Below, one piece after another: positions 1 through 64,000 of a stretch of DNA of 64,000 bases. A program made the position numbers and the translations under genes. The notes below the pieces were generated by a model. The model did no database searches. It saw nothing but the letters and a program-made list of their open reading frames with translations, and had not been told where the DNA came from. Numbering within the stretch: position 1 is the first letter of the stretch; each line of letters starts with the position of its first letter. Source of the DNA: Candidatus Woesearchaeota archaeon (GTDB taxonomy: Archaea > Nanobdellota > Nanobdellia > SCGC-AAA011-G17 > JACPIM01); NCBI GenBank assembly GCA_964513145.1, contig CAZELK010000001.1, forward strand, positions 32,001-96,000, given 5' to 3'.

Positions 1-1622
1 ATCATGTTTTTCACTATATCTTCTTCATCTTTTGTTGATGTAGCCTGAATACCTTTTCCACCTCTTCCTTGCTGTTTATATGTTGTTAATGGAACCTGCT
101 TAATATAACCAGAATATGTTAAAGTTACAACAATATTTTCTTCTTTTATCAGATCTTCCCGTACTATAGCATCAACTTCCTCTTCAACAATTTCTGTTCT
201 TCTTTTGTCTGAGTATTTTTCTTTTAATTCTGTTAATTCCTGTCTTATTATTTCTATTATTTTTATTTCTGAAGCTAGAATTGATCTTAATTCTTCGATT
301 AATTTCTTTGTTTTTTCCAATTCTTCCAAAACTTTTTTAGTTTCTAAATTTGTCAATCTTTGAAGACGCATTTCTAGAATTGCTATGCTTTGTTTTTCTG
401 TTAAATTAAAATTAGCAGATAAATTAGTTTTAGCTGTCTCTGCATTTTCAGACTGCTTGATTAATTCAATGACTTTGTCTATATTTGACAAGGCAATCTG
501 TAAACCTTCCAGAATATGGGCTTTCTCTTCAGCTTTGTTTAAATCGAATTTAGTTCTTTTTACAATAACTTGTTTTCTATGTAAAATGTAATTCTCAATT
601 ATTTCTTTTAAATTTAAGACCCTGGGCTCATTATTTACTAGTGCGAGCATAATTACACCAAAAGTATTTTGCAATCCAGAATGCTTGTATAATTGATTTA
701 AAATTAATTTTGGATCTTCATCTTTTTTAAGATGAATTATAACCCTTATACCAGTCTTGTCTGTTTCATCTCTTATATCTTTTATTCCTTCTACAACTCC
801 TTCTTTAACTAAATTAGCTATACCTTCTATCAACAAGGATTTATTTAACTGATAAGGGATTTCTTTTATTATTATTTTATTGTCTTCAATTTCTGTTTTG
901 GCTCTTACAATTAATTTTCCCTTTCCAGTCTTGTAATAATCTTCAACCCCTTTTTTTCCATTAATTATAGCGCCAGTTGGAAAATCCGGACCTTTAATTA
1001 TTTTCATTAATTCAGTAACATCAGCGCCAGGATTTTCTAATATTAATAATGTACCATTAATAATTTCTGATACATTATGGGGCGGAATATTTGTTGCCAT
1101 TCCGACTGCAATTCCTGTTGAACCGTTAATTAATAAGTTAGGTAATTTAGCAGGCAATACAACTGGTTCTTTTAAATTTCCATCAAAATTTGGTATAAAA
1201 TCAACTGTTTCTTTTTCAATATCTAATAACATTTCTTCAGCTAAAGCATCTAATTTTGCCTCTGTATATCTGTAAGCTGCTGGCGGGTCTCCATCAATTG
1301 AACCCCAGTTACCTTGCCCTACTATTAATTTATATCTTAAATTCCATTCCTGTCCTAATCTAACCAACGCATCATAAACAGAACTATCACCATGCGGGTG
1401 GTATTTTTTTAAAACATCTCCAACAATACCAGCGCATTTTGTGAATCTCTTATTGTGCTGCAGCCCCATTTCGTGCATTGCATAAAGAATTCTTCTATGA
1501 ACTGGCTTCAATCCGTCTTTTACATCAGGCAAGGCTCTTCCAATAATAACTGACATAGAATAATCCAAGTAAGCTTCTTTTAGTTGATCTTCAACAATTG
1601 ACTGCTTTATTTCCTGGCTCAT
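1..1622 (-). CDS. gyrA: DNA gyrase subunit A (partial, runs off the window start)
   Basis: Not in the ORF track. Manual translation from the ATG at 1622 gives MSQEIKQSIVEDQLKEAYLDYSMSVIIGRALPDVKDGLKPVHRRILYAM...KYHPHGDSSVYDAL...PPAAYRYTEAKL (catalytic Tyr). It lies directly after gyrB. Confidence 0.95.
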   Translation of the reverse strand, partial: MSQEIKQSIVEDQLKEAYLDYSMSVIIGRALPDVKDGLKPVHRRILYAMHEMGLQHNKRFTKCAGIVGDVLKKYHPHGDSSVYDALVRLGQEWNLRYKLIVGQGNWGSIDGDPPAAYRYTEAKLDALAEEMLLDIEKETVDFIPNFDGNLKEPVVLPAKLPNLLINGSTGIAVGMATNIPPHNVSEIINGTLLILENPGADVTELMKIIKGPDFPTGAIINGKKGVEDYYKTGKGKLIVRAKTEIEDNKIIIKEIPYQLNKSLLIEGIANLVKEGVVEGIKDIRDETDKTGIRVIIHLKKDEDPKLILNQLYKHSGLQNTFGVIMLALVNNEPRVLNLKEIIENYILHRKQVIVKRTKFDLNKAEEKAHILEGLQIALSNIDKVIELIKQSENAETAKTNLSANFNLTEKQSIAILEMRLQRLTNLETKKVLEELEKTKKLIEELRSILASEIKIIEIIRQELTELKEKYSDKRRTEIVEEEVDAIVREDLIKEENIVVTLTYSGYIKQVPLTTYKQQGRGGKGIQATSTKDEEDIVKNM

Positions 1623-3575
<1,953 letters not shown>

Positions 3576-3680
3576 CTATTTGAAAAAATAGTTCAAACTT
3601 TAAATACTTTTCTAAGGCTAAAAATGTATTTAATTGTATTTATAGGGCTTATAGAGTCATAGTACACTTCTAAAAATAGT

Positions 3681-3960
3681 GTAGGCATCCCAGTTCAGAG
3701 CACACGAAGACAATAGCTACCCTGGTTTTTCCTTTGTTCTGCTACCCTAACGACACCAAATCATATGCTTAAGGCTGCTTTGAACAAGCTTAGCTTTCTG
3801 TTCCCAGCCTGACCTGGTTCACATATGAAATGACCCGCCAGGACAAAACATCATTGTACAAACCAAGACTATTATCTTAGTATACTCTTATCCGGGCCTT
3901 CAGTTTCCCATAAAGTCCGTTTGGAAAATGCAGAGGACTAGCCTGCTACCTAGCCTACGC
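3681..3960 (-). ncRNA. ffs: Signal recognition particle (7S/SRP) RNA, intron-containing
   Basis: About 280 nt, relatively GC-rich and non-coding. Terminal complementarity GUAGGC/GCCUAC. Helix 8 motif GAACCAGGUCAGG-CUG-GGAA-CAG-[18 nt]-AGCAGC-CUUAAG matches the bacterial/archaeal SRP domain IV consensus. A TATA box lies about 25 nt upstream. Confidence 0.78.
3780..3797 (-). other. Putative 18-nt bulge-helix-bulge intron in SRP RNA helix 8
   Basis: Central helix GAAC/GUUC, 3-nt bulges AGA and AAA, inner stem AAGC/GCUU, outer stem AGGCUG/CAGCCU (one G-G mismatch next to the bulge). Cutting after the 2nd nt of each bulge restores CAGG-CUG-GGAA-CAG-AGCAGC. Confidence 0.72.
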
Positions 3961-3980
3961 AATAACTATTAAGTATATAG

Positions 3981-3993
3981 TTTATAAAGTTTT
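3981..3993 (-). promoter_or_regulatory. Archaeal TATA box/BRE for SRP RNA
   Basis: Minus-strand AAAAC-TTTATAAA 21-28 nt upstream of the predicted RNA 5' end at 3960. Confidence 0.55.
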
Positions 3994-4531
3994 ATTTTAA
4001 TATTATTTCATTATAAATATTTGAAGTTCTTTTTTCTAAGTCTTCTGTATCCAAATATAGTCTACAGCTTTCTAAAAACTTAACTGCCTCTGAAAGATGG
4101 CAGTGCCAGAAATATTCCTGTCTTTTAATTTGATCTGCTTTTACTTTAATTGCCCCCAGCATACGACGATCTTCATTTTTTAATTCAGGAATATGCGGTT
4201 CTGAAAAACTTAAAATATCTTCAAGCAAGATTATTGCAGCTCTTTTTAATTCATAATCAAAAGTTGAATTTAAATTAACTATTTTCTGATATTTTGTATG
4301 TACTTTATTTAATTCTTTTAATTGTGTTTCAGTTATATATGATTTTTTCTTAATATACTTTAAAGTTTTTTTAGTTTGATTTTGTAAATTATACAAGTGA
4401 TTATTTGTTGTAAGCCTTGATTCAAAAGGACTTATTTTTTCATCATGCAATATTCTGCTGAATTCTTTTAAGAATTTACTGCATTTATGCTTTTCAAGTC
4501 TTTTTTGCATACTATCAATACATAATGGCAT
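3992..4531 (-). CDS. Hypothetical protein
   Basis: 179-aa ORF filling the gap between the SRP RNA and hsp20. No recognisable motif; start uncertain. Confidence 0.6.
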   Translation of the reverse strand: MPLCIDSMQKRLEKHKCSKFLKEFSRILHDEKISPFESRLTTNNHLYNLQNQTKKTLKYIKKKSYITETQLKELNKVHTKYQKIVNLNSTFDYELKRAAIILLEDILSFSEPHIPELKNEDRRMLGAIKVKADQIKRQEYFWHCHLSEAVKFLESCRLYLDTEDLEKRTSNIYNEIILK

Positions 4532-4593
4532 TATTTAAGACATTAGTAAGATTTATATATATGTATGTATGTACATATTTACAGGTGATCAAG

Positions 4594-5139
4594 ATGAAGA
4601 GCAAAGTTTGGAGAAGCGGGAACAGCTGGGTAATTACAATACCTTCTGAAATAGCTGGAAAACTTAATTTAATGGAAAGAAAATTAATTGATTTTGATAT
4701 CAAGGATGTTTTTGAAGAAACAGAAAAACTATTTGACAATATGTTTGGGAGTGATAATATGCCAGGTATAGAACCTCTAAAAAAATTAGGAAGAAATTTA
4801 CAATTCAGACAACCTTTAATGGATTTAAAGGAGAATGAAAGAGAATTTATTGCAAATATCGAAATACCTGGTGTTGACAAAAAAGATATTCAATTAAAAA
4901 TTACAGACAATGTTTTAGAAATTAAAGTTGAAAAGAAATCAGAAGTTAATATTTCAAATGAAGAAGAAGGACTTGTAAGATCAGAAAGAGTTTACAATGG
5001 ATTTTATAGATCAATGAGTTTGCCTTCTAAAGTGATTTCTGAAAAAGCCAAAGCTTCTTATAGAAATGGTGTTTTAGAAGTCAGGCTCCCAAAGACTATG
5101 AATGAGAAAAGGAATTCCAATAACATACCTATTGAATGA
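4594..5139 (+). CDS. hsp20: Small heat-shock protein (Hsp20/alpha-crystallin) with N-terminal AbrB/MazE/SpoVT-like DNA-binding domain
   Basis: Start moved to ATG 4594, preceded by the SD AGGTGAT at 4583-4589. N-terminal KVWRSGNSWVITIP..IAGKLNL is AbrB-like. C-terminal IEIPGVDKKDI...ER.Y..FYRS..LP...A.YRNGVLEVRLPK...IPIE is alpha-crystallin with an IXI tail. Confidence 0.88.
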   Translation: MKSKVWRSGNSWVITIPSEIAGKLNLMERKLIDFDIKDVFEETEKLFDNMFGSDNMPGIEPLKKLGRNLQFRQPLMDLKENEREFIANIEIPGVDKKDIQLKITDNVLEIKVEKKSEVNISNEEEGLVRSERVYNGFYRSMSLPSKVISEKAKASYRNGVLEVRLPKTMNEKRNSNNIPIE

Positions 5140-5158
5140 TTTTTGTAAAATTTGACAT

Positions 5159-5695
5159 ATGGAAAACGAACATAGTGAAAAAAAGCACAAAGACAAAAAG
5201 AAATTAGAGCAAGACATAATCAACTTATCTAATGATCTCCGTGAAAAATCAAGTCTTGCTGAAGATAGATTAAACCAATTAAGATATCTTCAAGCAGACT
5301 TTGATAATTATAGAAAGAAATTTGACAAGGAAAAAGAAGACATCATAAAACTGGCAAATGAAAATTTAGTGAAAGAGCTTTTGGTTATAGCTGATGATTT
5401 TGAGAGATGTGTAAAAGAAACTCATGATGACAAGATAAAAAAAGGATTAGAATTAGTTTATAAAAATTTTTTAAAAATTTTGGAGAAATACGGACTAAAG
5501 CAAATAGAATCAATAGGGAAAAAATTTGACCCTAATTATCACGAAGTTTTAATGAAAGAAAATTCTGATAAAGACGGGGTTATTTTGGATGAGATTCAAA
5601 AGGGATTCATGTTAAAAAATAAAGTTATCAGGACTTCAAAAGTAAAAATTGGTGAAAAACAAAATTTAGAAAAGAATAATGTTATGGGGGAATAA
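5159..5695 (+). CDS. grpE: Nucleotide exchange factor GrpE
   Basis: LQADFDNYRK, FDPNYHE, QKGFMLKNKVIRTSKV motifs; lies upstream of dnaK. Confidence 0.95.
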   Translation: MENEHSEKKHKDKKKLEQDIINLSNDLREKSSLAEDRLNQLRYLQADFDNYRKKFDKEKEDIIKLANENLVKELLVIADDFERCVKETHDDKIKKGLELVYKNFLKILEKYGLKQIESIGKKFDPNYHEVLMKENSDKDGVILDEIQKGFMLKNKVIRTSKVKIGEKQNLEKNNVMGE

Positions 5696-5698
5696 AAA

Positions 5699-7558
5699 AT
5701 GAGTAAAGAGAAAATAATTGGAATAGATTTAGGTACGACAAATTCAGAAGCAGCAGTTATGCTGGGCGGGAAACCTACAATAGTTCCATCTGCTGAAGGT
5801 GCAACTGTTGCTGGGAAAATGTTTCCTTCTGTTGTTGCGTTTACAAAAGATGGGCAGTTGTTAGTTGGAGAACCTGCGAGGAGACAGGCAGTAAGCAATC
5901 CTGATGGAACTGTTATGGCTGCAAAAAGAAAAATTGGCGCAGACTATAAATTTAAAATTTATGGCAAGGAATACACACCACAACAAATCTCGGCTTATAT
6001 ATTACAAAAAATAAAGAAAGATGCTGAAGCTTTTTTAGGCGAGGAAATAAAAAAGGTTGTAATTACTGTTCCAGCTTATTTTAATGACAATCAAAGAACA
6101 GCAACAAAAGATGCCGGAAAAATTGCCGGCCTGGATGTTATAAGACTAGTTAATGAACCTACTGCAGCTTCAATGGCTTATGGTTTAGACAAAGAAGGGC
6201 AAGAGCAAAAAATACTAGTTTTTGATTTGGGCGGAGGAACTTTAGATGTAACTATTATGGAATTTGGGGATGGAACATTTACTGTTTTGTCTACTTCAGG
6301 AGATACACAATTAGGCGGAACTGATATGGACAAGGCTGTGATTGACTGGATTGTTAGTGAATTTAAAAAACAAGAAAATGTTGATTTAACAAAGGATAAA
6401 GCAGCTGTACAAAGAGTCAGGGATGCAGCAGAAAAAGCAAAAATAGAATTGAGTACTGTTTTAGAAACTGAAATTAATTTGCCATATATTACTGCAGACA
6501 AAGAAGGACCAAAACATTTAGTTTTAAAATTATCAAGAGCAAAGTTAGAACAATTACTTCAGCCCATAATTGACAGATGCATACACCCTGTTGAGCAGGC
6601 AATGAAGGATGCTAATTTAACTAAAGATGACATTAAAAAAGTAATTTTAGTCGGCGGACCAACAAGAATGCCAGTTGTCCAAAAATTTATTGAAGAAAAG
6701 GTAGGAAAAAAACTTGAACATGGCGTAGATCCAATGGAATGTGTAGCTGCTGGTGCTGCAATTCAAGGAGCTATTCTTTCAGGAGATGTAAAGGATTTAG
6801 TCTTGCTTGATGTTACACCCTTAACTTTAGGAATAGAAACTTTAGGCAGTGTTATGACGCCTTTAATTGAAAGGAATACTACAATTCCAACCAAAAAAAG
6901 CCAGGTATTTTCTACTGCTGCTGATTTTCAAACTGCAGTAACTGTACATGTTTTACAAGGAGAAAGACCTATAGCAAAGGATAATACAAGTCTGGGTCAA
7001 TTTAATTTAATTGGAGTTCCTCCAGCACCAAGGGGAGTGCCCCAGATTGAAGTTACTTTTGATATAGATGCTTCTGGAATTTTAAATGTACATGCAAAGG
7101 ACTTGGGTACTGGAAAAGAACAGAAGATGACAATTACAGCATCAACAAAATTAAATGACAAAGAAGTTGAAAGAATGGTTAAAGAGGCTAAAGAACATGA
7201 GGAAGAAGACAAAAAAAGAAAAGAAGAAATAGAAATCAAAAACAATGCTGACTCCCTGATTTATACTACAGAAAAAACACTTTCTGATTTGGGAGACAAA
7301 TTAGATAAGCAACATAAAGAAAAAATTGAAGGTGCTTTGAAAACTGCAAAAGATGCTTTAGCTACTAATGACCTGGAAAAAATAAAAAAAGAAACTGACA
7401 ATTTACAAAAAATTGTGCAGGAAGCCGGGGCTTCTATTTATGCTGAGGCAATGAAACAAGGGGCACAACAAGAAGAAACAAAAGAAAATACAAAGACAAA
7501 AAACAAGAAAGACAAAGTAGTAGATGCTGATTTCAAAGTTGAAGATGATAACAAATAA
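5699..7558 (+). CDS. dnaK: Chaperone DnaK (Hsp70)
   Basis: [37 protein letters not shown] motifs. Confidence 0.98.
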
Positions 7559-8177
7559 ACAACATGGGGCTATAACAAAATCAGTACGACTTGGATTACA
7601 AATTCAAAAAGACTATCCCCAAGTAGCTGGAAGCCATATATCTGGAAATTCTTTAACAGAAATAACTAAAAATTTTTGTTTTCAAATTATTTATGGAACT
7701 GATTTTAAAATAGCTAGGGAAGCAGTTAGAAAAGCTTTATCAGGATATAATGGAAATTTAAGAGATTTTCCAGAAAGATACTCTGGTTTAATAAACCAGG
7801 ACGAACTAAAAAAACTAGAAAAAATCCATAAACTTGATGGAGCAAAAAAGGCTTTAGAAAATAGACTTGGAATTTGTGGTTTGACAATTGAAGAAAGAAA
7901 AATTTATTCTAGAGAGGCTGTAATAGCACAAGGAAAAACTCCATGGATTGAAAGAAAAGAAACAGAAAATTTCAGTAATTTATCAGAAATAGAATTCGCC
8001 TATATGCTTTCACAGTCTTCTGAATTTTTATTAATGCGGGGAACAAATAAAGGAAAAGTTAATTTGGAGAAAATAGCTAGCTTATTAAACCAATTTTATC
8101 ATTATGATAGAAAAATAAGAACAGCTGATAATTTGTCTGTAAAGTTAGTTCGGTTTAGAAAAATGAAAAATGGCTAA
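7545..8177 (+). CDS. Hypothetical protein inserted between dnaK and dnaJ
   Basis: Open frame overlapping both neighbours. Likely start is ATG 7545 (track start 7524). No recognised family. Confidence 0.7.
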
Positions 8178-9237
8178 AAAAGATTATTATGATATATTAG
8201 GGATTAAAAAGGATGCAAGCCAAGAAGAGATTAAAAAAGCATTCAGGCAATTAGCTAAAAAATGGCACCCGGATGTTCATTCTGACAAAAAACAAGCTGA
8301 AGAGAAATTTAAAGAAATTAACGAGGCTTTTCAAGTTTTAAATGACAAACAGAAAAGGGCACAATATGATCAATTTGGTCATGCTGATTTTAATGGACAA
8401 AATTATGGACAAGGTTTTGATTTCAATGATATTTTTAAAGGATTTGATGATTTTTTTGGCGGATTTTCAGGTTTTGGGAACAGAAAAAGAGAGCAAGAAA
8501 AAGAGTACAGATATGATGTAGAAATTTCTTTAGAAGATGCTTTTAATGGTGTTATGAAAATTGTTGAAGTACCTATATTCAGTAAATGCACACCCTGTAA
8601 TGGAACTGGTGCAGAACCTGGCTTTTTAAAAGAATGTGCTGAATGTGATGGAACTGGGAAATCAAGGAAAGTAAGAAGAACTCCTTTTGGACAAATAGTG
8701 AGTGTCAGCACATGCCATACTTGTAGCGGTACTGGAAAAATAATTTCTAAACCTTGTGAGAAATGCAAGGGAGAAGGAAAAATTAAAAGAAACAAGAAAG
8801 TTGAAGTTCAAATTCCAAGGGGTGTTGATAATGAACAATATTTAAGCATAAATCTTGAAGATAATTCTATATTATATGTTGTTATAAGCATAAAAAAGCA
8901 CGAAATATTTGACAGAGATGAAAGCAATTTATTTTGCAAGACAACTATAGATTTACTAACTGCTATTTTGGGCGGAGAAATTGAAGTACCTACTATTATA
9001 GGGAAAGGCAAATTAAAAATTCCTTCTGGAACACAAAGTCATACTATTTTTAGACTTAAAGGACAGGGCATGCCGAATGTCAATACAAATAAAAGAGGCG
9101 ACCAATTAGTCAAGATTGTAGTTGATATACCTGAGAAATTAAATAAAAAACAAGAAAACTTACTTAAAGAGATATTTGCTGAAACAAAAACAGAAACTAA
9201 AAAAGGATTTTTTGAAAAATTAAAGGAATTTGTATAA
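8170..9237 (+). CDS. dnaJ: Chaperone DnaJ
   Basis: J domain with HPD, G/F-rich region, four CxxCxGxG zinc-finger repeats. Confidence 0.97.
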   Translation: MAKKDYYDILGIKKDASQEEIKKAFRQLAKKWHPDVHSDKKQAEEKFKEINEAFQVLNDKQKRAQYDQFGHADFNGQNYGQGFDFNDIFKGFDDFFGGFSGFGNRKREQEKEYRYDVEISLEDAFNGVMKIVEVPIFSKCTPCNGTGAEPGFLKECAECDGTGKSRKVRRTPFGQIVSVSTCHTCSGTGKIISKPCEKCKGEGKIKRNKKVEVQIPRGVDNEQYLSINLEDNSILYVVISIKKHEIFDRDESNLFCKTTIDLLTAILGGEIEVPTIIGKGKLKIPSGTQSHTIFRLKGQGMPNVNTNKRGDQLVKIVVDIPEKLNKKQENLLKEIFAETKTETKKGFFEKLKEFV

Positions 9238-9368
9238 CTTTTTAGGCAGGATAAGAATTATGAATTCGTTATTTTTTAATAATAATTTCTATAATACTAC
9301 AATAATTTTCATTGCCGAAAGTTATAAATAGTCTTATAATAATAAAAATTCATAGTTATTTACTTAAA

Positions 9369-9653
9369 ATGATAGAGTTAGGGGGGAATATAAAATTAAT
9401 TGGATTTAATGATTTAGATCCAGCTTCTTTGATTGTTATTAAAAAAATTACTGGAAATTATGCTAGAAAGATTTCTGAGAAAGTAAACTCTAACTTGGAT
9501 GAATTAAGCTTAGAGTTGAAAAATGAAGCCCAGAAAAATATTAATTCTTCATTAAAGATCAAGGACAAAACATTTAATGCTGAAGTTAATGATATTAATT
9601 TATTCTATGCTCTGGACAAAGTTTTGGCTAAGCTATTAAATGAAGCCCAATAA
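9369..9653 (+). CDS. Small conserved-looking hypothetical protein (possible HPF/RaiA-like fold)
   Basis: Likely start ATG 9369 (MIELGGNIKL...). C-terminal ..FNAEVNDINLFYALDKVLAKL resembles the C-terminal strand-helix of ribosome hibernation factors (inference). Confidence 0.6.
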   Translation: MIELGGNIKLIGFNDLDPASLIVIKKITGNYARKISEKVNSNLDELSLELKNEAQKNINSSLKIKDKTFNAEVNDINLFYALDKVLAKLLNEAQ

Positions 9654-9783
9654 ATTTTCTTAAAAAGAAAATGTTTCAAGTCTATAACTTAAATATAAGC
9701 CAAATAAGATTGAATCAAACCTTGAAAAAATGATATGAAACTTTAATCATAACATTTTTATATAACCACATCATAGTAGATCC

Positions 9784-9951
9784 ATGGCTGAAGACAATAA
9801 AATTTATGTACCTGCTTCGAGCGGGGGAGTTGTAACTTATTATAATGATTTTAAGAGCAAGATAAATTTTGATCCAAATTATGTTATAGTTGCTATTGTA
9901 GCTGTTTTAGTTGTTGAATTTATATTATTTAAATTTTTTAGCATAAAATGA
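9784..9951 (+). CDS. secG: Preprotein translocase subunit Sec61beta/SecG
   Basis: Not in the track (55 aa). MAEDNKIYVPASSGGVVTYYNDFKSKINFDPNYVIVAIVAVLVVEFILFKFFSIK carries the Sec61beta P.S.GG+.Y/F...KI..DP motif plus one TM helix. Its stop overlaps the nac ATG. Confidence 0.85.
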   Translation: MAEDNKIYVPASSGGVVTYYNDFKSKINFDPNYVIVAIVAVLVVEFILFKFFSIK

Positions 9952-10277
9952 TACCTAAAATAAACCCCAGGGAAATGGAGAAAATGATGAAAAAGATGGG
10001 GTTAAAACAGGAAGAGATTGATGCTGAGGAAGTAATTATTTCCTGCAAACATAAAAAAATTATTATCAAAAACCCACAAGTTACAAAGGTTAATATGATG
10101 GGGCAAGAAACAATACAAATTCTAGGAGACATAGAGGAAGAGGAAATTACTGGTTTTAAAGATGAGGATATTCACATTGTCATGGAACAGACTGGCTGCA
10201 CTATGGAAGAGGCAAGAACTGCTTTAGAAAGTAAAAATGATATTGCTGGAGCAATATTATATCTTAAAGATAAGTAA
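9948..10277 (+). CDS. nac: Nascent polypeptide-associated complex protein (archaeal NAC)
   Basis: NPR.M..MM..MG, IDAEEVII, NPQVTK..MMGQET.QI.G, and a C-terminal UBA domain (DI..VMEQTG...EEAR.AL...DIA.AI). Confidence 0.93.
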   Translation: MIPKINPREMEKMMKKMGLKQEEIDAEEVIISCKHKKIIIKNPQVTKVNMMGQETIQILGDIEEEEITGFKDEDIHIVMEQTGCTMEEARTALESKNDIAGAILYLKDK

Positions 10278-10285
10278 TTATTTTT

Positions 10286-10747
10286 ATGGATTTATTTTTA
10301 GAACAGATAGAAGAAGCAAAAAAGGCTCTTAGGATAGCTGACCATCTTGCTTATGTTACGTTCCCTTTAATTGGAGATGAAAAAATAACAAACATGATTA
10401 CGAACAATTTACAAATTTCAGCAATTAAATCTTTAGAGGCTTTGCTTAATTACGAGAAATATTACAAAAGAATTTCCAACATACCTGAAACTTTTGATGA
10501 TAAATTTGATATTTTTAAGATGGAAGTTTCTAAAAGGTACAATATAGGTAGTGAGATTATATTTACAATAAAAGAAATTAATGATATAAGCAGCAAAAAA
10601 GATCTTAATTTGAATTTTGATTTTTTCCAAGACAATTATAAATTTAAAAAATTAGGATTAAAGAAAATAAAAGAATATATAAATATTGTAAAATTATTAG
10701 TAAACAAAATAGATTTTATTATAGGAAAGAATGCTCGAAGACTTTGA
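10286..10747 (+). CDS. Hypothetical protein (paralog of 10731..11165)
   Basis: 153-aa ORF sharing the ADHLxYVT motif with the next ORF. Confidence 0.75.
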   Translation: MDLFLEQIEEAKKALRIADHLAYVTFPLIGDEKITNMITNNLQISAIKSLEALLNYEKYYKRISNIPETFDDKFDIFKMEVSKRYNIGSEIIFTIKEINDISSKKDLNLNFDFFQDNYKFKKLGLKKIKEYINIVKLLVNKIDFIIGKNARRL

Positions 10748-11165
10748 AGAAAATTCAGAAGAGGAGCTTAAGAGAGCTGATCATTTGATCTATGTTACTC
10801 TAAAATATACAAAAACAGTTGATGTTATAAGAAGTGTAATTCATAGATTAATTAATTCCATGGACTATAGTGTCTTAGAAGTTTTGGAATATTTAAGGGT
10901 AAAAAATATTTCTGATGTTCCAAGAATGAGGATGGAACAATTATTAGAAAAACTTTCCAAGGTGAAAGAATATGCTGATTTTTATTTTATGCTAAGAAGA
11001 ATATATAATGTGAAATTTGACAAAAAGGAAGAGTATAGAAAAAATGTTACTTTGCTAACAGAAGAAGGCGATGTTAATATAGACACTTTAAAGGAATATT
11101 ATACAAAAGCCAAGAGATTTGTAAGAACAATGGAAGAATTTTGCAAAGGCAAAAAAATTTTTTAA
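10731..11165 (+). CDS. Hypothetical protein (paralog of 10286..10747)
   Basis: 144-aa ORF with EEELKRADHLIYVTLKY. Confidence 0.78.
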   Translation: MLEDFEENSEEELKRADHLIYVTLKYTKTVDVIRSVIHRLINSMDYSVLEVLEYLRVKNISDVPRMRMEQLLEKLSKVKEYADFYFMLRRIYNVKFDKKEEYRKNVTLLTEEGDVNIDTLKEYYTKAKRFVRTMEEFCKGKKIF

Positions 11166-11881
11166 ATATTTTTAATTTTTATTTCTCCGAATGGTATTTC
11201 CTGCTCCAAGGCTATTTTACCATCTGTTTCCAAGTAGATCAAAGGCAGGAATGTATATAGCTTGTCTTCTTTTTTTGTACTTGGAAGCAATTTTGAAAAT
11301 GTTACTTCCTCGTTTCTTTTAAACATGGAAATTATTTTTCCATAAATATTTTTTATTATTTCAGTTATATTTATAATATTTTTAGGCAATTCTACTGATC
11401 TTATTACTGCGTAATTTCTTTTTTTGATTTCTCTTTTATAATCTATATCAAGGGCTTTTTCCAAGGCAGTCATCAATTCCTTTAAAGTTACTTGCCTTTT
11501 TCTTTCTTGCGGGGTTTTGAGCATTAATTGTGGTATTTTTTCTTCATGATAATTATTTTCTGCTGCAATATTATCCAAAAGCTCAGAAATTTCTGTTTCT
11601 TCAGACTGGGAATATAAAAAACTATCAAAATTAGAAATATGTTCAGTAACAAATCTATGTGATTTAAGTCTAAGCAATAATGCTGATGCTAATAAGACTT
11701 TTCCAGAGATAAAAAAATTATGCTGCTTAAGTTCTTTTATTTTTTCTATATATTTATTTGCCAAAAGGGATATATTGATATGCCAAGGATCTAATTGTTC
11801 TTTTTTGATTAAATCATAGATAATAGTCTGCCAAGTTATTTCACTTTCTTCTGTAAGCATTTTATATATTTTGTCTTCCAT
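11162..11881 (-). CDS. scpA: Segregation and condensation protein A (SMC kleisin)
   Basis: LDPWHINISLLANKY, SGK.LLASALLLRLKS, RQVTL.EL..AL, C-terminal TFLPLIYL....KI.LEQ..PFGEI. SD AGGAG upstream. Confidence 0.9.
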   Translation of the reverse strand: MEDKIYKMLTEESEITWQTIIYDLIKKEQLDPWHINISLLANKYIEKIKELKQHNFFISGKVLLASALLLRLKSHRFVTEHISNFDSFLYSQSEETEISELLDNIAAENNYHEEKIPQLMLKTPQERKRQVTLKELMTALEKALDIDYKREIKKRNYAVIRSVELPKNIINITEIIKNIYGKIISMFKRNEEVTFSKLLPSTKKEDKLYTFLPLIYLETDGKIALEQEIPFGEIKIKNI

Positions 11882-12233
11882 ATTCTCCTATTTTTAGCTC
11901 CTTTTTGTTATTAAAAACTGATTTTCCATTATAAATTGATTTGTCACTATTATTAAATGATTACAACCGAAAGGTTTATATATAAGTATAATTTATGAAA
12001 ATTATCACCTCTTTTTTCCCAGGAAGAAACCTCTTCGGAGATTTCTTCCCAGGGTTTAACGACCATTAGCCAGGCTTATCTAAAATTATCAAAAAGAGAT
12101 ATTGAATTTTCATGGCTTAAAAATTATTTTTTATAATGCAAGAATTAAAATTATGACAAATAGCTTTTGAATATCAATTGAAGAAATTTCGCAATTAAAA
12201 TTTGTAAAATAAAAAAAGAAAAAAGAGTTTTAT

Positions 12234-12338
12234 TTACTCTTCATCATCCCAGTCATCATCTTCATCATCTTCATCAGAATCATCATCGTCTTCCCAATCG
12301 TCATCATCACCCATCATAAACTTTAATTCTTCTACCAT
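12234..12338 (-). CDS. 34-aa hyperacidic microprotein
   Basis: Below the track cutoff. MVEELKFMMGDDDDWEDDDDSDEDDEDDDWDDEE, preceded by a strong SD GGAGGAG; mixed synonymous GAT/GAC/GAA codons. Confidence 0.7.
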   Translation of the reverse strand: MVEELKFMMGDDDDWEDDDDSDEDDEDDDWDDEE

Positions 12339-12446
12339 ACTTTCTCCTCCTCTGCTATATCTAACGAGCCATTTGTTAAACTCACCAGAGATAGTTTATT
12401 TTTTTCCAATTTAGTTAACATTTTTGTGAAGCTTTTCAGCCTAGTA

Positions 12447-13667
12447 CTATTTAAATGTATCGTTTTTTTGTTTCTGAAAAAATGAGATTAATTTATCTAC
12501 ATTGTAAAGCTCTTCTTTACCAGTTCTCATATTTCTTAACTTTATTTTCTTTTCTTTAATTTCTTTTTTGCCTATAAATACAACAAAAGGTATTGAATAT
12601 GAATTGGCATATTCCAGTGCCTTGCTTATTTTATTTGAAATTATGGCTGAGATTTTATTTTTCCTTAATTCTACTGCCAGTTTAACTGCTTCTTTATCTT
12701 TGTCAATAGATATAATCAAGCAATTAGTCATATTCACATTAATTTTTTCCCAGTCAATTAACTTACCAAAACTTATTCCGACAGAAGGTATTTTTCTATT
12801 AATATATTTACCAACTTTATCATCATATCTGCCACCACCAGCTAAGGCAACTTTTATTTCTTGAGACCATATTTCCCAAATGTTTCCAGTATAATAAGAG
12901 AACCCACGCATTAATGTTGGAAAGAATTTTATTTTTAAATTATATAATTTACCTATTTTAATTAATTCTTCAATTTCTTCTGCACCTTCAAATTTATTTT
13001 TTATAAAATAATCCAAATCTTTTTCAAAAAAAGAAAATAATTTTTTTATAGTATCTTCATTAATTAAATTTTTAAGATTATTTTTTACTTCGATAATCTG
13101 TAATTTATCTAATTTATCTATCTCCCTCAAGATTTGTTTATTGTTATTTTTTATTTCGAGTTTGTTTAAAATTGAGTTTAGAAGTTTTCTGTTGTTTATT
13201 CTAATTTCTGCTTTTATTTTTAATTCCTTTAATATTTCATTACCTAAGGCTAAACATTCGGCGTCAGCTTTTACAGAATCATCACCAATAATATCAGCAT
13301 CACACTGGATAAATTCCCTAAATTTACCTGGCTTTAATGCTTCATCCCTGAATACAGAACCAATTTGGTATCTCCTGAATGGGAGTTTGATATTTAAATT
13401 TTCCTTGAAAATTCTTGAAAGCTGAAATGTAAATTCATATCTCAGGCCCAAAGATCTATTTGCCCTATCTTTAAGCCTGAACATATCACTAACTGCTTCA
13501 TCTTCTTCATTATCTCCTTTAAGCAAGTCTTCATATTCTATTGTTGGTGTTTCTACTGGCAGAAAACCAAATAATCTAAATTTCTCTTCTATTGTTTCAA
13601 TAATTTTTCTTCTTTTTAAAGAAGCTAATGGCAAAATATCTCTAAAGCCTTTTACAGTTTCAATCAT
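12447..13667 (-). CDS. hisS: Histidyl-tRNA synthetase
   Basis: TVKGFRD, LRYEFT, RRYQIGSVFRDE, REFIQCDADIIG, RGFSYYTG, GGGRYD, and an anticodon-binding C-terminus. Confidence 0.95.
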   Translation of the reverse strand: MIETVKGFRDILPLASLKRRKIIETIEEKFRLFGFLPVETPTIEYEDLLKGDNEEDEAVSDMFRLKDRANRSLGLRYEFTFQLSRIFKENLNIKLPFRRYQIGSVFRDEALKPGKFREFIQCDADIIGDDSVKADAECLALGNEILKELKIKAEIRINNRKLLNSILNKLEIKNNNKQILREIDKLDKLQIIEVKNNLKNLINEDTIKKLFSFFEKDLDYFIKNKFEGAEEIEELIKIGKLYNLKIKFFPTLMRGFSYYTGNIWEIWSQEIKVALAGGGRYDDKVGKYINRKIPSVGISFGKLIDWEKINVNMTNCLIISIDKDKEAVKLAVELRKNKISAIISNKISKALEYANSYSIPFVVFIGKKEIKEKKIKLRNMRTGKEELYNVDKLISFFQKQKNDTFK

Positions 13668-13726
13668 AATTTTTTAACGAAGAAGTTAATTAAAAAGCTT
13701 ATTCGCAACCTCCTTTTTTAATATAG

Positions 13727-13815
13727 GGCGGTCGGGGAGACTTTCGCAAAATTGAATCGAACTCCCTTTAGCCGGGCCACAGCCAGCTGTAATAAGCCAG
13801 TATACTACGACCGCC
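13727..13815 (-). tRNA. tRNA-His(GUG) with genomic G-1, C73, no encoded CCA, and a 15-nt intron at 59/60
   Basis: Acceptor stem GCGGTCG/CGACCGC, anticodon arm GCTGG-CTGTGGC-CCGGC, T stem GGGAG/CTCCC with a 22-nt loop (7 nt plus a 15-nt intron). Confidence 0.92.
13741..13755 (-). other. BHB intron in tRNA-His T-loop (position 59/60), UCAAUUUUGCGAAAG
   Basis: Central helix UUCG/CGAA, bulges AUU and AGU, outer helix is the T stem. Standard cuts give a mature T-loop UUCGAUU. Confidence 0.85.
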
Positions 13816-14097
13816 ATTTGATAAATATTATAGTAAGAACTAAAAGAAACGCTTTCTTTGTTAATGAAATAAACCAACTCGTGCTATCATTTTAAATTAA
13901 TTAAATTAGAAACACTATTTAAATATTTTGATTATTTTTTAGAGATTTATTAAACTGTTTTGTTTTGGTGTTTAAAGCACTAAAATTCCATTTTACCAAA
14001 ACCTTTATATATAAGCTATGTGTAGATTTATATTTAACTCAAAATATTACATAATAGAAATATTTTAAAGATATATAAAGATTGAGAGGTGGAGTCA

Positions 14098-15948
14098 ATG
14101 AATAATAAGAGGGTAACTTTTTATTTTATTAGTTTAATAATTCTTATGAGTTTATTTGTAATCTTTGTTTGGGCTGGGTCTGGAGAAAGCATGGATATTT
14201 CACAAGGTCTTTACAATATTGTTATTAACAATGTTACATCAGGATCTAATTTGTTAAATAGATTTAATGTAACTACAGGAGAAAATCTAAATTTTACATG
14301 CACTGCACAAAGGTCGAATAACGGATCATTACCTTTAAATGGTTCAGCAGCCATAATTACAAATGTTAGTTTTTACCATAATTTTAATTCAACATATGTT
14401 GGCTTAAATATAACTTCTACTTATGATGTAGTAAACAGTTCTAATAACTCAATTAGTGTACTACAGGTAAATGCTAGTAATACATCTAACTCAGTAAGAT
14501 TCAGAGCAATTAATGGTTCAATGTCTTTTGACAGCAATGGAGTAGCAAGTTTTCCAACAATAGCTTCAGTAAGTGAGGGAAATTATAGTATAGCTTGTGC
14601 AGCAGCAACTAACAACACAGGTACTTTTAATTTTTCAACTAATGTAACTTTAGCTATAGACAGATCAAGACCTAATTTTAGTATTTCAACATTAAATGTA
14701 ACTGATGGAACTAATGTTGTAGATTTAGGTTTACTAAATGCAACAGATGGCGGAGATAAAGCATATTTAAGAAATGATAGTACCTTAATTGTAAGTGTTT
14801 CAGTAACTGAACCTTACCCAGATAGTGCAAGACTTTTTTGGTCTACAAATGTAACTATTCCAGAGGTAAATTTGAGTCCTAATATTAATAATTTATCTAT
14901 GAACAGGAAAGTAAGTCCTTCAGCAAGTCAAAATGTAAGCGTATATAACGGATCACTTAGATATGCTGGAGTTAGTGCTGATATAATAGATAGGGGATTA
15001 TTAGCAGATGGAACAGTTATTAATTTCAAGATGATAGCAAATGACTCTGCTGGCAATATAAGGAATTTTACTAATGGTGGTGCTGGATTTAATATTACTT
15101 TAGATGGAACAGTACCTAGAGTAACATATTCAATTGACAAAACTAGAATTGAAACTTTACAATCAGTAAAAGCAACATGTGAAGCAAATGATACTTCACC
15201 TGTTTCATTTAGGATAACTTTAACTAAACCTAGTGGGGCAACAGTTGTAAAGACACCTTTAGATGGAAAAGCAACTTTTTCAGATAAGGATACTGGAGAA
15301 GCAGGAAAGTATACAATAGTATGCAGAGTAGAAGATAAAGTAAAATATGTAACTGAAGAAACAAAAGAGTTTTCAGCATTTTATGGTGGGGAGGATTCTG
15401 GCACTACTTTAACTGAAGAAGAGGAAGAAAAACCAGTAGCTCAAATTGATTTAAGCAAGAGAACTACTGAGGCTCCTGTAGAAGCTGGAGTTTCTGGAAT
15501 TCAAGGTGAATCTAAAAGCTTTACATTAGATGGAGAAACTCCACATACAATAACTTTCCTGGAAGTTGACGCACAAGAAGTAACTTTAAGGTTTGAATCA
15601 ACACCAGTAGATGTAACTTTGAGAGTAGGAGAGACAAAAGAAGTTGATTTGGATGCAGATGGAAAGAATGATGTTATAGTAACTTTGAGAGGGGTTGCAG
15701 ATGAAACAGTAGATGTTTTAATTAAACCAGTAGTTCAACCTCCAATACAAGAAACTACTCCAACTGAAACGCCAACAACTTCAGAAACTACAGAACAATC
15801 CACTAGCAGGACTGGTGTGGTAGTGTTGGTAATAGTGATTGCAGCTGTCTTAGTAGTAGCTTACTTAGTGCTTAAAAAAGGCAAAAAAGGAAAGAAAGGA
15901 GAAATAAGATTTACTAGCAAGGATTTATCTAGTGAGTTTTCCTTTTAA
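14098..15948 (+). CDS. Large secreted, C-terminally membrane-anchored surface (S-layer-like) glycoprotein
   Basis: SD GAGGTGG before ATG 14098. Signal-peptide-like hydrophobic N-terminus, very many N-X-S/T sequons, DLDADGKND Ca-binding-like motif, Thr/Pro-rich linker, TM helix, KKGKKGKKG tail. Confidence 0.8.
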   Translation: MNNKRVTFYFISLIILMSLFVIFVWAGSGESMDISQGLYNIVINNVTSGSNLLNRFNVTTGENLNFTCTAQRSNNGSLPLNGSAAIITNVSFYHNFNSTYVGLNITSTYDVVNSSNNSISVLQVNASNTSNSVRFRAINGSMSFDSNGVASFPTIASVSEGNYSIACAAATNNTGTFNFSTNVTLAIDRSRPNFSISTLNVTDGTNVVDLGLLNATDGGDKAYLRNDSTLIVSVSVTEPYPDSARLFWSTNVTIPEVNLSPNINNLSMNRKVSPSASQNVSVYNGSLRYAGVSADIIDRGLLADGTVINFKMIANDSAGNIRNFTNGGAGFNITLDGTVPRVTYSIDKTRIETLQSVKATCEANDTSPVSFRITLTKPSGATVVKTPLDGKATFSDKDTGEAGKYTIVCRVEDKVKYVTEETKEFSAFYGGEDSGTTLTEEEEEKPVAQIDLSKRTTEAPVEAGVSGIQGESKSFTLDGETPHTITFLEVDAQEVTLRFESTPVDVTLRVGETKEVDLDADGKNDVIVTLRGVADETVDVLIKPVVQPPIQETTPTETPTTSETTEQSTSRTGVVVLVIVIAAVLVVAYLVLKKGKKGKKGEIRFTSKDLSSEFSF

Positions 15949-16187
15949 TTTTTTATTTTCTTTATATTAAATTTTTTTAGTATCTGTTTGATATTCTGAA
16001 GTTAATTTGACTATAAACATTAAAGACTTTGAATAAAAGGTAATTCAGTAAGATTGCTATACAAGAAAACAAAAACTAATATTTCTTAATTGTACTATTT
16101 CGAGTTACATTGTTTTGAGAGTAAGCTTCAGAAACTGAATAATAAAAAATTCCTAACTTTTATAAATTAGAAATTTTTTATAATCTC

Positions 16188-16739
16188 ATGGATCTAAAAA
16201 CAAAGAAAACTTTAATTGCCGTCTTTATAGCTTTTCTTATGATTACCAGCATAGCTGGTTTTATATTTACTCCTGAGTCTAATACACAAATAAAAAAATA
16301 TAAAGATGTTGATTTTGCGAGAGATGGAGATAGGTGGACAACTGATTTTGGCGGGAAAAGAATATCAATTCTTGCAGACCCAGAAAGTTTACAAGAACAG
16401 AAAATAGTCAGCATTAATAATTTAAATTTTGCTGAAAAAATTTATTTATCAATTAATCCAAAAGAGGATTTGGGAAGAGTGTCTATTGAGCTTAATAGTT
16501 TACTTTCTCTTTTGACACCAAGGGTAGTTAATTCTTGTTATGTAGACATAGATGAGTGCAAGAGTTCACCAATTAAACAATGCAAGGATGCAACAATTTC
16601 AAATAAAGTTATTTTAATTAAACTAGAAAATACTACAAGCATTAATTACCACCAAAACTGCCTTGAAATAAAAGGCAAAGAAGATGAAATAATCAAATTT
16701 TTAGACAGCATGATAGTTTCTGCAATTCAGCCTTTATAG
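16188..16739 (+). CDS. Membrane-anchored hypothetical protein (paralog of 16775..17350)
   Basis: N-terminal TM helix; C-terminal C.....NKVILI....TTSI....NC.EIKG....I.K pattern. Confidence 0.78.
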   Translation: MDLKTKKTLIAVFIAFLMITSIAGFIFTPESNTQIKKYKDVDFARDGDRWTTDFGGKRISILADPESLQEQKIVSINNLNFAEKIYLSINPKEDLGRVSIELNSLLSLLTPRVVNSCYVDIDECKSSPIKQCKDATISNKVILIKLENTTSINYHQNCLEIKGKEDEIIKFLDSMIVSAIQPL

Positions 16740-16774
16740 AAAATTTTAAAAATAGATGGAATTGATATTATTTT

Positions 16775-17350
16775 ATGAAGAATCTGAATAAGTTTTTAGT
16801 AGTTTTATTTATTTTAGCAATTGTTAGTTTGCCTATTTATATTTACAAACAAAATTTAAATTCTTTTAAATACAATGGGTATAGTGTTACAAAGACTTAT
16901 GATAATACCTATAATATAGAAATTTATTTTAAAAATGATCTTAGTCCGCATTATATTTCTACTAGATATGATCCTTCTGATTTAGAATATATAAAAATAG
17001 AACCTAATTTAAAGAACAAGCTCTTAAAAGAAGAAATTTATATTACTTTGACCCCAAATTTAACTTCGACAAGTGTTGTGGCTTTAGCTGAAATTTCCAA
17101 GATAACATCAAACCAATTTTTATATAATATTCCAACATTTGGTGCTTTTACATATCCAACAGTGGATAATCCCATTAAAACCTGTGGTGATGTTGATTAT
17201 CAAACTGCAATAGTTTTACTTAAATTAGGGGATGAAACTGCTGTTAATTTGAAAGATCACTGCATTATTGTTCAGGGAATTAATGAAGATGAAATAATAA
17301 AGGCTGGAACAAGATTAACTTTGACTACTTTGGGAATTATGAATGAATAG
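16775..17350 (+). CDS. Membrane-anchored hypothetical protein (paralog of 16188..16739)
   Basis: N-terminal TM helix; C-terminal TC......AIVLL.LG.ETAV....HCIIVQG...DEIIKA pattern. Confidence 0.78.
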   Translation: MKNLNKFLVVLFILAIVSLPIYIYKQNLNSFKYNGYSVTKTYDNTYNIEIYFKNDLSPHYISTRYDPSDLEYIKIEPNLKNKLLKEEIYITLTPNLTSTSVVALAEISKITSNQFLYNIPTFGAFTYPTVDNPIKTCGDVDYQTAIVLLKLGDETAVNLKDHCIIVQGINEDEIIKAGTRLTLTTLGIMNE

Positions 17351-17358
17351 CCCAAATT

Positions 17359-17958
17359 CTATAGAATAAATACATGAAATTGTGTTCTTATTAAGTAAAT
17401 AATTGTCCCAGCTATTAGTGGAACAATTAAATTATCATCTATGTCATTTACACCTATTTTAAGACCAGCACCCTCTATAATCATAGCAATTAAACTACCA
17501 AAGAAACTTTCAGTGATATTAACAAAAAATAAACTACCTAAAAAAGCAAATAACATGCCAGCCAATATTCCTTCTACTTTTTTTAAACTATTAAATCTTA
17601 ATTTGGTTTTTCCAAGAAAAGCACCAAAAAGGTATGAAGTAGAATCACCAATAGTCAGGATTATTATTGATGCCAAGGCTATGTCTTTTGTAAACAGCTT
17701 GACAGTAATAAGGCAACCACATAGAAAAAACAGCATGCCTTTAAATGGAAAATTATTCTGATCTTTTTCCCTTTCAAAGTTATTTAACAAGAAATTAATA
17801 ATTGGTATTTTTAATTTTATGCTTAAAAGTGAGACTATGCTGAAAAAGATAATTCCAAAGAAGATGTGTTTTGGTTTTAATATATCTAAGTAATAAGTTA
17901 TTACAATAAACAAACCTACAGAAATGTGCGCTATTTTTCTTTTTACTTCAAGATTCAT
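17359..17958 (-). CDS. Dolichol/phytol kinase-like membrane protein (CTP_transf_1 clan)
   Basis: Start moved to ATG 17958 (MNLEVKRKIAH). GD..S.L.G...GK.......KK.EG and DDNL.VP motifs; multiple TM helices. Confidence 0.75.
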   Translation of the reverse strand: MNLEVKRKIAHISVGLFIVITYYLDILKPKHIFFGIIFFSIVSLLSIKLKIPIINFLLNNFEREKDQNNFPFKGMLFFLCGCLITVKLFTKDIALASIIILTIGDSTSYLFGAFLGKTKLRFNSLKKVEGILAGMLFAFLGSLFFVNITESFFGSLIAMIIEGAGLKIGVNDIDDNLIVPLIAGTIIYLIRTQFHVFIL

Positions 17959-18479
17959 ATTTTTGATATGCTTTTTCCTATAATTAAACCGAAAATTATT
18001 CCGCCAATTATATCTGTAAAATAATGAACATTGAGATACATTCTTGAAAAAGCAATTATAACTGCAATTATTAACCAAGTATATTTTATATATTTTTGTT
18101 CAAAGTTATTCCAAATTAAATATAACAAAGAGAACATGACTGTAGTATGCCCACTTGGGAAAGAGTAACCTAGAGCTTCGATTAAATTTATAACTGGTCT
18201 AGGCCTTTGAATTATTGTTTTTAATATGTAAACACCAACAAGGGAAGATACAAATGCCAACCCCAATTTTATGGCTATTTTCCTTGATTTCTTTATTAAA
18301 GTTAATGCTAAGATTAATGCAGCCAATAAATAATAATTAAAATATTTAGCTATGAATATAAAAAGATTAGTCATTATTGGATTTCTATATCTTGATAAAA
18401 AATTTATTGTAGTATTATCTAGATAAAATGCCATTATCAGGATTATTAAAAATCCCAACACTATCCAGAGGTTTTTCAT
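17955..18479 (-). CDS. PAP2-family lipid phosphate phosphatase
   Basis: K......RP, SFPSGH, SR.YL.VH...D motifs. Confidence 0.92.
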   Translation of the reverse strand: MKNLWIVLGFLIILIMAFYLDNTTINFLSRYRNPIMTNLFIFIAKYFNYYLLAALILALTLIKKSRKIAIKLGLAFVSSLVGVYILKTIIQRPRPVINLIEALGYSFPSGHTTVMFSLLYLIWNNFEQKYIKYTWLIIAVIIAFSRMYLNVHYFTDIIGGIIFGLIIGKSISKI

Positions 18480-18530
18480 TATGAGTATGAATAAAGAAAC
18501 TATTATAAATTTATTCAGTTATTTTTCATT

Positions 18531-19040
18531 ATGAAATATGTTCCCAAACTAGTATTAAGGCTTATTGCTTCATTTTTATTAGTTTTTAGCAGTGAATTTT
18601 TTTATAAAGCACTATTTTATCCAATGTTTTATTTATTTTATTTTTTATTACTTCCATATAGTCCAAGCATATCCGGCAGTACTTTAATAATTGATGATAA
18701 AAAACTTATTTTTATTTCTGCTTGCGTTGCTGCGTCTGCTTATATACTTTTGGCCATATTAGTTCTTTTAACTAAAGATATTTCTTTTATGCAGGGCATT
18801 AAAATTTTAATTCTTGGATATTGTGCTTTGTTTATAGTTAATATGATTAGGATTTATTTTTTAGCATTGGTTTTATTAAAATTTGACATAAAACTTTTTG
18901 AAACCCTGCATTTATTTTTCTGGCAGATATTCTCGACTATTTTTGTTATTTTATTGTGGCTGTTTTTAGTTAAATATTTTAAAATTAAGTCAATACCAAT
19001 TTATTCTGACTTTAATTATTTATTTAAAAAATCAAGATAA
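18531..19040 (+). CDS. Archaeosortase/exosortase-family membrane peptidase (pacearchaeosortase-like)
   Basis: Multi-TM protein with FISACVAASAY (Cys), VNMIRI (Arg) and ETLHLF (His), the archaeosortase Cys-Arg-His arrangement. Confidence 0.8.
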   Translation: MKYVPKLVLRLIASFLLVFSSEFFYKALFYPMFYLFYFLLLPYSPSISGSTLIIDDKKLIFISACVAASAYILLAILVLLTKDISFMQGIKILILGYCALFIVNMIRIYFLALVLLKFDIKLFETLHLFFWQIFSTIFVILLWLFLVKYFKIKSIPIYSDFNYLFKKSR

Positions 19041-19919
19041 CTGGTCTTTTTTATTTAACTGGCTCTGATATATCAGGAAATCTTCTTTTGTTAACTTTGC
19101 CTTATTTTTTATTTTATCTTCAACTATTTTTGATTTTTCTTCTATGATTTTTTCTTCTTGTTTCTTCTTCATCTCTTTTCTTATCATCACTTCTGTTATT
19201 TTATTGTCTTTTATTTTCCCTATTTCGCCTAATTTAGAATTTAATTCCATATTTGACTTTTCTATTTCTGACTTAGTTTCTGATATCTCCTTTTGCTTAA
19301 GGTCTTCTTTTTCCCTTAATGCGTCAAGTTCTCTGAAAACTGTTTTAAATTCCTTATTTTTTTCTTTATTTGAGTCAAATAACCCTTTTATTTTATTATG
19401 TATCTTATCTGCTTCATTTCTTTCTTCTTTTATTTCTTTAGAAATCTTTTCTATTTTTTCTTTGTTGAAGAATAATTCACCACTGGTTTTAAATTCCATT
19501 TTAAGTTTTTTTAATTCTTCCATTAATTTTCTTTCCTTGTCAAATGATATTACTTCGGTTTGTATCTTTTCTTCCAAGAACTCTATTCTCTTTTTTATAT
19601 CAAGGGGATTTAATCTCTTATTTTTTGTTTTCTTTTCAAATTCTGAGTTTTTCTCCCTTAATTCTTTAACTGCAAAAATTAATTCCCTTACTTTTTTATT
19701 ATGAATGTCCCTTTCTTCCTTAAGTCTTGCCAGCTCTTCCTTTATATCAGGTCTTTTTTCTCTGGTTTCCTTAAGATTTGCCAAGAATTTTCTTATCTCT
19801 TTTTTTATATCAGTAATTTCTTTTATTTTTTGCTTTTTCTGAGAATTTAGATCACCTAATCTTCTGGTAAGTAAGTTAATCTCAGTTTTTAATTTATTTG
19901 AATCATTTTCTCTATCCAT
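19032..19919 (-). CDS. Archaeal coiled-coil protein (COG1340-like)
   Basis: Long K/E heptads, ERD..N.KV, IE.LE..IQTE.ISFDKE..LM. Lies downstream of rpl12. Confidence 0.75.
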   Translation of the reverse strand: MDRENDSNKLKTEINLLTRRLGDLNSQKKQKIKEITDIKKEIRKFLANLKETREKRPDIKEELARLKEERDIHNKKVRELIFAVKELREKNSEFEKKTKNKRLNPLDIKKRIEFLEEKIQTEVISFDKERKLMEELKKLKMEFKTSGELFFNKEKIEKISKEIKEERNEADKIHNKIKGLFDSNKEKNKEFKTVFRELDALREKEDLKQKEISETKSEIEKSNMELNSKLGEIGKIKDNKITEVMIRKEMKKKQEEKIIEEKSKIVEDKIKNKAKLTKEDFLIYQSQLNKKDQLS

Positions 19920-19944
19920 ATTAAAAAAAGGTTAAAAATTTTAA

Positions 19945-20247
19945 TTAACCAAATAATGCCCCGAGGCCGACAGCAGCTGATTCTTCTGCTTTCTTTTCAT
20001 CTTCAGCTGATTTCTTCTTGTCTTCTTTAGCTTCTGTTTTTACTTCTGAAGGTTGTGCTGATGCAACTGGTATTGCTGCTTGCTTTATAACTTCATCTAT
20101 ATTGACTCCGTCTAATGCAGCCATTAAAGCCCTTGCTTTAGTATCATCAGCTTTTCCGCCAGCAGCTTCTATTACTTTTTTTACTTTATCCTGTGTTAAC
20201 TCTATTCCAAGTTTATGGATTAACAAAGCTGAATATACATACTCCAT
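19945..20247 (-). CDS. rpl12: 50S ribosomal protein L12 (archaeal P1)
   Basis: MEYVYSALLIH, N-terminal helical domain, C-terminal GLGALFG. Confidence 0.95.
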   Translation of the reverse strand: MEYVYSALLIHKLGIELTQDKVKKVIEAAGGKADDTKARALMAALDGVNIDEVIKQAAIPVASAQPSEVKTEAKEDKKKSAEDEKKAEESAAVGLGALFG

Positions 20248-20259
20248 ATTTTCCTCCGA

Positions 20260-21306
20260 TTATATTTCTCCCCTTATTTTTTTATCAGTAAGCTGTTTTA
20301 AAATATCTGCAGCTTGTTGTTGATCATTTTTTGTAACATCTGTATTTTTAACTTCTAATTTTTCATTTACTTTTTTTAGTTCTTCTTTTAACGGCACTTC
20401 ATCATTTAAAATTTTTTTTGGTTCTTCCTGCTTGACTTCAATTTTCTTTTCTTCTTTAGGTTTTTCTATTGTTTTTTCTTCCTGCTTTATTTCTTTTGAT
20501 TCTTCTTTTACTTCAACTTTTCCAAGATCGCCAACTTTATTTTCCAAAGCCAAGGCATTCAAATATGCTTTTCTTAATATTATATCAACTGTGTCTTTCT
20601 CAATATAGCAAGCACCTACAGCAAGATTTAATGCTTCTGAATATGCTCTCTTTATATTGTTTAAATATTCTTCTTCATTTATACTTAATTGATCCTTTGT
20701 TAAAATTTCCCCATTTTTATATGTAAACATTAAGTTTAAACCTATCTCCATAGGCTCTATACCAAGTTTACTTAAAAGACCGGCTAATTTATCAGAAATT
20801 ACTTCGCCTTCTTTAACAATCAGTTTATCATCTTTAATGTGGATTTTTCCTTCCTGAACCTGAGTTTTTATGCCTAATACACCAAATTCACCAATCATCG
20901 GACCTGGAGTGAATTGGGTTGGGCCAGCTTTGATGTAAATATCTTTATTTGCCAGTTGCCCTGCTTTTGCTGCTGCACTTGTTTTATTTTTATTTAACAT
21001 TTTTTGCAGCTTAAATTCATCTTCTTTTGTAAATACTAAGGCTGGAATACCTTTTAACAATGGCTTTATTTTTGCAATATCTTTTTTTTCTTTTTCTAAC
21101 TGGTCAAATGCTAATTTCATCAGCCTTTTTTTTGTTATTTTAATAAAAATCCTGTCTCGCAATTTATGCTTTATTTTTAAGAAATGGGCTGCTGGCAAAT
21201 TCTCTAAGTTTATTATGCCCAGGACAGGATATTCTTTAATAGTTTTCTTAATATTTTCAACTTCTACTTTCTTTTGCGGGTTTACGTGGGCTATTTTATT
21301 TTCCAT
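20260..21306 (-). CDS. rpl10: 50S ribosomal protein L10 (P0)
   Basis: AHVNPQKK, AKAGQ.A..DI.I.AGPT.F.PGP, LGIEPMEIGL; K/E-rich C-terminal extension. Confidence 0.93.
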   Translation of the reverse strand: MENKIAHVNPQKKVEVENIKKTIKEYPVLGIINLENLPAAHFLKIKHKLRDRIFIKITKKRLMKLAFDQLEKEKKDIAKIKPLLKGIPALVFTKEDEFKLQKMLNKNKTSAAAKAGQLANKDIYIKAGPTQFTPGPMIGEFGVLGIKTQVQEGKIHIKDDKLIVKEGEVISDKLAGLLSKLGIEPMEIGLNLMFTYKNGEILTKDQLSINEEEYLNNIKRAYSEALNLAVGACYIEKDTVDIILRKAYLNALALENKVGDLGKVEVKEESKEIKQEEKTIEKPKEEKKIEVKQEEPKKILNDEVPLKEELKKVNEKLEVKNTDVTKNDQQQAADILKQLTDKKIRGEI

Positions 21307-22024
21307 TTTCTTTTTTCTTTTCCCTTACTTTCTGGATTATTTGTTCTATTTCTTCTTTTTTATAATCCTTACCAATTTCAACTGCGCTGCCCATACTTAA
21401 TTTTATAAAAGTACTTTTTATGTTGTTTTTTTCTTGCGGTATGCTGTGAAGTATAAAATTATAAATCAAAAGAATATTATCAGCTATATCTTCTTCTTTC
21501 ATTGATTCATTTCCTATCAGTGTTTTTACTGTCAATTCGTTTTTAGTCTGCAGTTTTATTGTGTTTCTTAATTTTTCAATCAAGGGTTTAATTGTAGGCA
21601 AGTTTCCAGGAATGACACAGCCTACTTTTGGGTTAGGCATTTTTCCCAATGGACCAATAATTTTACCCAATAATGTAGCTATTTTTGGCATTATATCTGC
21701 CTGAGCTATAAAATAATCATAAGCTCTGGCGATTTTTTTCAATTCTTTCTTTTTATTTTCGTATTTAGGAAATTCATCTTTTAATATTACTAAATCGCAG
21801 GTTTCTTTAGCCTGCTTTTCCAGATCATAATCAACTAATGCACATATCTTTACTTTTCTACCTGTTGGGTGATTTAATTGAGTGAATAAATTTATATTTT
21901 CTTCTGGCTTTTTTAGATTTAAATTTTTTAGATTTATAACTAGGTCAATACTTTGCTTAAAATTTCTTTTCTTAGAAACTTCTTTTGCTAATTTTATTGA
22001 TTCTAGTATTTGCTTTTTATCCAA
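21296..22024 (-). CDS. rpl1: 50S ribosomal protein L1
   Basis: KRNFKQSIDLVINLK, LGKIIGPLGKMP. TTG start after the SD AGGAGG. Confidence 0.94.
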   Translation of the reverse strand: MDKKQILESIKLAKEVSKKRNFKQSIDLVINLKNLNLKKPEENINLFTQLNHPTGRKVKICALVDYDLEKQAKETCDLVILKDEFPKYENKKKELKKIARAYDYFIAQADIMPKIATLLGKIIGPLGKMPNPKVGCVIPGNLPTIKPLIEKLRNTIKLQTKNELTVKTLIGNESMKEEDIADNILLIYNFILHSIPQEKNNIKSTFIKLSMGSAVEIGKDYKKEEIEQIIQKVREKKKENGK

Positions 22025-22194
22025 TTTACCCTCCTACGAACCTTTTTAGCGAATCACTAAAAACTTACGGAATCCGTAATGTAGTCCAAATGGGTAAGAA
22101 TTTTACTATATTTCTTATTTATAAATATTTGTCTTTATTTATTCCTACTCTTATGTATGAAAAAGTTTAAATACTTTTACTTACTATTAATATT

Positions 22195-22431
22195 ATGATC
22201 ATTAGAAGAGAAATAGGTAAAAAAGGACAGGTTGTAATCCCCAAGGACATAAGAACTTTTTTGGGAATAAAATCCGGAGAGAATGTCATTTTTGAAGTTA
22301 GAAATAAAGAAGTTGTCTTAAAACAGCAAGACAATACAAATTTTTTAGAAGAATTTTTGAATGTTTCAAAGAAACTGAACAAGGGAATTAGAATAAAAGA
22401 TATAAAAGAAGTGATAGATGAGCAATATTAA
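22195..22431 (+). CDS. AbrB/MazE-family antitoxin (VapB-like)
   Basis: REIGKKGQVVIPKDIRTFLGIKSGE.V.FEV; overlaps a PIN-domain gene. Confidence 0.88.
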   Translation: MIIRREIGKKGQVVIPKDIRTFLGIKSGENVIFEVRNKEVVLKQQDNTNFLEEFLNVSKKLNKGIRIKDIKEVIDEQY

Positions 22432-22840
22432 TTATGTTGATGTAAATATTTTTATTTACCCAGTAGTCAATCCTATTAAGGACTCAAAGGCCTTATCTTC
22501 TAAAAAAATTTTAGACAGGATAGTAAAAAATGATATTTCTGCAATAACTTCTTTTTTAAGCTGGGATGAATTTGTATATTCTATAAGGAAATTCTTAGGA
22601 AAGGAATTGGCTGTTACTGAAGGGAAAAAACTCCTTGAATTTCCCAATCTGAAATTCTTAAAAGTTGATGAAGAGGTTATACAAAAAGCCCAAGATTTAA
22701 TTACAAAATATAATTTAAAACCAAGAGATGCTATACATGCTGCAAGTGCTTTAATTAATGATGCTGTTTTAATAATTTCTGATGACCCTGATTTTGATAA
22801 GATGATTGAACTTATTAAACGAATTAAATTAGAGTCCTAA
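22418..22840 (+). CDS. vapC: PIN-domain toxin (VapC-like)
   Basis: YVDVNIFIY, WDEF, PRDAIHAASA, ISDD.DFD acidic PIN quartet. Confidence 0.9.
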   Translation: MSNINYVDVNIFIYPVVNPIKDSKALSSKKILDRIVKNDISAITSFLSWDEFVYSIRKFLGKELAVTEGKKLLEFPNLKFLKVDEEVIQKAQDLITKYNLKPRDAIHAASALINDAVLIISDDPDFDKMIELIKRIKLES

Positions 22841-22894
22841 TTTATATCTCGTTTTGCAATAAAACTTATAAATCATTATTAACAATTATAATTT

Positions 22895-23308
22895 ATGACA
22901 GAAAATAATTCAAGAGATCCAGTGGGATTAAGAAGGGCCGGATCTGCTTTTAATTTGTCTGGAAGACTGGGCCAATATGCAGCCCTAATGTATGGGGTCT
23001 ATACAATTAACCAAGAAAACATTAACATTAAAAAAATTGTTTTAAGCGGTGTCGCTTTTGGAGTTTTTAGTTTTATTGAGTATTTGTCATGCCTTGCTGC
23101 TTACAGGGCTGAAGGAGAAATAATAAGGGAGACTACTAATGAATTAAAAGACAAGATTAATCATCTGGAAAGAAAAATTTCTGGAAAAAGTATAAGTTCC
23201 AGAATTTTAGATCCAAACAAACCTGATGACAGGACTAAACTTGATGAAATTGTAGAAAGAAACTTAAGAGAAGCAGAAAAGAAAGATAAAAAATCAAGGT
23301 CTTATTAA
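22895..23308 (+). CDS. Hypothetical membrane protein
   Basis: Two hydrophobic segments followed by a charged coiled-coil tail. Confidence 0.65.
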   Translation: MTENNSRDPVGLRRAGSAFNLSGRLGQYAALMYGVYTINQENINIKKIVLSGVAFGVFSFIEYLSCLAAYRAEGEIIRETTNELKDKINHLERKISGKSISSRILDPNKPDDRTKLDEIVERNLREAEKKDKKSRSY

Positions 23309-23814
23309 GATAATAAATAAACATATAATTTCTCAAAGAAAAACTTTTTTTCTGATAATTTTTTATATTTAAAATTGTATTTTTTAATTATTGTATTAAC
23401 ATCGGGAGTTAATGAACTAAAAACCATTAATATTTTTCCATTCTCTTTTAAATGTTCTCTTGCTTTTGACAAAAACCTTTCTATAATCTCATTACCTTTT
23501 TTCCCACCAATATAGTTTAGGTTGTCTTCTAATTTTACTTTGTCATCTGGCAAATATGGCGGATTGAAAGTTATTAAATCAAATTTTCCATTTACATTTT
23601 TGAATAAATCTGATTTTATACATTTAATTCCTAATTTTTTACAATGGATTACTGATTCTTTGTTAATATCAACTGCAGTAACATATTTTGTTTTTTTTAG
23701 TGCTGTTTCTGCCAATATACCAGTTCCAGTACACATATCAAGAACTTTTCCTTTTGCATATTTTTTTACTTGCTCCTGTATTAAGAAACTATCATCTGAT
23801 GGTTTGTATAGCAT
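23305..23814 (-). CDS. prmC: HemK/PrmC-like protein-glutamine methyltransferase (archaeal aPrmC/HemK2)
   Basis: LYKPSDDSFL, VLDMCTGTG, FNPPYLP, GG..G.E motifs. Confidence 0.88.
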   Translation of the reverse strand: MLYKPSDDSFLIQEQVKKYAKGKVLDMCTGTGILAETALKKTKYVTAVDINKESVIHCKKLGIKCIKSDLFKNVNGKFDLITFNPPYLPDDKVKLEDNLNYIGGKKGNEIIERFLSKAREHLKENGKILMVFSSLTPDVNTIIKKYNFKYKKLSEKKFFFEKLYVYLLS

Positions 23815-23865
23815 TTTATTTTATAATTAGAATAAATTTATAATTGTTTTTAATCTTGTTATTTT

Positions 23866-24459
23866 ATGAGAGAATTTATATTGTTGGCTTCAAGAGCCAG
23901 AACAAGTCCTGATTTTGATTTATTTAATTTAAAGGAAGCTGGAAGAATGGATTTAGTTTGCAGGGCTGTTTCGAGTGCTTTTTTTACTTCAGACAATTTA
24001 AGAACTGACACTATCTTGAATGTTGTTTTAAATGGTCCTGATTATCCACCAAAAATTATAACTTTTTCTGGAAATAGTTTAAGAAATATTTATCCTGATG
24101 AGATTTCTATAGCTGGATATATTCTTCAAGCATTAAAAAAGGGCAAAAATCTGAAATTAAATGAACAAATTGATGTTACAGACGGAGTAAAAATCTCCAA
24201 AAAAAGTTTTGAAGCACAGGTTAAAGAAAAATCTTCAGATAAAAAACTTATTTATTTAAATGATAAAGGAGAAGATATAAGAGATATAGAACTTAAGGAT
24301 GATTTTGTTTTTATTTTAGGCGATAATTTGGGGTTGCCAAAGAAAACTGAAAAATTTTTAGACAGATTAAATGCAAAAAAAGTCAAATTAGGTTCAGTTA
24401 GCTTGTTCAGCAGCCATGCAATTATCCTGGTTCACAATGAATTTGATAGAACAGTTTAA
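23866..24459 (+). CDS. trmY: tRNA (pseudouridine54-N1)-methyltransferase TrmY
   Basis: MREFIL..S.A.T..DF.L..L...GRMDL.CR...SAFF.S...R, FILGD..GL (SPOUT fold). Confidence 0.9.
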   Translation: MREFILLASRARTSPDFDLFNLKEAGRMDLVCRAVSSAFFTSDNLRTDTILNVVLNGPDYPPKIITFSGNSLRNIYPDEISIAGYILQALKKGKNLKLNEQIDVTDGVKISKKSFEAQVKEKSSDKKLIYLNDKGEDIRDIELKDDFVFILGDNLGLPKKTEKFLDRLNAKKVKLGSVSLFSSHAIILVHNEFDRTV

Positions 24460-24485
24460 AAATCTGTTAATTATTTATAATTTAA

Positions 24486-24605
24486 ATGAAAAGAGTTGCA
24501 ATTATTGGCGGCGGATTTGGAGGAATTTATACTTGCAAATATTTATTAAAGAAATTAAAGAATGTTGAAATAATATTAATCAACAAAATTAATTATTTTA
24601 TTTAG
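24486..24605 (+). pseudogene. 39-codon N-terminal remnant of an FAD-dependent oxidoreductase (NDH-2/SQR-like)
   Basis: MKRVAIIGGGFGGIYTCKYLLKKLKNVEIILINKINYFI*: a complete beta-alpha-beta GxGxxG Rossmann start, then a stop colliding with the pfdA 3' end. Confidence 0.75.
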
Positions 24606-25020
24606 TACTATTTTCTTCTTCAATTGACATAGCATTTAATTCTACAGTTAACTGCTCACTATATAGTGCTGCTTTATTCAACTGTTCTCTTATTGTTTCC
24701 AATGACGAGGTTACATTTATAACCTGGCTTTTTATCAAGGTTACAGAGTCATTAATATTTTTTTCAACTAATATTCCTGCACCGATATTGACTATGACGT
24801 TTTGATTATTATTTAACTTGCTGCTGATAAATATGCCAGGACCTATAGATGAAAACATATCAGAACCATTTTTAATATCATTTAATTCTAATACACTAGC
24901 TTCTAAATTTGTTAATTCATTTAATTGCTGCTGCAAGAAAATAAATTGTTCCTGAACCTGCTTTATCTGCTGATTCAGCATCTGAAGTTCAACGTACTTT
25001 TCTTGTACTTCTTTTTTCAT
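24598..25020 (-). CDS. pfdA: Prefoldin alpha subunit
   Basis: Coiled coil - beta hairpin (SIGPGIFI....VIVNIGAGILVEK) - coiled coil. Confidence 0.92.
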   Translation of the reverse strand: MKKEVQEKYVELQMLNQQIKQVQEQFIFLQQQLNELTNLEASVLELNDIKNGSDMFSSIGPGIFISSKLNNNQNVIVNIGAGILVEKNINDSVTLIKSQVINVTSSLETIREQLNKAALYSEQLTVELNAMSIEEENSTK

Positions 25021-25600
25021 CTTTGATCTTTTTTGCTTTTGTTTCTTTTACTTTAACAGGCGTCTTTTCTTCTTTTGCTACTTTTTTCTTTTCCCTTATT
25101 TCATAACCTAATTTGCCAAATTCTTTTTTTATATTTTCTGTATTTTCATTTTTTTTGATATCAATTTGCCTTTCAAGTGTTTTTAAATGAAGAATATTGC
25201 ATTTTCTTCTCTTTACCTGGCCATCAATCATGACAAAATTATCATCAATTTTATCAATGACAACACAAATTTTAGATCCTTCCTTGCCTGCTGTTTTGAC
25301 ACATACCTGACCAATTTCCAGTGGCAATTCTTTCATTTCCTTAAATTTGTTAATTATAGTTTCGCGCGAACATTTGCTACATAAGTTTCCACCATATGCT
25401 CTTGAAACTGTTTTTTGACTTAAAGTTAAATTTCTAAAACCAGAAGGTCTTTCTCTTGGTATTCCTTTTAATGCTGTTTTACATTTTCCGCATTTTACTG
25501 CAGATGGTTTTCTTTTAAGATAATGAATTACTAACCTAGAACCAGGTGTTTTTACTTTTACTCTTCTTAAGCTTCTTGTTGCATTTGGTTGTATAGCCAT
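24989..25600 (-). CDS. rpl34e-rpl14e: Fused 50S ribosomal proteins L34e-L14e
   Basis: N-terminal half RSLRRVKVKTPG....HY..RKP...KC..C...L.G....R......SRAYGG.LC..C (L34e). C-terminal half EIGQVCVKTAGKE...CVVID.IDDNFV.IDG.VKRRKCNI.HL (L14e). No stop between them. Confidence 0.9.
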   Translation of the reverse strand: MAIQPNATRSLRRVKVKTPGSRLVIHYLKRKPSAVKCGKCKTALKGIPRERPSGFRNLTLSQKTVSRAYGGNLCSKCSRETIINKFKEMKELPLEIGQVCVKTAGKEGSKICVVIDKIDDNFVMIDGQVKRRKCNILHLKTLERQIDIKKNENTENIKKEFGKLGYEIREKKKVAKEEKTPVKVKETKAKKIKDEKRSTRKVR

Positions 25601-25601
25601 T

Positions 25602-26069
25602 TTAATGAAGTTTTAGTATCTTTCTTATTATCAGGCTGAATATTATTGATGAAATAATGTATGTTCCAAGCCAGCCTATGCTTGAACCAATTAACGGAAG
25701 TGAGAAAGGAAGATTTATTAATGTTTCTCCTGCTGGAAATTTTTTTCCAAGCCAGCTGAATATTATTAACAATGGTATAAGAGTGAATAATGTTGGCTTC
25801 ATTGAATGCTTCATATAATTTAAACTATTTTCCATAGCTTTTTTTTGCATTTCCAGTAGTTTTTGCGGTTCATCTTTAAGATTTTTCATTTCATTCTTGA
25901 AAAACTGGCTTTCTTCTTTAAGTTTTTTCATAGCATTTTGATCACTTAAAAATTTTATTGCCAAGTTAACTAGTAAAGTTAAAATAAATGAGATTACAAT
26001 TAAACTCCATGGTTTTCCAAGGGCTAAAATCCAGCCAAATATAAAATTCAAAAAATTATCCAATACCAT
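25602..26069 (-). CDS. DUF106/EMC3-TMCO1 family (Oxa1 superfamily) membrane protein
   Basis: TM helix, coiled coil (DQNAMKKLK...), MKPTLFTLIP, GWLGTYII; usual position after secY. Confidence 0.88.
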   Translation of the reverse strand: MVLDNFLNFIFGWILALGKPWSLIVISFILTLLVNLAIKFLSDQNAMKKLKEESQFFKNEMKNLKDEPQKLLEMQKKAMENSLNYMKHSMKPTLFTLIPLLIIFSWLGKKFPAGETLINLPFSLPLIGSSIGWLGTYIISSIIFSLIIRKILKLH

Positions 26070-26070
26070 T

Positions 26071-27471
26071 TTACTCCATCATCTTTTTTAATCCTGGGTG
26101 CATGTCTACCATGTGCTGCCTACTAATGTCCTCATATAACTTGTAAATTATCATAACAGTAAGAAGTAATCCAGTACCGCTTGTTAAAGCACCCAATAAA
26201 TCTGCTGTTGCTGCCAAAAAACCTACTGACATTGCACCCATTACAGTTAATGGGGATATATATCTTTCTAATAATTTTTCAATGACTCTCGGATCTCTTC
26301 TGAAACCTGGAATCTGCAATCCGGAATTTATTATTTGTTTAGCCTGGGACGAAGCATCCATACCAGATGTCTGCACCCAGAATATTGAAAATATTATTGA
26401 ACCAAAAACAAAGGCAAGAATATATACAAATGACTGGGCTACTAAAATTGGCCTAAAGCTTCCGCCCAAAATCTCGGCAGGCAAATTAGGTGCAAATAAC
26501 CATGATACTAAACCTGAAGTCGGGGTATTGCCTGCAAATGTTCCCAAAATTGGATAACCCCAACCTTCCAAAAGCCTTGCCCATAACTGGATATTTGCAA
26601 ACAAAGCTGCGATTAATATTACCGGGATATTTGATGTATACATAAACTTTAAAGGCCACCTTATACCCTGACCACGGATACGGCCAAAACTTAGGGGGAT
26701 TTCTACTTTCATTGACTGGGCATAAACAGCAACAACAAAAATTAAAACTGTGAATAATATCAACAAGCCAGCCAAGAATGCTTCTCCTGGATTTCTCTGA
26801 ATTAATGACAGTAATAAAACCCATAATTGCCCAACAGGACTTTCTCCAGATCCAAGTGCGAAATTACCACCCCTTGTTAAAGGAGATAAAATTCTTACAA
26901 ATAATTGTGATGCTACTCCAGCTGCTATAAATAGACTAGTACCAGAACCAAAGCCCCATTTATTTAAAACCTCATCCATAAATAAAACTAATAATCCGCC
27001 AACAAATAACTGTATTACCATAAATATCTGGAGTGTACTATATAATCCAGAACTGACGCTTTGTGGTGGAGCAAGACCACCCAAGTAAACATAGATAATT
27101 GCCTCGAAAATTATGAAACCTATAGCTGATATTTTCTGAACTCCCTGAAAATGAGATCTTCCTTCATGTGTTGTTGTGTCAAATTTTAATATTCCTGAAC
27201 CTGTTAATAATTGCAAAACTATTGATGCAGTAACAATAGGACCAATACCCAAGGATAAAATACTTCCAAAACTTGCACCCAATAAAATAGAAATTGATTC
27301 AAATTGAGACAAGGCGTTTTGTCCTAAGCCATACAAAGGCACTATACTTAAAATGTAAAATGAAGTTAATATTATCAAAGTCCATTTTAATTTAGTATTA
27401 AAAGAAACATGCTTTTCTTCAGGTCCTTTAATTTCTGGGAGACTATTTAGAATTTTTTTAAAAAGACTCAT
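26071..27471 (-). CDS. secY: Protein translocase subunit SecY (Sec61alpha)
   Basis: LGIGPIVTASI, DE...KWG.GSG.SLFI, MYTSNIPVIL, IPGFRRD, GTGLLLTV. Confidence 0.97.
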   Translation of the reverse strand: MSLFKKILNSLPEIKGPEEKHVSFNTKLKWTLIILTSFYILSIVPLYGLGQNALSQFESISILLGASFGSILSLGIGPIVTASIVLQLLTGSGILKFDTTTHEGRSHFQGVQKISAIGFIIFEAIIYVYLGGLAPPQSVSSGLYSTLQIFMVIQLFVGGLLVLFMDEVLNKWGFGSGTSLFIAAGVASQLFVRILSPLTRGGNFALGSGESPVGQLWVLLLSLIQRNPGEAFLAGLLILFTVLIFVVAVYAQSMKVEIPLSFGRIRGQGIRWPLKFMYTSNIPVILIAALFANIQLWARLLEGWGYPILGTFAGNTPTSGLVSWLFAPNLPAEILGGSFRPILVAQSFVYILAFVFGSIIFSIFWVQTSGMDASSQAKQIINSGLQIPGFRRDPRVIEKLLERYISPLTVMGAMSVGFLAATADLLGALTSGTGLLLTVMIIYKLYEDISRQHMVDMHPGLKKMME

Positions 27472-27472
27472 C

Positions 27473-27883
27473 TTATTTTTTTATAATTTGTCCACCTATT
27501 TTTTCAATTTTTTCTTTTGCATTTTTACTATAGCTACTTATCATGACTGTTATTTTCTTTGTGAGATTTCCTTTTCCTAATAATTTTGTAAATCCCATAT
27601 TAGCAAGATCTATACTTGATTCTTTGTATTTTTCTAAATCTCCTATATTAATAATTTTTATTTCCCTTTTCAAATGCTGGGGTCTTCTAAAACCAAATTT
27701 CCCAAAATAATCATGGCCATATTTTTTTAAGATCATTGTTTTTTTATGGTCAGATCTTTTTCCTGTGCCAGACATTCCACGGCCACCACGGTTGCCAGCT
27801 TTTCGATGCTTTTTCTTACTACCCCAACCATATGTGTGCGATCCTTTCTGCCTTGAATTTTTCTTTCTTTTATTTATTGGCAT
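27473..27883 (-). CDS. rpl15: 50S ribosomal protein L15
   Basis: RQKGSHTYGWG..KKHR.AG.RGG.G, FGK.GF, K.LGKG. Confidence 0.94.
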   Translation of the reverse strand: MPINKRKKNSRQKGSHTYGWGSKKKHRKAGNRGGRGMSGTGKRSDHKKTMILKKYGHDYFGKFGFRRPQHLKREIKIINIGDLEKYKESSIDLANMGFTKLLGKGNLTKKITVMISSYSKNAKEKIEKIGGQIIKK

Positions 27884-27887
27884 AAAC

Positions 27888-28361
27888 TTAAACCATTTTT
27901 ACTATTAATTCATTAATTTTGTCTTTTCTATAACCCAAGACTCCACCCAATGAATAGGGTTTTTTAGTGCTATTTTGTTCAAAACCGCCTTTTGGAGGAC
28001 ATAATTTAAAAAAATTTTTTAATCCTGGAATATCTTTAAATTCTTTTTTAATATTCATAAAATTTTCAACAAATTCATTTAATGATAATTTTACATGTTT
28101 TTTTAAATATTCTTCACTAAACTTTTCTTTTTTTGTTATTTTGCCTCTTTTTTCCAATAAAACTTTGAAAGTTTCCTTGTCTATTTCGCCCCAAGTAACA
28201 TAATTATTTAATTTCATAATCATTCCAAGATAATTTTTTGTAGAAGGCACAATTGTGCAAGTATATTTATTATATAACCTTAATAAATTGAAAGTTTCCT
28301 TGATATCTTTTTTAACTCCGACTTTTCCAGCAATCCTTATTATTGCAATCCGCTTTTCCAT
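27888..28361 (-). CDS. rpl30: 50S ribosomal protein L30
   Basis: IAIIRI.G, LLRL, V.WGEI, LCPPKGGF, LGYR.DKIN.L..KM. Confidence 0.93.
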   Translation of the reverse strand: MEKRIAIIRIAGKVGVKKDIKETFNLLRLYNKYTCTIVPSTKNYLGMIMKLNNYVTWGEIDKETFKVLLEKRGKITKKEKFSEEYLKKHVKLSLNEFVENFMNIKKEFKDIPGLKNFFKLCPPKGGFEQNSTKKPYSLGGVLGYRKDKINELIVKMV

Positions 28362-28362
28362 T

Positions 28363-29163
28363 TTAAATCATACCTTCAACAATACCTAAATCGCTTATTA
28401 ATTTATTATTGACTTTTGTTGTGCTTAATTTTCCTAAACATTCAAAGCATGATTTTATTAAATTGTATTTTGTTCTTGACTGACCGAAAGTTTTTGAATA
28501 AACATCCTTTATCCCAGCAAAAGCCAACATTCTTCCACATTCTTTTTCTACACATAAATTACTTCCTTTAGGTGCAGGCATTAATGTCACTATAACGCTG
28601 CTGCATCTTGATGTAACTTCAAAAGGAATAGAATGAGAACCTTTACAATTGCATTCCCATGAACCACAACCACGCCTTATTTTTATCAGATTTAATTTGG
28701 CTTTTCTGATTGCTTTCTCTCTTGCAGGAACTGTCTCTTTTGACTTACCATAACCTATACCAATATAACCATTTTTATTACCCACTATAGCTAATGCAGC
28801 AAATTTCGGTTTGTTACCTTCTGCTGTTTTCTTCTGGGTTTGTCTCCAAATAGACCTTTTACCGCCGCCAAATTTACCTTTGCTTTGACCAACCATTATA
28901 AAGTCAACTTCTAAGTTTGGCATTAAAAGATCAACAACTTGTGCTTCCAGAATTTTCATACCATTATCAAGAATTTGATCTATATTTGTGATTTTACCTT
29001 CTTTAACCAATTTTCCCAATGTAGTTTTCGGTTTCCAACTAGAAACTTCTTCTTTAACAACTACGCCCAAAGGCAATTCTTCTTCTACAACAGGCAAGAC
29101 TGCTGCTTCTGTAGTACTTTCTAATTTTGTTTCTTCGCTTTCAGGCAATTTCGTTTTTTCCAT
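28363..29163 (-). CDS. rps5: 30S ribosomal protein S5
   Basis: W.PKT.LGKLV, GQ.KGKFGGG, IVGN.NGYIG.G, RRGCGSWEC.C, PAPKG; acidic N-terminal extension. Confidence 0.95.
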   Translation of the reverse strand: MEKTKLPESEETKLESTTEAAVLPVVEEELPLGVVVKEEVSSWKPKTTLGKLVKEGKITNIDQILDNGMKILEAQVVDLLMPNLEVDFIMVGQSKGKFGGGKRSIWRQTQKKTAEGNKPKFAALAIVGNKNGYIGIGYGKSKETVPAREKAIRKAKLNLIKIRRGCGSWECNCKGSHSIPFEVTSRCSSVIVTLMPAPKGSNLCVEKECGRMLAFAGIKDVYSKTFGQSRTKYNLIKSCFECLGKLSTTKVNNKLISDLGIVEGMI

Positions 29164-29183
29164 TTGTTTCTTATTAAAAGTGG

Positions 29184-29711
29184 TTAATTCTTAAGTATTT
29201 TTTCCTTGATATCATTTATATGCTTTCCTAAATCTGAAATATTAATCTTATAACTCTTAATTTGTGCATTGTTTTTTTTGTAATCCATAATATGTTTCCC
29301 CAGTATTCTGTCATTAGATGGGAGACATTCTTTGTCATGTGGAATATTTAGTCCAGAATCCAAAGCACCCTTTAAAACAGCATAAATCTTTGAACCTTTT
29401 ACATTTCTATACATACCAATATCCAAAATAACTTTTTTAATTCCCTTTTTAATACTTTTTTTACCTACTAAAATACCAAGCAAATAAGCAACAGGGGTAT
29501 TTGATTTTGGCATGCCTAAATTATATTTTTTAACTAATTCCTGTGTTGAAGCTGATAAAAGAACTTTGTCACCTTTTTCATTGTATTCAATTACTTGTGC
29601 TGTCAAGTTTTTTAATGCTTTTCTTATTACTAAACGTAATTCCCTGCTTTTAATTAATTTTAATCTTCTTCTATAGTCTGTTTTTCCCAAAGCTTTTCTT
29701 TTATACTGCAT
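29184..29711 (-). CDS. rpl18: 50S ribosomal protein L18
   Basis: GKTDY..RL.L, LVIRK, AYL.G.L.G, GALD.GL.IPH. Confidence 0.93.
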   Translation of the reverse strand: MQYKRKALGKTDYRRRLKLIKSRELRLVIRKALKNLTAQVIEYNEKGDKVLLSASTQELVKKYNLGMPKSNTPVAYLLGILVGKKSIKKGIKKVILDIGMYRNVKGSKIYAVLKGALDSGLNIPHDKECLPSNDRILGKHIMDYKKNNAQIKSYKINISDLGKHINDIKEKILKN

Positions 29712-30162
29712 CTTTCTTTTTCACTAAATTATTTTCATCCAAATATAATTTTAAGTGTCTCTTACTCCTAAACATATTTCCTTTTATCATCTTGTACATT
29801 ATTCTGTAATTTTGAACAGAAAGATATTTTTTTGCTTTTAATAATCTAATAAACCTTCTCTGGACTCTTACTTTTATCATCCAAATTTTCTTTCTTTCCA
29901 GCCTAGCTGTTTTGGTACCTTTTCTTGAACCCTGACCACGCCTTTTACCTTTTCGTCTCTGAGTTTTTAATTTATTTGACCTAAATGATGAAATCCCGTT
30001 AATTTGATTTAAATTAATGGCTCTGTCCTTGATTAAATTTCTAATATCTGATTTAGTAATAGCTTCTTTTATTTCATTTAATCTTGCAGTATCAAAACTA
30101 ATTCTATTTTCACCAGACTTGAGAATGTCTGCTGCTATTCTTTTTTGTACACTTAAGTTCAT
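29701..30162 (-). CDS. rpl19e: 50S ribosomal protein L19e
   Basis: QKRIAA.ILK.GE.R, AITK.DIR.LI, G.GSRKG...AR. Confidence 0.94.
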   Translation of the reverse strand: MNLSVQKRIAADILKSGENRISFDTARLNEIKEAITKSDIRNLIKDRAINLNQINGISSFRSNKLKTQRRKGKRRGQGSRKGTKTARLERKKIWMIKVRVQRRFIRLLKAKKYLSVQNYRIMYKMIKGNMFRSKRHLKLYLDENNLVKKKDAV

Positions 30163-30740
30163 GCTTTACCTTCCAAGACTTTCCTTTTCTCTTCTTTTTC
30201 TCTGACCTTCTTTTCTTCTTCTGTAATTTTTTGTTCTTCTTTTTTAGTTTCTTTTGGTTTTTCTTCTACTTTTTTCTTTTCTGCTGTCTTTGCTTTTAAT
30301 TTTTCTTTCTTTTCTTTTATTCTTTCCTGGAATTTATTTACCAAGTCGCTAATTGCTTTGTCAATATCCTTAATATTCAGTATTTTTAACCTGAGCTCCT
30401 TTATTTTCTTTAATATTTCTATTCTTTTTTTGTTTCCGAAAGATCTGCTTAGAACTATAATATTCTCTTTTGTTACTTTACTTAAATCATTTATATTATT
30501 AACCTGGATTAATTTTAACCCATCATTACTTAAACCGCGGACTGATCTTGGAGATTTCCAACCAACGCTTGGCTGAATTTTCTTGCCTCTTTTTTTATCT
30601 TTCATTTTTGAATGGATACCTTTTGGCTTTCTCCAGGTTAATTTAAGATTTTTTCTAGCTGGATATTCCTGCCTGGTAAATTTAGGTTTTCTGTTCTTGA
30701 TTTCTTTTCTTATTTCCAATAATTCTGATGCTGATTTCAT
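30159..30740 (-). CDS. rpl32e: 50S ribosomal protein L32e
   Basis: KPKF.RQE, WRKPKG..SK, P.VGW.SP..VRGL; K/E-rich C-terminal extension. Confidence 0.93.
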   Translation of the reverse strand: MKSASELLEIRKEIKNRKPKFTRQEYPARKNLKLTWRKPKGIHSKMKDKKRGKKIQPSVGWKSPRSVRGLSNDGLKLIQVNNINDLSKVTKENIIVLSRSFGNKKRIEILKKIKELRLKILNIKDIDKAISDLVNKFQERIKEKKEKLKAKTAEKKKVEEKPKETKKEEQKITEEEKKVREKEEKRKVLEGKA

Positions 30741-31279
30741 TTTGTTTCCTCTAAAACTAATGGGTAACCAAAAATTGTATGCGGCTTATCTGTATTATCT
30801 ATAACTAATTTATTTTCCAGATATTGTATAAAAATAATTCCCATTGTTCCGTATTTTCTTTCTGGAATATCAGTTATTATAACTTTTTCCGGATTTTCTA
30901 ATTTTGATATCTTCTCCAGCATTGATTCTGGAGAATTGTGTTCAAAACCCAGCAGTGTTCTTAAATACTGAATAGATTCATGATTTTTTACAACTTCAGT
31001 TAATCTTGCACCTTTTAATCCTGGCAAAAATTTGAAACTTGCTCCCTGAAATACTGGATTATAAGTGCCTATTTCGACACCATCGAATCCTATGTAAATT
31101 GCTGTTTCTCTTCCATGATTTATATACGATCCAGTTAACAATGGCGTTTTTGTTTTTACTTTTTCATATTCATCCTTGCTTAAATTAAATAATTTTCCAA
31201 CATCAGCTAACTTACCTTTGAATTCTTTTTTAAGTTCTTCAAACATACATGACTTATCTAAAACTTTAGCTAGTGTCAT
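30737..31279 (-). CDS. Hypothetical protein inserted between rpl6 and rpl32e
   Basis: 180-aa ORF with ATGA overlaps at both ends; not a ribosomal protein motif. Confidence 0.75.
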   Translation of the reverse strand: MTLAKVLDKSCMFEELKKEFKGKLADVGKLFNLSKDEYEKVKTKTPLLTGSYINHGRETAIYIGFDGVEIGTYNPVFQGASFKFLPGLKGARLTEVVKNHESIQYLRTLLGFEHNSPESMLEKISKLENPEKVIITDIPERKYGTMGIIFIQYLENKLVIDNTDKPHTIFGYPLVLEETK

Positions 31280-31824
31280 TTTATTATTTCTCCTGCTTTT
31301 TCTACCAGGAAAATGCCGTCTTGGAAAACTCTTCGATCTTTATGCGGTATTTTTGTTGCAATTTCTATATTTGCTGATACCTGACCAGCCTTATCTTTAT
31401 CATTGCTTTCTACAATAATTATATCACCATTAACTTTTACCTGGACTCCCTGTATTATTTTAGCAACCCTTGGCAATTTCTCGCCTATGAAATTTTTTAT
31501 AATTACCTTTTCTTTGTCTACAGTTACATTCATTGGAAAGTGACCAGAACAAACTTTTAGTTTATATGTATAAGTACTGTTTGCTCCTTCAAGCATATTC
31601 CTGAAGTGTGCGACAATTGTATTTAAAATATCCTTATCTTTTCTTGAAGAACCTTCGACAGAAAAATTTAATTTATTATTTTCATTTTTTATTTTTATGC
31701 GAGAACTATTAATTTTTTTTATTATTTCCTCTTTAGAACCCCTGACTTTTATCGTGCTTCCTTCTACATTAACATTTATCCCATTCGGGATTTCTACATT
31801 TTCTGAAAGTCCATTTTTTTCCAT
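31276..31824 (-). CDS. rpl6: 50S ribosomal protein L6
   Basis: HFPM.V, KNFIGEK.PR, AGQ.SANIE, D.RVFQDGIF. Confidence 0.95.
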   Translation of the reverse strand: MEKNGLSENVEIPNGINVNVEGSTIKVRGSKEEIIKKINSSRIKIKNENNKLNFSVEGSSRKDKDILNTIVAHFRNMLEGANSTYTYKLKVCSGHFPMNVTVDKEKVIIKNFIGEKLPRVAKIIQGVQVKVNGDIIIVESNDKDKAGQVSANIEIATKIPHKDRRVFQDGIFLVEKAGEIIK

Positions 31825-32217
31825 TTAATAAAAGTAAGCTAATAATCTTCCCCCTAAATTATTTGTTTTTGCTTCGTTATGCGTCATTACGCCCTTTGAT
31901 GTTGAAACTATCAAGAAACCAAAATCTTTTGCAGGCAAATATCTTTTTTCAAACTTTTCATAACCTGTCTTTTTTATATTGTATCTTGGCTTTATTGGTC
32001 CGCATTTGTTAATGTTCCCGAGAAGATCAATTTTAGCAACACCGCCTTTATTATTTTCCGTATATTTTATTTCACCAAGATAATTATTATTTTTCATAAT
32101 TTCAAGGATTACTTTAACTGTTTTTGACATCGGTCGAACTAAACAGAACTGCTTTCCTATTTTTTCTGCATTGTATATATTTGACAACGCAGTTGATAAT
32201 ATATCATTCATTGACAT
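31825..32217 (-). CDS. rps8: 30S ribosomal protein S8
   Basis: ND.L..AL..I.NAE, IN.CG.IKPR, YLPA.DFG.LIVST..GVMTH.EA. Confidence 0.95.
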   Translation of the reverse strand: MSMNDILSTALSNIYNAEKIGKQFCLVRPMSKTVKVILEIMKNNNYLGEIKYTENNKGGVAKIDLLGNINKCGPIKPRYNIKKTGYEKFEKRYLPAKDFGFLIVSTSKGVMTHNEAKTNNLGGRLLAYFY

Positions 32218-32218
32218 T

Positions 32219-32449
32219 TTAGCTGTATTTTTTGAAGCCTATATTTTTTGCAATTTCCCTGAAACATTGCCTGCAAAGTTCAAGATTGTATTTGCTTATA
32301 TGAGCTCCTGTTCTCCCACATCTTCTACATTTTTTTAACATATCACCAACGCTTCTTTTTTTTGGAGCATTATGCTTTATGTATTTCTTTAATTTGTGAG
32401 GCTTATTTTTTAGCTGCTTAAAAACTTTTTTAAAATTGCTTGTTGTCAT
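32219..32449 (-). CDS. rps14: 30S ribosomal protein S14 (zinc-binding type)
   Basis: CRRCGR......KY.L.LCRQCFRE.A..IGFKKY. Confidence 0.94.
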   Translation of the reverse strand: MTTSNFKKVFKQLKNKPHKLKKYIKHNAPKKRSVGDMLKKCRRCGRTGAHISKYNLELCRQCFREIAKNIGFKKYS

Positions 32450-32955
32450 TAGTTTACCCCTAAATTATATTTTTTATTAATGAAATTTACTGCTTCTTCT
32501 TTTGTTATTTTATGGCTTGCTGATATTTTTCTTTTTCTTAAGGCTCTTTTTTTAACTCTAAAACCTGGTCTTTCCAATGTGACTGCAACATTTAACCCAA
32601 TTATTCCTATAGTTGAATCATACGGTACGCCGGGAATATCTATATATTCTGGAACACCAAAGGATAAATTTCCATGATTATCAAATTTTAATGAAGTTAT
32701 ATTTTCAACATTTGCTTTTAATAGTCTTCCCAATAATTCTTCTGCCTTTTTTCCTCTTACAGTCACTTTGCACCCAACTTGCAGTCCTGGTCTGATTTCC
32801 CATGTAGGAATTCTTTCGTTAGTTGTTGTTGGTACTGCTTTCATGCCAGTTATTTTGTTTAATAATTTTAATCCTTTTTCTAGCCGATCTCCTGGACCGC
32901 CTGTACCCATATTCAAGGTAACTTTCTCTATCCTGATTTCTTTCATTATATTCAT
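32449..32955 (-). CDS. rpl5: 50S ribosomal protein L5
   Basis: N.M.EI.IEKVTLNMG, IR.G..VG.KVTVRG, FD..GN.SFG, IG..GL.V.VTL.RPG.R. Confidence 0.95.
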   Translation of the reverse strand: MNIMKEIRIEKVTLNMGTGGPGDRLEKGLKLLNKITGMKAVPTTTNERIPTWEIRPGLQVGCKVTVRGKKAEELLGRLLKANVENITSLKFDNHGNLSFGVPEYIDIPGVPYDSTIGIIGLNVAVTLERPGFRVKKRALRKRKISASHKITKEEAVNFINKKYNLGVN

Positions 32956-33623
32956 TTTTCTAAAACATAAGCATAGTCTGCAAGAGTCTCGTGAGTTTCG
33001 TTATCTACTTTAAATACAAGGACATCTTTTGATATACCTGGGTATTTTTTTATTTCGATTATCTTTCCCTTGTTACCAATATGCTTCCCTCCAGTTAAAT
33101 ATACCAAAGAATCTTTTCCAAATTTCAAGTGCTTTATAATTTTTTTATCCTTTAAAATTAATGAATCCCTAACTTTGTAAGAATCTTTATCCACAATCAA
33201 ATTTCTGCCGTCATAAAGATTTAATTGAACTTTGCCTTTTTTCAGAATTGTTTTCCCAATTATTTTGCAAGTTTTATTATCTGTTTCTTCTTTATTTATT
33301 TCCATTAAATTTAATTTTCCCTTATTATTATACATAATTCTATAATACTTATTTAATTCCGGAATAGAAAGACTGTCTAATATACCGACAGCAAAATCAA
33401 ATTCTTTTCTTACTTTGTTATCTATGAGAATATTTTTATTATTTAATATATGTTTGATATCTCTTTTTTTATTTCCTATTTTTAATATTTCTCTTAATAT
33501 TACGCCTAAGGGCATACTCTCTTCTAATTTGTGGGGACCTGGAGATGGCTTTGTTATAAATTTATTTGTTTTTCTTTCAATAGGCCAACTTTTTGGTGCA
33601 TTTATTCTTTTCAGGTGTGTCAT
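32952..33623 (-). CDS. rps4e: 30S ribosomal protein S4e
   Basis: HLKR..AP..W.I.RK, P.PGPH....S.PL, QLNL.DGRN, GG.H.G..G.I. Confidence 0.94.
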   Translation of the reverse strand: MTHLKRINAPKSWPIERKTNKFITKPSPGPHKLEESMPLGVILREILKIGNKKRDIKHILNNKNILIDNKVRKEFDFAVGILDSLSIPELNKYYRIMYNNKGKLNLMEINKEETDNKTCKIIGKTILKKGKVQLNLYDGRNLIVDKDSYKVRDSLILKDKKIIKHLKFGKDSLVYLTGGKHIGNKGKIIEIKKYPGISKDVLVFKVDNETHETLADYAYVLEK

Positions 33624-34006
33624 TTTGCTATCCTTTCAATTGCTTTTTTTCTTTCCTTATCTTCCAGGTTTAATTCCTTAATCATAACTTTTGACGGATG
33701 TATGGGGTAGAATGTTTTGGTGCCATCTTTTTTAATTACTTCTGCACCATCAACGTAAATTCTTATTTTTTTCATGCTTACTTTATTTATTGCTCCTGAA
33801 GTCCCTTTAAATTGCCCTCTCATAATTGTTACTTTATCTCCTTTTTTAACTGGAAAATTTCTTTTTTTGTATTTTTTTATTAATTCTTCAGTTAAATGAG
33901 CTGAGAGGAATTTATGCCTAATATTTAATGGAGCATTGTGGACATATTTTCTCTGCTTTCTTGGCTGCTTGCTTGATTTCCATTTTCTTGAAAATTTATT
34001 TCTCAT
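33620..34006 (-). CDS. rpl24: 50S ribosomal protein L24 (uL24)
   Basis: SKQPRKQRK...NAPL..R.K..SA.L, GD.V..MRG.FKG, IHPSKV.I..L. Start ATG 34006 preferred over GTG 34015. Confidence 0.94.
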   Translation of the reverse strand: MRNKFSRKWKSSKQPRKQRKYVHNAPLNIRHKFLSAHLTEELIKKYKKRNFPVKKGDKVTIMRGQFKGTSGAINKVSMKKIRIYVDGAEVIKKDGTKTFYPIHPSKVMIKELNLEDKERKKAIERIAK

Positions 34007-34007
34007 T

Positions 34008-34385
34008 TTATTCACTCAAATTCCTTTCAAGTTCTTTAAACCCTTTTTCATATTTTATCATAACATAATCCTTTAATGCTTCGCCATATCCGCCCCTTAT
34101 TAAATTGAATCCAAATACATTTAACATTACTCCATAAACAACATCTTTCTGTACTTTTGCTCCAACTCCCATTATCAAACCAGCCTGGCTTATATTTTTT
34201 GTTTCTTTAACAATTTTAACTGCCCTGTCAATAAACATACCTAATTTGCTTAATTCAAATAAAAGGCTGTTGAAACTTTCATCCCCCATTATTTGAGGCA
34301 ACTGAGCAACATCTAAATTTCTCTCAGACAAGAAAGTTTCAAGATTTTTTCTTTCTTTATCATTAGGAATATGAGTTTTTACCAT
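34008..34385 (-). CDS. Hypothetical protein inserted between rpl14 and rpl24
   Basis: Likely start ATG 34385, one base after the rpl14 stop (MVKTHIPNDKERKN...). 125 aa; no recognised family. Confidence 0.7.
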   Translation of the reverse strand: MVKTHIPNDKERKNLETFLSERNLDVAQLPQIMGDESFNSLLFELSKLGMFIDRAVKIVKETKNISQAGLIMGVGAKVQKDVVYGVMLNVFGFNLIRGGYGEALKDYVMIKYEKGFKELERNLSE

Positions 34386-34386
34386 T

Positions 34387-34788
34387 TTATACCACAATGC
34401 TTGCGACTTTTGCAATTGCTGGCCATCGCTCAGCAACCTCCTTAGCTATAGGTCCCTTGAAAATTGTACCTTTTGGATTACCTTTATCATCTTTTAATAT
34501 TACAACAGCGTTGTCTGCAAATTTTATTCTTGTGCCATCTTTTCTCCGATATTCTTTTTTTTGCCTTACTACAATAGCAGGAACAACCTGTTTTCTCATT
34601 TCTGTTTCACCTTTTAATACAGAAACCAAGATTTCATCCCCAACACCGCATGAAGGCTTTCTTCTTCTTACTGTTTTCGAACCTTTTATTGAGACAATCC
34701 TAACTATTTTAGCGCCTGAATTATCACAAGTCTCTACGACACTACCATGATTCAAACATTTTGTTATTCTTGCCTTAAGAGCTTTCAT
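34387..34788 (-). CDS. rpl14: 50S ribosomal protein L14
   Basis: CDNSGAK, GVGD.I.VSV.KG, A.VVRQKKEYRR.DG.RIKF.DNA.V, GPIAKE.AERWP. Confidence 0.96.
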   Translation of the reverse strand: MKALKARITKCLNHGSVVETCDNSGAKIVRIVSIKGSKTVRRRKPSCGVGDEILVSVLKGETEMRKQVVPAIVVRQKKEYRRKDGTRIKFADNAVVILKDDKGNPKGTIFKGPIAKEVAERWPAIAKVASIVV

Positions 34789-35110
34789 TTTCTATTACCA
34801 CAAAATTTTTCATTTTTGAAATTGGCTTGCATTCCATAATTTTTACTATATCACCTATTTTTATGTCTATGCAAGGAGTGCTATGAACATGTATTCTTGA
34901 TTTTCTTTTTTCATATCTTTCATATTTAGGCAAGAAATGAAGCCTAGGAAATTCAACTTGTGCTGTTTTTGCTGAACTTACTTTAGTAATTTCTCCAGTA
35001 AACAAATTACCCCTTAATTTAAGTCCGCTATGGAATGGGCAATGCTTGTCATCACATTTCTTTATAGGTAATTTTACTTGTACTCCTATATTTTTTTGTT
35101 TTTCTTTCAT
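34775..35110 (-). CDS. rps17: 30S ribosomal protein S17
   Basis: C.D.HCPFH..L.LRG, KYERYEKR.S....H...C, ECKPISK.K.FVV. Confidence 0.95.
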   Translation of the reverse strand: MKEKQKNIGVQVKLPIKKCDDKHCPFHSGLKLRGNLFTGEITKVSSAKTAQVEFPRLHFLPKYERYEKRKSRIHVHSTPCIDIKIGDIVKIMECKPISKMKNFVVIENESS

Positions 35111-35364
35111 TTTTTTAACCTATCCTCGGGCCTGCCTATTAATAATTCCCCATTAGTTTGTATTTCGTTTTTTCCATTTGAAATTTTTAATGTAACTTGT
35201 TTTTTTAGTATTGTCATTATTTTGTCATTATTTTTTATCTTGATTGTATTTTTAGTTTCATCTATTATTTCGCCCTGAATCCCAATCAAGTTCTTGTTTT
35301 GTGAATCTATTACTTCCATTTTTAACCCTATTAATTCGCCACGCAAAAAATCTTTTAAAACCAT
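35107..35364 (-). CDS. rnp1: Ribonuclease P protein component 1 (Rpp29/POP4)
   Basis: ELIGL..EV..S.N....GI.G.IIDETKN, G..L.GRPEDRLKK. Confidence 0.92.
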   Translation of the reverse strand: MVLKDFLRGELIGLKMEVIDSQNKNLIGIQGEIIDETKNTIKIKNNDKIMTILKKQVTLKISNGKNEIQTNGELLIGRPEDRLKK

Positions 35365-35366
35365 TT

Positions 35367-35675
35367 TTATCTTGTTTCTATTGAATCTGATGAAAAACCT
35401 AATTTTGTAAGTTCTTCCTTTGTTTTTTCTGCGTGCTCACCTTGGAGCTCTATTGTATCTCCCTTGACTGTTCCTCCACATGCGAATTTTGTTTTCAACT
35501 CTTTTGCGAGCTCTTTTAAATCAATCTCTTTTTTGTTTATTCCGTAAATGACTGTGATTAGTTTACCGAACTTTCTTTTTTCAATTTTGACTTTGATCCT
35601 TTGCCCTTCTTTAGCTATTGTCTGACAAACACAAAGGTCTCTAGGAAGACCGCATTTTGAGCAGATTTCATTCAT
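35367..35675 (-). CDS. sui1: Translation initiation factor SUI1 (aIF1)
   Basis: C..CGLP.DLC.C, R.FGK..T.I.G, LK.K.ACGGT.K...IELQG.H. Confidence 0.94.
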
Positions 35676-35895
35676 TCTTTTTCATACCTTTTCCTGAGTC
35701 TTTTGCTTGACTCTTTATTTTAGCTATTGTCAATATTCTTGCAATAGTTCTTCTTGTATTTTTTATTAGGGCTGGCTTTTCCAATGTGCTTCCCCTGGCT
35801 CTTTTTGCATTCAATATTATGAGTTCTTTTTTTAAATCTATTAACTTATTTTTCAAACTTTCCTCGCTTAGTTCTTTTATTTCACTTATTTTCAT
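35668..35895 (-). CDS. rpl29: 50S ribosomal protein L29
   Basis: [18 protein letters not shown]......RRTIARILT. Start ATG 35895; the track start TTG 35901 lies inside the IS left end. Confidence 0.92.
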
Positions 35896-36890
35896 TGGCA
35901 AGGATACCCCATCAGCTTGCTGTGGGGAGGAATTGCCCCTTTGTTAAGTTTATAAATATTTAAATCCTGATAATTAAGATGTTGATTAGGGCAACTGCAA
36001 AAATTAAGATTGAAACTAGACCTGAAATTATAGAAACTATTAGCCTCTATAGAAAAGGTCTGCAATTCTGTGTAAATTCTGCTTGGGAATTGAGGATTAA
36101 AAATAATATTAGATTGCATCCCTTTGTTTACAAAACTCTTAAAGAAAGTGGATTGCAAAGTCAACTGGCTATTGCATGTATTAAACAAGCCTGTGGGATT
36201 GTCAAAAAAGCCAAATCCAAACCGATTATTAATTTCTCTTTCATGGAATATGACTTCCCTAGGAGTGCTAGTTTCAAGAATAATATTTTGAGTCTTTCTA
36301 CAATAAAGGGCAGGATCAAGATTCCATTCCAAATCCCTGAATGCTATCAAATTTATTTTCAGGACTGGAGAGTTTGTGAAAGCATTTTGAACATTGACAA
36401 AAGGGGAAGATGTTTTTTTAATTTCAGTTTCTCCAAAGAGGTCAGCACAAAAGTCCCTAATCAACAATTCAGGGTTCTTGGTATTGATCTCGGAGTAAAT
36501 AATCTTGCTGTGACAAGTGACAACAAATTCTTCGGACAAAAGATTAAGCAACAAAGGATCAGGCATGATAAATTGATTAGTGAAATCCAAACTAAATGCA
36601 CAAAATCTGCTAAGAGAAAACTCAGAAAGATTTCTGGCAGATGGAGAAAGTTGATGGCTTGGACTAATCATAACATCAGTAAAAGTATTGTTGAACCATT
36701 GGATCAAGGAGATGTTATAGTAATGGAAGATTTGGTTAATATCAGAAAGACTGCTAAATACAATAAGTGGATTCATAAATGGGCTTTCTTCCAGTTGAGA
36801 AGCTTTATTGAATACAAAGCTTTCAGAAAAGGAATTAGGGTTGTCTATATTAATCCTGCTTATACTTCCAAAACTTGCAACAGATGTCAT
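35892..36890 (-). CDS. Antisense ORF across tnpB (332 aa), stop overlapping the rpl29 start; putative translation-relay ORF
   Basis: ATG start, same codon register as tnpB, ends CAA TGA with an ATGA overlap on rpl29. No recognisable protein motif. Confidence 0.4.
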   Translation of the reverse strand: MTSVASFGSISRINIDNPNSFSESFVFNKASQLEESPFMNPLIVFSSLSDINQIFHYYNISLIQWFNNTFTDVMISPSHQLSPSARNLSEFSLSRFCAFSLDFTNQFIMPDPLLLNLLSEEFVVTCHSKIIYSEINTKNPELLIRDFCADLFGETEIKKTSSPFVNVQNAFTNSPVLKINLIAFRDLEWNLDPALYCRKTQNIILETSTPREVIFHEREINNRFGFGFFDNPTGLFNTCNSQLTLQSTFFKSFVNKGMQSNIIFNPQFPSRIYTELQTFSIEANSFYNFRSSFNLNFCSCPNQHLNYQDLNIYKLNKGAIPPHSKLMGYPCQ

Positions 36891-37073
36891 AATTTAGATA
36901 CCTCTAGACACAATGGTTTTTTCAAGTGCAATACTTGTAATCATTCCTTGAATTCCGACATTAACGGAGCAAGGAACATAGCTCAACTCTACACGAGTAA
37001 AATGAGCTTGGCTTTTGTAAACAAGCCAACTATAACATGTGATGATGCCAAAGCATCTACAATTTCCGTATGA
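35979..37073 (+). CDS. tnpB: TnpB RNA-guided endonuclease
   Basis: RuvC I VLGIDLGVNN, RuvC II IVMEDL, Zn finger CNRC...CNTC, RuvC III NSDINGARNI; all three catalytic acidic residues intact. Confidence 0.95.
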   Translation: MLIRATAKIKIETRPEIIETISLYRKGLQFCVNSAWELRIKNNIRLHPFVYKTLKESGLQSQLAIACIKQACGIVKKAKSKPIINFSFMEYDFPRSASFKNNILSLSTIKGRIKIPFQIPECYQIYFQDWRVCESILNIDKRGRCFFNFSFSKEVSTKVPNQQFRVLGIDLGVNNLAVTSDNKFFGQKIKQQRIRHDKLISEIQTKCTKSAKRKLRKISGRWRKLMAWTNHNISKSIVEPLDQGDVIVMEDLVNIRKTAKYNKWIHKWAFFQLRSFIEYKAFRKGIRVVYINPAYTSKTCNRCHNLDTSRHNGFFKCNTCNHSLNSDINGARNIAQLYTSKMSLAFVNKPTITCDDAKASTISV

Positions 37074-37091
37074 TGAATTGAAGTTAAGCAT
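36894..37091 (-). CDS. Antisense ORF across the tnpB 3' end (65 aa); putative first leg of the translation relay
   Basis: ATG 2 nt after the rps3 stop; its stop lies 3 nt before the ATG of 35892..36890, in the same frame. Confidence 0.35.
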   Translation of the reverse strand: MLNFNSSYGNCRCFGIITCYSWLVYKSQAHFTRVELSYVPCSVNVGIQGMITSIALEKTIVSRGI

Positions 37092-37093
37092 AG

Positions 37094-37885
37094 TTATAAA
37101 TGCCCCGCATCTTGATGCGATTGGTGTGGTTTACTTTCTGGTTTTACTTCTTTTGTTTTTTTGGCACGAGTCTTTTTTGGCTTTTCTTCTTTTACCAATT
37201 CTTTAAGTTCTTCAACTGCCTTTGTATCCTCGATTTTTATTTCTTCTGCAGTTTTTTCAGATTCTTTTTTTAAAACAAGCTCTGCATTTTTATCTACTAT
37301 ATATACTCTATCAGGCAATGTTATATCTGGGGTCATTATACTAACTTTAATTCCGACAGTTCCGGATTTTAGGTTTGCTGTTGCTATCGCCCTTTTAATC
37401 TGATTAGCTGAAATATCCCCTGATTTTTTTAAATGGCCAGCTTTAAATCTCCAGCTTCTTGCCCTGGCACTAGGGACTTTTCCTGAAATTACTATTTCTG
37501 CTCCTGATGCGCCATGATCAAGAATGTCCTGCAATGTTTTGTATCCAATTGACTTGAATCTTTTAGAACCAAACTTTACCAATGTAGCTGATATTTTGTC
37601 AGCGACATAATAAGCGTCTAACATAGGGCTTTCTATTTCCCCAATTTCAATCTGGGGATTTTCCATTTTGAATCTTTTCTTCAATACATTTGTAAGTTTT
37701 TTTATGTTCTCTCCTTTTCTACCAACTACAAGACCAGGACGAGCTGTAAAAATTATTACTTTTTCTCCAAGGGGTGTTCTCTGTATTTCTATGTGGGAGA
37801 ATCCAGTTCCAACTAATTGAGATTTTATATGTTCTTGAACTTGAAATTCTTTTATTTTCTGGCTAACAAATTGTCTTTCTATCAT
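37094..37885 (-). CDS. rps3: 30S ribosomal protein S3 (last ~13 codons derived from the IS right end)
   Basis: MIERQFV, RTPLG..V.I.TARPG.VVGR.G, G.EI.ISGK, G..GIKV.I; the tail SKPHQSHQDAGHL is encoded by the IS hairpin. Confidence 0.96.
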   Translation of the reverse strand: MIERQFVSQKIKEFQVQEHIKSQLVGTGFSHIEIQRTPLGEKVIIFTARPGLVVGRKGENIKKLTNVLKKRFKMENPQIEIGEIESPMLDAYYVADKISATLVKFGSKRFKSIGYKTLQDILDHGASGAEIVISGKVPSARARSWRFKAGHLKKSGDISANQIKRAIATANLKSGTVGIKVSIMTPDITLPDRVYIVDKNAELVLKKESEKTAEEIKIEDTKAVEELKELVKEEKPKKTRAKKTKEVKPESKPHQSHQDAGHL

Positions 37886-38295
37886 TTTTCCTGCTCTGCC
37901 AATATAATAACATGACTCCTTTTCATTCTTCTTCCCCTATGTCTTGAATAATGCCAAGAGATTGGGGCCCTGTTTGCAAATGCATTTTGTATTATTAATT
38001 TTTCAACATTGAACCCTTTATTTTTTGCATTTCCTTCTAATGTGTTTAGCAAATTAAGGAAGTGCTTTGATGCTTTTTTAGGATAAAAACCTGGACCCAA
38101 ATGTCCTTTTTTGTGACCTCTTTTATGCTTAAATCTTTTTAAAGGTACGACAAATTTTTCATCCAGGACCATGTTTAATTTTGCTTTTATCTTCGAAATA
38201 TTTTTTCCTTTTATGAAGCTGCATAATTCTATTGCATGCTTTGTTGAGATAGGCAAATCAAATCCAGAAACCTTGACTAAGTCTTTTTCTTCCAT
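37882..38295 (-). CDS. rpl22: 50S ribosomal protein L22
   Basis: L.IS.K.A.E.C..IKG, VP.KR.....GH..G...G.YP.KA, N...NA..KG, SHV.I. Confidence 0.93.
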   Translation of the reverse strand: MEEKDLVKVSGFDLPISTKHAIELCSFIKGKNISKIKAKLNMVLDEKFVVPLKRFKHKRGHKKGHLGPGFYPKKASKHFLNLLNTLEGNAKNKGFNVEKLIIQNAFANRAPISWHYSRHRGRRMKRSHVIILAEQEK

Positions 38296-38296
38296 T

Positions 38297-38695
38297 TTAC
38301 TTCTTGCTTACTGCTCCTGCGCTTGATTTTGTTGCACCAATACCTGGTGCTGAATGCTGTACTTTTCTTCTTGTAAGAGCAAATTCACCAAGGCAGTGCC
38401 CTAATGTTTCTACTGTTATAGGGACTGGGACAAATTCCTTTCCATTATAAACATGAATTATTAATCCCAAAAATTCAGGAAGCACAGGCATATCCCGACA
38501 GTGAGTTTTGACGATCTTTTTATATGTACCATCTTTGAATTTTTTAACTTTATTTAAGAATTTTTTTTCCTGATCTGTGAATCCTCTTTTTAATTGTCTT
38601 CTTTGTCTTGAATTTGCAATTAACATAAAATCATTTACACTCATATTTTTGAAATCTTTTTCAGTTTTTCCCTTATACATTAACTCTTTAGCCAT
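38297..38695 (-). CDS. rps19: 30S ribosomal protein S19
   Basis: R.RR.L.RG, VKTH.RDM.VLP, YNGK.F, GH.LGEF..TR..V.H..PG.GAT.SS. Confidence 0.95.
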   Translation of the reverse strand: MAKELMYKGKTEKDFKNMSVNDFMLIANSRQRRQLKRGFTDQEKKFLNKVKKFKDGTYKKIVKTHCRDMPVLPEFLGLIIHVYNGKEFVPVPITVETLGHCLGEFALTRRKVQHSAPGIGATKSSAGAVSKK

Positions 38696-39412
38696 TTACT
38701 TTCTTCCTGTTCTTCTTGCTGCAACTTTACCAACCTTTCTTCCAGGCGGTGTGCCCCTTCCAACAACTTTTATTTTTGAGTGATGCCTTCCACGACCAGA
38801 ACCATAGGGATGATTTAATGCGTTCATAGCTACACCAGATGTTCTTGGATATAATTTATTTCTGGCTCTCATGTAATGCATTCTCTTACCAGCTTTAACA
38901 AATGGCTTGTCTTTTCTGCCATGACCAGCAACTATGCCTATTGTTGCCCTGCATTCTGGCAAAAATTTTCTTTGTTTTTTAGAAGGCAATTCTATTAATA
39001 CAGATTCTGCTGTTGAGCTTAAAATTTTAGCAAAAGTTCCTGCTGCCCTACAATATTTTCCACCATCACCTGGGAAACTTTCTAAATTATAAATCAATGT
39101 TCCTTCTGGAATTGATTTTAAAGGCAAAGTATTTCCTGTGTTTAAAGATGAGTTTAAACCACTTTCAACTTGGTCATTTACCCTTATGTTTGCAGGAGCA
39201 ATTAAAAATAATTCTTCATTATTATCATACAAAACTTTTACTAATGGTGCTGTGTGCCCAGGGCATTTTATTATATCAATTATTTTCCCCCTGACTAAAG
39301 ACTCATTTTTATCATATTTTTTATATTTTACATCAGCTTTATACTTGTGTGAACTAGATCTATATACTGGCGAACCAGTTCCACGCCTTCTTTGAATTAT
39401 TCTCTTTCCCAT
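38696..39412 (-). CDS. rpl2: 50S ribosomal protein L2
   Basis: MGKRIIQRRRG.GSP, PG.GGK..R.AG, G.GR.DKPF.KAG, GVAMN...HP.G.G, PPGRKVG. Confidence 0.96.
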   Translation of the reverse strand: MGKRIIQRRRGTGSPVYRSSSHKYKADVKYKKYDKNESLVRGKIIDIIKCPGHTAPLVKVLYDNNEELFLIAPANIRVNDQVESGLNSSLNTGNTLPLKSIPEGTLIYNLESFPGDGGKYCRAAGTFAKILSSTAESVLIELPSKKQRKFLPECRATIGIVAGHGRKDKPFVKAGKRMHYMRARNKLYPRTSGVAMNALNHPYGSGRGRHHSKIKVVGRGTPPGRKVGKVAARRTGRK

Positions 39413-39413
39413 T

Positions 39414-39671
39414 TTACATTAAACCTAATCTTGTTGCCATATCCATGGCATTGAAATCCTTTGTTAATTTTATAAATGCTTTTTTTCCTTCAACACCAAT
39501 TAAAGTGTTTACCTTGCTTACTTTTACTTTGAACATTTCTTCAACAGCTTTTTTTATTTCCGGTTTTTTTGCTTTTCTATCAACTATAAAAACTATTTTA
39601 TTTTCCTGTTCCATTATCTTTAAACATTTTTCAGTTGATACAGGATATTTTAAAATTTCAGTTTGTTCCAT
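39414..39671 (-). CDS. rpl23: 50S ribosomal protein L23
   Basis: I..P..TEK....ME.EN..VF.V...A.K..IK.AVE..F.VKV..VNT, A.D.ATRLG. Confidence 0.95.
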   Translation of the reverse strand: MEQTEILKYPVSTEKCLKIMEQENKIVFIVDRKAKKPEIKKAVEEMFKVKVSKVNTLIGVEGKKAFIKLTKDFNAMDMATRLGLM

Positions 39672-39672
39672 T

Positions 39673-40584
39673 TTACTTCTTTATCTTTTTCCCTGCTGTT
39701 TTTTTAACATTTTCTTTAATAATTTGAACTTCTTTTTTAGGTACTTTAATTTCGACTTTATTTTCTTTTGAAATTTTTTTATCCAAGAATAATTTTTTAT
39801 CTTCAAGCATATTTATAGCATCTTTTGCAAAAAAAGTTAATCTTCCTGGCATTCCTCCAGGAGCCAATAATTCAACATTTATGTTATTTACAAGTATACA
39901 ATCAAAACCTTTAATTGATTTTAGAATTTTCACAACATGGCTGTTTTTTCCCAATACAAATAACGGGCCTTTTTTATTTTGGTATTTTCTACCTCTTTTG
40001 CTTCCCTGACCTGCCCTTACTTTTTTAGTTTGCAATCTTTCTAATTCTTTTTCCAAGCCAACTTTGGTTAATAATTTTATTAATTCACTAGTTTTATTTA
40101 AATTATAAATATCATTGTCTAAAATCAAAGGAAGTTCTTTGAATTCATAGCCTCTTTCCTTAACGAATTTTTCACTTGCTACTGCAGCCAATGCAGACCT
40201 TATTGCTTTTCTATTTTCTTTGATATTTATTTTTTCTTTATGAATCTTAGATCCTTTAGGCGGATTAGCACGTCGACCTTTATACATTCCAGGAGCAAAT
40301 GCCCCGATCCAACCCATTTGACGACCTCTTTTCCATATTGTTTTTCTTGGCACTCTTGACATTGCTTTACCATAAGAAGTTTTGTAGTCTCTTCTTCTTC
40401 TGGATAATTTTGCAGATACTCTTTCACCTGCATGGGGAAATGAACCATAACTTTGTCTTTTATTTGCCCTAATTGCCAAAAATGCCCTTTCAATCAGATC
40501 TGTTCGAATATTTTCATTGAACTGAATAGGCAAGTCAATGTTTCCTGTTTTATTTCCCTGTGTATTGTATATATTAGCTTTCAT
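39673..40584 (-). CDS. rpl4: 50S ribosomal protein L4
   Basis: LP.QF.E..R.DLI.RA, GR.A.PP, KIN.KE.R.A..SA.AA, LAPGG..GRLT. Confidence 0.94.
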   Translation of the reverse strand: MKANIYNTQGNKTGNIDLPIQFNENIRTDLIERAFLAIRANKRQSYGSFPHAGERVSAKLSRRRRDYKTSYGKAMSRVPRKTIWKRGRQMGWIGAFAPGMYKGRRANPPKGSKIHKEKINIKENRKAIRSALAAVASEKFVKERGYEFKELPLILDNDIYNLNKTSELIKLLTKVGLEKELERLQTKKVRAGQGSKRGRKYQNKKGPLFVLGKNSHVVKILKSIKGFDCILVNNINVELLAPGGMPGRLTFFAKDAINMLEDKKLFLDKKISKENKVEIKVPKKEVQIIKENVKKTAGKKIKK

Positions 40585-41536
40585 TGTTTATGTTTAAATT
40601 TAATATTTCAAATTGTTCTGTTCTTTTTGGAGCTCTTACAGGCTCAGTTAATATTATTGCTCGTTTATTTGTACCTGGCAATGAACCTTTAATAAAAATA
40701 TAATTATGCTTTATTGTTCCATATTTGTGAAAACCGCTTTTTGGATTTATGTTCTTTACATCGTCATTTATTTTTAACAATAATTTGTTATATTCTGTTC
40801 TTTGGTGGTAACCCATTTTTCCAGTATTTGGAACTGAGTATCTTACTTTATGCGGGTTCCATGGACCCATAGTACCTATGCCACGAACTTTCTTTTTGGA
40901 TTTATGCCTTAATCTTTTAACTCCAAATCTCTTTATTGTACCCTGGAATCCTTTTCCCTTTGTTACTCCGTGAATATCAATCATTTGATTGTTTTTGAAG
41001 ACATCATTTATTTTTATTTCTTTATCCAAAATATTTTTCAAAAATTCCAGTTTTTCATTTAAACTTTTTCCACCAACACCAATTTCGATAATTTCTGGTT
41101 TTTTTCTTTCTACTTTTGTCAATCTTGGCTTTGTGTAAACAACGAGCCTTACATCATCAAATTCTTTTGGTATTTCATTATTTTTTTTACTAAAACTTGT
41201 TCTTCTTCTAACATCTTTGTCTATATTTTTTGAAAAAACTTCAGAAACAATTTTTAAACCGTCAAAATTTTGTTTGTAAAATCGTAAAGAAAGAGGCTTT
41301 AAAGGGGGACATTCAATAATTGTAATTGGGATTGAAATATTTTGCCCTTTTGTGATTGAAAATTGTGTATTGTCTTTGACTATTGCATGAGTCATGCCTA
41401 CTTTATACCCTATAAAACCCAAGAGTTTTGATTCTTCTCTTTTGACCCAGTTTCTTATCCTAGCATAAGGTCTTTTAGATCTCTTTCTAGGCCAAACCTG
41501 CAGGCTTCCTCTTCTTGGATGACTCCACTTTGACAT
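40574..41536 (-). CDS. rpl3: 50S ribosomal protein L3
   Basis: PRRGSL...PRKR, GYK.GMTH, TKGKG.QG..KR.G, G.MGYH.RTE.NK. Confidence 0.96.
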   Translation of the reverse strand: MSKWSHPRRGSLQVWPRKRSKRPYARIRNWVKREESKLLGFIGYKVGMTHAIVKDNTQFSITKGQNISIPITIIECPPLKPLSLRFYKQNFDGLKIVSEVFSKNIDKDVRRRTSFSKKNNEIPKEFDDVRLVVYTKPRLTKVERKKPEIIEIGVGGKSLNEKLEFLKNILDKEIKINDVFKNNQMIDIHGVTKGKGFQGTIKRFGVKRLRHKSKKKVRGIGTMGPWNPHKVRYSVPNTGKMGYHQRTEYNKLLLKINDDVKNINPKSGFHKYGTIKHNYIFIKGSLPGTNKRAIILTEPVRAPKRTEQFEILNLNINNES

Positions 41537-41672
41537 TTTAGTTTTTTACCTAATTATTTATATATCTACCTCTAGAATCAGTGGCCTAATATATACAGTA
41601 AAGGGTGAATTTTAAGAAAAATTACGCGTATATAAAGGTTTTTATATTCAAGTCTATATACTAAATATAAAA

Positions 41673-42824
41673 ATGAGGTATGATTTTGTAGTTTTAGGAG
41701 CTACTGGAATTCAGGGCAGAATAGTTACACGTGATTTGATAGAAAACGGGTATTCTGTTTTAATGTGCGGAAGAGATAAGTCCAGAATAGAATCTATTTT
41801 AAATAAATATGAAAAAACTTCATTTCAATATGTTGATATAAGGGATTTTAGCAATGCTGTAAATGTAATTAAAAGAGCAAAAGCAAATGTTGTTGTAAAC
41901 TGCATGGAGGGAGATTTTAATTTAACTGCTTTGAAAGCTTCGATGAAAGCAAAGGCAAACTGTTTGGATCTGGGATCAGAAATATGGATGACTAAAGAAC
42001 AATTTAAATTACATTCTTTATTACAAAACAGAGATCTTGTTTCTATAACTGGGTGCGGGTCTGTACCTGGGGTTGGGAATGTAATGCTTAAACATGCTGC
42101 AGAGAAATTAGACAAGATAGATACAATAAATGTTGGATTTAGCTGGGATTCAAATATTAAAAAATTTGTAGTTCCCTTTTCAATAAAAAGCATAATTGAG
42201 GAATTTACTGATCCAGCACCTATAATCGAAAATAAGAAATTTATTAATAAAACACCTTTAGATTCTGTTATTGTTGACCATCATAGAGAAATAGGAAAGC
42301 AAAAAGAGTTTTTTGTAAGACACCCAGAAACTTACACTTTTTATAAATACTTTAAAAGCAAGGGAGTAAAAAATGTTAAATTTTATGCTGGATTTCCACA
42401 GCATTCATTTGACATAATACTGGCTATGATAGATTTAGGCCTAGCTAGCAAAGAAGAAATTTTATTCAATGGCTCAAAAATAATTCCTGTAGATTTTTTA
42501 ACTGAACTTCTGAAAAAAATTGAAATTCCCAAAGGATATACAGAAGAAGAAAATTTATGGGTTAAAATTACAGGAAGCAGAAATAGTGAAAAGAAAACAA
42601 TTTCAATGGAATGCATTGTTCCAACACTAGACGGGTGGCGTGATGCTGGGTGCAATATTGATACTGGAATGCCTGCAAGTATCATGGCTCAAATGGTAAA
42701 AAATGATATTATTAAAGAAAAAGGAAGCTATGCCCCAGAAGCTATTGTTCCAACAGAGTCTTTTTTTAAGGAACTGAGAAATAGAAAAATGGTTGTGTAT
42801 GAGAATGGAAAAGTTATAAATTAA
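41673..42824 (+). CDS. Saccharopine dehydrogenase-like NAD(P)-dependent oxidoreductase
   Basis: N-terminal VVLGATGIQG Rossmann motif, GCGSVPG..N, HPE..T; belongs to the saccharopine/carboxynorspermidine/lysine dehydrogenase family. Confidence 0.8.
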   Translation: MRYDFVVLGATGIQGRIVTRDLIENGYSVLMCGRDKSRIESILNKYEKTSFQYVDIRDFSNAVNVIKRAKANVVVNCMEGDFNLTALKASMKAKANCLDLGSEIWMTKEQFKLHSLLQNRDLVSITGCGSVPGVGNVMLKHAAEKLDKIDTINVGFSWDSNIKKFVVPFSIKSIIEEFTDPAPIIENKKFINKTPLDSVIVDHHREIGKQKEFFVRHPETYTFYKYFKSKGVKNVKFYAGFPQHSFDIILAMIDLGLASKEEILFNGSKIIPVDFLTELLKKIEIPKGYTEEENLWVKITGSRNSEKKTISMECIVPTLDGWRDAGCNIDTGMPASIMAQMVKNDIIKEKGSYAPEAIVPTESFFKELRNRKMVVYENGKVIN

Positions 42825-42895
42825 TGCTTTTTTAACTATACATGATTTCTACAAAATAATAAACTTTAATAATATCTTATGAAGACCATGTTAAA

Positions 42896-43894
42896 ATGAA
42901 AAAAATTCTTATAACTGGGGGAGCTGGATTTATAGGACATCATTTTGTAAATCATTTATTAATTAGTACTGACTGGGATATTATTGTTCTTGACAAATTA
43001 AATTATGCCAGCGGGGGTTTGGACAGACTAAGAGACATAAATGTTTTTGATGGCAACAGGGTTTTTATATTCACCACGGATTTTACCAAACAAATAGAAC
43101 CTGGAATAGTGAAAGAACTAAGAGACATTGATTATATTGCCCATCTTGGTGCTGAGACGCATGTGGACAATAGCATAATTAACCCAGAACCTTTTGTAAT
43201 GTCAAATGTTATTGGCACTATGAGAATTTTAGATTTAGCAAGAAAATTACCAAATGTCAAAAAGATAAATTATTTTTCAACTGATGAAGTTTTTGGACCT
43301 GCACCAGAAGGCACTAACTATAAGGAGTGGGACAGGTATAATTCAACAAACCCTTATTCAGCAACCAAGGCTGGAGGTGAAGAATTAGCTTTAGCTTATG
43401 CAAATACATATGGATTACCTATTTTCATTACTCATACGATGAATGTATTTGGAGAAAGACAACATCCTGAGAAATTTGTTCCAATGGCAATTAATAAAAT
43501 ATTAAATAATGAGAAAATCTTAATTCATTCTGATCCAACTAAAATAAAAGCAGGAAGCAGATTTTGGATACATGCCAGAAATGTTGCTTCTGCTATAATG
43601 TTTTTACTTGAAAAAGCAAAGAATAGGGATAAGTATAATATTGTCGGTGAAAAAGAAATCAACAACTTAGAACTTGCACAATTTATTGCAAATACTTTAG
43701 GAAAAAAATTAAATTATGAAATGGTAGATTTTCATTCAAGCAGACCAGGTCATGATTTAAGGTATGCTTTGGATGGAACAAAATTAAAAGAACTTGGCTG
43801 GAATATTCCCATGGCTGTTGAACAATCATTAACCAAAACAATTAACTGGAGTATTAACAACCCCAGATGGTTAGAGATTAAAACTTATGAATAA
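42896..43894 (+). CDS. rfbB: dTDP-glucose 4,6-dehydratase
   Basis: ITGGAGFIG, D.L.YA, H.GAETHVD.SI, STDEV.G, PYSATKA, RPGHD.RYALD. Confidence 0.9.
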   Translation: MKKILITGGAGFIGHHFVNHLLISTDWDIIVLDKLNYASGGLDRLRDINVFDGNRVFIFTTDFTKQIEPGIVKELRDIDYIAHLGAETHVDNSIINPEPFVMSNVIGTMRILDLARKLPNVKKINYFSTDEVFGPAPEGTNYKEWDRYNSTNPYSATKAGGEELALAYANTYGLPIFITHTMNVFGERQHPEKFVPMAINKILNNEKILIHSDPTKIKAGSRFWIHARNVASAIMFLLEKAKNRDKYNIVGEKEINNLELAQFIANTLGKKLNYEMVDFHSSRPGHDLRYALDGTKLKELGWNIPMAVEQSLTKTINWSINNPRWLEIKTYE

Positions 43895-43896
43895 TT

Positions 43897-45285
43897 TTAT
43901 GACAAACCTTCTAATTTAATCCCATATAATTGATTGTCTTTATAACTTCTATATTTATTGTAAACTGATTTGTAAAAGTTTTTAACATATTTATTGTTTG
44001 GCATTTTAATTATTAATTTTAATAAACCTGATTTTAATAAGAATGGATGTGATGCAGCTACTGCAAACCATTTTTGCAAGTGTTCTATTTCTTTTTTATT
44101 TTCTAATTTAACTATTGTTGTTTCAAAGAATTTTGGTCCTATATCTTTATAGTCTCCTTCCAATAAACCCCTGTTTGCTGCATAATCTGTCAACGGCAAA
44201 CTTGGATATGGCTGGAAAATAGAACACCAAGCATATAATGGCTTGCATTCAATATTCATTTTTAATGTTTCCAAGTCTGTTTCCAGACTACTTTCAGGCA
44301 AACCCAGAATATTTTGGAGCATTATTTTTATTCCATTTTGATTTAATAAACGAGCTGCTCTGTAAACTGTTTCTTTATCCATCTCTCTTTTAATAATTAC
44401 GTTTCTTATATAATCATCAGCAGCTTCCAATGCCATATGCACAGAGTAGCAACCAGCTTCTTTTAACAACCTAGCAGAAGTTTCATCAACTAAATTAGGA
44501 CGAACATGACAATGAAATGGGAGATTAATTTCTTTTTTATATTTCTCAGCAAAGTTTTTTAACCATGGCTTATTCATAATAAAAATATCATCCTGAAAAT
44601 AAACTACTTTTCCGCCGTATTTTTTTATTACTTCTTTGATTTCAGCAATTAAATTATCCACTGATCTCCATCTAACCCACCTTCCCTTTCCACCATATAT
44701 CTTATCTATAGCTGAATTGAAACAATATGAGCATTTATAGGCGCAGCCTCTGCAAGCAATGAAATGTCTTATTGGTTCATCTCTCCATAATTTATGCTCA
44801 TATGCAACTTCTCTGTCTGGAAAAGGCAATGTGTCAATATTCTCATTTAAGTTTCTTATTTCATTTTTGTAAATTTTTCCATCTTTTTTTACCCAGAGAT
44901 TTTTTATTTTTGTAATTGGCTTATTCTTTTCCAAATTGTTAGCTAACTCTGCTATTGCTTCTTCACATTCTCCTTGTGCTATTATATCACAGCCTTCTTC
45001 TTCAATTACTTGTGGATGGAATGTTGGATGCGATCCACCCATTAAAGATAAGAACTTGAATTTACTTTTTAATTCATTTATAATTTTTAGAAATTCTGTC
45101 TGACCACCTGTCATTACAGAACCAGCTATTACGTCTGGACCAAATGCTGCAACAGCCTGATTTAAATCATCTTCACCAATTACTGCTATTTTCGTTTTAT
45201 GGTTATATTTTTTAAGAATACTACTAATGTATAGAATACCCAAAGGTTCTACAGGATGTTTCCAAGCTAAGAATAAAAATTTCAT
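43897..45285 (-). CDS. Cobalamin-binding radical SAM protein
   Basis: EPLGI.YI..., MGGSHPTF.P, GECE, RGC.Y.C.YC, F.DD.F motifs. Confidence 0.9.
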   Translation of the reverse strand: MKFLFLAWKHPVEPLGILYISSILKKYNHKTKIAVIGEDDLNQAVAAFGPDVIAGSVMTGGQTEFLKIINELKSKFKFLSLMGGSHPTFHPQVIEEEGCDIIAQGECEEAIAELANNLEKNKPITKIKNLWVKKDGKIYKNEIRNLNENIDTLPFPDREVAYEHKLWRDEPIRHFIACRGCAYKCSYCFNSAIDKIYGGKGRWVRWRSVDNLIAEIKEVIKKYGGKVVYFQDDIFIMNKPWLKNFAEKYKKEINLPFHCHVRPNLVDETSARLLKEAGCYSVHMALEAADDYIRNVIIKREMDKETVYRAARLLNQNGIKIMLQNILGLPESSLETDLETLKMNIECKPLYAWCSIFQPYPSLPLTDYAANRGLLEGDYKDIGPKFFETTIVKLENKKEIEHLQKWFAVAASHPFLLKSGLLKLIIKMPNNKYVKNFYKSVYNKYRSYKDNQLYGIKLEGLS

Positions 45286-45479
45286 TTTGACTCTAAACTA
45301 TAGTTAATTACTATTTCGCTTATAAATATTTCTGTGATTACACTTTTTGATTTTTTTTCATGTACCAGATTATTCGCTTTATGAAGACTTTCGTGAGTTT
45401 CGGTATAAGTCCACCATCCGCTTATTTCTGTTACTTTCATTAGACATTGATTTATTTTTTTATTATTACATTTAACCAC
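45282..45479 (-). CDS. Short uncertain ORF bridging the GT9-GT2 and radical SAM genes
   Basis: 65 aa; overlaps the upstream gene and ends in an ATGA overlap with the radical SAM start; no motif. Confidence 0.25.
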   Translation of the reverse strand: MVKCNNKKINQCLMKVTEISGWWTYTETHESLHKANNLVHEKKSKSVITEIFISEIVINYSLESK

Positions 45480-47296
45480 ATTGTTAATCTTGCGAAGAAT
45501 AATAATATTGTCCAGTAAAGTTCTTTAATTGTTTTAGGATAAGACAGAGCAGATATAGTTCCTTTTATTATTTCATTTGTGAAAGATTTTACTTTTAAAT
45601 TTTCTTTTATATTCAAATGCTTTAATAAATTTTCATGCTTTCTTGCATTAATTGTTTTTTGATCAAGCCAATTATTTAAAGTCATAGGATTTTTAATGAA
45701 AACTTTTGCATTTTCAACATATTTTACCTTATATCCTTTCTTCCAAAAGATATACGGAATTATATGATCTTCTGCAATATTTGAAGGTATATCATTGACA
45801 AAACCATTTTTAAAAGCAAACAAGTAATTAGAACATTCTAAGAACTGCTCTTTGGATGATAATTCTTTTCTTATTCTATGGGCACCAGCATCCAAAAGAA
45901 GATGAGACCAATAACCAAATATATTATTTTTTGAATTTAAGGACAAAGGTCTTCCAGTTATACAGCCTACTCCCGGATCTTCAAAGGATTTTATTATTTC
46001 ATTAATGGAGTTAGTTTCTAGAACTGCCTTGTCTGTTGTTACTATTATTAATTTATTTCTTGCTTCTTTTAATCCAGCTGCCAATAAATTATAATCAGCC
46101 CCCTGGTCAATTATTATTTTAATTTCTTTTTTATTTAATTTTTTTATTTCCTTGTTTTTACTGACAACGATTATATCATTAGGAATATTTATTTTTTGTT
46201 TTAATATAGAATTAATTGTTTTTTCACTTTCTAAAATATTTTCTGCCAAAATAATGGTTGTAATCGACTGCTTTCTTACTTCATTTACTGCCTTAAATAA
46301 ATCTTTTACATGGACACCATCCATACAATTTGGAGTTCTGCCGTCGTAAGAAGAGTAACATCCGACGCAGTCTGAGGGAGTAAAAACTTTAATTCCCTGG
46401 TTGTACATTTCTATTTCCTGGGGTGCTGTCTGCCCGAAAAATACAACAACATTTCTTTTCAAAGCCAGTGCAATATGAAGACCCAATGAATCACTTGTTA
46501 CAATTGTGTTACAAACAGACATCAAAGAAGCCATTTCAAAAAGATAATTGCCGCAGCCTGCGTTGATTATAGGAATTTTTGATAATGATATTATTTGGTT
46601 GTTTCTTTCAACTTCATCAGGACCGCCAAAAAGAATTATTTTAGCGTTTAATTCTTTGTACAGCTTTTGAATTAATTCAACTGCTTTATCCATGGGCAAT
46701 TTTTTTAATGGCCACCTTTCGCCAGCACCAGTGTTTACGCCAATTATTAAATCATTTTTCTTTAGATTGTATCTTCTTAGAAAATCCTGGGCAAATCTTT
46801 TTTGTTCTTTTGTCAAAACTAAAATTGGCGGGTCTTTTTTATAGTCCAATTCTGCAAGTTCGTAAATAAGCTCTGGGTAAGTCTTTTTGTTTGCTTTTTT
46901 TAATATGTCATTTTTCGGCTTTTCTCCAAGAAGACTCATATCAAAGTAGTATTTTGCTGAAACAGATGGAACAATTTTATTTTCCTTATTTATATAATAG
47001 CCATAAACTTTTGATTTTTTATTTAAGAAATGGGTTGTTAAATAACAGGCTTCATAATCTTCATCTAAATTTATCACTATATTGAATTTTAATTCTTTTA
47101 ATCTTGATATGCTTTCTTTACTGTATAGAAATATTTTGTTGATATATGGATTTGTTCTTACTAGATCCAAAGCACTTTTTTTTGTAAACCAAGCTATTTT
47201 TGAATTAGGATACTTTCTTTTTACACCACTAAGTATGCAGGTTGTTCTTAATACATCACCTAATGCACTTTGTTTTATTATTAATATATTTATCAT
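45452..47296 (-). CDS. Fusion of GT9 (heptosyltransferase-like) and GT2 glycosyltransferase domains
   Basis: N-terminal ILIIKQSALGDVLRTT...IGVNTGAG.RW..K.L...VTSDSLGLHIA.AL..FG.T (GT9). C-terminal V.CITGRP.S.N...AED...G..V.Y (GT2). Confidence 0.85.
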   Translation of the reverse strand: MINILIIKQSALGDVLRTTCILSGVKRKYPNSKIAWFTKKSALDLVRTNPYINKIFLYSKESISRLKELKFNIVINLDEDYEACYLTTHFLNKKSKVYGYYINKENKIVPSVSAKYYFDMSLLGEKPKNDILKKANKKTYPELIYELAELDYKKDPPILVLTKEQKRFAQDFLRRYNLKKNDLIIGVNTGAGERWPLKKLPMDKAVELIQKLYKELNAKIILFGGPDEVERNNQIISLSKIPIINAGCGNYLFEMASLMSVCNTIVTSDSLGLHIALALKRNVVVFFGQTAPQEIEMYNQGIKVFTPSDCVGCYSSYDGRTPNCMDGVHVKDLFKAVNEVRKQSITTIILAENILESEKTINSILKQKINIPNDIIVVSKNKEIKKLNKKEIKIIIDQGADYNLLAAGLKEARNKLIIVTTDKAVLETNSINEIIKSFEDPGVGCITGRPLSLNSKNNIFGYWSHLLLDAGAHRIRKELSSKEQFLECSNYLFAFKNGFVNDIPSNIAEDHIIPYIFWKKGYKVKYVENAKVFIKNPMTLNNWLDQKTINARKHENLLKHLNIKENLKVKSFTNEIIKGTISALSYPKTIKELYWTILLFFARLTMWLNVIIKK

Positions 47297-47395
47297 TTTT
47301 TGACCTAAGATATTCGCACTTTATAAATTTAGGGTGCAATATTTTTATTTATTATAGTATCTTCTTAGTAATAATTCTTTCGGGATATTACAAAC

Positions 47396-48547
47396 CTAAT
47401 TCTTAGATTTTATAACTTCTTTATATAAACTCATTGTCTTATCTGCAATTAAATCCCAGGAATATTTCTTTGCTTTCTCAATATTATTTTTAGATATTTC
47501 TTTTGAAAGCTTTTTATTATTTAATAAAAATATAATTTTTTCTTTTAATCCGTTAATGTCGCCGTAATTTACGAAAAAACCATTTTCAGGCTCTTTTATT
47601 TCAAATGGTATTCCATTTACTGGTGAAGCTATAATTGGCAAACCAGAAGCTAAGGCTTCGAATAATGTTAAAGGTAAGCCTTCTCTAAATGATGGCATAA
47701 CGTAAATATCTGATGCTTGGTACATCTCAGCTATTTTTGATTTTTCTCTTATTGGTTCTAAAATAAGTATATTTTCTTCATCTTTACTTAATTCTTTTAC
47801 TTTACTTAACATTCCTTCATCAGGACCAACAATTAAAAATTTTATATTCTTATTTTCTTTCAATATTTCTTTGGCAGCCAATACAAATTTATCAGGACCC
47901 TTTGTCGGGTTTAATCTCCCGAAGAATAAGACTATCTGGTCTTTTATGCCAAATTGTTTTTTGAAATTATTATTTTTTATTTTATTAAAAAATATATTAT
48001 CCACACCATTTGGAATTACAATTATTTTTTCTTTTTTTCCGCCGTATTTTTCTATAAATGGAATTTCCCATGGAGTAATTGCTATAATTTTATTTGACCA
48101 TTTAAAACTCAGCTTGTTTAAAGTTTTGTAAGATAGTTTAACTAGAAGTTTTCCTGTAAAAGACCTGAAACTATCTGTCCATGGGCAATGTGTAGTATGA
48201 ATTAAAGGTGTTTTTGTTAATTTTGCAATTAGAGAACCAAAAAAAGTATGTGCATGGCCAGAAACGTGGGTATGGATTATATCGAATTTATATTTTGACA
48301 AAGACCATAAAACAGAAGGAAAAACTGTTGCGAAATTTGCAACTCTTAAAATATGATAATGCCTATGAACTTTTACTCCATTGATTATTTCTTCTTTTAT
48401 TTTTATTCTTTTATTTTTATTCCAGTCTGAAGTAAACACATGAACTTCATGGCCTTGTTTAACATAACGTTCTGCTAATTCCTTAACTACCTGCTCTACA
48501 CCACCAATAGTCGGGTAATAAAATGCAGTTACATAAGCTATTTTCAT
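47396..48547 (-). CDS. Glycosyltransferase family 4
   Basis: YYP.IGGVE, VIPNGVD, LFFGRL..KG, PS.REG.PL.L.EALA.G.P. Confidence 0.92.
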   Translation of the reverse strand: MKIAYVTAFYYPTIGGVEQVVKELAERYVKQGHEVHVFTSDWNKNKRIKIKEEIINGVKVHRHYHILRVANFATVFPSVLWSLSKYKFDIIHTHVSGHAHTFFGSLIAKLTKTPLIHTTHCPWTDSFRSFTGKLLVKLSYKTLNKLSFKWSNKIIAITPWEIPFIEKYGGKKEKIIVIPNGVDNIFFNKIKNNNFKKQFGIKDQIVLFFGRLNPTKGPDKFVLAAKEILKENKNIKFLIVGPDEGMLSKVKELSKDEENILILEPIREKSKIAEMYQASDIYVMPSFREGLPLTLFEALASGLPIIASPVNGIPFEIKEPENGFFVNYGDINGLKEKIIFLLNNKKLSKEISKNNIEKAKKYSWDLIADKTMSLYKEVIKSKN

Positions 48548-48586
48548 AGAAAAAGGCTTAAAAATGAAAGTTTATATAAGTTTGGA

Positions 48587-49465
48587 ATGAAAAAACTTTG
48601 CATATTAATTGTTAATTATAACAGTACAAGTGATACGCTTGAATTAATTGAAAATCTAAAAAAATCAACTTACAATAAGTTTGATATTTTAGTTTTTGAT
48701 AATAATTCCAAAGAAGATTTAAGCAGATTAGAAAATGTTAAAGGAATTAAATTTGTCAAAAGCGATATTAATCATGGGTTAACTGGCGGGGTAAATAGGG
48801 CTTTAAGCTTTATAAAAAATAAATATGTTTTACTTTTAAACCCAGACATCAACATTGATGTGGATTCTGTTAATGAAATGTTAACATTTATTGAGACTGA
48901 TGATAAAATTGCTTTTGTAGGCGGGGCAATTTATAATTTTAATAATAGAAATAAAGTTGATGCTTTTGGTGGTAAAATGAATTTTTATACTGGACTGGCA
49001 AAACCTTTAAAAAATGAATCTAATATTAGAGAATTAAAATTCGGGGAATATTCTGATGCCTGTATTCTTATGTTTAATAGAGAAATATTTCAAAAGCTGA
49101 AAGGATATGATGAAACATATTTTATGTATGTAGAAACAGAAGATATTTTATTGAAAGCAATGAAAGCAGGCTATAAAGTTTTTATTAATCCGAATGCTAA
49201 AGTATGGCATAAGGTTTATGGTAGTTTTGGCGGTAAAAAAAGCAAGTTTTCTGTTTATCACCTAAACAGAAACAGGTATTTATTTATGAAAAAACATGTT
49301 TCATTTTTAAGATATTTACTTTTTATTTTGATAAATTTTTTATTTGTTTATCCTGTTCAATTACTTTTATTTGTAAAAAGAGGACAATTTAATTTAATTT
49401 GTTCTTTTTTTAAAGGAATATATCATGGAATTATAGGAAAATATGGGGCTAGTTTTTTTAAATAA
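48587..49465 (+). CDS. Glycosyltransferase family 2
   Basis: ILIVNYN, VFDNNS, N.G..GG.N, LLNPD, YFMY.E.ED, V.HK. Confidence 0.92.
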   Translation: MKKLCILIVNYNSTSDTLELIENLKKSTYNKFDILVFDNNSKEDLSRLENVKGIKFVKSDINHGLTGGVNRALSFIKNKYVLLLNPDINIDVDSVNEMLTFIETDDKIAFVGGAIYNFNNRNKVDAFGGKMNFYTGLAKPLKNESNIRELKFGEYSDACILMFNREIFQKLKGYDETYFMYVETEDILLKAMKAGYKVFINPNAKVWHKVYGSFGGKKSKFSVYHLNRNRYLFMKKHVSFLRYLLFILINFLFVYPVQLLLFVKRGQFNLICSFFKGIYHGIIGKYGASFFK

Positions 49466-49466
49466 A

Positions 49467-50555
49467 ATGAAAATATTATATTCAAACAAATCTTTGTATC
49501 CTTTTGAGGGTGGGGGAGATATCTCAGCTTTAAATTTACTTGAATATTTGTCTAAAGAGCATGATGTTGTTGCAGTTTATAATGGAACTAGTTTAGAGAA
49601 CATAAAAATCAAGTCTTATCCACAGAATGCAAAACAATTTCCAGGATTATGGATAAATTCTTATTTTCTTAATAAAAAATTTGAAAGAATTTTAACTGAT
49701 ATTGTTGAAAAAGAAAAACCTGACTTAATTATTTGCCAAGATTATTTAATTCCAGCAAGTGTTAAAATTGCAAAAAAATTCGGAATTAAAGTTATTGCTT
49801 TTTTACGCAGTTATATTCATATAAGCATAGATGGTTTCATGACTTACAAACCTGAAGACAATAAACCAGGAAAAACTTCTTTATTTGTTTATAAAATTCA
49901 ATATCCATTTTACTTGAAGGTTATTAAACAATTTCAAAAAGCTCTTAAAAATGCTGATTTAGTAATTGCACCAAGTCATTATTTAAGTGATATTACATTT
50001 AAATATTGCGGGGTAAAATGTGAAGTTTTGAGACCCTTTGTTTTTCTTGACAAATCTGATACAAATGGAAATTATATTACTTATATTAATCCGGATTTAC
50101 ACAAGGGAGTAAAAATTTTTGAGGAAATTGTTGGCAAGCTCCCTGACAAGAAATTTCTAGTAGTTGGAAAGAATAATTATAAATTAAATAAACAAAATGT
50201 TAAAATTCTCGGCTGGATTAAAAATATGAAAGAAATCTATTCTGAAACAAGACTTATTATTGTGCCTTCAATATGGCCAGAAGGATGTCCAAGAGTTGGA
50301 ATTGAAGCTATGGCAAATGGAATACCTTTTATTGTAAGCGGAATAGGGGGGTTAAAAGAAGAGGCTGGGGGCTGCGGTTTTATTATAGATGATTATTTAA
50401 ATTCTGATTCCTGGGTTCGGGCGATAAATAAATTTGATGACAAAGAATTCTATGAAAAAATGTCAAAAAATGCCAAATTAAAATACAAAGAGTTTGAAAT
50501 AAATACACAATTTAAAAAATTTGATGTTTTTTTAGAGGACTTATTTAAAAATTAA
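49467..50555 (+). CDS. Glycosyltransferase family 4
   Basis: Likely start ATG 49467 (MKILYSN). GGG..S, HKG...F, PS.W.E...RV..EAM..G.P.I.S..GGL.E. Confidence 0.88.
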   Translation: MKILYSNKSLYPFEGGGDISALNLLEYLSKEHDVVAVYNGTSLENIKIKSYPQNAKQFPGLWINSYFLNKKFERILTDIVEKEKPDLIICQDYLIPASVKIAKKFGIKVIAFLRSYIHISIDGFMTYKPEDNKPGKTSLFVYKIQYPFYLKVIKQFQKALKNADLVIAPSHYLSDITFKYCGVKCEVLRPFVFLDKSDTNGNYITYINPDLHKGVKIFEEIVGKLPDKKFLVVGKNNYKLNKQNVKILGWIKNMKEIYSETRLIIVPSIWPEGCPRVGIEAMANGIPFIVSGIGGLKEEAGGCGFIIDDYLNSDSWVRAINKFDDKEFYEKMSKNAKLKYKEFEINTQFKKFDVFLEDLFKN

Positions 50556-52045
50556 TATTTTTTTAAATTCTTTATTAACTCTATATCTTCATTCTCAATT
50601 ATTTTTAATTTAAATAATAAAGTGATATAAACTATGCTTATTAAAATAATAAAAATTATTATATTTAATACTGGAGAAAATCCCATATATCTTTTAATTA
50701 AAATTGCCATTATGGATGTTATTAAAAAAGCAACTAATATTTTTTTATATTTAAACATAAACGGGTGCATTTTACTATATTTATGAGATACTTTTATCAT
50801 TAAAACTCCGCCAATTATGAAAGAAATTGATGTTGAAATTGCCGCGCCTATCAAACCATATGTTTGTATAAGAAAATAATTCATAATACCATTGCAAATC
50901 GCAAAGAAGGCAATAACTCCAAATATTGTTTTAGTTTTATTTAATGAAGATAATATATTCATGCTTATATCGCTTAAAGAATAAATAAAGTAACCAAAAC
51001 TCAAAATTATTAATGGAATAACTGCTTTTATGTATTCTTCCCCAAATAATAATCTAATAATATCTTGAGATAAAACAGATATTATCAAGAACAACGGCAA
51101 AGTAACCAGCAAGATATATTTTGATATTCTCTTATAAATATTTTTTATTTCTTCTAAATTTCCTGCGCCACCAAGCTCGTTTATTATTGGAAAAAATAAG
51201 TACATTATTCCATATACTGGAATAATAATTAAGTTAGCAGTAGGCAAGGCAACATTGTATATGCCGACGTCAGAAGTTGTTTTAAAATAACCTATCATCA
51301 ACAAGTCTGTCCAGGCTATAATAAACCACATAAAATTTTTTAATAATAATGGCAGCGAGTAATTTAATAATTCTTTGTTGCTTATTTTTGATATTGTTTC
51401 TTTAGCAAATATATTTAATATTTTTACATTAAATACAGACAGAACTACGAGAAACATTATTAGTGCTGCCAAAAAGAAACCTAACAAAGCACCAACTAAC
51501 TTAAACCCAAAACCAATTAATACAACTGTTATTATTAGGCGGGATGATTTTTCAAGTACTTCCTTTATTGAGACTTCATATACTGGCTTTTGGAATGCCC
51601 TGAAAGAAGATAAGAATATTTGCGCTGTTGATGTTAAAGGAAGAGTTAGGGCCATAAAAAAAAGAACCTGGCTTAATTTGTATTCATTAAAGACTTTATC
51701 TGATATAAAATCTGAAAATACAATTAATAAAATACTTAAAAATATACTTGTGTTCAAAACTTTCTTGAATGATTTATATATTGTTTCTTTTGCTGAATCC
51801 AAATCATTTTTTCCCCTGAAATAAGAAACAAATCTTATTACACCTTCGTCCAGACCAAGCAATGAAAATGCATTTAGAAACGACAATATTGCCATTCCAA
51901 TACTCAAGATACCGTATTCATGAGAACCCAGCTTTGTAGCAACCAAGATAACATATAAATAAGAAAATAATTTACCCAAAATCATTGAAACCAGAACTAG
52001 GAAAGCTCCTTTTACAATTTTTTCTATGTATGCAGTATTTGACAT
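50552..52045 (-). CDS. Oligosaccharide flippase (Wzx/MOP family)
   Basis: About 14 TM helices; LG...YG.L, TDLLMIGYF....VG.Y..A, LLFG.EY..A, G..GAA.S. Confidence 0.9.
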   Translation of the reverse strand: MSNTAYIEKIVKGAFLVLVSMILGKLFSYLYVILVATKLGSHEYGILSIGMAILSFLNAFSLLGLDEGVIRFVSYFRGKNDLDSAKETIYKSFKKVLNTSIFLSILLIVFSDFISDKVFNEYKLSQVLFFMALTLPLTSTAQIFLSSFRAFQKPVYEVSIKEVLEKSSRLIITVVLIGFGFKLVGALLGFFLAALIMFLVVLSVFNVKILNIFAKETISKISNKELLNYSLPLLLKNFMWFIIAWTDLLMIGYFKTTSDVGIYNVALPTANLIIIPVYGIMYLFFPIINELGGAGNLEEIKNIYKRISKYILLVTLPLFLIISVLSQDIIRLLFGEEYIKAVIPLIILSFGYFIYSLSDISMNILSSLNKTKTIFGVIAFFAICNGIMNYFLIQTYGLIGAAISTSISFIIGGVLMIKVSHKYSKMHPFMFKYKKILVAFLITSIMAILIKRYMGFSPVLNIIIFIILISIVYITLLFKLKIIENEDIELIKNLKKY

Positions 52046-52099
52046 AAAAGCATTAAAAATGTTAATTTTATAAACTTTCTTTTACCTTATTTTTCCAAA

Positions 52100-53977
52100 A
52101 TGTGCGGAATATCCGGATTTAATTTTGATGATAAAGAACTTATTAAAAAGATGTGCACTAGAATAGAGCATAGGGGACCAGATGATTATGGTTATTATAC
52201 AGACAAATTTGCAAGTCTAGGCCATAGAAGATTAAGCATAATAGACTTAAGCAAGAAGGGAAAGCAACCAATTTTTAATGAAGACAAAACAATTTGCGTA
52301 GTTTTTAATGGAGAAATTTACAATTATAAAGACATAAAAGATGAACTAGAAAAAAGAGGGCACACTTTTTCTACAAATACTGACACTGAAGTAATAGTAC
52401 ATTCTTATGAAGAATATAAAGAAGACTGCGTTAAATTATTTAGGGGCATGTTTGCTTTCTGCATTTATGACAGAAATGAAAAGAAATTATTTATTGCGAG
52501 AGACAGGATGGGAAAGAAGCCAATTTATTATACAGACAATGCTGAAAGATTTATTTTTGCTTCTGAACTAAAAGCCATACTTTGTGATAATGAATTTAAA
52601 AGAGAAATTAATTTAGAATCTTTGCATCATTACCTTACTTTTGGCTATGTACCGACGCCTTTAACTATTTTGAAAGGCATTAAAAAACTTGAACCAGGGC
52701 ATTATTTAATTTTTAAGGATGAAGAAATACATGTAGAAAAGTATTGGGATGTTAATTTCAATGAAATTAAAAGCGATGAAAAATATTATTTAAGCAGGTT
52801 ATTTGAAATATTAAAAGACAGCGTAAATGCAAGATTAATAAGCGATGTTCAGCTCGGGGCTTTGCTTTCTGGTGGAATTGATTCAAGTGTAGTGGTTGGA
52901 TTAATGGCTAATCTTACAAGCAATGTAAAAACATTTTCAATAGGTTTCGATGAAAAAGATTTTGATGAATTAAAATATGCGAAAATTGTCAGCAACCATT
53001 TCAATACAGACCATAAGGAGTTTAATGTAAGAGTCAATTTAATTAATGATTTACCAAAAATAGCCTGGCAACTTGACGAGCCTTTTGTTGATCCATCAGC
53101 TTTGCCAACTTATTATGTTTGCAATTTAGCCAGGAAGCATGTTAAAGTTGTTTTAAGCGGGGATGGGGGGGATGAATTATTTGCCGGATATACCCGATAT
53201 AATAATTGGGATCAAGACAAAGCTATAAGATACTACAAAATATTGCCATTTTTTTTAAGAAATGGAATAAGCATGGCTTCAAATTTATTTTATTCAAAAA
53301 CAGGAAAGCCATTTTTCAGAAAAGTCAAAAAAGTAGGTGATTTAAGCAACTTAAACAAAGAAGAAAGATGGATCTCCAAACTTAACATATTTAATGATGA
53401 AGAAAAAAGAGAATTATATAAAAATTATCCTGAAGTGCCTAATTCTTTTAGTGTTTTAAATTATCATTTTAAGAAGTGCAATTCCAATATTTTTTTAAAT
53501 AAAATGCTTTATGCTGACATGAAAACTTTTCTTTTAGATGATTGCTTAGTTAAGGTAGATAGAATGAGCATGCTTAATTCTCTTGAAGTCAGGTGCCCAT
53601 TTTTAGATACATATGTAATAGATATTGCTACAAGCATACCTTCTTACTTAAAGATTAAGAATAATGTAAATAAATATATTCTTAAAAAGGCTTTTTCTAA
53701 CATGCTTCCAAGAGAAATATTAGAAAGGAAAAAGCAAGGATTTGATGTACCGATAAAACACTGGATTAAAAATGAATTAAAAGATTTTGTAAATACTTCC
53801 CTGATAAATGATATCAAGGCGAGGGATTACTTTAACTCTAACTATGTTAAAAGAATTATTGATGAACATAATTCTGACAGAAGAGACAATTCAAGAAGAA
53901 TCTGGGCTTTGTTAATGTTTGAAATTTGGAACAAGATGTATATTGATAATATTAAACCAGAAAAAATAAAAATTTAG
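52100..53977 (+). CDS. asnB: Asparagine synthase (glutamine-hydrolysing) / glycan amidotransferase
   Basis: N-terminal MCGI (Ntn Cys), HRGPD, LGHRRLSIIDL, RDR.GKKP, LSGGIDSS, LSGDGGDE.FAGY, K.GF.VP. Confidence 0.93.
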   Translation: MCGISGFNFDDKELIKKMCTRIEHRGPDDYGYYTDKFASLGHRRLSIIDLSKKGKQPIFNEDKTICVVFNGEIYNYKDIKDELEKRGHTFSTNTDTEVIVHSYEEYKEDCVKLFRGMFAFCIYDRNEKKLFIARDRMGKKPIYYTDNAERFIFASELKAILCDNEFKREINLESLHHYLTFGYVPTPLTILKGIKKLEPGHYLIFKDEEIHVEKYWDVNFNEIKSDEKYYLSRLFEILKDSVNARLISDVQLGALLSGGIDSSVVVGLMANLTSNVKTFSIGFDEKDFDELKYAKIVSNHFNTDHKEFNVRVNLINDLPKIAWQLDEPFVDPSALPTYYVCNLARKHVKVVLSGDGGDELFAGYTRYNNWDQDKAIRYYKILPFFLRNGISMASNLFYSKTGKPFFRKVKKVGDLSNLNKEERWISKLNIFNDEEKRELYKNYPEVPNSFSVLNYHFKKCNSNIFLNKMLYADMKTFLLDDCLVKVDRMSMLNSLEVRCPFLDTYVIDIATSIPSYLKIKNNVNKYILKKAFSNMLPREILERKKQGFDVPIKHWIKNELKDFVNTSLINDIKARDYFNSNYVKRIIDEHNSDRRDNSRRIWALLMFEIWNKMYIDNIKPEKIKI

Positions 53978-54363
53978 GCTTCTGGAAATTTTTCTTTAAC
54001 TGCATCTATTAAATCTTTAATAGTATATGGCTTTAGAAAAAACTTATCAACTTTACTTTCTCCAACCCATAATCTTTTATTTTCTTGATTCCCAGAACTA
54101 GCTATTACTAAATCAATATCATAACTTAAACTTCTTGCAAGTTTCAATATCCTTGGGCCATATCCTGGTTCAGGACAATCAGTATCTAAAACCATTATAT
54201 TATAATTTTTTTTGGGTGTTTTTAAAAGCAAGTTTTCTGCATCTTCCTGATGCAAACTAATGTCAATATCTCTGATTCCAGATATTTCCAAGCTTCTTTG
54301 AATTACTTTAGCTAAAATAGATTCGTCTTCTAAGACAAACGCCCTAATTTCGTTTCTTTTCAT
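53974..54363 (-). CDS. Stand-alone response regulator receiver (CheY-like)
   Basis: VLEDE acidic pocket, VLD phosphoacceptor, ASSG, FLKPY conserved Lys-Pro. Confidence 0.82.
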   Translation of the reverse strand: MKRNEIRAFVLEDESILAKVIQRSLEISGIRDIDISLHQEDAENLLLKTPKKNYNIMVLDTDCPEPGYGPRILKLARSLSYDIDLVIASSGNQENKRLWVGESKVDKFFLKPYTIKDLIDAVKEKFPEA

Positions 54364-54495
54364 AATATTTACTTCTAAATAGTGGTATATAAACCTTTTG
54401 ATTTTTTATAATTTACAATTTATTATTTTCTAATTTTTTAGTTAATTATAGTTAATTTTATATACTTTCTTGAATTTTTTAGGCAAGGAGTTACT

Positions 54496-55635
54496 ATGTC
54501 TTCATTAAATCAATTTTCTGTTATTGAAAGGACTGCGTATGGATTAATTAGAAAGATTCCTGGAGCTATAAGAAACCCATTTATTAAACAAATAAATAAA
54601 GTAAGACTAAATAAAGTAAATAATTTTCAGACTCCGCAGAATATGATTTTTTATGCTACTGACTACTGCAATGCAAGATGTTCTCATTGCTTTTACTGGA
54701 AAAACCTGAATAAAAGACAGGATGAAATGACTCTTGACCAAATTAAAACCATGATTAAGTCATTAAAAACACAATTGAACATGCTGGTAATAACTGGGGG
54801 TGAACCTTTTATTAGAAAAGATCTTTATGAAATCTGTACTGCTTTTTATAAAATAAACAATACAAAGAGAATAAATATTGTAACAAATGGTTTGTTAGGA
54901 ACAAAGATAATGGATATAGTAACAAGATTATTAAGAGAAAATTCAAATAAGAGACTAACTATTATTGTTTCTTTGGACGGCTTAGAAGAAACACACAATA
55001 AAATAAGAAGGGTTCCTGATATCTGGAATAAAGACATTAGCTTAATCAAAGAACTGAAAAAGTTAGAAGAAAAATATTCTAAATTGTCTTTATTTGTGAA
55101 TCTGACAATGACAAAAACAAATATTCATGAAGTAAAGCCTCTTGCTAAATTTGTCACAGAAGAACTGAAAATAAATTTTAAAGCGAATGTTCTGAGAACT
55201 GGAAAAAATTATTACGATGTTCCAAAAGATATTTTGATGGATTATGAACCTGAAATTTCTAACCAACCTTCAACAGAAGAGCTGGAAGAAGTTTATGAAT
55301 GGCTTGCAAAAGAAGCAAAGGATTTACCATCTAAAGTTGAAGTTTTAAAATTAAGGCATTCTATTGACATGATAAAACATGAGAAACCAACTTTAAAATG
55401 CCTGGCTGGTTTAAATGACGGGGTTGTTTTTCCAACTGGCAAGGTTGCTGTTTGTGAGCCTACAAAGCCATTTGGTGATTTAAGAGACTATAATTATGAT
55501 TTTGCAAAATTATGGAATTCCAAAGAAGCAGAAACAAGAAAAATGCAAACAAGCAAGTGTTTTTGTTTACAATCCTGCAACTTGTTAAACTCCATGAAAT
55601 ATGACACAAATACACTTAAAAACCTTTTTAACTAG
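54496..55635 (+). CDS. Radical SAM protein with SPASM/twitch-like C-terminus
   Basis: CNARCSHC, TGGEPF.R, TNG, SLDG...H..IR, C.AG.....P.G.V..C...CFC..SC. Confidence 0.88.
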   Translation: MSSLNQFSVIERTAYGLIRKIPGAIRNPFIKQINKVRLNKVNNFQTPQNMIFYATDYCNARCSHCFYWKNLNKRQDEMTLDQIKTMIKSLKTQLNMLVITGGEPFIRKDLYEICTAFYKINNTKRINIVTNGLLGTKIMDIVTRLLRENSNKRLTIIVSLDGLEETHNKIRRVPDIWNKDISLIKELKKLEEKYSKLSLFVNLTMTKTNIHEVKPLAKFVTEELKINFKANVLRTGKNYYDVPKDILMDYEPEISNQPSTEELEEVYEWLAKEAKDLPSKVEVLKLRHSIDMIKHEKPTLKCLAGLNDGVVFPTGKVAVCEPTKPFGDLRDYNYDFAKLWNSKEAETRKMQTSKCFCLQSCNLLNSMKYDTNTLKNLFN

Positions 55636-55655
55636 TCTTTTTCTAATTTTAGAAT

Positions 55656-56801
55656 ATGAAAACTACTTTAATATCAAGCACTTTATCAAGCAATCCTTTT
55701 ATTAGAGTATATCCTTTTGGAAAAATATTATCTGAGAAATTTGAAACAAAAATAATAGGACCAGTTAATTCCAATGGAATTTATGAGCCTTTGAAAAATG
55801 AGGAATGGAATATCCAGCCAATCAGAGAGAAAAAGATATTTCCTTTTTATTTAAAAACTTTTTATGATATTTTTAAAAATGTTAATTCTGATATTGTCCA
55901 TGTTTTTAAGCCAAAATTTTACAGTCTTGGGGCTGGACTAATCTTAAAATTATTAAAAAACAAGAAGATTATTTTGGATATTGATGACTGGGAGAGCCAA
56001 TATGTGCTTGACAATTATTTCTCTTTTAACCCAATTGATTTAGTTAAATTCTGCTTAGTTGACTTTTACATGCCTGAAAGCTATTTTTCAAAGAAAATTT
56101 TAGAAAAATTAAGAAACTATTCAGACAGAATAATAGTTGATGCCTTAGTTTTACAAAAAATGTTTGGGGGAACATATATACCTTCTGGAGCAGACACAGA
56201 CTTATTTGACCCTGATAAATATAATGCAAAAAAAATCAGAGACAAATATGGAATTGAAAAAAATGATATTTTAATTTCTTTTACTGGAACACCGAGAAAA
56301 CATAAGGGAATACTTGAATTAATCCAATCTATTGATGAAGCAAGAAAAGAAAATGAGAACATTAAATTAATGATTGTAGGAGCAAGCAATGACAATCCTT
56401 TCGCAAGTGAGCTAAGAAAAAAAGAGGGAATTATAGTTGAAAATTACCAGCCGCACAACGAAATTCCTTATTATATTTCTGCTGCAGATATAATTGCCAT
56501 ACCATTAAAAAACAATCCATCAGCAATGAAACAAATGCCTTATAAAGTATTTGAGATGATGTCTATGGCTAAACCAATTATTGCAACTGGGGTTGCTGAT
56601 ATTCCTATAGCATTAAATAATTGCGGAAAGGTAATAGAACCGAATAATGCTGTACAATTAAAGAATGGGATTTTAGAATATGCTGAAAATAAAAGATTAA
56701 GATTAAATGATGGAAGAAAGGCCAGAGAAAAATGCATTAAAGAATATAGCTTTAAAATTGTAAGAAAAAGAATTTTTGAAGTTTATGATAAATTTACTTG
56801 A
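55656..56801 (+). CDS. Glycosyltransferase family 4
   Basis: DIDDWE, PSG.DT..F, F.G....HKG, P.K.FE.M.M.KP.I.T.V.DI. Confidence 0.88.
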   Translation: MKTTLISSTLSSNPFIRVYPFGKILSEKFETKIIGPVNSNGIYEPLKNEEWNIQPIREKKIFPFYLKTFYDIFKNVNSDIVHVFKPKFYSLGAGLILKLLKNKKIILDIDDWESQYVLDNYFSFNPIDLVKFCLVDFYMPESYFSKKILEKLRNYSDRIIVDALVLQKMFGGTYIPSGADTDLFDPDKYNAKKIRDKYGIEKNDILISFTGTPRKHKGILELIQSIDEARKENENIKLMIVGASNDNPFASELRKKEGIIVENYQPHNEIPYYISAADIIAIPLKNNPSAMKQMPYKVFEMMSMAKPIIATGVADIPIALNNCGKVIEPNNAVQLKNGILEYAENKRLRLNDGRKAREKCIKEYSFKIVRKRIFEVYDKFT

Positions 56802-57861
56802 TAACTGCAGTTTGCATTTTTTTTATGTCATTGCATAATATATCTGCTGCCAAAATACAGGTACCTATTTTTCCAGAAAATATAGAAAATTCTTTATCAG
56901 AAATTTTTTGAACTATTGTGGGCCTTGCATCATCGTGTTCTCTATTTGGGAATACTGTACGAACTGTGTACATAGATCCTATATGAACTGCCTTCTCAAT
57001 ATCTGTAAAATACTCTTTAGCAACTTCGAAAAATTTATTTATATTTGTTACTGGCGGATTTTTTATAATGCCTTTATTTAATAATGACTTAAATTCTGAT
57101 GGTATTTCTGGGGTTTTCCCTATATTTGTTTTATGGATAGCATGAACAACATTACCCATTACATGATAACTTGTATTTCCCAACGGGTCTATGCACATAA
57201 ATGGGCCATCTAAAATTACTATACTTTGATTTTTGTAAATTTCAGGCAATTTAATTATTGGTTTTTCGCATAATTCAAATTGGAGATTTTTTTGCAATCT
57301 GGGCTTGTTTTGGAAAGGCAAATTACTATTGGCATAAAGGGCATAAATAACAATGTTATACTTTTGAAGAGAATTAAAATCAGCTTCTTGAAATATTAAA
57401 TTTACTTTATGTGTTTTTAATTTTTCCTTACAAATTAATTTTAATTTTTCCAAATCAAAAATACTTTCTTCTACTTTTAATGATGCTGTTATTGAATCTT
57501 TATTTACAACACGGCAGTGCTCTTCTTTAAACGGCAAATTGTGGCGACTGCAAAATTCCATGAATTGTTCCTTAGATGTAAGACTGTCTCTTTTTGATAT
57601 GCAGTAAAAGTTTTCTGTATTTTTTACTATACAACCACCATATTCTTCTTGAAAACTTTTTGAACCGATTTTTGAATCTATGGCTGTTTCATCACTTCTT
57701 GGATAATGATAACCCATATGAAGCCTATATTGATTTATACCAGAAGCAGCCTGCAAAATATCCTTTTCACGCTCGTATAAATCCACATTATAACCTAAAC
57801 TTCCCAATTTCCAAGCTGCTGTTACTCCAAATATTCCAGCGCCTATAACTCCTATCTTCAT
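56794..57861 (-). CDS. FAD-dependent oxidoreductase
   Basis: KIGVIGAGIFG, AS..NQ.RLH.GYHYPRS, SGKI.T. Confidence 0.85.
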   Translation of the reverse strand: MKIGVIGAGIFGVTAAWKLGSLGYNVDLYEREKDILQAASGINQYRLHMGYHYPRSDETAIDSKIGSKSFQEEYGGCIVKNTENFYCISKRDSLTSKEQFMEFCSRHNLPFKEEHCRVVNKDSITASLKVEESIFDLEKLKLICKEKLKTHKVNLIFQEADFNSLQKYNIVIYALYANSNLPFQNKPRLQKNLQFELCEKPIIKLPEIYKNQSIVILDGPFMCIDPLGNTSYHVMGNVVHAIHKTNIGKTPEIPSEFKSLLNKGIIKNPPVTNINKFFEVAKEYFTDIEKAVHIGSMYTVRTVFPNREHDDARPTIVQKISDKEFSIFSGKIGTCILAADILCNDIKKMQTAVIK

Positions 57862-57881
57862 TTTAAAATCCTATTAATATT

Positions 57882-58892
57882 TTAATTTAAATTTATTTCC
57901 TTATTTAATTCAGATGATTTATAAATTGATAATATCAATTCCAATGCTTTTTTTCCATCATAACCAGTGACAAATGGCTCCTTACTATATATTATTGAAT
58001 TATTAAAATCCTGGATTTGATCTTTAATTGTCCCGTTTTTAAGCTTAAAGTAACTTAATAATCTTTTTTTAACTTGGTTTTTCTCAGTATTAATGGTTTT
58101 TATCTTGCTATATAATTTTGTTCCTTCTAGAATTATAGACCCTTTTGTTCCATGTATTTCAAATTTATCTTTTAATGTTTTTATTGATGCAGTTGTTGCT
58201 TCAATTGTTGCAACAGCCCCGGATTTGAATTTTATAATAGCAACAGCAGTATCTTCTCCCTCAATATCGTGCATTTTTGTTTCTATTTTTCCATAAACAC
58301 TTTTTACTTCACCAAAAAACCATAATAACAAATCAATATAATGAATTGCCTGCATTATTAAAACTCCGCCGCCTGCAAATTTATTTAGTTTTCTCCATTT
58401 CTCTGATGATTCATAATAATTTTTAGACCGGTTCAATTTTATTGAAACATTTCCCAAATTTAAGTCTCCTAATGTATTTTTTTCTACTTCTTTTTTTGCC
58501 CATTGTACAGCATAATCAAACCTATGCTGTGAGACCACACTTAATTTTACATTATTTTCTTTGCATGATTTTATTAATTCATCTGCTTTTTCTACAGAGG
58601 TATCAATTGGTTTTTCTATTAAAATATGCTTACCTGATTTTGCTGCTAGTACTCCTAATTCTGCGTGCAAATTGTTTATTGTTACAATGTCAACTGCAGT
58701 TATTTCTTTATTTTTTAACAATTCTTTATAATCTGTGTATTCTTTTATTTTATATTTATGTGCAAAATTTTCAGCTCTTTCTTTTGCGCTACTATATACA
58801 GCTACTAATTCTGTATCTTTTATGGACATTATTGCTTTTGCGTGCTTATGAGCTATATTTCCAGTTCCAATTATAGCGAACTTAATTTTCAT
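57882..58892 (-). CDS. Gfo/Idh/MocA oxidoreductase (WlbA/WbpB-like nucleotide-sugar dehydrogenase)
   Basis: AIIGTG.IA..H, H..IEKP, Q.RF, GGG.L..QAIH.IDL..W..G, ED.A.A...F.SG. Confidence 0.87.
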   Translation of the reverse strand: MKIKFAIIGTGNIAHKHAKAIMSIKDTELVAVYSSAKERAENFAHKYKIKEYTDYKELLKNKEITAVDIVTINNLHAELGVLAAKSGKHILIEKPIDTSVEKADELIKSCKENNVKLSVVSQHRFDYAVQWAKKEVEKNTLGDLNLGNVSIKLNRSKNYYESSEKWRKLNKFAGGGVLIMQAIHYIDLLLWFFGEVKSVYGKIETKMHDIEGEDTAVAIIKFKSGAVATIEATTASIKTLKDKFEIHGTKGSIILEGTKLYSKIKTINTEKNQVKKRLLSYFKLKNGTIKDQIQDFNNSIIYSKEPFVTGYDGKKALELILSIYKSSELNKEINLN

Positions 58893-58969
58893 TTTTTTAT
58901 ATTATTTAGTAAGATTTAAAAAGTAAATGGAATTAACAATAGTTATTGATTTTTAAATTTGGGGGCTAA

Positions 58970-60406
58970 ATGAAGGTTTTAATTGCTAATCCACCATGGC
59001 CTGGACCAGGTTATGGGACAAGGAGTAATGTAAGATGGCCTCATAGAAGGGGGGACAAGGTTCTAACTTATCCAATTTATTTAGCTTATGCTACATCAAT
59101 GCTGAAACAAGACGGATTTATAACTTGGGGTGTAGATGCTGTTGACAAAGAATGGGGAATTAGTGAATTTGTGCAGAAGGTAAAAGAATTTAAGCCAAAT
59201 ATTGTTTTTATGGAAGTGTCTACGCCTTCTATAGTCTATGATTTAGAAACAGCGCAAAGAATTAAAGAAGAGGCTGGGTGCATAATTGTTTTTTGCGGTC
59301 CGCATTTAAATTTCTTTCATGAAAAGACTATAAAAGATTATAATTTTGTTGATATATGCATTAGAGATGAATTTGACATTACAATCAGGGAGATTTGCAG
59401 AGTTTTATCTGACAATAAGCCTTTGTCTTCTGTACCTGGAATTACTTACAGGGAAATGGGCAGAGTAATCGTCAATCCTTCGAAATCTTTTGACATTAAT
59501 CTGGATGAACTTCCTTTTCCAGACAGGGATGACTGGCCAATTGAAAGTTATATTCAAGGATTTTATGCTGGAAAAAAAACAGCAATGATGCTTCAAAGCA
59601 GGGGTTGTCCTGCAAGATGCACTTTTTGTATATGGCCGCAGACAATGACTGGTCATTCTCATAGAAGAAGATCACCAAAGAATGTTTGCGATGAAATTGA
59701 ATACTTAAAAAATAAATATGGTGTTGATGAGGTTTTTTTTGATGATGATACTTTTATAATTGACAAAAAAGCAGGAATTGAACTTCTTGATGAGATGATA
59801 AACAGAAAATTAAATATCCCATGGATGTGCATGTGCAGAGTAAATTCTGTTGATTCTGAAATCTTAGCAAAAATGAAGGAAGCTGGATGCACACAAGTTT
59901 ATTATGGATTTGAGTCTGGATCGCAAAAAATATTAAACTCCATTAAAAAAGGAGCTACTTTAGATCAAGCTTTTAATATTGTAAGAGAAACACAGAAATT
60001 AGGAATGTATGCTACAGGGAGTTTTATTATTGGATTGCCAGAAGACGATATGCAATCAATCAATGAAACTATTAAATTTGCAATTAAATTAAAAGCAAAT
60101 TATGTTCAGTTTGTTTTAACAGAAGCTTTGCCAGGAACTGAATTATATGATACAGTAACAAAAGAAAATCTGTTGAAAATAAATTCCTGGTCAGATTTAG
60201 ATGGGACGCATGGGAGCATGTTAAGGACTAAATATCTTACAAATAAAGAACTAAAAGGCATGCTAAGAAAATGCTACATAAAGTATTATACTGCACCAAG
60301 CATTGTTTTTGAAAATCTCAAGAAAGTAAGAAGCATGAATGATGCAAGAAAAATAGTGAGGGGAGCAAAATCAGTTTTAGCACGTATTTTATTCTACAAG
60401 GATTAA
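58970..60406 (+). CDS. Cobalamin-binding radical SAM protein (HpnJ-like)
   Basis: NPPW...R...RWPH...YP..LAY, GPH, SRGCP.RC.FC.WP, FFDDDTF, GFESG.Q..L, G.FI.GLP. Confidence 0.9.
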   Translation: MKVLIANPPWPGPGYGTRSNVRWPHRRGDKVLTYPIYLAYATSMLKQDGFITWGVDAVDKEWGISEFVQKVKEFKPNIVFMEVSTPSIVYDLETAQRIKEEAGCIIVFCGPHLNFFHEKTIKDYNFVDICIRDEFDITIREICRVLSDNKPLSSVPGITYREMGRVIVNPSKSFDINLDELPFPDRDDWPIESYIQGFYAGKKTAMMLQSRGCPARCTFCIWPQTMTGHSHRRRSPKNVCDEIEYLKNKYGVDEVFFDDDTFIIDKKAGIELLDEMINRKLNIPWMCMCRVNSVDSEILAKMKEAGCTQVYYGFESGSQKILNSIKKGATLDQAFNIVRETQKLGMYATGSFIIGLPEDDMQSINETIKFAIKLKANYVQFVLTEALPGTELYDTVTKENLLKINSWSDLDGTHGSMLRTKYLTNKELKGMLRKCYIKYYTAPSIVFENLKKVRSMNDARKIVRGAKSVLARILFYKD

Positions 60407-60464
60407 TTTTTTTAAAATTTTAAAACATAGATTTTATAAATAGTTAGCTTGGATTTAATAATTT

Positions 60465-61643
60465 ATGGAAACTATTACTTTAGTAACTAATGAATATCCG
60501 CCTTTATCTTTTGGTGGTGGGGGAAATACTGCAAGACTTTTAGTAAAGAAACTAAAAGAAACTAACAATAAAATAAATTTAGTTACTGTAAAGTTTGGGA
60601 AATATTCTTCTCTTCCCGAAGTAGAAGAAGACGGCAATTTGACTATTTACAGAATAAACATGGATAATATTTTGTTGAATAAAATTTACAAACCACATTT
60701 AGCGTTATTTGCCAAAATACCTTTTTTTTCCAGATCACATAAGAAATTATTTAATGAAAGCGACTTAATTCATGTGCTGAGTTTTAGGGATGCTGCTTTT
60801 TTACCCAAATTTAACAAGAAATTAGTTGTCAATGTAAATGACCATTATGCTGCTTTAGTCGAATTAAATCCTTTTAAATATCCTTATCCTGGCGGGGGAA
60901 AATTTAGAAAATACTTGAATTACAGGTTTTTTAGAATTTTAGATAAATTATCTTTGGACAAATGCGATTTTTTTGCAACAAATGCAGAATATGTAAAAAG
61001 AACTGTTTCAAATGAATATAATATTGATCCGAACAAAGGCAAGTGTGTTCACAAAGGGGTTGATGTTTCAGAATTTAAAGGAGAATTTGAAAAAGACATT
61101 GATATTTTATTTATAGGCTCGAGATTTATAGAAAAGGGAGCTATTGATTTAATAAATGCAGTAGAGAAATTAAAAAAAGACTATCCAAAATTAAAATGCG
61201 TTATGATAGGGGGCGGATCTAAGATTGATATTGATTATGATGCTTACATTAAATCTTTAGGTTTAAGTGAAAACATAGAAATTAAACCTTTTTTAGACAA
61301 TAAAGAAGTTATAAAATACCATTTAAGATCTAAAATACATATCTTGCCGACTAAAATAGAAGCATTAGCACAAGTAATGCTTGAAGCAATGGCAGCAAAG
61401 GTACCAGTTATTGCAACTGATGTCGGAGGAAATTCTGAAGCGATTACACATGGAGAGAATGGGTTTTTAATTAAAGTAGGTGATGTAGATGGAATTGTCA
61501 AATATGCTAAAGTTTTACTAGATGACAGCAAATTAAGAAAAAAAATGGGACTAAATGGGTTTAATAAGGTACTAAATCATTTTAATGTAGAAAGAATGGT
61601 AAATGACTATGTACAAATTTATAATAATTTATTAAACAAATGA
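60465..61643 (+). CDS. Glycosyltransferase family 4
   Basis: EYPP..FGGGG, GVD...F, KG...LI.A, EA.....LEAMA...PVIAT.VGG..E.I..G.NG. Confidence 0.9.
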   Translation: METITLVTNEYPPLSFGGGGNTARLLVKKLKETNNKINLVTVKFGKYSSLPEVEEDGNLTIYRINMDNILLNKIYKPHLALFAKIPFFSRSHKKLFNESDLIHVLSFRDAAFLPKFNKKLVVNVNDHYAALVELNPFKYPYPGGGKFRKYLNYRFFRILDKLSLDKCDFFATNAEYVKRTVSNEYNIDPNKGKCVHKGVDVSEFKGEFEKDIDILFIGSRFIEKGAIDLINAVEKLKKDYPKLKCVMIGGGSKIDIDYDAYIKSLGLSENIEIKPFLDNKEVIKYHLRSKIHILPTKIEALAQVMLEAMAAKVPVIATDVGGNSEAITHGENGFLIKVGDVDGIVKYAKVLLDDSKLRKKMGLNGFNKVLNHFNVERMVNDYVQIYNNLLNK

Positions 61644-61644
61644 C

Positions 61645-62544
61645 ATGATAAATATTTTTTATATATTAATTATTTTGGTAATTAATTTAATTAGTGCTGT
61701 TTTTTTTAGCCTGAGATATAGATATGTTTTAAATTATCTTGGGGAACATATTAAAGCGACTAGCGCATTTCTTATTTTTTGTTTATCAGGAACTATAAAT
61801 TATTTAATTCCATTTAAAGGCGGGATTTTTGTTGGAGGACCAACTGCTGCAAAGTTAAAAGAGAACATAAGTGTAGAAAAAAGTTCTATAGTACTTATTT
61901 TTGAACAATTATTTGAGGCTATATGGCAATTGATTTTTATTATTTTCTTCTTTATTTTTGCAGGCAATAAAATTTTTAAAAATCACCCATTATTTAACAT
62001 TATCTTTTTAAGTATTATGCTAATTATTATTCTTTATTTTGTGTTTAGACATGACAAGTTACTTAATATATTAATTAAAATTCATGTCTTTCTTCCAAAA
62101 AAATTAAAAAATTTTATCAATAAAATCGGGATAAAAAAGGAGAATACAAGCGAAGCATTTAAGAATTTAAAATTGTTATTTACAAAAAAAAGTTTTCTTT
62201 TAAATTACAGCTTAAGAACTGTTTTCCTCATTTTTTTTACACCTTTAAATTTACTTTTTATTTTAATGGCTTTCTCTTATTATTTTTCTTATTTAGATAT
62301 TATAATTATGTTTTGGACTAGCTTTATTTTAGGAAAGTTAAGCGGTTTACCAGGGGGTTTAGGATTAAGAGATTTGGCAATAGGGGCTTTTTTAGTAAAT
62401 TTAGGCATATCAACTACTTTAACTGTCCAAATTGTATTTCTTCACAGAATTTTGAGTTTATTTCCAGTAATACCAGTAGGCGGTACTTTACTGATATATT
62501 TAAGCAAGGGAAAATTAACAGAATTTTATAAAAGATTTTTGTAA
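61645..62544 (+). CDS. Lysylphosphatidylglycerol synthase TM-region / UPF0104 flippase-like membrane protein
   Basis: Multi-TM; RY..VL, NY.IP.KGG, LPGGLG.RD.A, R..S.F. Confidence 0.82.
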   Translation: MINIFYILIILVINLISAVFFSLRYRYVLNYLGEHIKATSAFLIFCLSGTINYLIPFKGGIFVGGPTAAKLKENISVEKSSIVLIFEQLFEAIWQLIFIIFFFIFAGNKIFKNHPLFNIIFLSIMLIIILYFVFRHDKLLNILIKIHVFLPKKLKNFINKIGIKKENTSEAFKNLKLLFTKKSFLLNYSLRTVFLIFFTPLNLLFILMAFSYYFSYLDIIIMFWTSFILGKLSGLPGGLGLRDLAIGAFLVNLGISTTLTVQIVFLHRILSLFPVIPVGGTLLIYLSKGKLTEFYKRFL

Positions 62545-62552
62545 AGCAATTT

Positions 62553-63236
62553 CTATTTATCTGCAATTACATAATATCCGCGACAATATATTTCCTGGGG
62601 GGTAAATCTGTCTAATTTTACCAATAGATATGCCAAAGGATAAAATAAAACCCTTATTATAAAACCAATATCTTTTAATGGGGCAGTAGATTCATTAAAC
62701 ATTTTAACTAAAATAGAAAAGAAACCACCAGCTGGAATAATTTTTACATTCTTGTATTTTCTGAAAAGGTGTTTTAGTCCATCTTCTGTAAATCTCCAAT
62801 AATCTCCATAAGTTGCATGAACTCTATATATAAATGGCACCCAATGTATGGTTCGACCCCCCCCCATTAATGCAATATAACATTGATCTATAACTTTCTG
62901 TGGTTCTTTTATATGCTCCAATAATCCGAGACTAATTATAACATTAAACTTTTTCTTTAAATTACATTTCTCTGCAAACTCATGAGCATCTGCTATGTAG
63001 TCTGGATTTCTACTTGGGTCTATATCCAATGTAAAATAATTTTTACTTAATTTTGTTTTAAATGTTTTATTTATCCCAACTGAACAACCAATATCAAGGA
63101 CAAAATCATCTTCCTTAATATAATTTGGAAAAAACTTTGCCGGGATTATTTCTCTTGGAGGCAACCAGGTAGAGTAGAAAAGCCTTCCTAATCTTCCATT
63201 CATTCGCTTGTCAAAATATTTATTTCCCCTATCCAT
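62553..63236 (-). CDS. Class I SAM-dependent methyltransferase
   Basis: VLDIGCS, D..AD.H, LLEH..EP, PF.Y..H....DYWRFT..GL..L. Confidence 0.88.
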   Translation of the reverse strand: MDRGNKYFDKRMNGRLGRLFYSTWLPPREIIPAKFFPNYIKEDDFVLDIGCSVGINKTFKTKLSKNYFTLDIDPSRNPDYIADAHEFAEKCNLKKKFNVIISLGLLEHIKEPQKVIDQCYIALMGGGRTIHWVPFIYRVHATYGDYWRFTEDGLKHLFRKYKNVKIIPAGGFFSILVKMFNESTAPLKDIGFIIRVLFYPLAYLLVKLDRFTPQEIYCRGYYVIADK

Positions 63237-63263
63237 TTTTTTTAACGAAAGATTAATTTTTAA

Positions 63264-64000
63264 TTAAATTTTATTGTTTACAACTGTTTTTTTAAAATAC
63301 ATAGTTCCCTGTCTTGCATAACGTTTTACATCTTCAATAGTCCTTACTTTCTTAACCAAAGCATTTAGGATATATTTCGGTCTGAAGTAAAATTCTCTAT
63401 ATGCTTCTTTTTGTGCTTTTTGGAGCCATTTTCTATCCACTCCTTTTGGTGAATATACTGGGTTACTTGCATGACCAGACATGTTATTAAAATCTTCTGC
63501 AAAAAACTGCCCGCCGCTTTCAATTGCAAAATTATAAAACTCAGTTCCTGGATATGGAACTGGGAGATTGAATTGAACTCCATCTAATGGCAAGCTCTTT
63601 GCAAAATCTATTGTTTCTTTAATTGTTTCTTCTGTATCTGTGGGCAGACCTAACATAAAATATCCCTTTGTAAATATCCCGCTTTTTTGGCATTCTTTTA
63701 AAACTGCTCTTACATTTTCCAGACTTTGAATCTTAGTTGCCTGATTATTTTTTAGAATGTTGATATTTCCGCTTTCCAATCCAAAGCCAATATACCAGCA
63801 TCCTGCTTTGGCCATTTTTGGTATTAATTTTAAACCATTTCCACATAAACTAGCAATTGTTACACCAGCGCATGACCAAGTTATGTCAAGCTTATTTTCA
63901 ATAATCAAGTCACATATTTTTTCAACCCTAGGATTTAAAATTGCAAAATTTTCATCAGTTATATAAAATTCCTTTATTCCAAATCTTTCTCTTAAATATT
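63264..64000 (-). CDS. Cobalamin-binding radical SAM protein, C-terminal part (partial, runs off the window end)
   Basis: Frame open to the window edge (..GIKEFYITDENF..). M.KAGC..I.FG.ESG, G.FMLGLP.DT.ETI..TI.FA, PYPGT..Y, AYREFY.RP.YI. The CxxxCxxC motif lies outside the window. Confidence 0.85.
   Translation of the reverse strand, partial: YLRERFGIKEFYITDENFAILNPRVEKICDLIIENKLDITWSCAGVTIASLCGNGLKLIPKMAKAGCWYIGFGLESGNINILKNNQATKIQSLENVRAVLKECQKSGIFTKGYFMLGLPTDTEETIKETIDFAKSLPLDGVQFNLPVPYPGTEFYNFAIESGGQFFAEDFNNMSGHASNPVYSPKGVDRKWLQKAQKEAYREFYFRPKYILNALVKKVRTIEDVKRYARQGTMYFKKTVVNNKI

What the first reader, a model, noticed from the sequence alone, without database searches (positions are those of the whole stretch)
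3772..3810. Bulge-helix-bulge intron inside SRP RNA helix 8, the SRP54/FtsY-binding tetraloop arm
Seen on the minus strand: AGGCUG-G-GAAC-AGA-AAGC-UAA-GCUU-GUUC-AAA-G-CAGCCU. This has a 4-bp central helix (GAAC/GUUC), two 3-nt bulges on opposite strands, a 4-bp inner stem and a 6-bp outer stem with one G-G mismatch. Applying the archaeal splicing-endonuclease rule (cut after the 2nd nt of each bulge) removes exactly 3780-3797 (18 nt). The product is GAACCAGGUCAGG-CUG-GGAA-CAG-AGCAGC-CUUAAG, a canonical SRP domain IV (compare E. coli CAGG-UCC-GGAA-GGA-AGCAGC). In the precursor the GGAA tetraloop is sequestered, so splicing would be required for function. Known: BHB introns occur in archaeal tRNA, rRNA and cbf5 mRNA, and Thermoproteus SRP RNA is permuted and circularised by the tRNA splicing machinery. 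I am not aware of a linear BHB intron within SRP helix 8. Inference: protein targeting here depends on the tRNA splicing endonuclease, and such genes could be missed by SRP covariance models.
Basis: partly seen in the sequence, partly recalled or inferred. Interest (0 to 1): 0.9.

Follow-up and report, generated by a model that had tools for sequence, protein, structure and literature searches.

The report
tRNA-type intron in SRP RNA
The only gene for the RNA core of the protein-targeting particle (SRP) in this tiny groundwater-type archaeon is interrupted, at the tip of its protein-binding helix, by an 18-base intron of the kind normally cut out of tRNAs, so protein targeting here very probably depends on the tRNA-splicing enzymes.

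Summary
The single SRP RNA gene (window 3679-3960, minus strand) carries exactly 18 extra bases (3780-3797) that eight relatives, including two of the same genus, lack. The insert and its flanks form a 3-4-3 bulge-helix-bulge (BHB). The predicted cuts give the canonical CUG-GGAA-CAG-AGCAGCC tip of helix 8.

Nine distinct inserts of 18-34 nt sit at the same site, in four families of the same order and in metagenome contigs. All keep the 4-bp central helix and both 3-nt bulges. Their inner hairpins differ in sequence and length but stay paired: 31 of 36 cells, against 20 in shuffles.

The genome encodes one alpha4-size EndA and RtcB, and its tRNA genes are full of introns. A profile HMM gains 12.6 bits when the 18 nt are removed at the predicted place.

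I could find no RNA data, so splicing is inferred (confidence about 0.8). The claim that covariance models miss the gene because of the intron is only partly right.

I found no published linear BHB intron in an SRP RNA. Plagens et al. 2015 suggested such an ancestor for the permuted Thermoproteus gene. Earlier unchecked notes of this scan report similar introns on other DNA, including another Woesearchaeota genome.

The parts
3679..3960 (-). SRP RNA gene (precursor, 282 nt), the only one in the genome. It has Alu-domain helices, helix 5 and helix 8; helix 6 is absent.
   Evidence: Rfam Bacteria_large_SRP 62.2 bits over 3681-3958. Archaea_SRP 80.7 bits, E 1.5e-18, model positions 1-317 over 3679-3960, with the 40-nt helix-6 segment deleted. 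nhmmer finds a single hit in the whole genome.
3798..3960 (-). Exon 1, ending ...GGUCAGG-CUG-GGAA-CAG
   Evidence: Alignment A1; BHB rule applied to the sequence.
3780..3797 (-). 18-nt BHB intron AAAGCUAAGCUUGUUCAA. Coordinates 3779-3796 give the same product.
   Evidence: Exactly 18 columns absent from 8 relatives. Deleting it gives the maximum profile score. It is unique in the genome.
3679..3779 (-). Exon 2, starting AGCAGCCUUAAG (3' strand of the SRP54-binding symmetric loop)
3772..3810 (-). BHB motif: outer helix 3805-3810/3772-3777, G.G 3804/3778, central helix 3800-3803/3782-3785, 5' bulge 3797-3799, 3' bulge 3779-3781, inner hairpin 3786-3796
   Evidence: Read directly from the sequence. 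Energy of the strict structure is -12.1 kcal/mol. The same architecture is found in 9 distinct variants.
3981..3988 (-). TTTATAAA, a likely archaeal TATA box about 25 nt upstream of the RNA's 5' end
   Evidence: Read from the sequence. The promoter role is an inference.
3672..3676 (-). T5 run directly after the 3' end of the RNA, a likely oligo-T terminator
   Evidence: Read from the sequence; inference.

Best explanation
Window 3780-3797 (minus strand) is an archaeal bulge-helix-bulge (tRNA-type) intron inside the single SRP RNA gene. In the primary transcript, GAAC (three bases of the GGAA tetraloop plus the first base of the 3' stem strand) pairs with the intron's GUUC. The intron's own AAGC-UAA-GCUU hairpin stacks on one side of this helix. 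AGGCUG pairs with CAGCCU, the conserved AGCAGCC region, on the other side. Two 3-nt bulges, AGA and AAA, are left exposed. The genome's single 188-aa EndA (alpha4-size) would cut after the second base of each bulge. RtcB would then join the exons and probably circularise the 18-mer. The product is a 264-nt SRP RNA whose helix 8 tip is CAGG-CUG-GGAA-CAG-AGCAGCC, the form that SRP54 and the receptor recognise. What is shown: the insert, its exact boundaries, the BHB geometry, its conservation with covariation in related inserts, the presence of both enzymes, and that this is the only SRP RNA gene. What is inferred: that cleavage and ligation happen, and that the unspliced RNA is non-functional.
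For: (1) Exactly 18 nt are absent from 8 relatives, including 2 of the same genus. (2) The BHB-predicted cuts coincide with these boundaries. They give a perfectly paired CUG/CAG apical stem, whereas the other equally scoring register gives a CUG/CAA mismatch. (3) A profile HMM of 31 naturally intronless SRP RNAs scores the precursor at 156.7 bits and the 18-nt deletion at the predicted site at 169.3 bits, the maximum over 17 offsets and 9 lengths. (4) Nine distinct inserts (18, 19, 21, 27, 28, 29, 30, 33 and 34 nt) occur at the same site in genomes of four families of the order and in metagenome contigs. All have a 4-bp central helix (GAAC or GAAU with GUUC or GUUU), bulges AGA/AGU and AAA/AUA, and an inner hairpin of unrelated sequence. 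(5) The first four inner-helix pairs are paired in 31 of 36 cells, against 20.0 +/- 2.2 in column shuffles (0 of 20,000 reach 31) and 14-16 in slid registers. Pair 2 uses A-U, G-C, U-A and C-G. (6) A random 18-mer at this spot meets the criteria in 0.02-0.15% of trials. (7) EndA with both Pfam domains and RtcB are encoded. Most detectable tRNA genes are intron-sized, and one carries a strict BHB at a non-canonical position. (8) Presence/absence varies within the genus-level clade, as expected of an intron that is neutral once removed from the RNA. (9) There is a single SRP RNA gene, and SRP54 is present.
Against: There are no transcript data. A G.G mismatch lies between the central and outer helices, so the 3' bulge is not closed by a Watson-Crick pair. 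In G219 an additional A.C follows it. Alpha4-type EndA enzymes are regarded (from my own knowledge) as the most demanding about BHB shape. The strict BHB is not the MFE fold (-12.1 vs -15.4 kcal/mol), and the fold's z-score is unremarkable (-0.58). BHB-like folds are common by chance in this AT-rich genome. The variants are homologous, so the conserved GUUY-AWA tail could partly reflect shared ancestry rather than selection.
Confidence: 0.8

Rival explanations
1. The insert is a tolerated, unspliced expansion of helix 8. The mature RNA keeps the 18 nt, either as a side hairpin next to an intact CUG-GGAA-CAG tip or as a longer helix 8 with a new loop.
For: The CUG-GGAA-CAG hairpin lies wholly in exon 1 and could still form. 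The MFE fold is a long irregular hairpin. No RNA data exclude this reading. The G.G mismatch makes the BHB imperfect.
Against: This reading does not explain why every variant keeps a 4-nt tail complementary to GAAY, followed by exactly two more bases. It does not explain why the hairpin always starts one base after the exon. The insert abuts the AGCA strand of the SRP54-binding loop, which is invariant in all relatives. The insert varies from 18 to 34 nt and comes and goes between close relatives, so it carries no conserved function of its own. Loop sequences differ in every variant.
Confidence: 0.1
2. EndA cuts the BHB but the exons are not rejoined. The SRP RNA would then work as two pieces held together by the long helix 5, like fragmented rRNAs.
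For: All the evidence for the BHB applies equally here. The two halves would stay base-paired through helix 5 and the Alu domain.
Against: RtcB is encoded and must already ligate this genome's many tRNA exons. An open tip would lack the closed apical stem next to the SRP54 site. In Thermoproteus, ligation at the helix 8 tip was needed to restore the loop (PMC4731332).
Confidence: 0.06
3. Assembly or binning artefact, or a decaying SRP RNA pseudogene.
For: The genome is a draft of 18 contigs.
Against: Same-site inserts occur in 5 independent genomes and 7 metagenome contigs. This is the only SRP RNA gene in a genome scored 98.8% complete. All conserved helix 8 bases are intact, and a TATA-like box and T-run flank the gene.
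Confidence: 0.02

Closest known systems
Circularly permuted SRP RNA of Thermoproteus tenax and T. uzoniensis (Plagens et al. 2015, eLife, PMC4731332)
   Same: An SRP RNA that needs the tRNA-splicing endonuclease and RtcB to become functional. The join is made at the tip of helix 8 and restores its loop. The host's tRNA genes are rich in introns.
   Different: In Thermoproteus the gene is permuted, the BHB is formed by leader and trailer, and the product is a circle. Here the gene is collinear (model positions 1-317 in order) and an internal 18-nt intron is removed to give a linear RNA. The Thermoproteus enzyme is the heterotetrameric, relaxed type. Here there is a single 188-aa EndA gene. The authors proposed that the permuted genes derive from an ancestor 'with simple BHB introns', and this locus has that form.
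Canonical hBHBh' introns of archaeal pre-tRNAs (cut by EndA, ligated by RtcB)
   Same: 3-nt bulge, 4-bp helix, 3-nt bulge, with flanking helices. The cut falls after the second bulge base. The intron is short. Presence and absence vary among relatives. The same genome has many such tRNA introns.
   Different: The host RNA is the SRP RNA, not a tRNA. The outer helix is made by alternative pairing of bases that form the tetraloop stem and the SRP54-binding loop in the mature RNA. A G.G mismatch flanks the central helix.
BHB introns in archaeal rRNA genes and in the cbf5 pre-mRNA of Crenarchaeota (from my own knowledge; cbf5 is also named in scan notes e1-5721144 and e1-5721291)
   Same: BHB introns outside tRNA, processed by the tRNA machinery.
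   Different: The host genes are different. Those cases come from TACK lineages with relaxed-specificity endonucleases.
SRP RNA introns noted earlier by this scan on other DNA (e1-4606460 in a Woesearchaeota genome; e1-5425112, e1-5396394 and e1-5553261 in Asgard; e1-5230199 in Micrarchaeia)
   Same: [quoted passage not shown] Two of those notes claim that metatranscriptome contigs show splicing.
   Different: These are unpublished AI notes that I did not check, on other genomes. Only e1-4606460 (21 nt, Woesearchaeota) may belong to the same intron family as here.

Membership tests
Archaeal BHB (tRNA-type) intron | Two 3-nt bulges on opposite strands separated by a 4-bp helix, each bulge lying 3' of its central-helix strand | tested here: met
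   GAAC/GUUC with bulges AGA and AAA. The same holds in all 9 variants.
Archaeal BHB (tRNA-type) intron | Flanking helices h (exon side) and h' (intron side) | tested here: met
   h' is AAGC/GCUU, 4 bp. h is AGGCUG/CAGCCU, 6 bp, but a G.G mismatch separates it from the central helix, so the motif is near-canonical rather than perfect.
Archaeal BHB (tRNA-type) intron | Excision at the bulges restores the conserved mature sequence and structure | tested here: met
   The product CUG-GGAA-CAG-AGCAGCC matches the relatives. The profile score gains 12.6 bits, with the maximum at this position and length.
Archaeal BHB (tRNA-type) intron | The BHB structure is conserved, with compensatory changes, among homologous introns | tested here: met
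   31 of 36 inner-helix cells are paired, against 20.0 +/- 2.2 in shuffles. Pair 2 shows four Watson-Crick pair types.
Archaeal BHB (tRNA-type) intron | The host encodes the splicing endonuclease and the RtcB ligase | tested here: met
   EndA is 188 aa with PF02778 and PF01974. RtcB PF01139 scores 473 bits.
Archaeal BHB (tRNA-type) intron | Spliced RNA and an excised (circular) intron are observed; EndA cleaves in vitro | not testable with these tools
   No transcript data were reachable. The metagenome scan gave no spliced copy of this organism's gene.
SRP RNA (Rfam clan CL00003) | Score at or above a family gathering threshold over the full model | tested here: met
   Bacteria_large_SRP scores 62.2 against a gathering score of 60. 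Archaea_SRP scores 80.7, below its gathering score of 96.5, but is full length with E 1.5e-18.
SRP RNA (Rfam clan CL00003) | Helix 8 motifs: a GNRA tetraloop on a short stem, and CAGG / AGCAGC loop strands | tested here: met
   All are present and aligned with the relatives once the 18 nt are set aside.
Archaeal-type SRP RNA with helix 6 and SRP19 | Helix 6 hairpin and an SRP19 gene | tested here: not met
   The 40-nt model segment is deleted here and in relatives. PF01922 was not found in a genome scored 98.8% complete.
Thermoproteus-type permuted, circular SRP RNA | Permuted gene order, with the BHB formed by leader and trailer | tested here: not met
   The alignment to model positions 1-317 is collinear, and the BHB is internal.

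The most novel reading that the evidence does not exclude
The tip of SRP RNA helix 8 may be a preferred landing site for BHB introns across Archaea. The universally conserved exon bases (AGG...GGAA...AGCAGCC) already supply the outer helix and half of the central helix of a BHB. A short hairpin with a GUUY tail inserted there would therefore be spliceable at once. On this reading the order-wide, patchy intron family seen here is the 'simple BHB intron' stage that Plagens et al. proposed as the ancestor of the permuted Thermoproteus SRP gene, and SRP biogenesis is coupled to EndA/RtcB in several archaeal phyla.
Probability: 0.3. Interest if true: 0.8.

Novelty: new variant of a known kind. Interest (0 to 1): 0.68.

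Why it matters
BHB introns are textbook for tRNA and are known in rRNA and in one mRNA. The only published link between SRP RNA and the splicing machinery is the permuted, circularised gene of Thermoproteus. A plain internal intron in the SRP54-binding helix would make co-translational protein targeting depend on EndA and RtcB in these reduced genomes. It has the form of the intermediate that Plagens et al. hypothesised. It also offers a small, well-defined non-tRNA substrate (a 39-nt hairpin) for testing how an alpha4-size endonuclease copes with an imperfect BHB. In practice, annotation pipelines should allow short inserts at the helix 8 tip, although here the intron is only part of the reason the archaeal model fails.

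Tried and rejected
(1) Infernal with and without the 18 nt: not possible, because the Rfam and CM tools take only stored sequence. I used a profile HMM instead and compared naturally intronless same-genus genes, which score 73.9/74.6 against 62.2 bits on Bacteria_large_SRP.

(2) Order-wide pattern GTCAGRN{20,50}AGCAGC: far too loose, nearly all chance hits.

The one 'Woesearchaeota' hit (L096) is not an SRP RNA. As a result I could not obtain an organism name myself.

(4) Search for spliced transcripts in metagenome contigs: three intronless sequences were found, but the tree places them as other organisms. This is no evidence either way.

(5) Is the intron a copy of a dispersed repeat, a lead from notes e1-5721161 and e1-5721153? 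The 18-mer is unique up to 2 mismatches. There are 6 further near-matches at 3 mismatches, against about 1 in shuffles, and none is convincing. Rejected for this intron.

(6) Strict BHB template on this genome's tRNA genes: it found plausible BHBs in some genes and spurious ones in others, so it is useful only as a rough positive control.

(7) Attempt to verify the EF-2 intron note e1-5721144: I did not locate the site, and the relaxed scanner gave mostly noise. Left untested.

(8) Single origin of the intron: the exon tree needs 7 changes of the intron label, at least 2 of them forced by well-supported branches. It cannot separate many losses from repeated gains.

Full report
**What is there.** The minus strand of window 3679-3960 encodes a full-length SRP RNA.
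- Rfam's Bacteria_large_SRP model scores 62.2 bits, just above its gathering score of 60.
- Archaea_SRP aligns end to end (model 1-317) at 80.7 bits, E 1.5e-18, but below its gathering score of 96.5.
- Both alignments leave 19 nt unaligned in the apical loop of helix 8.
- A TTTATAAA box lies about 25 nt upstream, and a T5 run follows the 3' end.
- The neighbours are ordinary: gyrB on the same strand, and hsp20, grpE and dnaK on the other.

**The organism.**
- The genome is 978 kb in 18 contigs, 29% GC, and scored 98.8% complete.
- It is archaeal. It has a tRNA-intron endonuclease gene and RtcB, and its order holds 240 small genomes.
- I could not retrieve a name myself. Earlier scan notes call it a groundwater Woesearchaeota-type DPANN archaeon. 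The metagenome relatives of its SRP RNA come from groundwater-labelled samples.
- It has SRP54 but no detectable SRP19. This fits the absence of helix 6 from the RNA.
- nhmmer finds no second SRP RNA gene.

**The insert is real and precisely bounded.**
- The same-genus genomes G001 and G002 carry SRP RNAs that are 75-76% identical.
- In the alignment with them and six same-family genomes, this gene has exactly 18 extra columns. Every relative reads CAGG-NNN-GGRA-NNN-AGCAG.
- I built a profile HMM from 31 naturally intronless SRP RNAs. It scores the precursor at 156.7 bits and the 18-nt deletion at the predicted site at 169.3 bits. That is the maximum over 17 offsets and 9 lengths.
- Offsets -3 to -1 tie in score but give CUG-GGAA-CAA, with a C.A mismatch in the stem. 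The BHB-predicted cut gives the fully paired CUG-GGAA-CAG.

**The BHB.**
- Central helix: GAAC (3803-3800) pairs with GUUC (3785-3782).
- Bulges: AGA (3799-3797) and AAA (3781-3779). Each lies 3' of its central-helix strand, which is the handedness of genuine BHB motifs.
- Inner hairpin: AAGC-UAA-GCUU.
- Outer helix: AGGCUG (3810-3805) pairs with CAGCCU (3777-3772).
- Cutting after the second base of each bulge removes 3780-3797.
- Two reservations apply. A G.G mismatch (3804/3778) lies between the central and outer helices; both bases are fixed exon bases, one in the tetraloop and one in the AGCA loop strand. Also, the strict structure (-12.1 kcal/mol) is 3.3 kcal/mol above an MFE fold that is a one-register variant of it.

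**Chance.** A BHB-like fold by itself means little in this AT-rich DNA.
- A relaxed template hits about once per 45 nt.
- 156 places in the genome meet the same criteria as the SRP motif.
- What matters is the coincidence with boundaries set independently by the alignment. That is about 3.5e-6 per site-and-length pair, or 7e-6 for the two equivalent registers.
- Given the exon context, a random 18-mer forms the central helix plus at least 2 to at least 4 inner pairs in the right register in 0.15% to 0.02% of trials.

**Comparative evidence.** This is the strongest line of evidence.
- In the same order, G021 and G048 (another family) carry a 34-nt insert between the same two bases.
- G172 carries a 28-nt insert and G219 a 33-nt insert; each belongs to a further family.
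- Metagenome contigs add inserts of 19, 21, 27, 29 and 30 nt.
- All nine distinct variants are built the same way: one base, a hairpin, GUUY, then two bases.
- All have a 4-bp central helix, a 5' bulge of AGA or AGU, and a 3' bulge of AAA or AUA.
- The hairpins share no sequence but stay paired from the first position. 31 of 36 cells form pairs, against 20.0 +/- 2.2 in column shuffles (none of 20,000 shuffles reaches 31) and 14-16 when the register is slid.
- The second pair occurs as A-U, G-C, U-A and C-G.
- In G219 the mature stem has changed to CUA/UAG, and the central helix keeps pairing through a U.G wobble.
- A tolerated expansion segment would have no reason to keep a tail complementary to the tetraloop at a fixed distance from both junctions.

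**Distribution.**
- In the exon-only tree this gene groups with its own genus (support 100/98). Inside that clade the intron is present here and in L205 (19 nt, with a different inner stem) and absent from G001, G002 and L208.
- Across the order the intron label needs 7 changes, at least 2 of them forced by well-supported branches.
- At least 5 of the 240 genomes searched in the order carry the intron.
- A specific signature was not found in 314 genomes of other orders of the class.
- The tree cannot decide between an old intron lost many times and repeated gains at one site.
- The 18-mer is not a copy of a dispersed repeat in this genome.

**Machinery.**
- EndA is a single 188-aa protein with the N-terminal and catalytic Pfam domains. 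That is the size of the homotetrameric alpha4 type (my own knowledge).
- RtcB is present, apparently interrupted by an intein.
- Only 15-18 tRNA genes are detectable in this nearly complete genome (15 by ARAGORN, 18 by Rfam), and about 11 of them are 88-139 nt long.
- One tRNA gene (C1:145720-145846) has a strict BHB around a 22-nt intron at a non-canonical position.
- The enzyme is therefore in heavy use and is not confined to the anticodon loop.

**What is not shown.**
- I found no RNA evidence.
- The intronless sequences from metagenomes belong to other organisms.
- Whether an alpha4-size enzyme accepts the G.G-flanked bulge is untested.
- I put about 0.8 on a spliced intron, 0.1 on an unspliced expansion, 0.06 on cleavage without ligation and 0.02 on an artefact.

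**Relation to what is known.**
- Three full-text searches found no report of an internal BHB intron in an SRP RNA.
- The closest case is the permuted, circularised SRP RNA of Thermoproteus. [quoted passage not shown] The present gene is collinear and has such a simple intron at that tip.
- Earlier notes of this scan describe similar inserts in Asgard, Micrarchaeia and another Woesearchaeota genome. They are unchecked and I used them only as leads.
- I classify the finding as a new variant of a known kind.

**The covariance-model claim.** This is only partly supported. The gene does fall below the archaeal gathering score. But the intronless same-genus genes also fail it, and four intron-bearing relatives pass at 102-132 bits.

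Noticed in passing
G000 whole genome: Only 15 (ARAGORN) to 18 (Rfam tRNA model) tRNA genes are detectable in a genome scored 98.8% complete, and about 11 of them are 88-139 nt long. Most tRNA genes are presumably hidden by multiple or non-canonical introns.
   Followed up: partly
G000:C6:75368-78150 (L034, L035): RtcB matches in two pieces (profile positions 1-44 and 49-426) about 1.4 kb apart, within or next to an 879-aa open frame. This is probably an intein-containing RtcB.
   Followed up: no
window 3679-3960 and relatives L002-L041: The SRP RNAs of this whole order lack helix 6 (a 40-nt model segment is deleted), and SRP19 was not found in this genome. This is a bacterial-large-type architecture in an archaeon, and it explains why the Bacteria_large_SRP model competes with the archaeal one.
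   Followed up: partly
G000:C1:145720-145846: A 127-nt tRNA gene with a strict-BHB 22-nt intron near position 31 (non-canonical) and apparently a second, longer insert further on.
   Followed up: partly
G000:C2:114290-114309 and C2:117391-117410: Two near-identical copies, 3.1 kb apart, of a motif that meets the strict BHB criteria around a 20-nt insert. Their host genes were not examined.
   Followed up: no
L081:2143-2266: The intron-bearing relative G172 has a 124-nt tRNA hit (47.6 bits) about 450 nt from its SRP RNA gene, again of intron-containing size.
   Followed up: no
window 3992-4531 (minus strand): A 179-aa ORF directly upstream of the SRP RNA gene has no Pfam match.
   Followed up: no

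Follow-up and report, generated by a model that had tools for sequence, protein, structure and literature searches.

A TnpB element inserted between rps3 and rpl29

Within the window, by which we refer to the entire analysed stretch of 64,000 nucleotides from a Candidatus Woesearchaeota archaeon whose genome is 98.8%-complete in a metagenome-type assembly of 18 contigs, a TnpB element of 1,239 nt occupies positions 35896-37134 of the + strand, where it is inserted in antisense orientation between rps3 and rpl29 (Table 1). It is a non-autonomous element of the IS200/IS605 family carrying tnpB only (IS1341-type), which has inserted by the single-strand mechanism of IS608, 3' of a TTCAT sequence at 35891-35895 that reads ATGAA on the - strand and comprises the start codon of rpl29 together with the TGA overlapping it. 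In-silico removal of the element yields an rps3 end ...PENENK* that overlaps the rpl29 ATG. The corresponding uninterrupted junction is found in three genomes of the same genus (G001-G003), where rps3 ends in ENENK* or ENENQ* with GAAAATGAAAAT, and its recovery by excision of exactly 1,239 nt shows that no target duplication is present. The ends, the empty site and the insertion in antisense at the overlap of rps3 and rpl29 had all been predicted in an initial annotation, and they match these three junctions as well as the right end of the family. The empty site by itself fits two boundary choices that are 1 nt apart (35896-37134 or 35897-37135), and we have fixed the boundary at 37134 because the conservation of the right end within the family ceases just after TTAC/TTAT.

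The last 13 codons of rps3 and its stop (37094-37134) are read from the element's right end, in place of the ancestral terminus NENK*, the gene running into the element and not being terminated by the TAA of the right end. It is followed on the same strand by two open reading frames that are codon-aligned with tnpB in antisense, of which the second closes with a TGA (35894-35892) overlapping the rpl29 ATG (35895-35893) as ATGA, and this ATG directly abuts the left end of the element. Searches of Pfam with both antisense ORFs and eight downstream host ORFs did not return any family.

Table 1. Features of the element and of its host genes, in window coordinates.
Feature	Position	Strand	Basis
Target/TAM TTCAT; core cleavage site C_L TCAT at 35892-35895	35891..35895	+	sequence; left flanks of the family; GATA predicts TCxT
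Left end (LE), 83 nt	35896..35978	+	fold; pattern conserved in relatives
LE linker, 11 nt, including guide GATA (35903-35906)		+	sequence
Imperfect hairpin IP_L, bulged T at 35912	35907..35927	+	fold
TATA-like box, ~25 nt before tnpB ATG	35950..35966	+	sequence
tnpB, 364 aa	35979..37073	+	Pfam; alignment to solved Cas12f/TnpB chains; motif positions
Omega-RNA-like scaffold, overlapping tnpB 3' end and right end	37010..37134	+	RNAalifold
Right-end (RE) core	37099..37134	+	sequence; family alignment
RE guide AATG	37099..37102	+	sequence
Hairpin IP_R, 3-nt bulge at 37120-37122, followed by 10-nt tail	37103..37124	+	sequence; family alignment
Cleavage site C_R TTAC	37131..37134	+	sequence; family alignment
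Predicted guide of the omega RNA (16-nt flank), antisense to rps3 3' end	37135..37150	+	ISDra2/TnpB architecture (PMC8612924)
rps3	37094..37885	-	ORF; Pfam; comparison with rps3 ends of G001-G003
Antisense codon-aligned ORF 1, 65 aa	36894..37091	-	ATG 2 nt after rps3 stop
Antisense codon-aligned ORF 2, 332 aa	35892..36890	-	ATG 3 nt after ORF 1 stop
rpl29, intact	35668..35895	-	Pfam PF00831 at 1.8e-15; junction as in relatives

The encoded TnpB matches Pfam families PF07282 (1.4e-21) and PF01385 (6e-9), and its RuvC triad (D170, E250, D327) and the four cysteines of its zinc-ribbon (C300, C303, C317, C320) align with those of solved Cas12f/TnpB chains. As stated initially, the protein is intact, and it appears to be functional. 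Its closest homologue shares 74% identity. A truncation of its C-terminus was considered and rejected, as the nearest relatives measure 355-364 aa and several of them likewise terminate 46-69 nt ahead of the right end. The Y1 (HUH) transposase TnpA (PF01797), on which autonomous movement depends, had already been noted as absent in the initial annotation and was not found in the 98.8%-complete genome; no member of the clade has room for a TnpA inside the element, whereas 12 of 41 related genomes contain the protein. With TnpA lacking from both element and genome, the element is non-autonomous.

Ends, guide pairing and target

Terminal inverted repeats are absent, and both ends contain imperfect subterminal hairpins that are conserved in relatives. 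Upon folding, each of these hairpins is no more than modestly better than shuffled sequence (z of about -1.5), and the weight that we assign to them relies on conservation and covariation across the family. Both had escaped a seeded repeat search, and it was folding and visual inspection that revealed them. At the left end, a GGATA-CCC hairpin-GGGAGGA pattern is common to relatives, and at the right end every one of about 25 related elements terminates in TTAC or TTAT.

In IS608, positions 1, 2 and 4 of the guide pair with positions 2, 1 and 4 of the cleavage site (PMC5934647, PMC3201880). The application of this rule to GATA/TCAT and AATG/TTAC in the window is corroborated by the covariation of guide and site in the family. 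On the left, GATA is found with TCAT, GACG with TCAC and GAGA with TCAT. On the right, AAAG accompanies TTAC and AATA accompanies TTAT, with position 4 of the guide covarying with the last base of the cleavage site, as in the AATG with TTAC of the window. The right-end rule is broken in two elements (L008 and L023), which combine AAAT with TTAC.

Judged by the sequences to the left of about 23 elements, the candidate TAM has a TCAT core that is usually extended to TTCAT. Most family elements are preceded by the pentanucleotide and position -5 is a T in about 17 of 23, which makes TTCAT the likelier TAM; of the TCAT proposed initially, the core target is thus upheld by the flanks, and the longer sequence probably describes the full motif. 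In the genome of the window, the element is present as a single DNA copy, a search for further copies returned none and a protein search identified only three distant TnpBs with 28-32% identity.

It is plausible that this copy is immobilised. The base of the right hairpin, described as partly decayed in the initial annotation, shows weaker pairing than the consensus and has, in alignment register, lost one of the two basal pairs expected there; by hand, we count 2 bp and a 3-nt bulge vs 3 bp and a 1-nt bulge. A larger deviation, which had not been noted before, concerns the linker between TCAT and the foot of the left hairpin, which spans 11 nt in the window, while the relatives whose left end is intact all have 15-24 nt. 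Since TnpA is missing from the genome, the left linker is short and the base of the right hairpin is weakened, the copy is probably stuck.

A putative omega RNA

The region encompassing the 3' end of tnpB and the right end of the element resembles the scaffold of an omega RNA. An RNAalifold analysis of 24 family members identified 27 consensus pairs, 23 of which show compensatory changes, and 24 of the 27 are kept in the sequence of the window. A scan of 35700-37400 against Rfam at E<=1 did not yield a match. The 16 nt following the right end are predicted to act as guide and have no second occurrence in the genome. A complex of TnpB and omega RNA would cut the empty site, consisting of TTCAT and the rps3-side flank, which would favour the retention of the element.

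Avoidance of codons antisense to stops in tnpB

The host frequently uses codons that mirror stops, with TTA accounting for 55% of leucine and TCA for 29% of serine codons. In the tnpB gene of the window, such codons are restricted to a single TTA at position 306, and neither CTA nor TCA is found. Codons 1-305 are thus devoid of TTA, CTA and TCA, for which host usage would predict about 19 (P of about 2e-12). The same property extends to 23 members of a clade sharing 37-100% identity, where the codon-aligned antisense frame contains one stop in about 6,860 codons vs 256-922 in the other four frames. The pooled counts amount to 0/498 for TTA, 0/498 for CTA and 1/533 for TCA, although the relatedness of the members causes these numbers to overstate independence. 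As ACA, CCA, GCA and AAA are used normally, a general avoidance of A-ending codons is ruled out as the cause of the open frame, and tnpB of this clade avoids exactly the three codons that mirror stops. The avoidance fades below about 35% identity; the genome's three distant TnpBs, which served as negative control, contain 19-36 antisense stops each, and a decayed relative with 27% GC (L011) has gained 28 such codons.

Docking on host start codons

The clade is composed of TnpB elements from Woesearchaeota/DPANN that are inserted directly upstream of a host start codon, in antisense orientation. Among 4,912 ATGAA sites in the genome of the window, only 6.5% look like gene starts. The open antisense frame spans about 330-400 codons, and its terminal TGA overlaps the ATG of the host gene. 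For 14 elements, following this frame leads to a first stop that is formed by the target's TCA and lies directly next to a host ORF of 70-464 codons, and the ATGA overlap of stop and start seen in the window recurs in 18 relatives. All four loci that had not been seen previously fit the docking prediction, with predicted starts coinciding with independent gene calls. The contact between stop and start is also kept in the variants TAATG, TAGnATG and GTGA, and in three elements (L032/33, L034/35, L059) the antisense frame closes within a variant left end.

On the opposite side, the right end reads GTAAC or ATAAC on the strand of the host genes and often supplies the stop of the upstream gene, as in the case of Ogg, T2SSF, aldehyde dehydrogenase and rpl5, the last of which precedes a second clade member at rpl5/rps14 in another Woesearchaeota genome (L063). 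The long antisense ORF does not begin at a fixed place, its start varying by more than 150 nt among members. In several relatives, 111-219 nt separate the antisense-frame stop near the right end from the next antisense ATG. Owing to these gaps, an uninterrupted passage of ribosomes from the upstream gene is rejected as a universal feature, and de novo initiation has to be assumed where they occur. An element length that is a multiple of three was rejected as a rule of the family, since relatives of the 1,239 nt element in the window, whose length equals 3x413, leave remainders of 0, 1 and 2. The clade-wide antisense design was not part of the initial annotation, and a search of the literature on TnpB or IS605 for antisense ORFs or translational coupling returned nothing relevant.

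Possible role of the antisense frame

We assign a probability of about 0.7 to a reading in which the locus harbours a TnpB-only element at 35896-37134 with an antisense design that is compatible with its operon and would work by translational coupling. In the proposed mechanism, operon transcripts would read through the element and ribosomes would translate the antisense frame as junk, in the window along a chain leading from rps3 via the 65 aa to the 332 aa ORF, before terminating on ATGA and re-initiating at rpl29. As a consequence, the downstream operon would stay translated and its RNA would stay covered. The arrangement has the geometry required for termination-reinitiation, with co-directional frames, the ATGA overlap at rpl29 and gaps of 2 nt between rps3 and ORF 1 and of 3 nt between ORF 1 and ORF 2. 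The coupling of overlapping stops and starts is documented in archaea (PMC6728339). The genome also encodes the terminator FttA/aCPSF1. Such elements could live in essential operons because coupled translation would cross them. On the level of the clade, we slightly favour the view that the elements have evolved to be transparent to operons, by combining a start-codon target, often in ATGA overlaps, with a right-end stop for the upstream gene and a relay frame selected to be free of stops. If true, an element could colonise even operons of essential ribosomal proteins, for which rps3/rpl29 and rpl5/rps14 would constitute two independent cases.

The data may be explained in other ways. The open frame could be a true overlapping gene encoding a protein of use to the element, such as a regulator or partner of TnpB, with the stop on the host ATG being a by-product of the frame taking its stop from the constant TCA in the target. 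The conserved length of the frame and an ATG that usually follows soon after the upstream stop, often antisense to a His codon of the zinc-ribbon, would be in line with such a gene, but the variable start position and the lack of Pfam matches would not. Moreover, the composition of the antisense ORFs resembles the mirror of a Lys/Glu/Asn-rich protein, and the recruitment of the stop from flanking host DNA together with the contact preserved in TAATG, TAGnATG and GTGA is better explained by coupling, which in our view renders an overlapping gene unlikely.

We consider it less probable still that the copy in the window is an inert passenger with an inherited, idle antisense frame, where rpl29 and the genes downstream would be expressed by read-through and independent initiation or from a promoter in the left end. 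The nearly palindromic, AT-rich TATA-like box, which precedes the rpl29 ATG by about 55-70 nt, and a G-rich stretch about 10 nt before this ATG could serve such expression, and the one internal antisense stop and the failure of rps3 to dock on the right-end TAA would equally suit an idle frame. Conversely, both restarts are placed within 2-3 nt of the preceding stops, and tnpB and the left end have, except for TTA codon 306, remained free of antisense stops despite the preference of the host for TTA and TCA, which argues for ongoing or very recent selection and differs from the accumulation of such codons in the decayed L011. Finally, a single-copy element with a GC content of 35% compared to 29% in the genome might, in a metagenome-type assembly of 18 contigs, raise the suspicion of a chimera or of an insertion limited to a minority of cells. 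We regard this as highly improbable, as a separate Logan assembly (L052; run SRR12113422) contains an identical contig of 2,684 nt that covers positions 35100-37783 with both junctions, the junctions are base-exact for the target and right end of the family, and a sister element is found in another ribosomal operon.

Relation to known systems

The IS608 rule, applied to nothing but the sequence, correctly predicted where the element ends, which target it uses and what the empty site looks like, so that TAMs can be read in the same way for many uncultivated TnpBs. In addition, the clade provides a set of compact archaeal TnpBs (355-390 aa) with a defined candidate TAM. If the antisense design is real, it would offer a DNA transposon a new way to lessen the harm to its host, which acts at translation, and it would explain how insertion sequences persist in essential operons of gene-dense, reduced genomes. 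Self-splicing IStrons are comparable in spirit as a design that reduces harm.

With IS608 from Helicobacter pylori and with ISDra2 (PMC3201880, PMC5934647, PMC8612924), the element shares imperfect subterminal hairpins containing a bulged base, guides of 4 nt that lie 5' of both hairpin feet and pair with the tetranucleotides at the cleavage sites, insertion 3' of a short fixed target without duplication and the combination of TnpB with a right-end omega RNA, predicted in our case, and with a TAM, here a candidate, that equals the transposon target. As in IS608, the right cleavage site is located 10 nt 3' of the hairpin. Unlike both, it has no tnpA in element or genome, its target is TTCAT instead of TTAC or TTGAT, and the stop-free antisense frame of its clade has not been reported for either of them. 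Compared to IS608, the AAAG/TTAC pair found at the right end of this family corresponds to the left-end pair, and the left linker of the window copy measures 11 instead of 19 nt. A stand-alone tnpB with a structured RNA, putative in our case, over its 3' end in an archaeal host is also characteristic of the archaeal IS1341-type elements with sense-overlapping RNAs (PMC4615843), although the latter concern haloarchaeal sense transcripts, and neither antisense coding capacity nor docking on start codons is described there.

On the translational side, the antisense frame ending as ATGA on the host start and the restarts 2-3 nt after stops in the chain of the window resemble the termination-reinitiation known from ATGA/TGATG overlaps of archaeal and bacterial genes (PMC6728339, PMC10666635), except that the place of an upstream host gene is taken by the mirror frame of a transposon gene, which looks non-coding. 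The closest analogy for this frame is found in ambigrammatic narnaviruses, where a reverse ORF is maintained without stops and has to be translated for the virus to persist (PMC8316113). In both cases, a codon-aligned reverse frame is free of stops across a whole gene owing to the avoidance of specific codons, and the proposed function resides in translation itself and not in the protein. The narnaviruses are RNA viruses of eukaryotes, whereas the frame described here is part of a DNA transposon within an operon of an archaeon and is docked on the start codon of its host.

Boundaries and target site of the element

The TnpB-only insertion is single-copy in a host genome of 978 kb (29% GC, 98.8% complete), where it interrupts a ribosomal-protein operon; three further TnpB genes in the same genome are only distantly related (28–32% identity). 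The relatives of the element itself come from Woesearchaeota/Nanoarchaeota bins. Upon inspection of the sequence, each feature named in the initial annotation was found at its coordinates (see table). The annotation had also predicted the empty site, and removal of 35896-37134 indeed restores, without duplication, the exact junction of three same-genus genomes, in which the 3' end of rps3 (encoding ENENK* or ENENQ*) and the rpl29 ATG overlap within GAAAATGAAAAT. This comparison is the decisive test of the annotation. It is ambiguous by 1 nt because both candidate positions are T, which is settled by the family, since in about 25 related elements conservation ends right behind TTAC or TTAT. An independent Logan assembly contains the same sequence over both element junctions. 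The hairpins on their own display a modest gain over shuffled sequence (z about -1.5).

Coordinates of the described features (positions in the window, G000:C1:32001-96000, unless a contig or locus is named)
Feature	Location	Strand	Remarks
Ribosomal-protein operon		-	order rpl4, rpl23, rpl2, rps19, rpl22, rps3, then rpl29, SUI1, Rpp29, rps17, rpl14 onward
TCAT	35892-35895		left cleavage/target site
GATA guide and left hairpin	35903-35927
TATA-like box	35950-35966
tnpB	35979-37073	+	364-aa ORF between rps3 and rpl29; PF07282 1.4e-21, PF01385 6e-9
Present rps3 stop	37096-37094	-
AATG guide and right hairpin	37099-37124
TTAC	37131-37134		right cleavage site
Distant TnpB genes, host genome (G000)	C7:14232-14870, C7:19233-19802, C12:5714-6310
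L063 element	2405-3691	antisense to operon	Woesearchaeota MAG GCA_964494915.1, contig CAZBTP010000016.1; rpl5 stop 3688-3690, rps14 start 2408
Variant left ends	L035:1316-1500, L032:~1380-1500
Apparent right end of second element	L036 ~400-470
L007 element	L007:1136-2863

In IS608, the guide comprises the 4 nt located 5' of the hairpin foot, with A+16:T-3 and A+17:T-4 pairing, and cleavage takes place 19 nt ahead of the left hairpin (5') and 10 nt beyond the right one (3'; PMC5934647, PMC3201880). The right-end tail of the window element is likewise 10 nt long, and the pairing rule that had been applied in the annotation holds at both ends (GATA/TCAT; AATG/TTAC). Within the family, guides and sites covary, with AAAG accompanying TTAC in at least 14 elements and AATA accompanying TTAT in 8 at the right end (AATG with TTAC in the window), and with GATA/TCAT, GAGA/TCAT and GACG/TCAC pairs at the left end; L008 and L023, both distant members, do not follow the rule. 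Since the rule fits the window and covaries in the family, the target core is TCAT, the motif that the annotation predicted as TAM. About 17 of the 23 elements carry T at position -5, and the full TAM is thus likely TTCAT. The initial reading of the insertion was correct: its anatomy, boundaries and target are established, and it adds one more member to a family that is already well known.

Stop-free antisense frame

Only one of the 364 codons of the window tnpB is TTA, CTA or TCA, whereas about 19 would be expected in codons 1–305 alone at the codon usage of the host (P about 2e-12), because the host takes TTA for 55% of its leucines. When 23 members of the clade are pooled, a single stop occurs in the ~6,860 codons of the codon-aligned antisense frame, compared to 256–922 in the other four frames, counts that derive from related elements and not from independent samples. 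The avoidance is limited to these three codons, and codon-specific counts rule out a general aversion to codons ending in A. It is gone once identity falls below ~35%, and the three distant TnpBs of the host contain 19–36 such codons apiece at ordinary codon usage. These data show family-wide selection against antisense stops. It is also lost in a decayed copy, the truncated, AT-drifted clade member L011 from a same-genus genome (G001, contig C27; 41% identity, 27% GC), which carries 28 TTA/CTA/TCA codons; avoidance thus erodes along with the gene. Where the long antisense frame begins differs between members, and in some relatives its start lies 111–219 nt past the preceding stop in this frame.

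Docking onto host start codons

The reverse complement of TTCAT is ATGAA, and in 14 relatives the left flank serves as start codon for an oppositely oriented host ORF; predicted blindly, the same was found in all four of four further loci. The docked ORFs encompass 70–464 codons, in agreement with independent gene calls. The open antisense frame continues through the left end and stops at a TGA overlapping the host ATG, a contact retained in divergent members as TAATG, TAGnATG or GTGA. On the other side, genuine upstream genes end on the right-end TAA, namely rpl5 and those for an aldehyde dehydrogenase, an Ogg glycosylase and a T2SSF protein, so that many insertions hit ATGA gene overlaps, leaving both neighbours essentially unchanged. 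The host genome contains 4,912 ATGAA sites, of which only 6.5% resemble gene starts. In a different Woesearchaeota genome, the same superoperon carries a 61% identical element (L063) at its rpl5|rps14 junction, with perfect docking: the right-end TAA serves as rpl5 stop and a 406-codon antisense frame leads to an ATGA at the rps14 start.

In the window, rps3 was not an ATGA-type partner, so its reading frame now takes in 13 codons of the right end. An ATG 2 nt past its present stop opens a 65-aa frame, closed by the lone TTA at tnpB codon 306, and 3 nt further a second ATG opens a 332-aa frame that ends as ATGA on rpl29.

In three elements with variant left ends, the antisense frame falls short of the host ATG. 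The left ends of L035 and L032 are longer, their hairpins differ or are more numerous, and the frame closes within these ends, in L035 ~110 nt before the host ATG; both are exceptions to the docking rule. In L036, the apparent right end of a second clade element (hairpin and tail ending GGTCAT) adjoins the left side, and use of this terminal TCAT as target suggests a tandem or nested insertion. The L007 element has a MazE-like antitoxin gene on one side, whose stop is the right-end TAA, and an 85-codon ORF starting at the target ATG on the other, and may have inserted within a toxin-antitoxin pair.

State of the window copy

The catalytic residues D170, E250 and D327 and four zinc-ribbon cysteines of TnpB are all retained and its length is ordinary compared to its closest relatives, in line with the annotated intact protein. 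The final ~125 nt form a family-conserved fold with compensatory changes in 23 of 27 pairs, and the window retains 24 of these 27; we read this fold as putative omega-RNA scaffold, to which no Rfam model matches. The reported absence of tnpA extends from the element to the 98.8% complete genome, in which no TnpA was found. No clade element has space for TnpA, which is present in 12 of 41 related genomes. The right hairpin, described as partly decayed, does have a weaker base, with one of two consensus basal pairs broken in the alignment register and, by hand, 2 bp and a 3-nt bulge instead of the 3 bp and 1-nt bulge of the consensus. More striking is the left linker, whose 11 nt compare to 15–24 nt in every relative with an intact left end. 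Given these three features, the copy is probably stuck, although its suggested immobilisation is itself only inferred.

In another element (L041), the left-end hairpin is deleted (~60 nt before the tnpB start, only the 3' arm region being left), its antisense frame nevertheless ends as ATGA on a 73-codon host ORF and its right-end tail GGTGGTTTAC is closest to that of the window; this may represent a sub-lineage whose copies are immobilised. The TATA-like box, which is nearly palindromic, is conserved in relatives ~25 nt before the tnpB ATG, a spacing that suggests a leaderless mRNA; on the opposite strand, it could fire towards rpl29.

Proposed mechanism

Extrapolating from established TnpB biology (PMC8612924; bioRxiv 10.1101/2022.10.12.511977), TnpB guided by its omega RNA would cut the empty site, in which TTCAT is followed by the rps3-side flank, so that retention of the element would be favoured. 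Transcripts of the operon would run across the element, and ribosomes would translate the mirror frame and re-initiate at rpl29. The termination factor FttA/aCPSF1 acts on RNA that is not trailed by ribosomes, and translation of the mirror frame could therefore also prevent polarity. This factor (PMC11616081) is encoded in the host genome, and coupling via stop/start overlap is documented in archaea (PMC6728339).

The same locus might instead harbour a true antisense protein gene or a passenger copy that is inert and has an internal promoter, or reflect an assembly artefact. None of the three explains the contact between antisense stop and host start as well as translational coupling does. Neither docking nor a stop-free mirror frame was found described for TnpB elements in the literature, and both appear to be new for them. 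The closest parallel to the mirror frame of the clade is offered by ambigrammatic narnaviruses with their reverse ORF (PMC8316113).

Follow-up and report, generated by a model that had tools for sequence, protein, structure and literature searches.

A stop-free frame antisense to tnpB in a clade of archaeal IS200/IS605-type elements as a candidate translational bridge to the downstream host gene

In a clade of tnpB-only IS200/IS605-type elements from DPANN archaea (Woesearchaeota/Nanoarchaeota-type MAGs), the reverse frame that shares the codon register of tnpB is kept open over most of the gene through avoidance of the sense codons TTA, CTA and TCA, and this openness is conserved among relatives. 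Selection holds the frame free of stops, it runs in register with the target sequence TCAT, and the elements are placed at the start codons of real host genes. We consider it likely, from sequence comparisons, that the antisense frame is a built-in translational bridge that would re-couple the host gene downstream of the insertion; that the frame is translated and that downstream expression is thereby rescued is what we infer from its layout.

The element and its insertion between rps3 and rpl29

The element lies within a 64,000-nucleotide stretch of a Candidatus Woesearchaeota genome, the window of this analysis, and spans positions 35896-37134 (1239 bp), according to its right-end homology and the same-genus empty site. 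It interrupts a ribosomal-protein operon with the order rpl4-rpl23-rpl2-rps19-rpl22-rps3-[element]-rpl29-SUI1-RNase P p29-rps17-rpl14. The empty site was seen in three same-genus genomes, where an uninterrupted rps3 overlaps rpl29 by 14 nt. The same-genus rps3 ends in ..ENENK* or ..ENENQ*, and the junction reconstructed here reads ..KPENENK*. Compared with the empty site, the insertion is clean, with no target-site duplication, and the insertion point of this copy is exactly 3' of TCAT (35892-35895, forward strand). The reverse complement of this sequence, ATGA, is made up of the ATG of rpl29 and the TGA stop of an antisense ORF, and the start codon of rpl29 (35668-35895, reverse strand, Pfam Ribosomal_L29) is the insertion target. 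In the clade as a whole, (T)TCAT is the target and the predicted TAM.

An earlier note on this DNA had assumed a right boundary at ~37093. This position is ruled out in favour of 37134 by the right-end homology and the same-genus empty site, so that the element is 41 nt longer. Because the element spans 35896-37134, the rps3 stop and the ATG that follows it (37091) are element sequence: the host part of rps3 (37135-37885, reverse strand, KH_2 and Ribosomal_S3_C) continues into an element-encoded tail of 13 codons and a TAA (37094-37134, reverse strand), which replaces the native C-terminal NENK. A left boundary at an upstream TTCAC, which would make the first rpl29 codons element-derived, was ruled out as well, as ATGAAAATAA is common to uninterrupted same-genus relatives. 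No further copies of the element that might define its ends were found in the same genome, only distant tnpB paralogs.

The left end (LE; 35896-35978, forward strand, 83 nt, delimited by alignment of the upstream regions) contains a subterminal imperfect hairpin (GGCAAGG...CCCCA..TGGGG..TTGCC, 35897-35937; DNA fold -9.1 kcal/mol) and a TATA-like box of the tnpB promoter (35949-35965, forward strand). In this copy, TCAT and the foot of the hairpin are ~9 nt closer together than in most relatives. The tnpB gene (35979-37073, forward strand, 364 codons) is intact and its product matches Pfam OrfB_IS605 (PF01385, 6e-9) and Cas12f1-like TNB (PF07282, 1e-21). The RuvC triad (D170/E250/D327) is intact, the two CxxC pairs of the zinc finger (C300, C303, C317, C320) are present, and both features are invariant in a 26-sequence alignment. 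The right end (RE; 37074-37134, forward strand) is of the long type (..AAGCATAGTTATAAATGCC), with the hairpin CGCAT-CTTG-ATGCG and a terminal GGTTTAC at 37134. It was assigned by homology with the right ends of four relatives (L009, L015, L068 and L098), by an empty-site reconstruction that matches relatives and by its fold, and it probably carries the 3' part of a putative guide-RNA scaffold. The hairpins of both ends are conserved, and there are no terminal inverted repeats. No family was matched when both strands of the element were scanned with Rfam at E ≤ 1. From established IS200/IS605-TnpB biology, the flank at 37135-37154 (forward strand), which would match the predicted guide RNA of the element, together with TCAT would form the empty site that TnpB would cut. 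A search for the Y1 transposase TnpA (PF01797) gave no match in this 98.8%-complete genome, which fits a copy that is non-autonomous and at present immobile; without TnpA, it is probably fixed where it is.

The antisense frame in this tnpB and in its relatives

Read on the operon (reverse) strand, rps3 runs in frame to TAA 37096-37094, and ATG 37091-37089 follows 2 nt later. This ATG opens an upstream antisense ORF of 65 codons (36894-37091, reverse strand) that ends at TAA 36896-36894. After another 3 nt, ATG 36890, with GAGGT 9 nt upstream of it, opens the main antisense ORF (35892-36890, reverse strand, 332 codons and a TGA), which extends past the tnpB start and across all of the LE to a final CAA TGA (TGA at 35894-35892), the TGA overlapping the rpl29 ATG at 35895-35893. 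Both ORFs are in the register of tnpB, and the earlier note had this layout right. The frame is split in this copy by one TAA, the complement of the TTA codon for Leu306 of tnpB, which is unique among 96 sequences. ATG 37091 (context ctATGcttaac) is kept in the relatives with a long RE, where it opens a single ORF of ~390 codons. Counted from the true right end, all three incoming frames stop, after 4, 41 and 51 nt, and two of these stops flank ATG 37091.

Codons of tnpB that would be read as antisense stops are nearly absent. Its 24 Leu codons include one TTA, no CTA and 13 TTG, and none of its 29 Ser codons is TCA, exactly as counted by hand in the earlier note. In host genes, TTA and CTA together make up 62% of the Leu codons (TTA had been described as abundant there) and TCA makes up 29% of the Ser codons. 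While host usage predicts ~23 antisense stops, 1 was seen (P(≤1) = 2e-13), and a null based on the third-base usage of tnpB itself still gave 1e-10; the depletion that was proposed for checking is thus extreme by either standard. The avoidance is phase-specific, as TTA occurs 1/19/3 times in the three phases of tnpB, and the remaining antisense frames of the gene contain 20 and 50 stops. Among the 694 long ORFs of the genome, tnpB has the longest open run, 305 codons, and the runner-up has 164. Within the window, the longest other same-register open run is 88 codons, slightly above the limit of 85 given earlier and still far shorter than the run in tnpB. The open frame is therefore confirmed as real and far beyond chance.

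We compared 96 non-identical relatives (46-67% identity, different insertion sites). Over tnpB codons 1-321, antisense stops account for 23 of the 3584 TTR/CTN/TCN codons (0.6%), whereas beyond codon 321 of the same genes 146/778 (19%) are stop-equivalent, and in TnpBs outside the clade but of the same order (n = 20) the count is 477/974 (49%), with 13-40 stops in each. The open frame holds in relatives spanning 33-51% GC and is found in ~90 relatives at unrelated insertion sites and host genes, including two (L001 and L002) that reside in one MAG. Several relatives have a single antisense ORF of 384-401 codons from an ATG near the right end, so that the expectation of a frame that stays open in homologs, sometimes as one ORF and with no frequent stops, was borne out. 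A few lineages within the clade are exceptions with many antisense stops (L013, L080/L086/L089, L141 and L149). In the lineage that has TTCAC as its target (L079-L090), the frame has been lost. Per-sequence P values overstate independence because the sequences are related; the insertion sites themselves are independent. The closest homolog (P0002, 74% identity), known from gene calls rather than DNA, lies between two opposite-strand genes, and the called start of its neighbour would put TCA out of register.

Element ends and the adjoining host genes

TCAT is present at the left boundary in 58 relatives and is preceded by T at position -1 in 41 of them (71%); the flanks are otherwise unrelated. 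When the boundary TCAT was located regardless of frame, it was in register with the antisense frame at 49 loci and out of register at 11. The frame continues through the non-coding LE, the length of which varies from 84 to 141 nt, mostly in multiples of 3, while at about a third of the loci there is no in-register TCAT or the frame stops in the loop of the LE hairpin. The ATG within ATGA opens a host ORF of at least 70 codons at 30 of 50 loci, compared to 21% at other ATGA sites in the flanks (p = 2e-9), in keeping with the proposal that insertions occur at ATGA start codons of real host genes. Relatives thus also insert at host start codons with an internal ORF that ends in a -4 overlap. Pfam domains that begin no more than ~25 residues from that ATG are GT2, ABC-2 permease, RmlD-like and PCC, and RtcB and DHHA1 also match, in intein-containing genes. 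The affected host genes are diverse, and the idea that essential operons are specifically targeted has to be dropped.

At the other side, the right ends of the relatives were found by sequence pattern (61, minus the miscalled L003). A host ORF of at least 50 codons reads into the right end at 28 of 51 loci, and for 20 of these 28 ORFs the frame is such that R TAA, at the terminus of the right end, stands in place of a former NNA TGA. The RE thus often gives the host gene upstream its stop back. Most relatives start their antisense ORF ~180 nt inside the right end, at a conserved internal ATG that has an SD-like AGGA, and the position of the start differs by subclade (tnpB codons about 304, 319 and 347-365). 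The His codon in the CxHC column is CAT in 54/54 sequences, compared to 70% of His codons overall, and TTA is frequent just beyond this column. SD-like 4-mers lie upstream of 48% of the main ATGs versus 6.6% of other in-frame ATGs, and Ser323 is encoded by TCC (antisense GGA) in 32/54 members of the class with a CxHC-column start, while TCC makes up 22% of Ser codons overall. The SD-like motif is rather far from the ATG (~11 nt), and SD use in the host is rare (21% vs 11.5% background). From the commonest stop of incoming frames, which occupies right-end positions 2-4, it is 40-190 nt to the next ATG. Because the ORF starts ~180 nt inside the element and the next ATG lies at this distance, the hand-over from the upstream host gene is not tight; as indicated by experiments cited in PMC10666635, genes must overlap or be separated by a very short gap to be coupled. 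A bridge with its own start therefore fits better than the 'relay' of the earlier note.

Alternative explanations and a possible mechanism

Could the open frame be a by-product of the codon bias of a donor genome, or of chance? This objection had been raised in the earlier note, and tnpB does differ from host usage (A3 27% vs 42%, TTC 68% vs 17%). However, other A-ending codons are used freely, as the note had said (AAA 26/39, GAA 12/13, CAA 14/16, AGA 14/24), and the null from the gene's own third bases remains at 1e-10. This null, the contrast between codons 1-321 and codons ≥322 (with the 19% of stop-equivalent codons in the 3' part of the same genes), the span of 33-51% GC and the 49% in out-of-clade TnpBs of the same order refute the explanation, which we find scarcely credible. 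It is also very improbable that openness is peculiar to this copy, acquired through local selection in the host once the element had landed in an essential operon, and is not a property of the lineage. Polarity would be costly in a ribosomal-protein operon, and a copy without a TnpA gene is probably fixed in place, but the homolog survey, in which ~90 relatives, L001 and L002 among them, share the open frame at unrelated sites and host genes, refutes selection of this local kind.

An explanation of another sort holds that the antisense ORF is a true overlapping gene, encoding for example a regulator or a transposition helper, and that its use of the target TGA is coincidental. In favour of this are the length and conservation of the ORF, the conservation of its ATG, the SD-like motif and a codon identity at identical residues of 1.15x expectation, slightly above the 1.08x in control TnpBs. 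Nevertheless we regard such a gene as unlikely. A Pfam search of the antisense peptide found no family, and AlphaFold2 (48 sequences) predicted almost no secondary structure (pLDDT 36, pTM 0.15). The mean identity of the peptide columns is 36% and only 6 are invariant; antisense residues change freely because the third codon positions of tnpB vary freely, even at invariant residues (e.g. Cys, TGT 51 vs TGC 38). Moreover, subclades differ in start position, an internal stop with a restart is tolerated, and a protein would need neither read-through of the LE hairpin nor register with the target TCAT. Thus Pfam, AlphaFold2 and the codon-identity test lend no support to a functional antisense protein. 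The peptide sequence appears irrelevant, with neither added constraint nor a predicted fold. Alternatively, openness could serve the element's own regulation, for instance by stabilising a read-through antisense RNA that dampens the expression of tnpB or the guide RNA, and rescue of the host gene would be incidental. Read-through from the host necessarily yields RNA antisense to tnpB, and the open frame ends short of the presumed overlap with the guide-RNA scaffold (codons ≥322). We hold this explanation to be improbable, as it does not account for a frame that ends exactly on the host ATG, in register (49 vs 11), for placement at real start codons or for the regeneration of the upstream stop by the right end.

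If the antisense frame is a translational bridge, transcription of the host operon would read into the element, where an element ATG would open the stop-free bottom-strand frame through tnpB and the LE. Ribosomes would translate this ORF over ~1.1 kb, terminate at the host start codon and reinitiate there through the -4 overlap; archaea are able to reinitiate translation after termination at ATGA overlaps (PMC6728339, PMC10666635). Ribosomes moving along the long insert RNA may, in addition, protect it against translation-dependent premature termination (FttA-type polarity); PMC12548453, citing Sanders 2020, attributes archaeal polarity to FttA. Ribosomes that come in from the host gene upstream would meet stop codons of the RE, most commonly the stop of that gene, regenerated in place. 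At this locus, rps3 would end on the element TAA, with a restart at ATG 37091 and a stop at TAA 36894, then a restart at ATG 36890 and an end on the rpl29 ATG. Since ATGA reads as TCAT on the opposite strand, the insertions surviving in these gene-dense genomes directly adjoin a host start codon on its 5' side and are antisense to the host gene. Taken jointly, a TAM that is a start codon read backwards, an RE that restores a stop, dual-coded tnpB and LE, and an antisense frame that brings its own ATG and an SD-like signal make us lean towards describing this as a 'translational stealth' clade. As amended here, the earlier interpretation is supported by the sequences, and translation, FttA-dependent polarity and a benefit to the host gene form its conjectural part.

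Relation to known systems

Canonical tnpB-only elements of the IS200/IS605 family (IS1341-type) rely on TnpB and guide-RNA homing. Our element shares with them the TnpB domains, the subterminal hairpins, a position 3' of a short target sequence which is also the predicted TAM, the lack of target duplication and a right end that overlaps the 3' end of tnpB. Among the IS1341-type members described in the literature searched, none has a conserved stop-free antisense frame or a start-codon target. Our searches of the literature on TnpB and IS200/IS605 elements found no description of a stop-free antisense bridge frame, in line with the earlier claim of novelty. Ambigrammatic narnaviruses are eukaryotic RNA viruses with a reverse ORF over the polymerase gene, the peptide of which has no evident function. 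They resemble the element in having a same-register open frame on the opposite strand of a long gene, with the three stop-complement codons avoided, but there is no insertion context in their case, and no host gene downstream with a start that overlaps the stop.

Where the antisense ORF meets the host gene, the overlap is the classic -4 type of archaeal and bacterial ATGA/TGATG coupling (PMC6728339, PMC10666635); inside the element at this locus, consecutive frames are 2 and 3 nt apart. Known coupling of this type joins two host genes, while here a frame carried by the transposon, with no apparent function as a protein, takes the upstream place. Mycobacterial interspersed repetitive units (MIRUs), as described in the review PMC12548453, insert at start codons and have an internal ORF coupled by a -4 (ATGA-type) overlap, which is thought there to minimise the effect on host-gene expression. 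The likeness is that of a mobile sequence at a start codon with an inner ORF in -4 overlap with the host gene. MIRUs, however, are gene-less mycobacterial repeats of tens of bases, and the element here has 1239 bp with tnpB and belongs to DPANN archaea; its bridge, unlike that of MIRUs, is a frame of 330-400 codons antisense to a nuclease gene and a transposon end, obtained by avoiding three sense codons. The element is therefore an analogue of MIRUs and not a member. IStrons are TnpB-carrying group I intron transposons that self-splice at the RNA level in sense orientation (PMC10690162). They too are TnpB-family transposons that burden the host less, since the transcript they interrupt is expressed again, which for our element is a proposal. 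Unlike in IStrons, no group I intron was matched here (Rfam, E ≤ 1), and the proposed rescue would be translational and in antisense orientation.

If confirmed, the bridge would be a new way for a transposon to cut its cost to the host, in which the interrupted operon stays translatable without gene avoidance or splicing out, and it would explain how a 1.2-kb element persists in a ribosomal-protein operon of a 1-Mb genome. The element would also be the first transposon with a protein gene shaped codon by codon for backward reading, and a translation-level counterpart to IStron splicing. As a natural example of dual coding with selection only for the absence of stop codons, in which codons past 321 serve as an internal control, it can inform theories of overlapping and ambigrammatic coding, and it offers a natural construct for probing archaeal transcription-translation coupling, FttA-type polarity and termination-reinitiation. 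A TAM of TCAT/TTCAT is predicted for this compact archaeal TnpB clade. Finally, annotators should be aware that the C-terminus of rps3 at this locus is transposon-derived.

An open antisense frame in the window copy

The tnpB gene in the window is intact (35979-37073, plus strand; Pfam OrfB_IS605 and Cas12f1-like TNB), and its product retains the RuvC triad D170/E250/D327 plus both CxxC pairs. The earlier note had described a minus-strand series of stops and starts leading from rps3 across the element to rpl29, and the sequence agrees with it. The rps3 reading frame is closed by TAA 37096-37094; 2 nt further on, an ORF of 65 codons runs from ATG 37091 to TAA 36896-36894; and 3 nt past this TAA, an ORF of 332 codons runs from ATG 36890 (GAGGT 9 nt upstream) to TGA 35894-35892, where its last codons, CAA TGA, overlap the rpl29 ATG (35895-35893). 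Because both ORFs lie in the tnpB codon register, any stop in them reads as TTA, CTA or TCA in tnpB (stop-equivalent codons). The codons counted by hand in the note were exact: 24 Leu (TTA 1, CTA 0, TTG 13) and 29 Ser (TCA 0). The frame is split by a single TAA at 36894, which is Leu306 (TTA) of tnpB and the sole stop-equivalent codon at its column among 96 sequences.

We compared this frame with the codon usage of the host genome (∼0.98 Mb, 29% GC), where 62% of Leu residues are encoded by TTA or CTA and 29% of Ser residues by TCA (694 long ORFs). Host usage predicts 23 antisense stops in tnpB, where 1 was observed (exact P(≤1) = 2e-13), and among 20,000 synonymous resamplings none had <12 stops and none had an open run of >142 codons, which confirms the depletion suspected in the note. 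Across the three phases of tnpB the TTA counts are 1, 19 and 3, and the remaining two antisense frames contain 20 and 50 stops; the avoidance of stop-equivalent codons is phase-specific. No other of the 694 ORFs has a same-register antisense run as long as that of tnpB (305 codons, counted inside the gene; runner-up 164), and none is as poor in stop-equivalent codons (density 0.003; median 0.080). The genome carries a single copy of the element and three other full-length, distant tnpB genes (contigs C7:14019-14906, C7:∼19242-19436 and C12:5723-6247), which have 17-36 antisense stops, i.e. ordinary densities. The second-lowest antisense-stop density in the genome belongs to an HK97-fold capsid/encapsulin-like gene with co-directional neighbours (3 in 268 codons; locus L155:1034-1840, which is G000 C1:8433-9239, beyond the window), and this value may reflect expression-linked codon choice.

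The frame and its start among relatives

A protein search yielded >1,100 homologs, and the DNA of relatives was compared at 104 loci (46-67% identity; 96 non-identical), many of them short metagenomic contigs. In nearly all relatives the antisense frame in the tnpB register has stayed open: stop-equivalent codons number 0-3, open runs are typically 320-380 codons long, and GC content is 33-51%. On the alignment, antisense stops are concentrated in codons 322-364, while codons 1-321 are nearly stop-free. Stop-equivalent codons account for 23/3584 TTR+CTN+TCN codons (0.6%) in codons 1-321 of the 96 non-identical relatives, for 146/778 (19%) in codons ≥322 of the same genes and for 477/974 (49%) in 20 TnpBs outside the clade but of the same order, per-sequence counts that overstate independence since the sequences are related. 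The outside-clade TnpBs have 13-40 stops apiece, and their longest runs mostly measure 30-113 codons. Within the clade the frame was lost in a few lineages (loci L013, L080/L086/L089, L141 and L149), one of which has TTCAC at its left boundary. In the L079-L090 sublineage TTCAC (backwards GTGAA) replaces TCAT at the left boundary and the open frame is partly or wholly lost (2-9 stops), possibly a correlated loss.

Relatives differ in where the antisense ORF begins. Where the right end is long, relatives share a conserved ctATGct that lies ∼40 nt in from the end and has a stop 2 nt upstream; ATG 37091 is the window's copy of this ATG. The note had allowed for a single ORF of 399 codons; ctATGct does open one ORF of ∼385-400 codons in some of these relatives (e.g. 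locus L015), while the window frame is split at TAA 36894. For the largest subclade, the ORF begins at an internal ATG that lies ∼180 nt in from the right end; read on the tnpB strand, this ATG is a His codon occupying the variable position of the second CxxC. This His codon is CAT in 54/54 sequences, compared with 70% of all His codons. At the Leu codons immediately past it (322, 324 and 328) TTA is common, and the boundary of stop avoidance is sharp. Two codons beyond the His, Ser is encoded by TCC (antisense GGA) in 32/54 sequences of this class (TCC is 22% of all Ser codons), and SD-like 4-mers lie upstream of 48% of the main ATGs vs 6.6% of other in-frame antisense ATGs. Given the conserved CAT, the sharp avoidance boundary and the SD-like motifs, it looks as if most family members load ribosomes onto the frame themselves, not from the upstream gene. 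The stretch that would be left untranslated is the same portion of tnpB as the one presumed to overlap the guide-RNA scaffold. At the antisense start-codon site of locus L078, the tnpB zinc finger contains a seven-residue duplication, HCGCSFV (..CHCGCSFVCHCG..).

Element ends and host start codons

In most relatives the frame runs beyond the tnpB start across the entire left end, including a TATA-like box and a hairpin (conserved GGCAAGGATACCC..GGGAGGAATTGCC), and in 64/96 loci it ends on the TCA of the left-boundary TCAT. When TCAT was located beside the hairpin foot, blind to the frame, it shared the tnpB register in 49 loci and fell outside it in 11; an in-register TCAT is missing in about a third of loci. 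Left-end lengths are mostly multiples of 3 (84, 87, 90, 93, 96, 99, 108, 111, 114, 117, 126, 129 and 141 nt), and as TnpB is not encoded there, indels in threes are a signature of reading-frame constraint. Since flanks 5′ of TCAT are otherwise unrelated between loci (T at −1 in 71%), TCAT, probably as TTCAT, is the target and presumed TAM.

Reversed, TCAT reads ATGA, and its ATG opens real host genes. Host ORFs of ≥70 codons start at the boundary ATG in 30/50 loci with enough flank, compared with 21% for the other ATGAs of these flanks (p = 2e-9), in keeping with the predicted enrichment of insertions at ATGA start codons. Pfam domains begin within ∼25 residues of this ATG (GT2 glycosyltransferase, ABC-2 permease, RmlD-like epimerase, PCC-domain protein), and intein-containing RtcB and DHHA1-domain genes likewise open there. 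The latter two (L020:2-2863, RtcB ligase; L023:515-2857, DHHA1-domain) each contain one intein with a LAGLIDADG domain.

On the other side, a host ORF of ≥50 codons on the antisense strand enters the right end in 28/51 loci, and in 20 of these 28 it is stopped at element positions 2-4 by the right-end terminus (antisense R-TAA). This is the frame expected for a former NNA TGA/ATGA overlap of two co-directional genes, at which insertion would keep the length of the upstream gene and change no more than the wobble base of its final codon. Host ORFs of ≥60 codons were present on both sides in 9/29 loci with both ends located and both flanks ≥210 nt.

Right ends of relatives take two forms, a short one (a hairpin whose loop contains the tnpB stop, then GGGAWTATGTTAY) and a long one (..CATAGTCAAAAGCC, hairpin, then GGTAGTTTAC). 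The window copy has the long form with a terminal GGTTTAC at 37134, so that the element spans 35896-37134 (1239 bp). The right boundary assumed in the note was therefore misplaced: its rps3 stop and ATG 37091 lie inside the element, and the annotated S3 C-terminus (37094-37134) is transposon right-end sequence. All three incoming frames had been said to stop within ∼50 nt of the right end, two of them beside ATG 37091; measured from the true end the distances are 4, 41 and 51 nt, and those at 41 and 51 nt are indeed the pair flanking this ATG. In silico removal of the element gives the minus strand ..AAA CCA GAA A|AT GAA AAT AAG TGA, in which rps3 ends ..KPENENK*, with a 14-nt overlap at the rpl29 ATG. 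Exactly this uninterrupted arrangement occurs in three same-genus genomes (..IENENK* and ..EENENQ*, with gaaaATGaaaataaaTGA); together with the reconstruction, this places the insertion directly 5′ of the rpl29 ATG and 3′ of TCAT on the tnpB strand. rps3 thereby lost its last 4 residues (native ..NENK*) and gained 13 element-encoded residues and the element stop.

At 35892-35903 TCAT is followed immediately by TGGCAAGG; in most relatives a spacer of ∼9 nt (AWAA....) separates TCAT from the hairpin foot. The ∼9 nt by which the left end is thus shortened are a multiple of 3, and the window copy may have been immobilised by a frame-preserving deletion or may be a natural variant. TnpA (PF01797) was found nowhere in the genome, and with the spacer missing as well the copy may be immobile. 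Elsewhere in the operon, a ∼125-codon ORF without a Pfam match (34011-34385, minus strand) separates rpl14 from rpl24, genes that are normally directly adjacent in the ribosomal operons of archaea.

A candidate translational bridge

Taken at the level of sequence, these comparisons establish that selection maintains a stop-free antisense frame whose register is locked to the target TCAT, that the frame terminates on the host ATG with insertions at genuine start codons, often former ATGA junctions, and that the right end regenerates the upstream stop. We weighed several explanations, each rated apart from the others. Under codon bias, the depletion would follow from usage, and A-ending codons are indeed rarer in tnpB than in the host; this is not the explanation, because a null built from tnpB's own A/G and four-fold third-base frequencies still expects 17.6 stops (P = 1e-10). 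Codons ≥322 of the clade genes provide an internal control independent of phylogeny and composition. Selection specific to one locus was also considered; the insertion sites of the relatives differ.

A functional antisense protein would require selection on the peptide, which was not detected: codon sharing at same-residue columns of TnpB pairs was 1.15× the codon-usage prediction vs 1.08 in control TnpBs, and AlphaFold2 with a 48-sequence alignment gave a mean pLDDT of 36, a pTM of 0.15 and virtually no secondary structure. The 48 aligned products had a mean column identity of 36% with 6 invariant columns, and the antisense ORFs matched no Pfam family. The target of selection appears to be openness and register, not peptide sequence. 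Self-regulation of the element was a further alternative.

We consider it likely that the antisense frame is a bridge, i.e. a translated frame that would carry ribosomes to the downstream host start codon. Host transcription would enter the element, the transcripts would be translated along the bridge and its ribosomes handed to the host ATG; the RNA of the insert might also be shielded from premature termination. Termination-reinitiation couples translation at archaeal ATGA overlaps and requires overlaps or very short gaps (PMC6728339, PMC10666635), and polarity in archaeal operons acts on untranslated RNA and is attributed to FttA (PMC12548453). Within the bridge reading, ribosome delivery seems better grounded than protection from polarity.

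Full-text literature searches on TnpB and IS200/IS605 elements returned no description of a conserved antisense frame, of translational coupling or of a target at start codons, as the earlier note had supposed for IS200/IS605. The nearest described idea is the MIRU of mycobacteria, a short repeat inserted at start codons such that the ORF it contains becomes coupled, at −4 spacing, to the host gene (PMC12548453). Among TnpB systems the nearest precedent is the IStron, which cuts its cost by self-splicing (PMC10690162).
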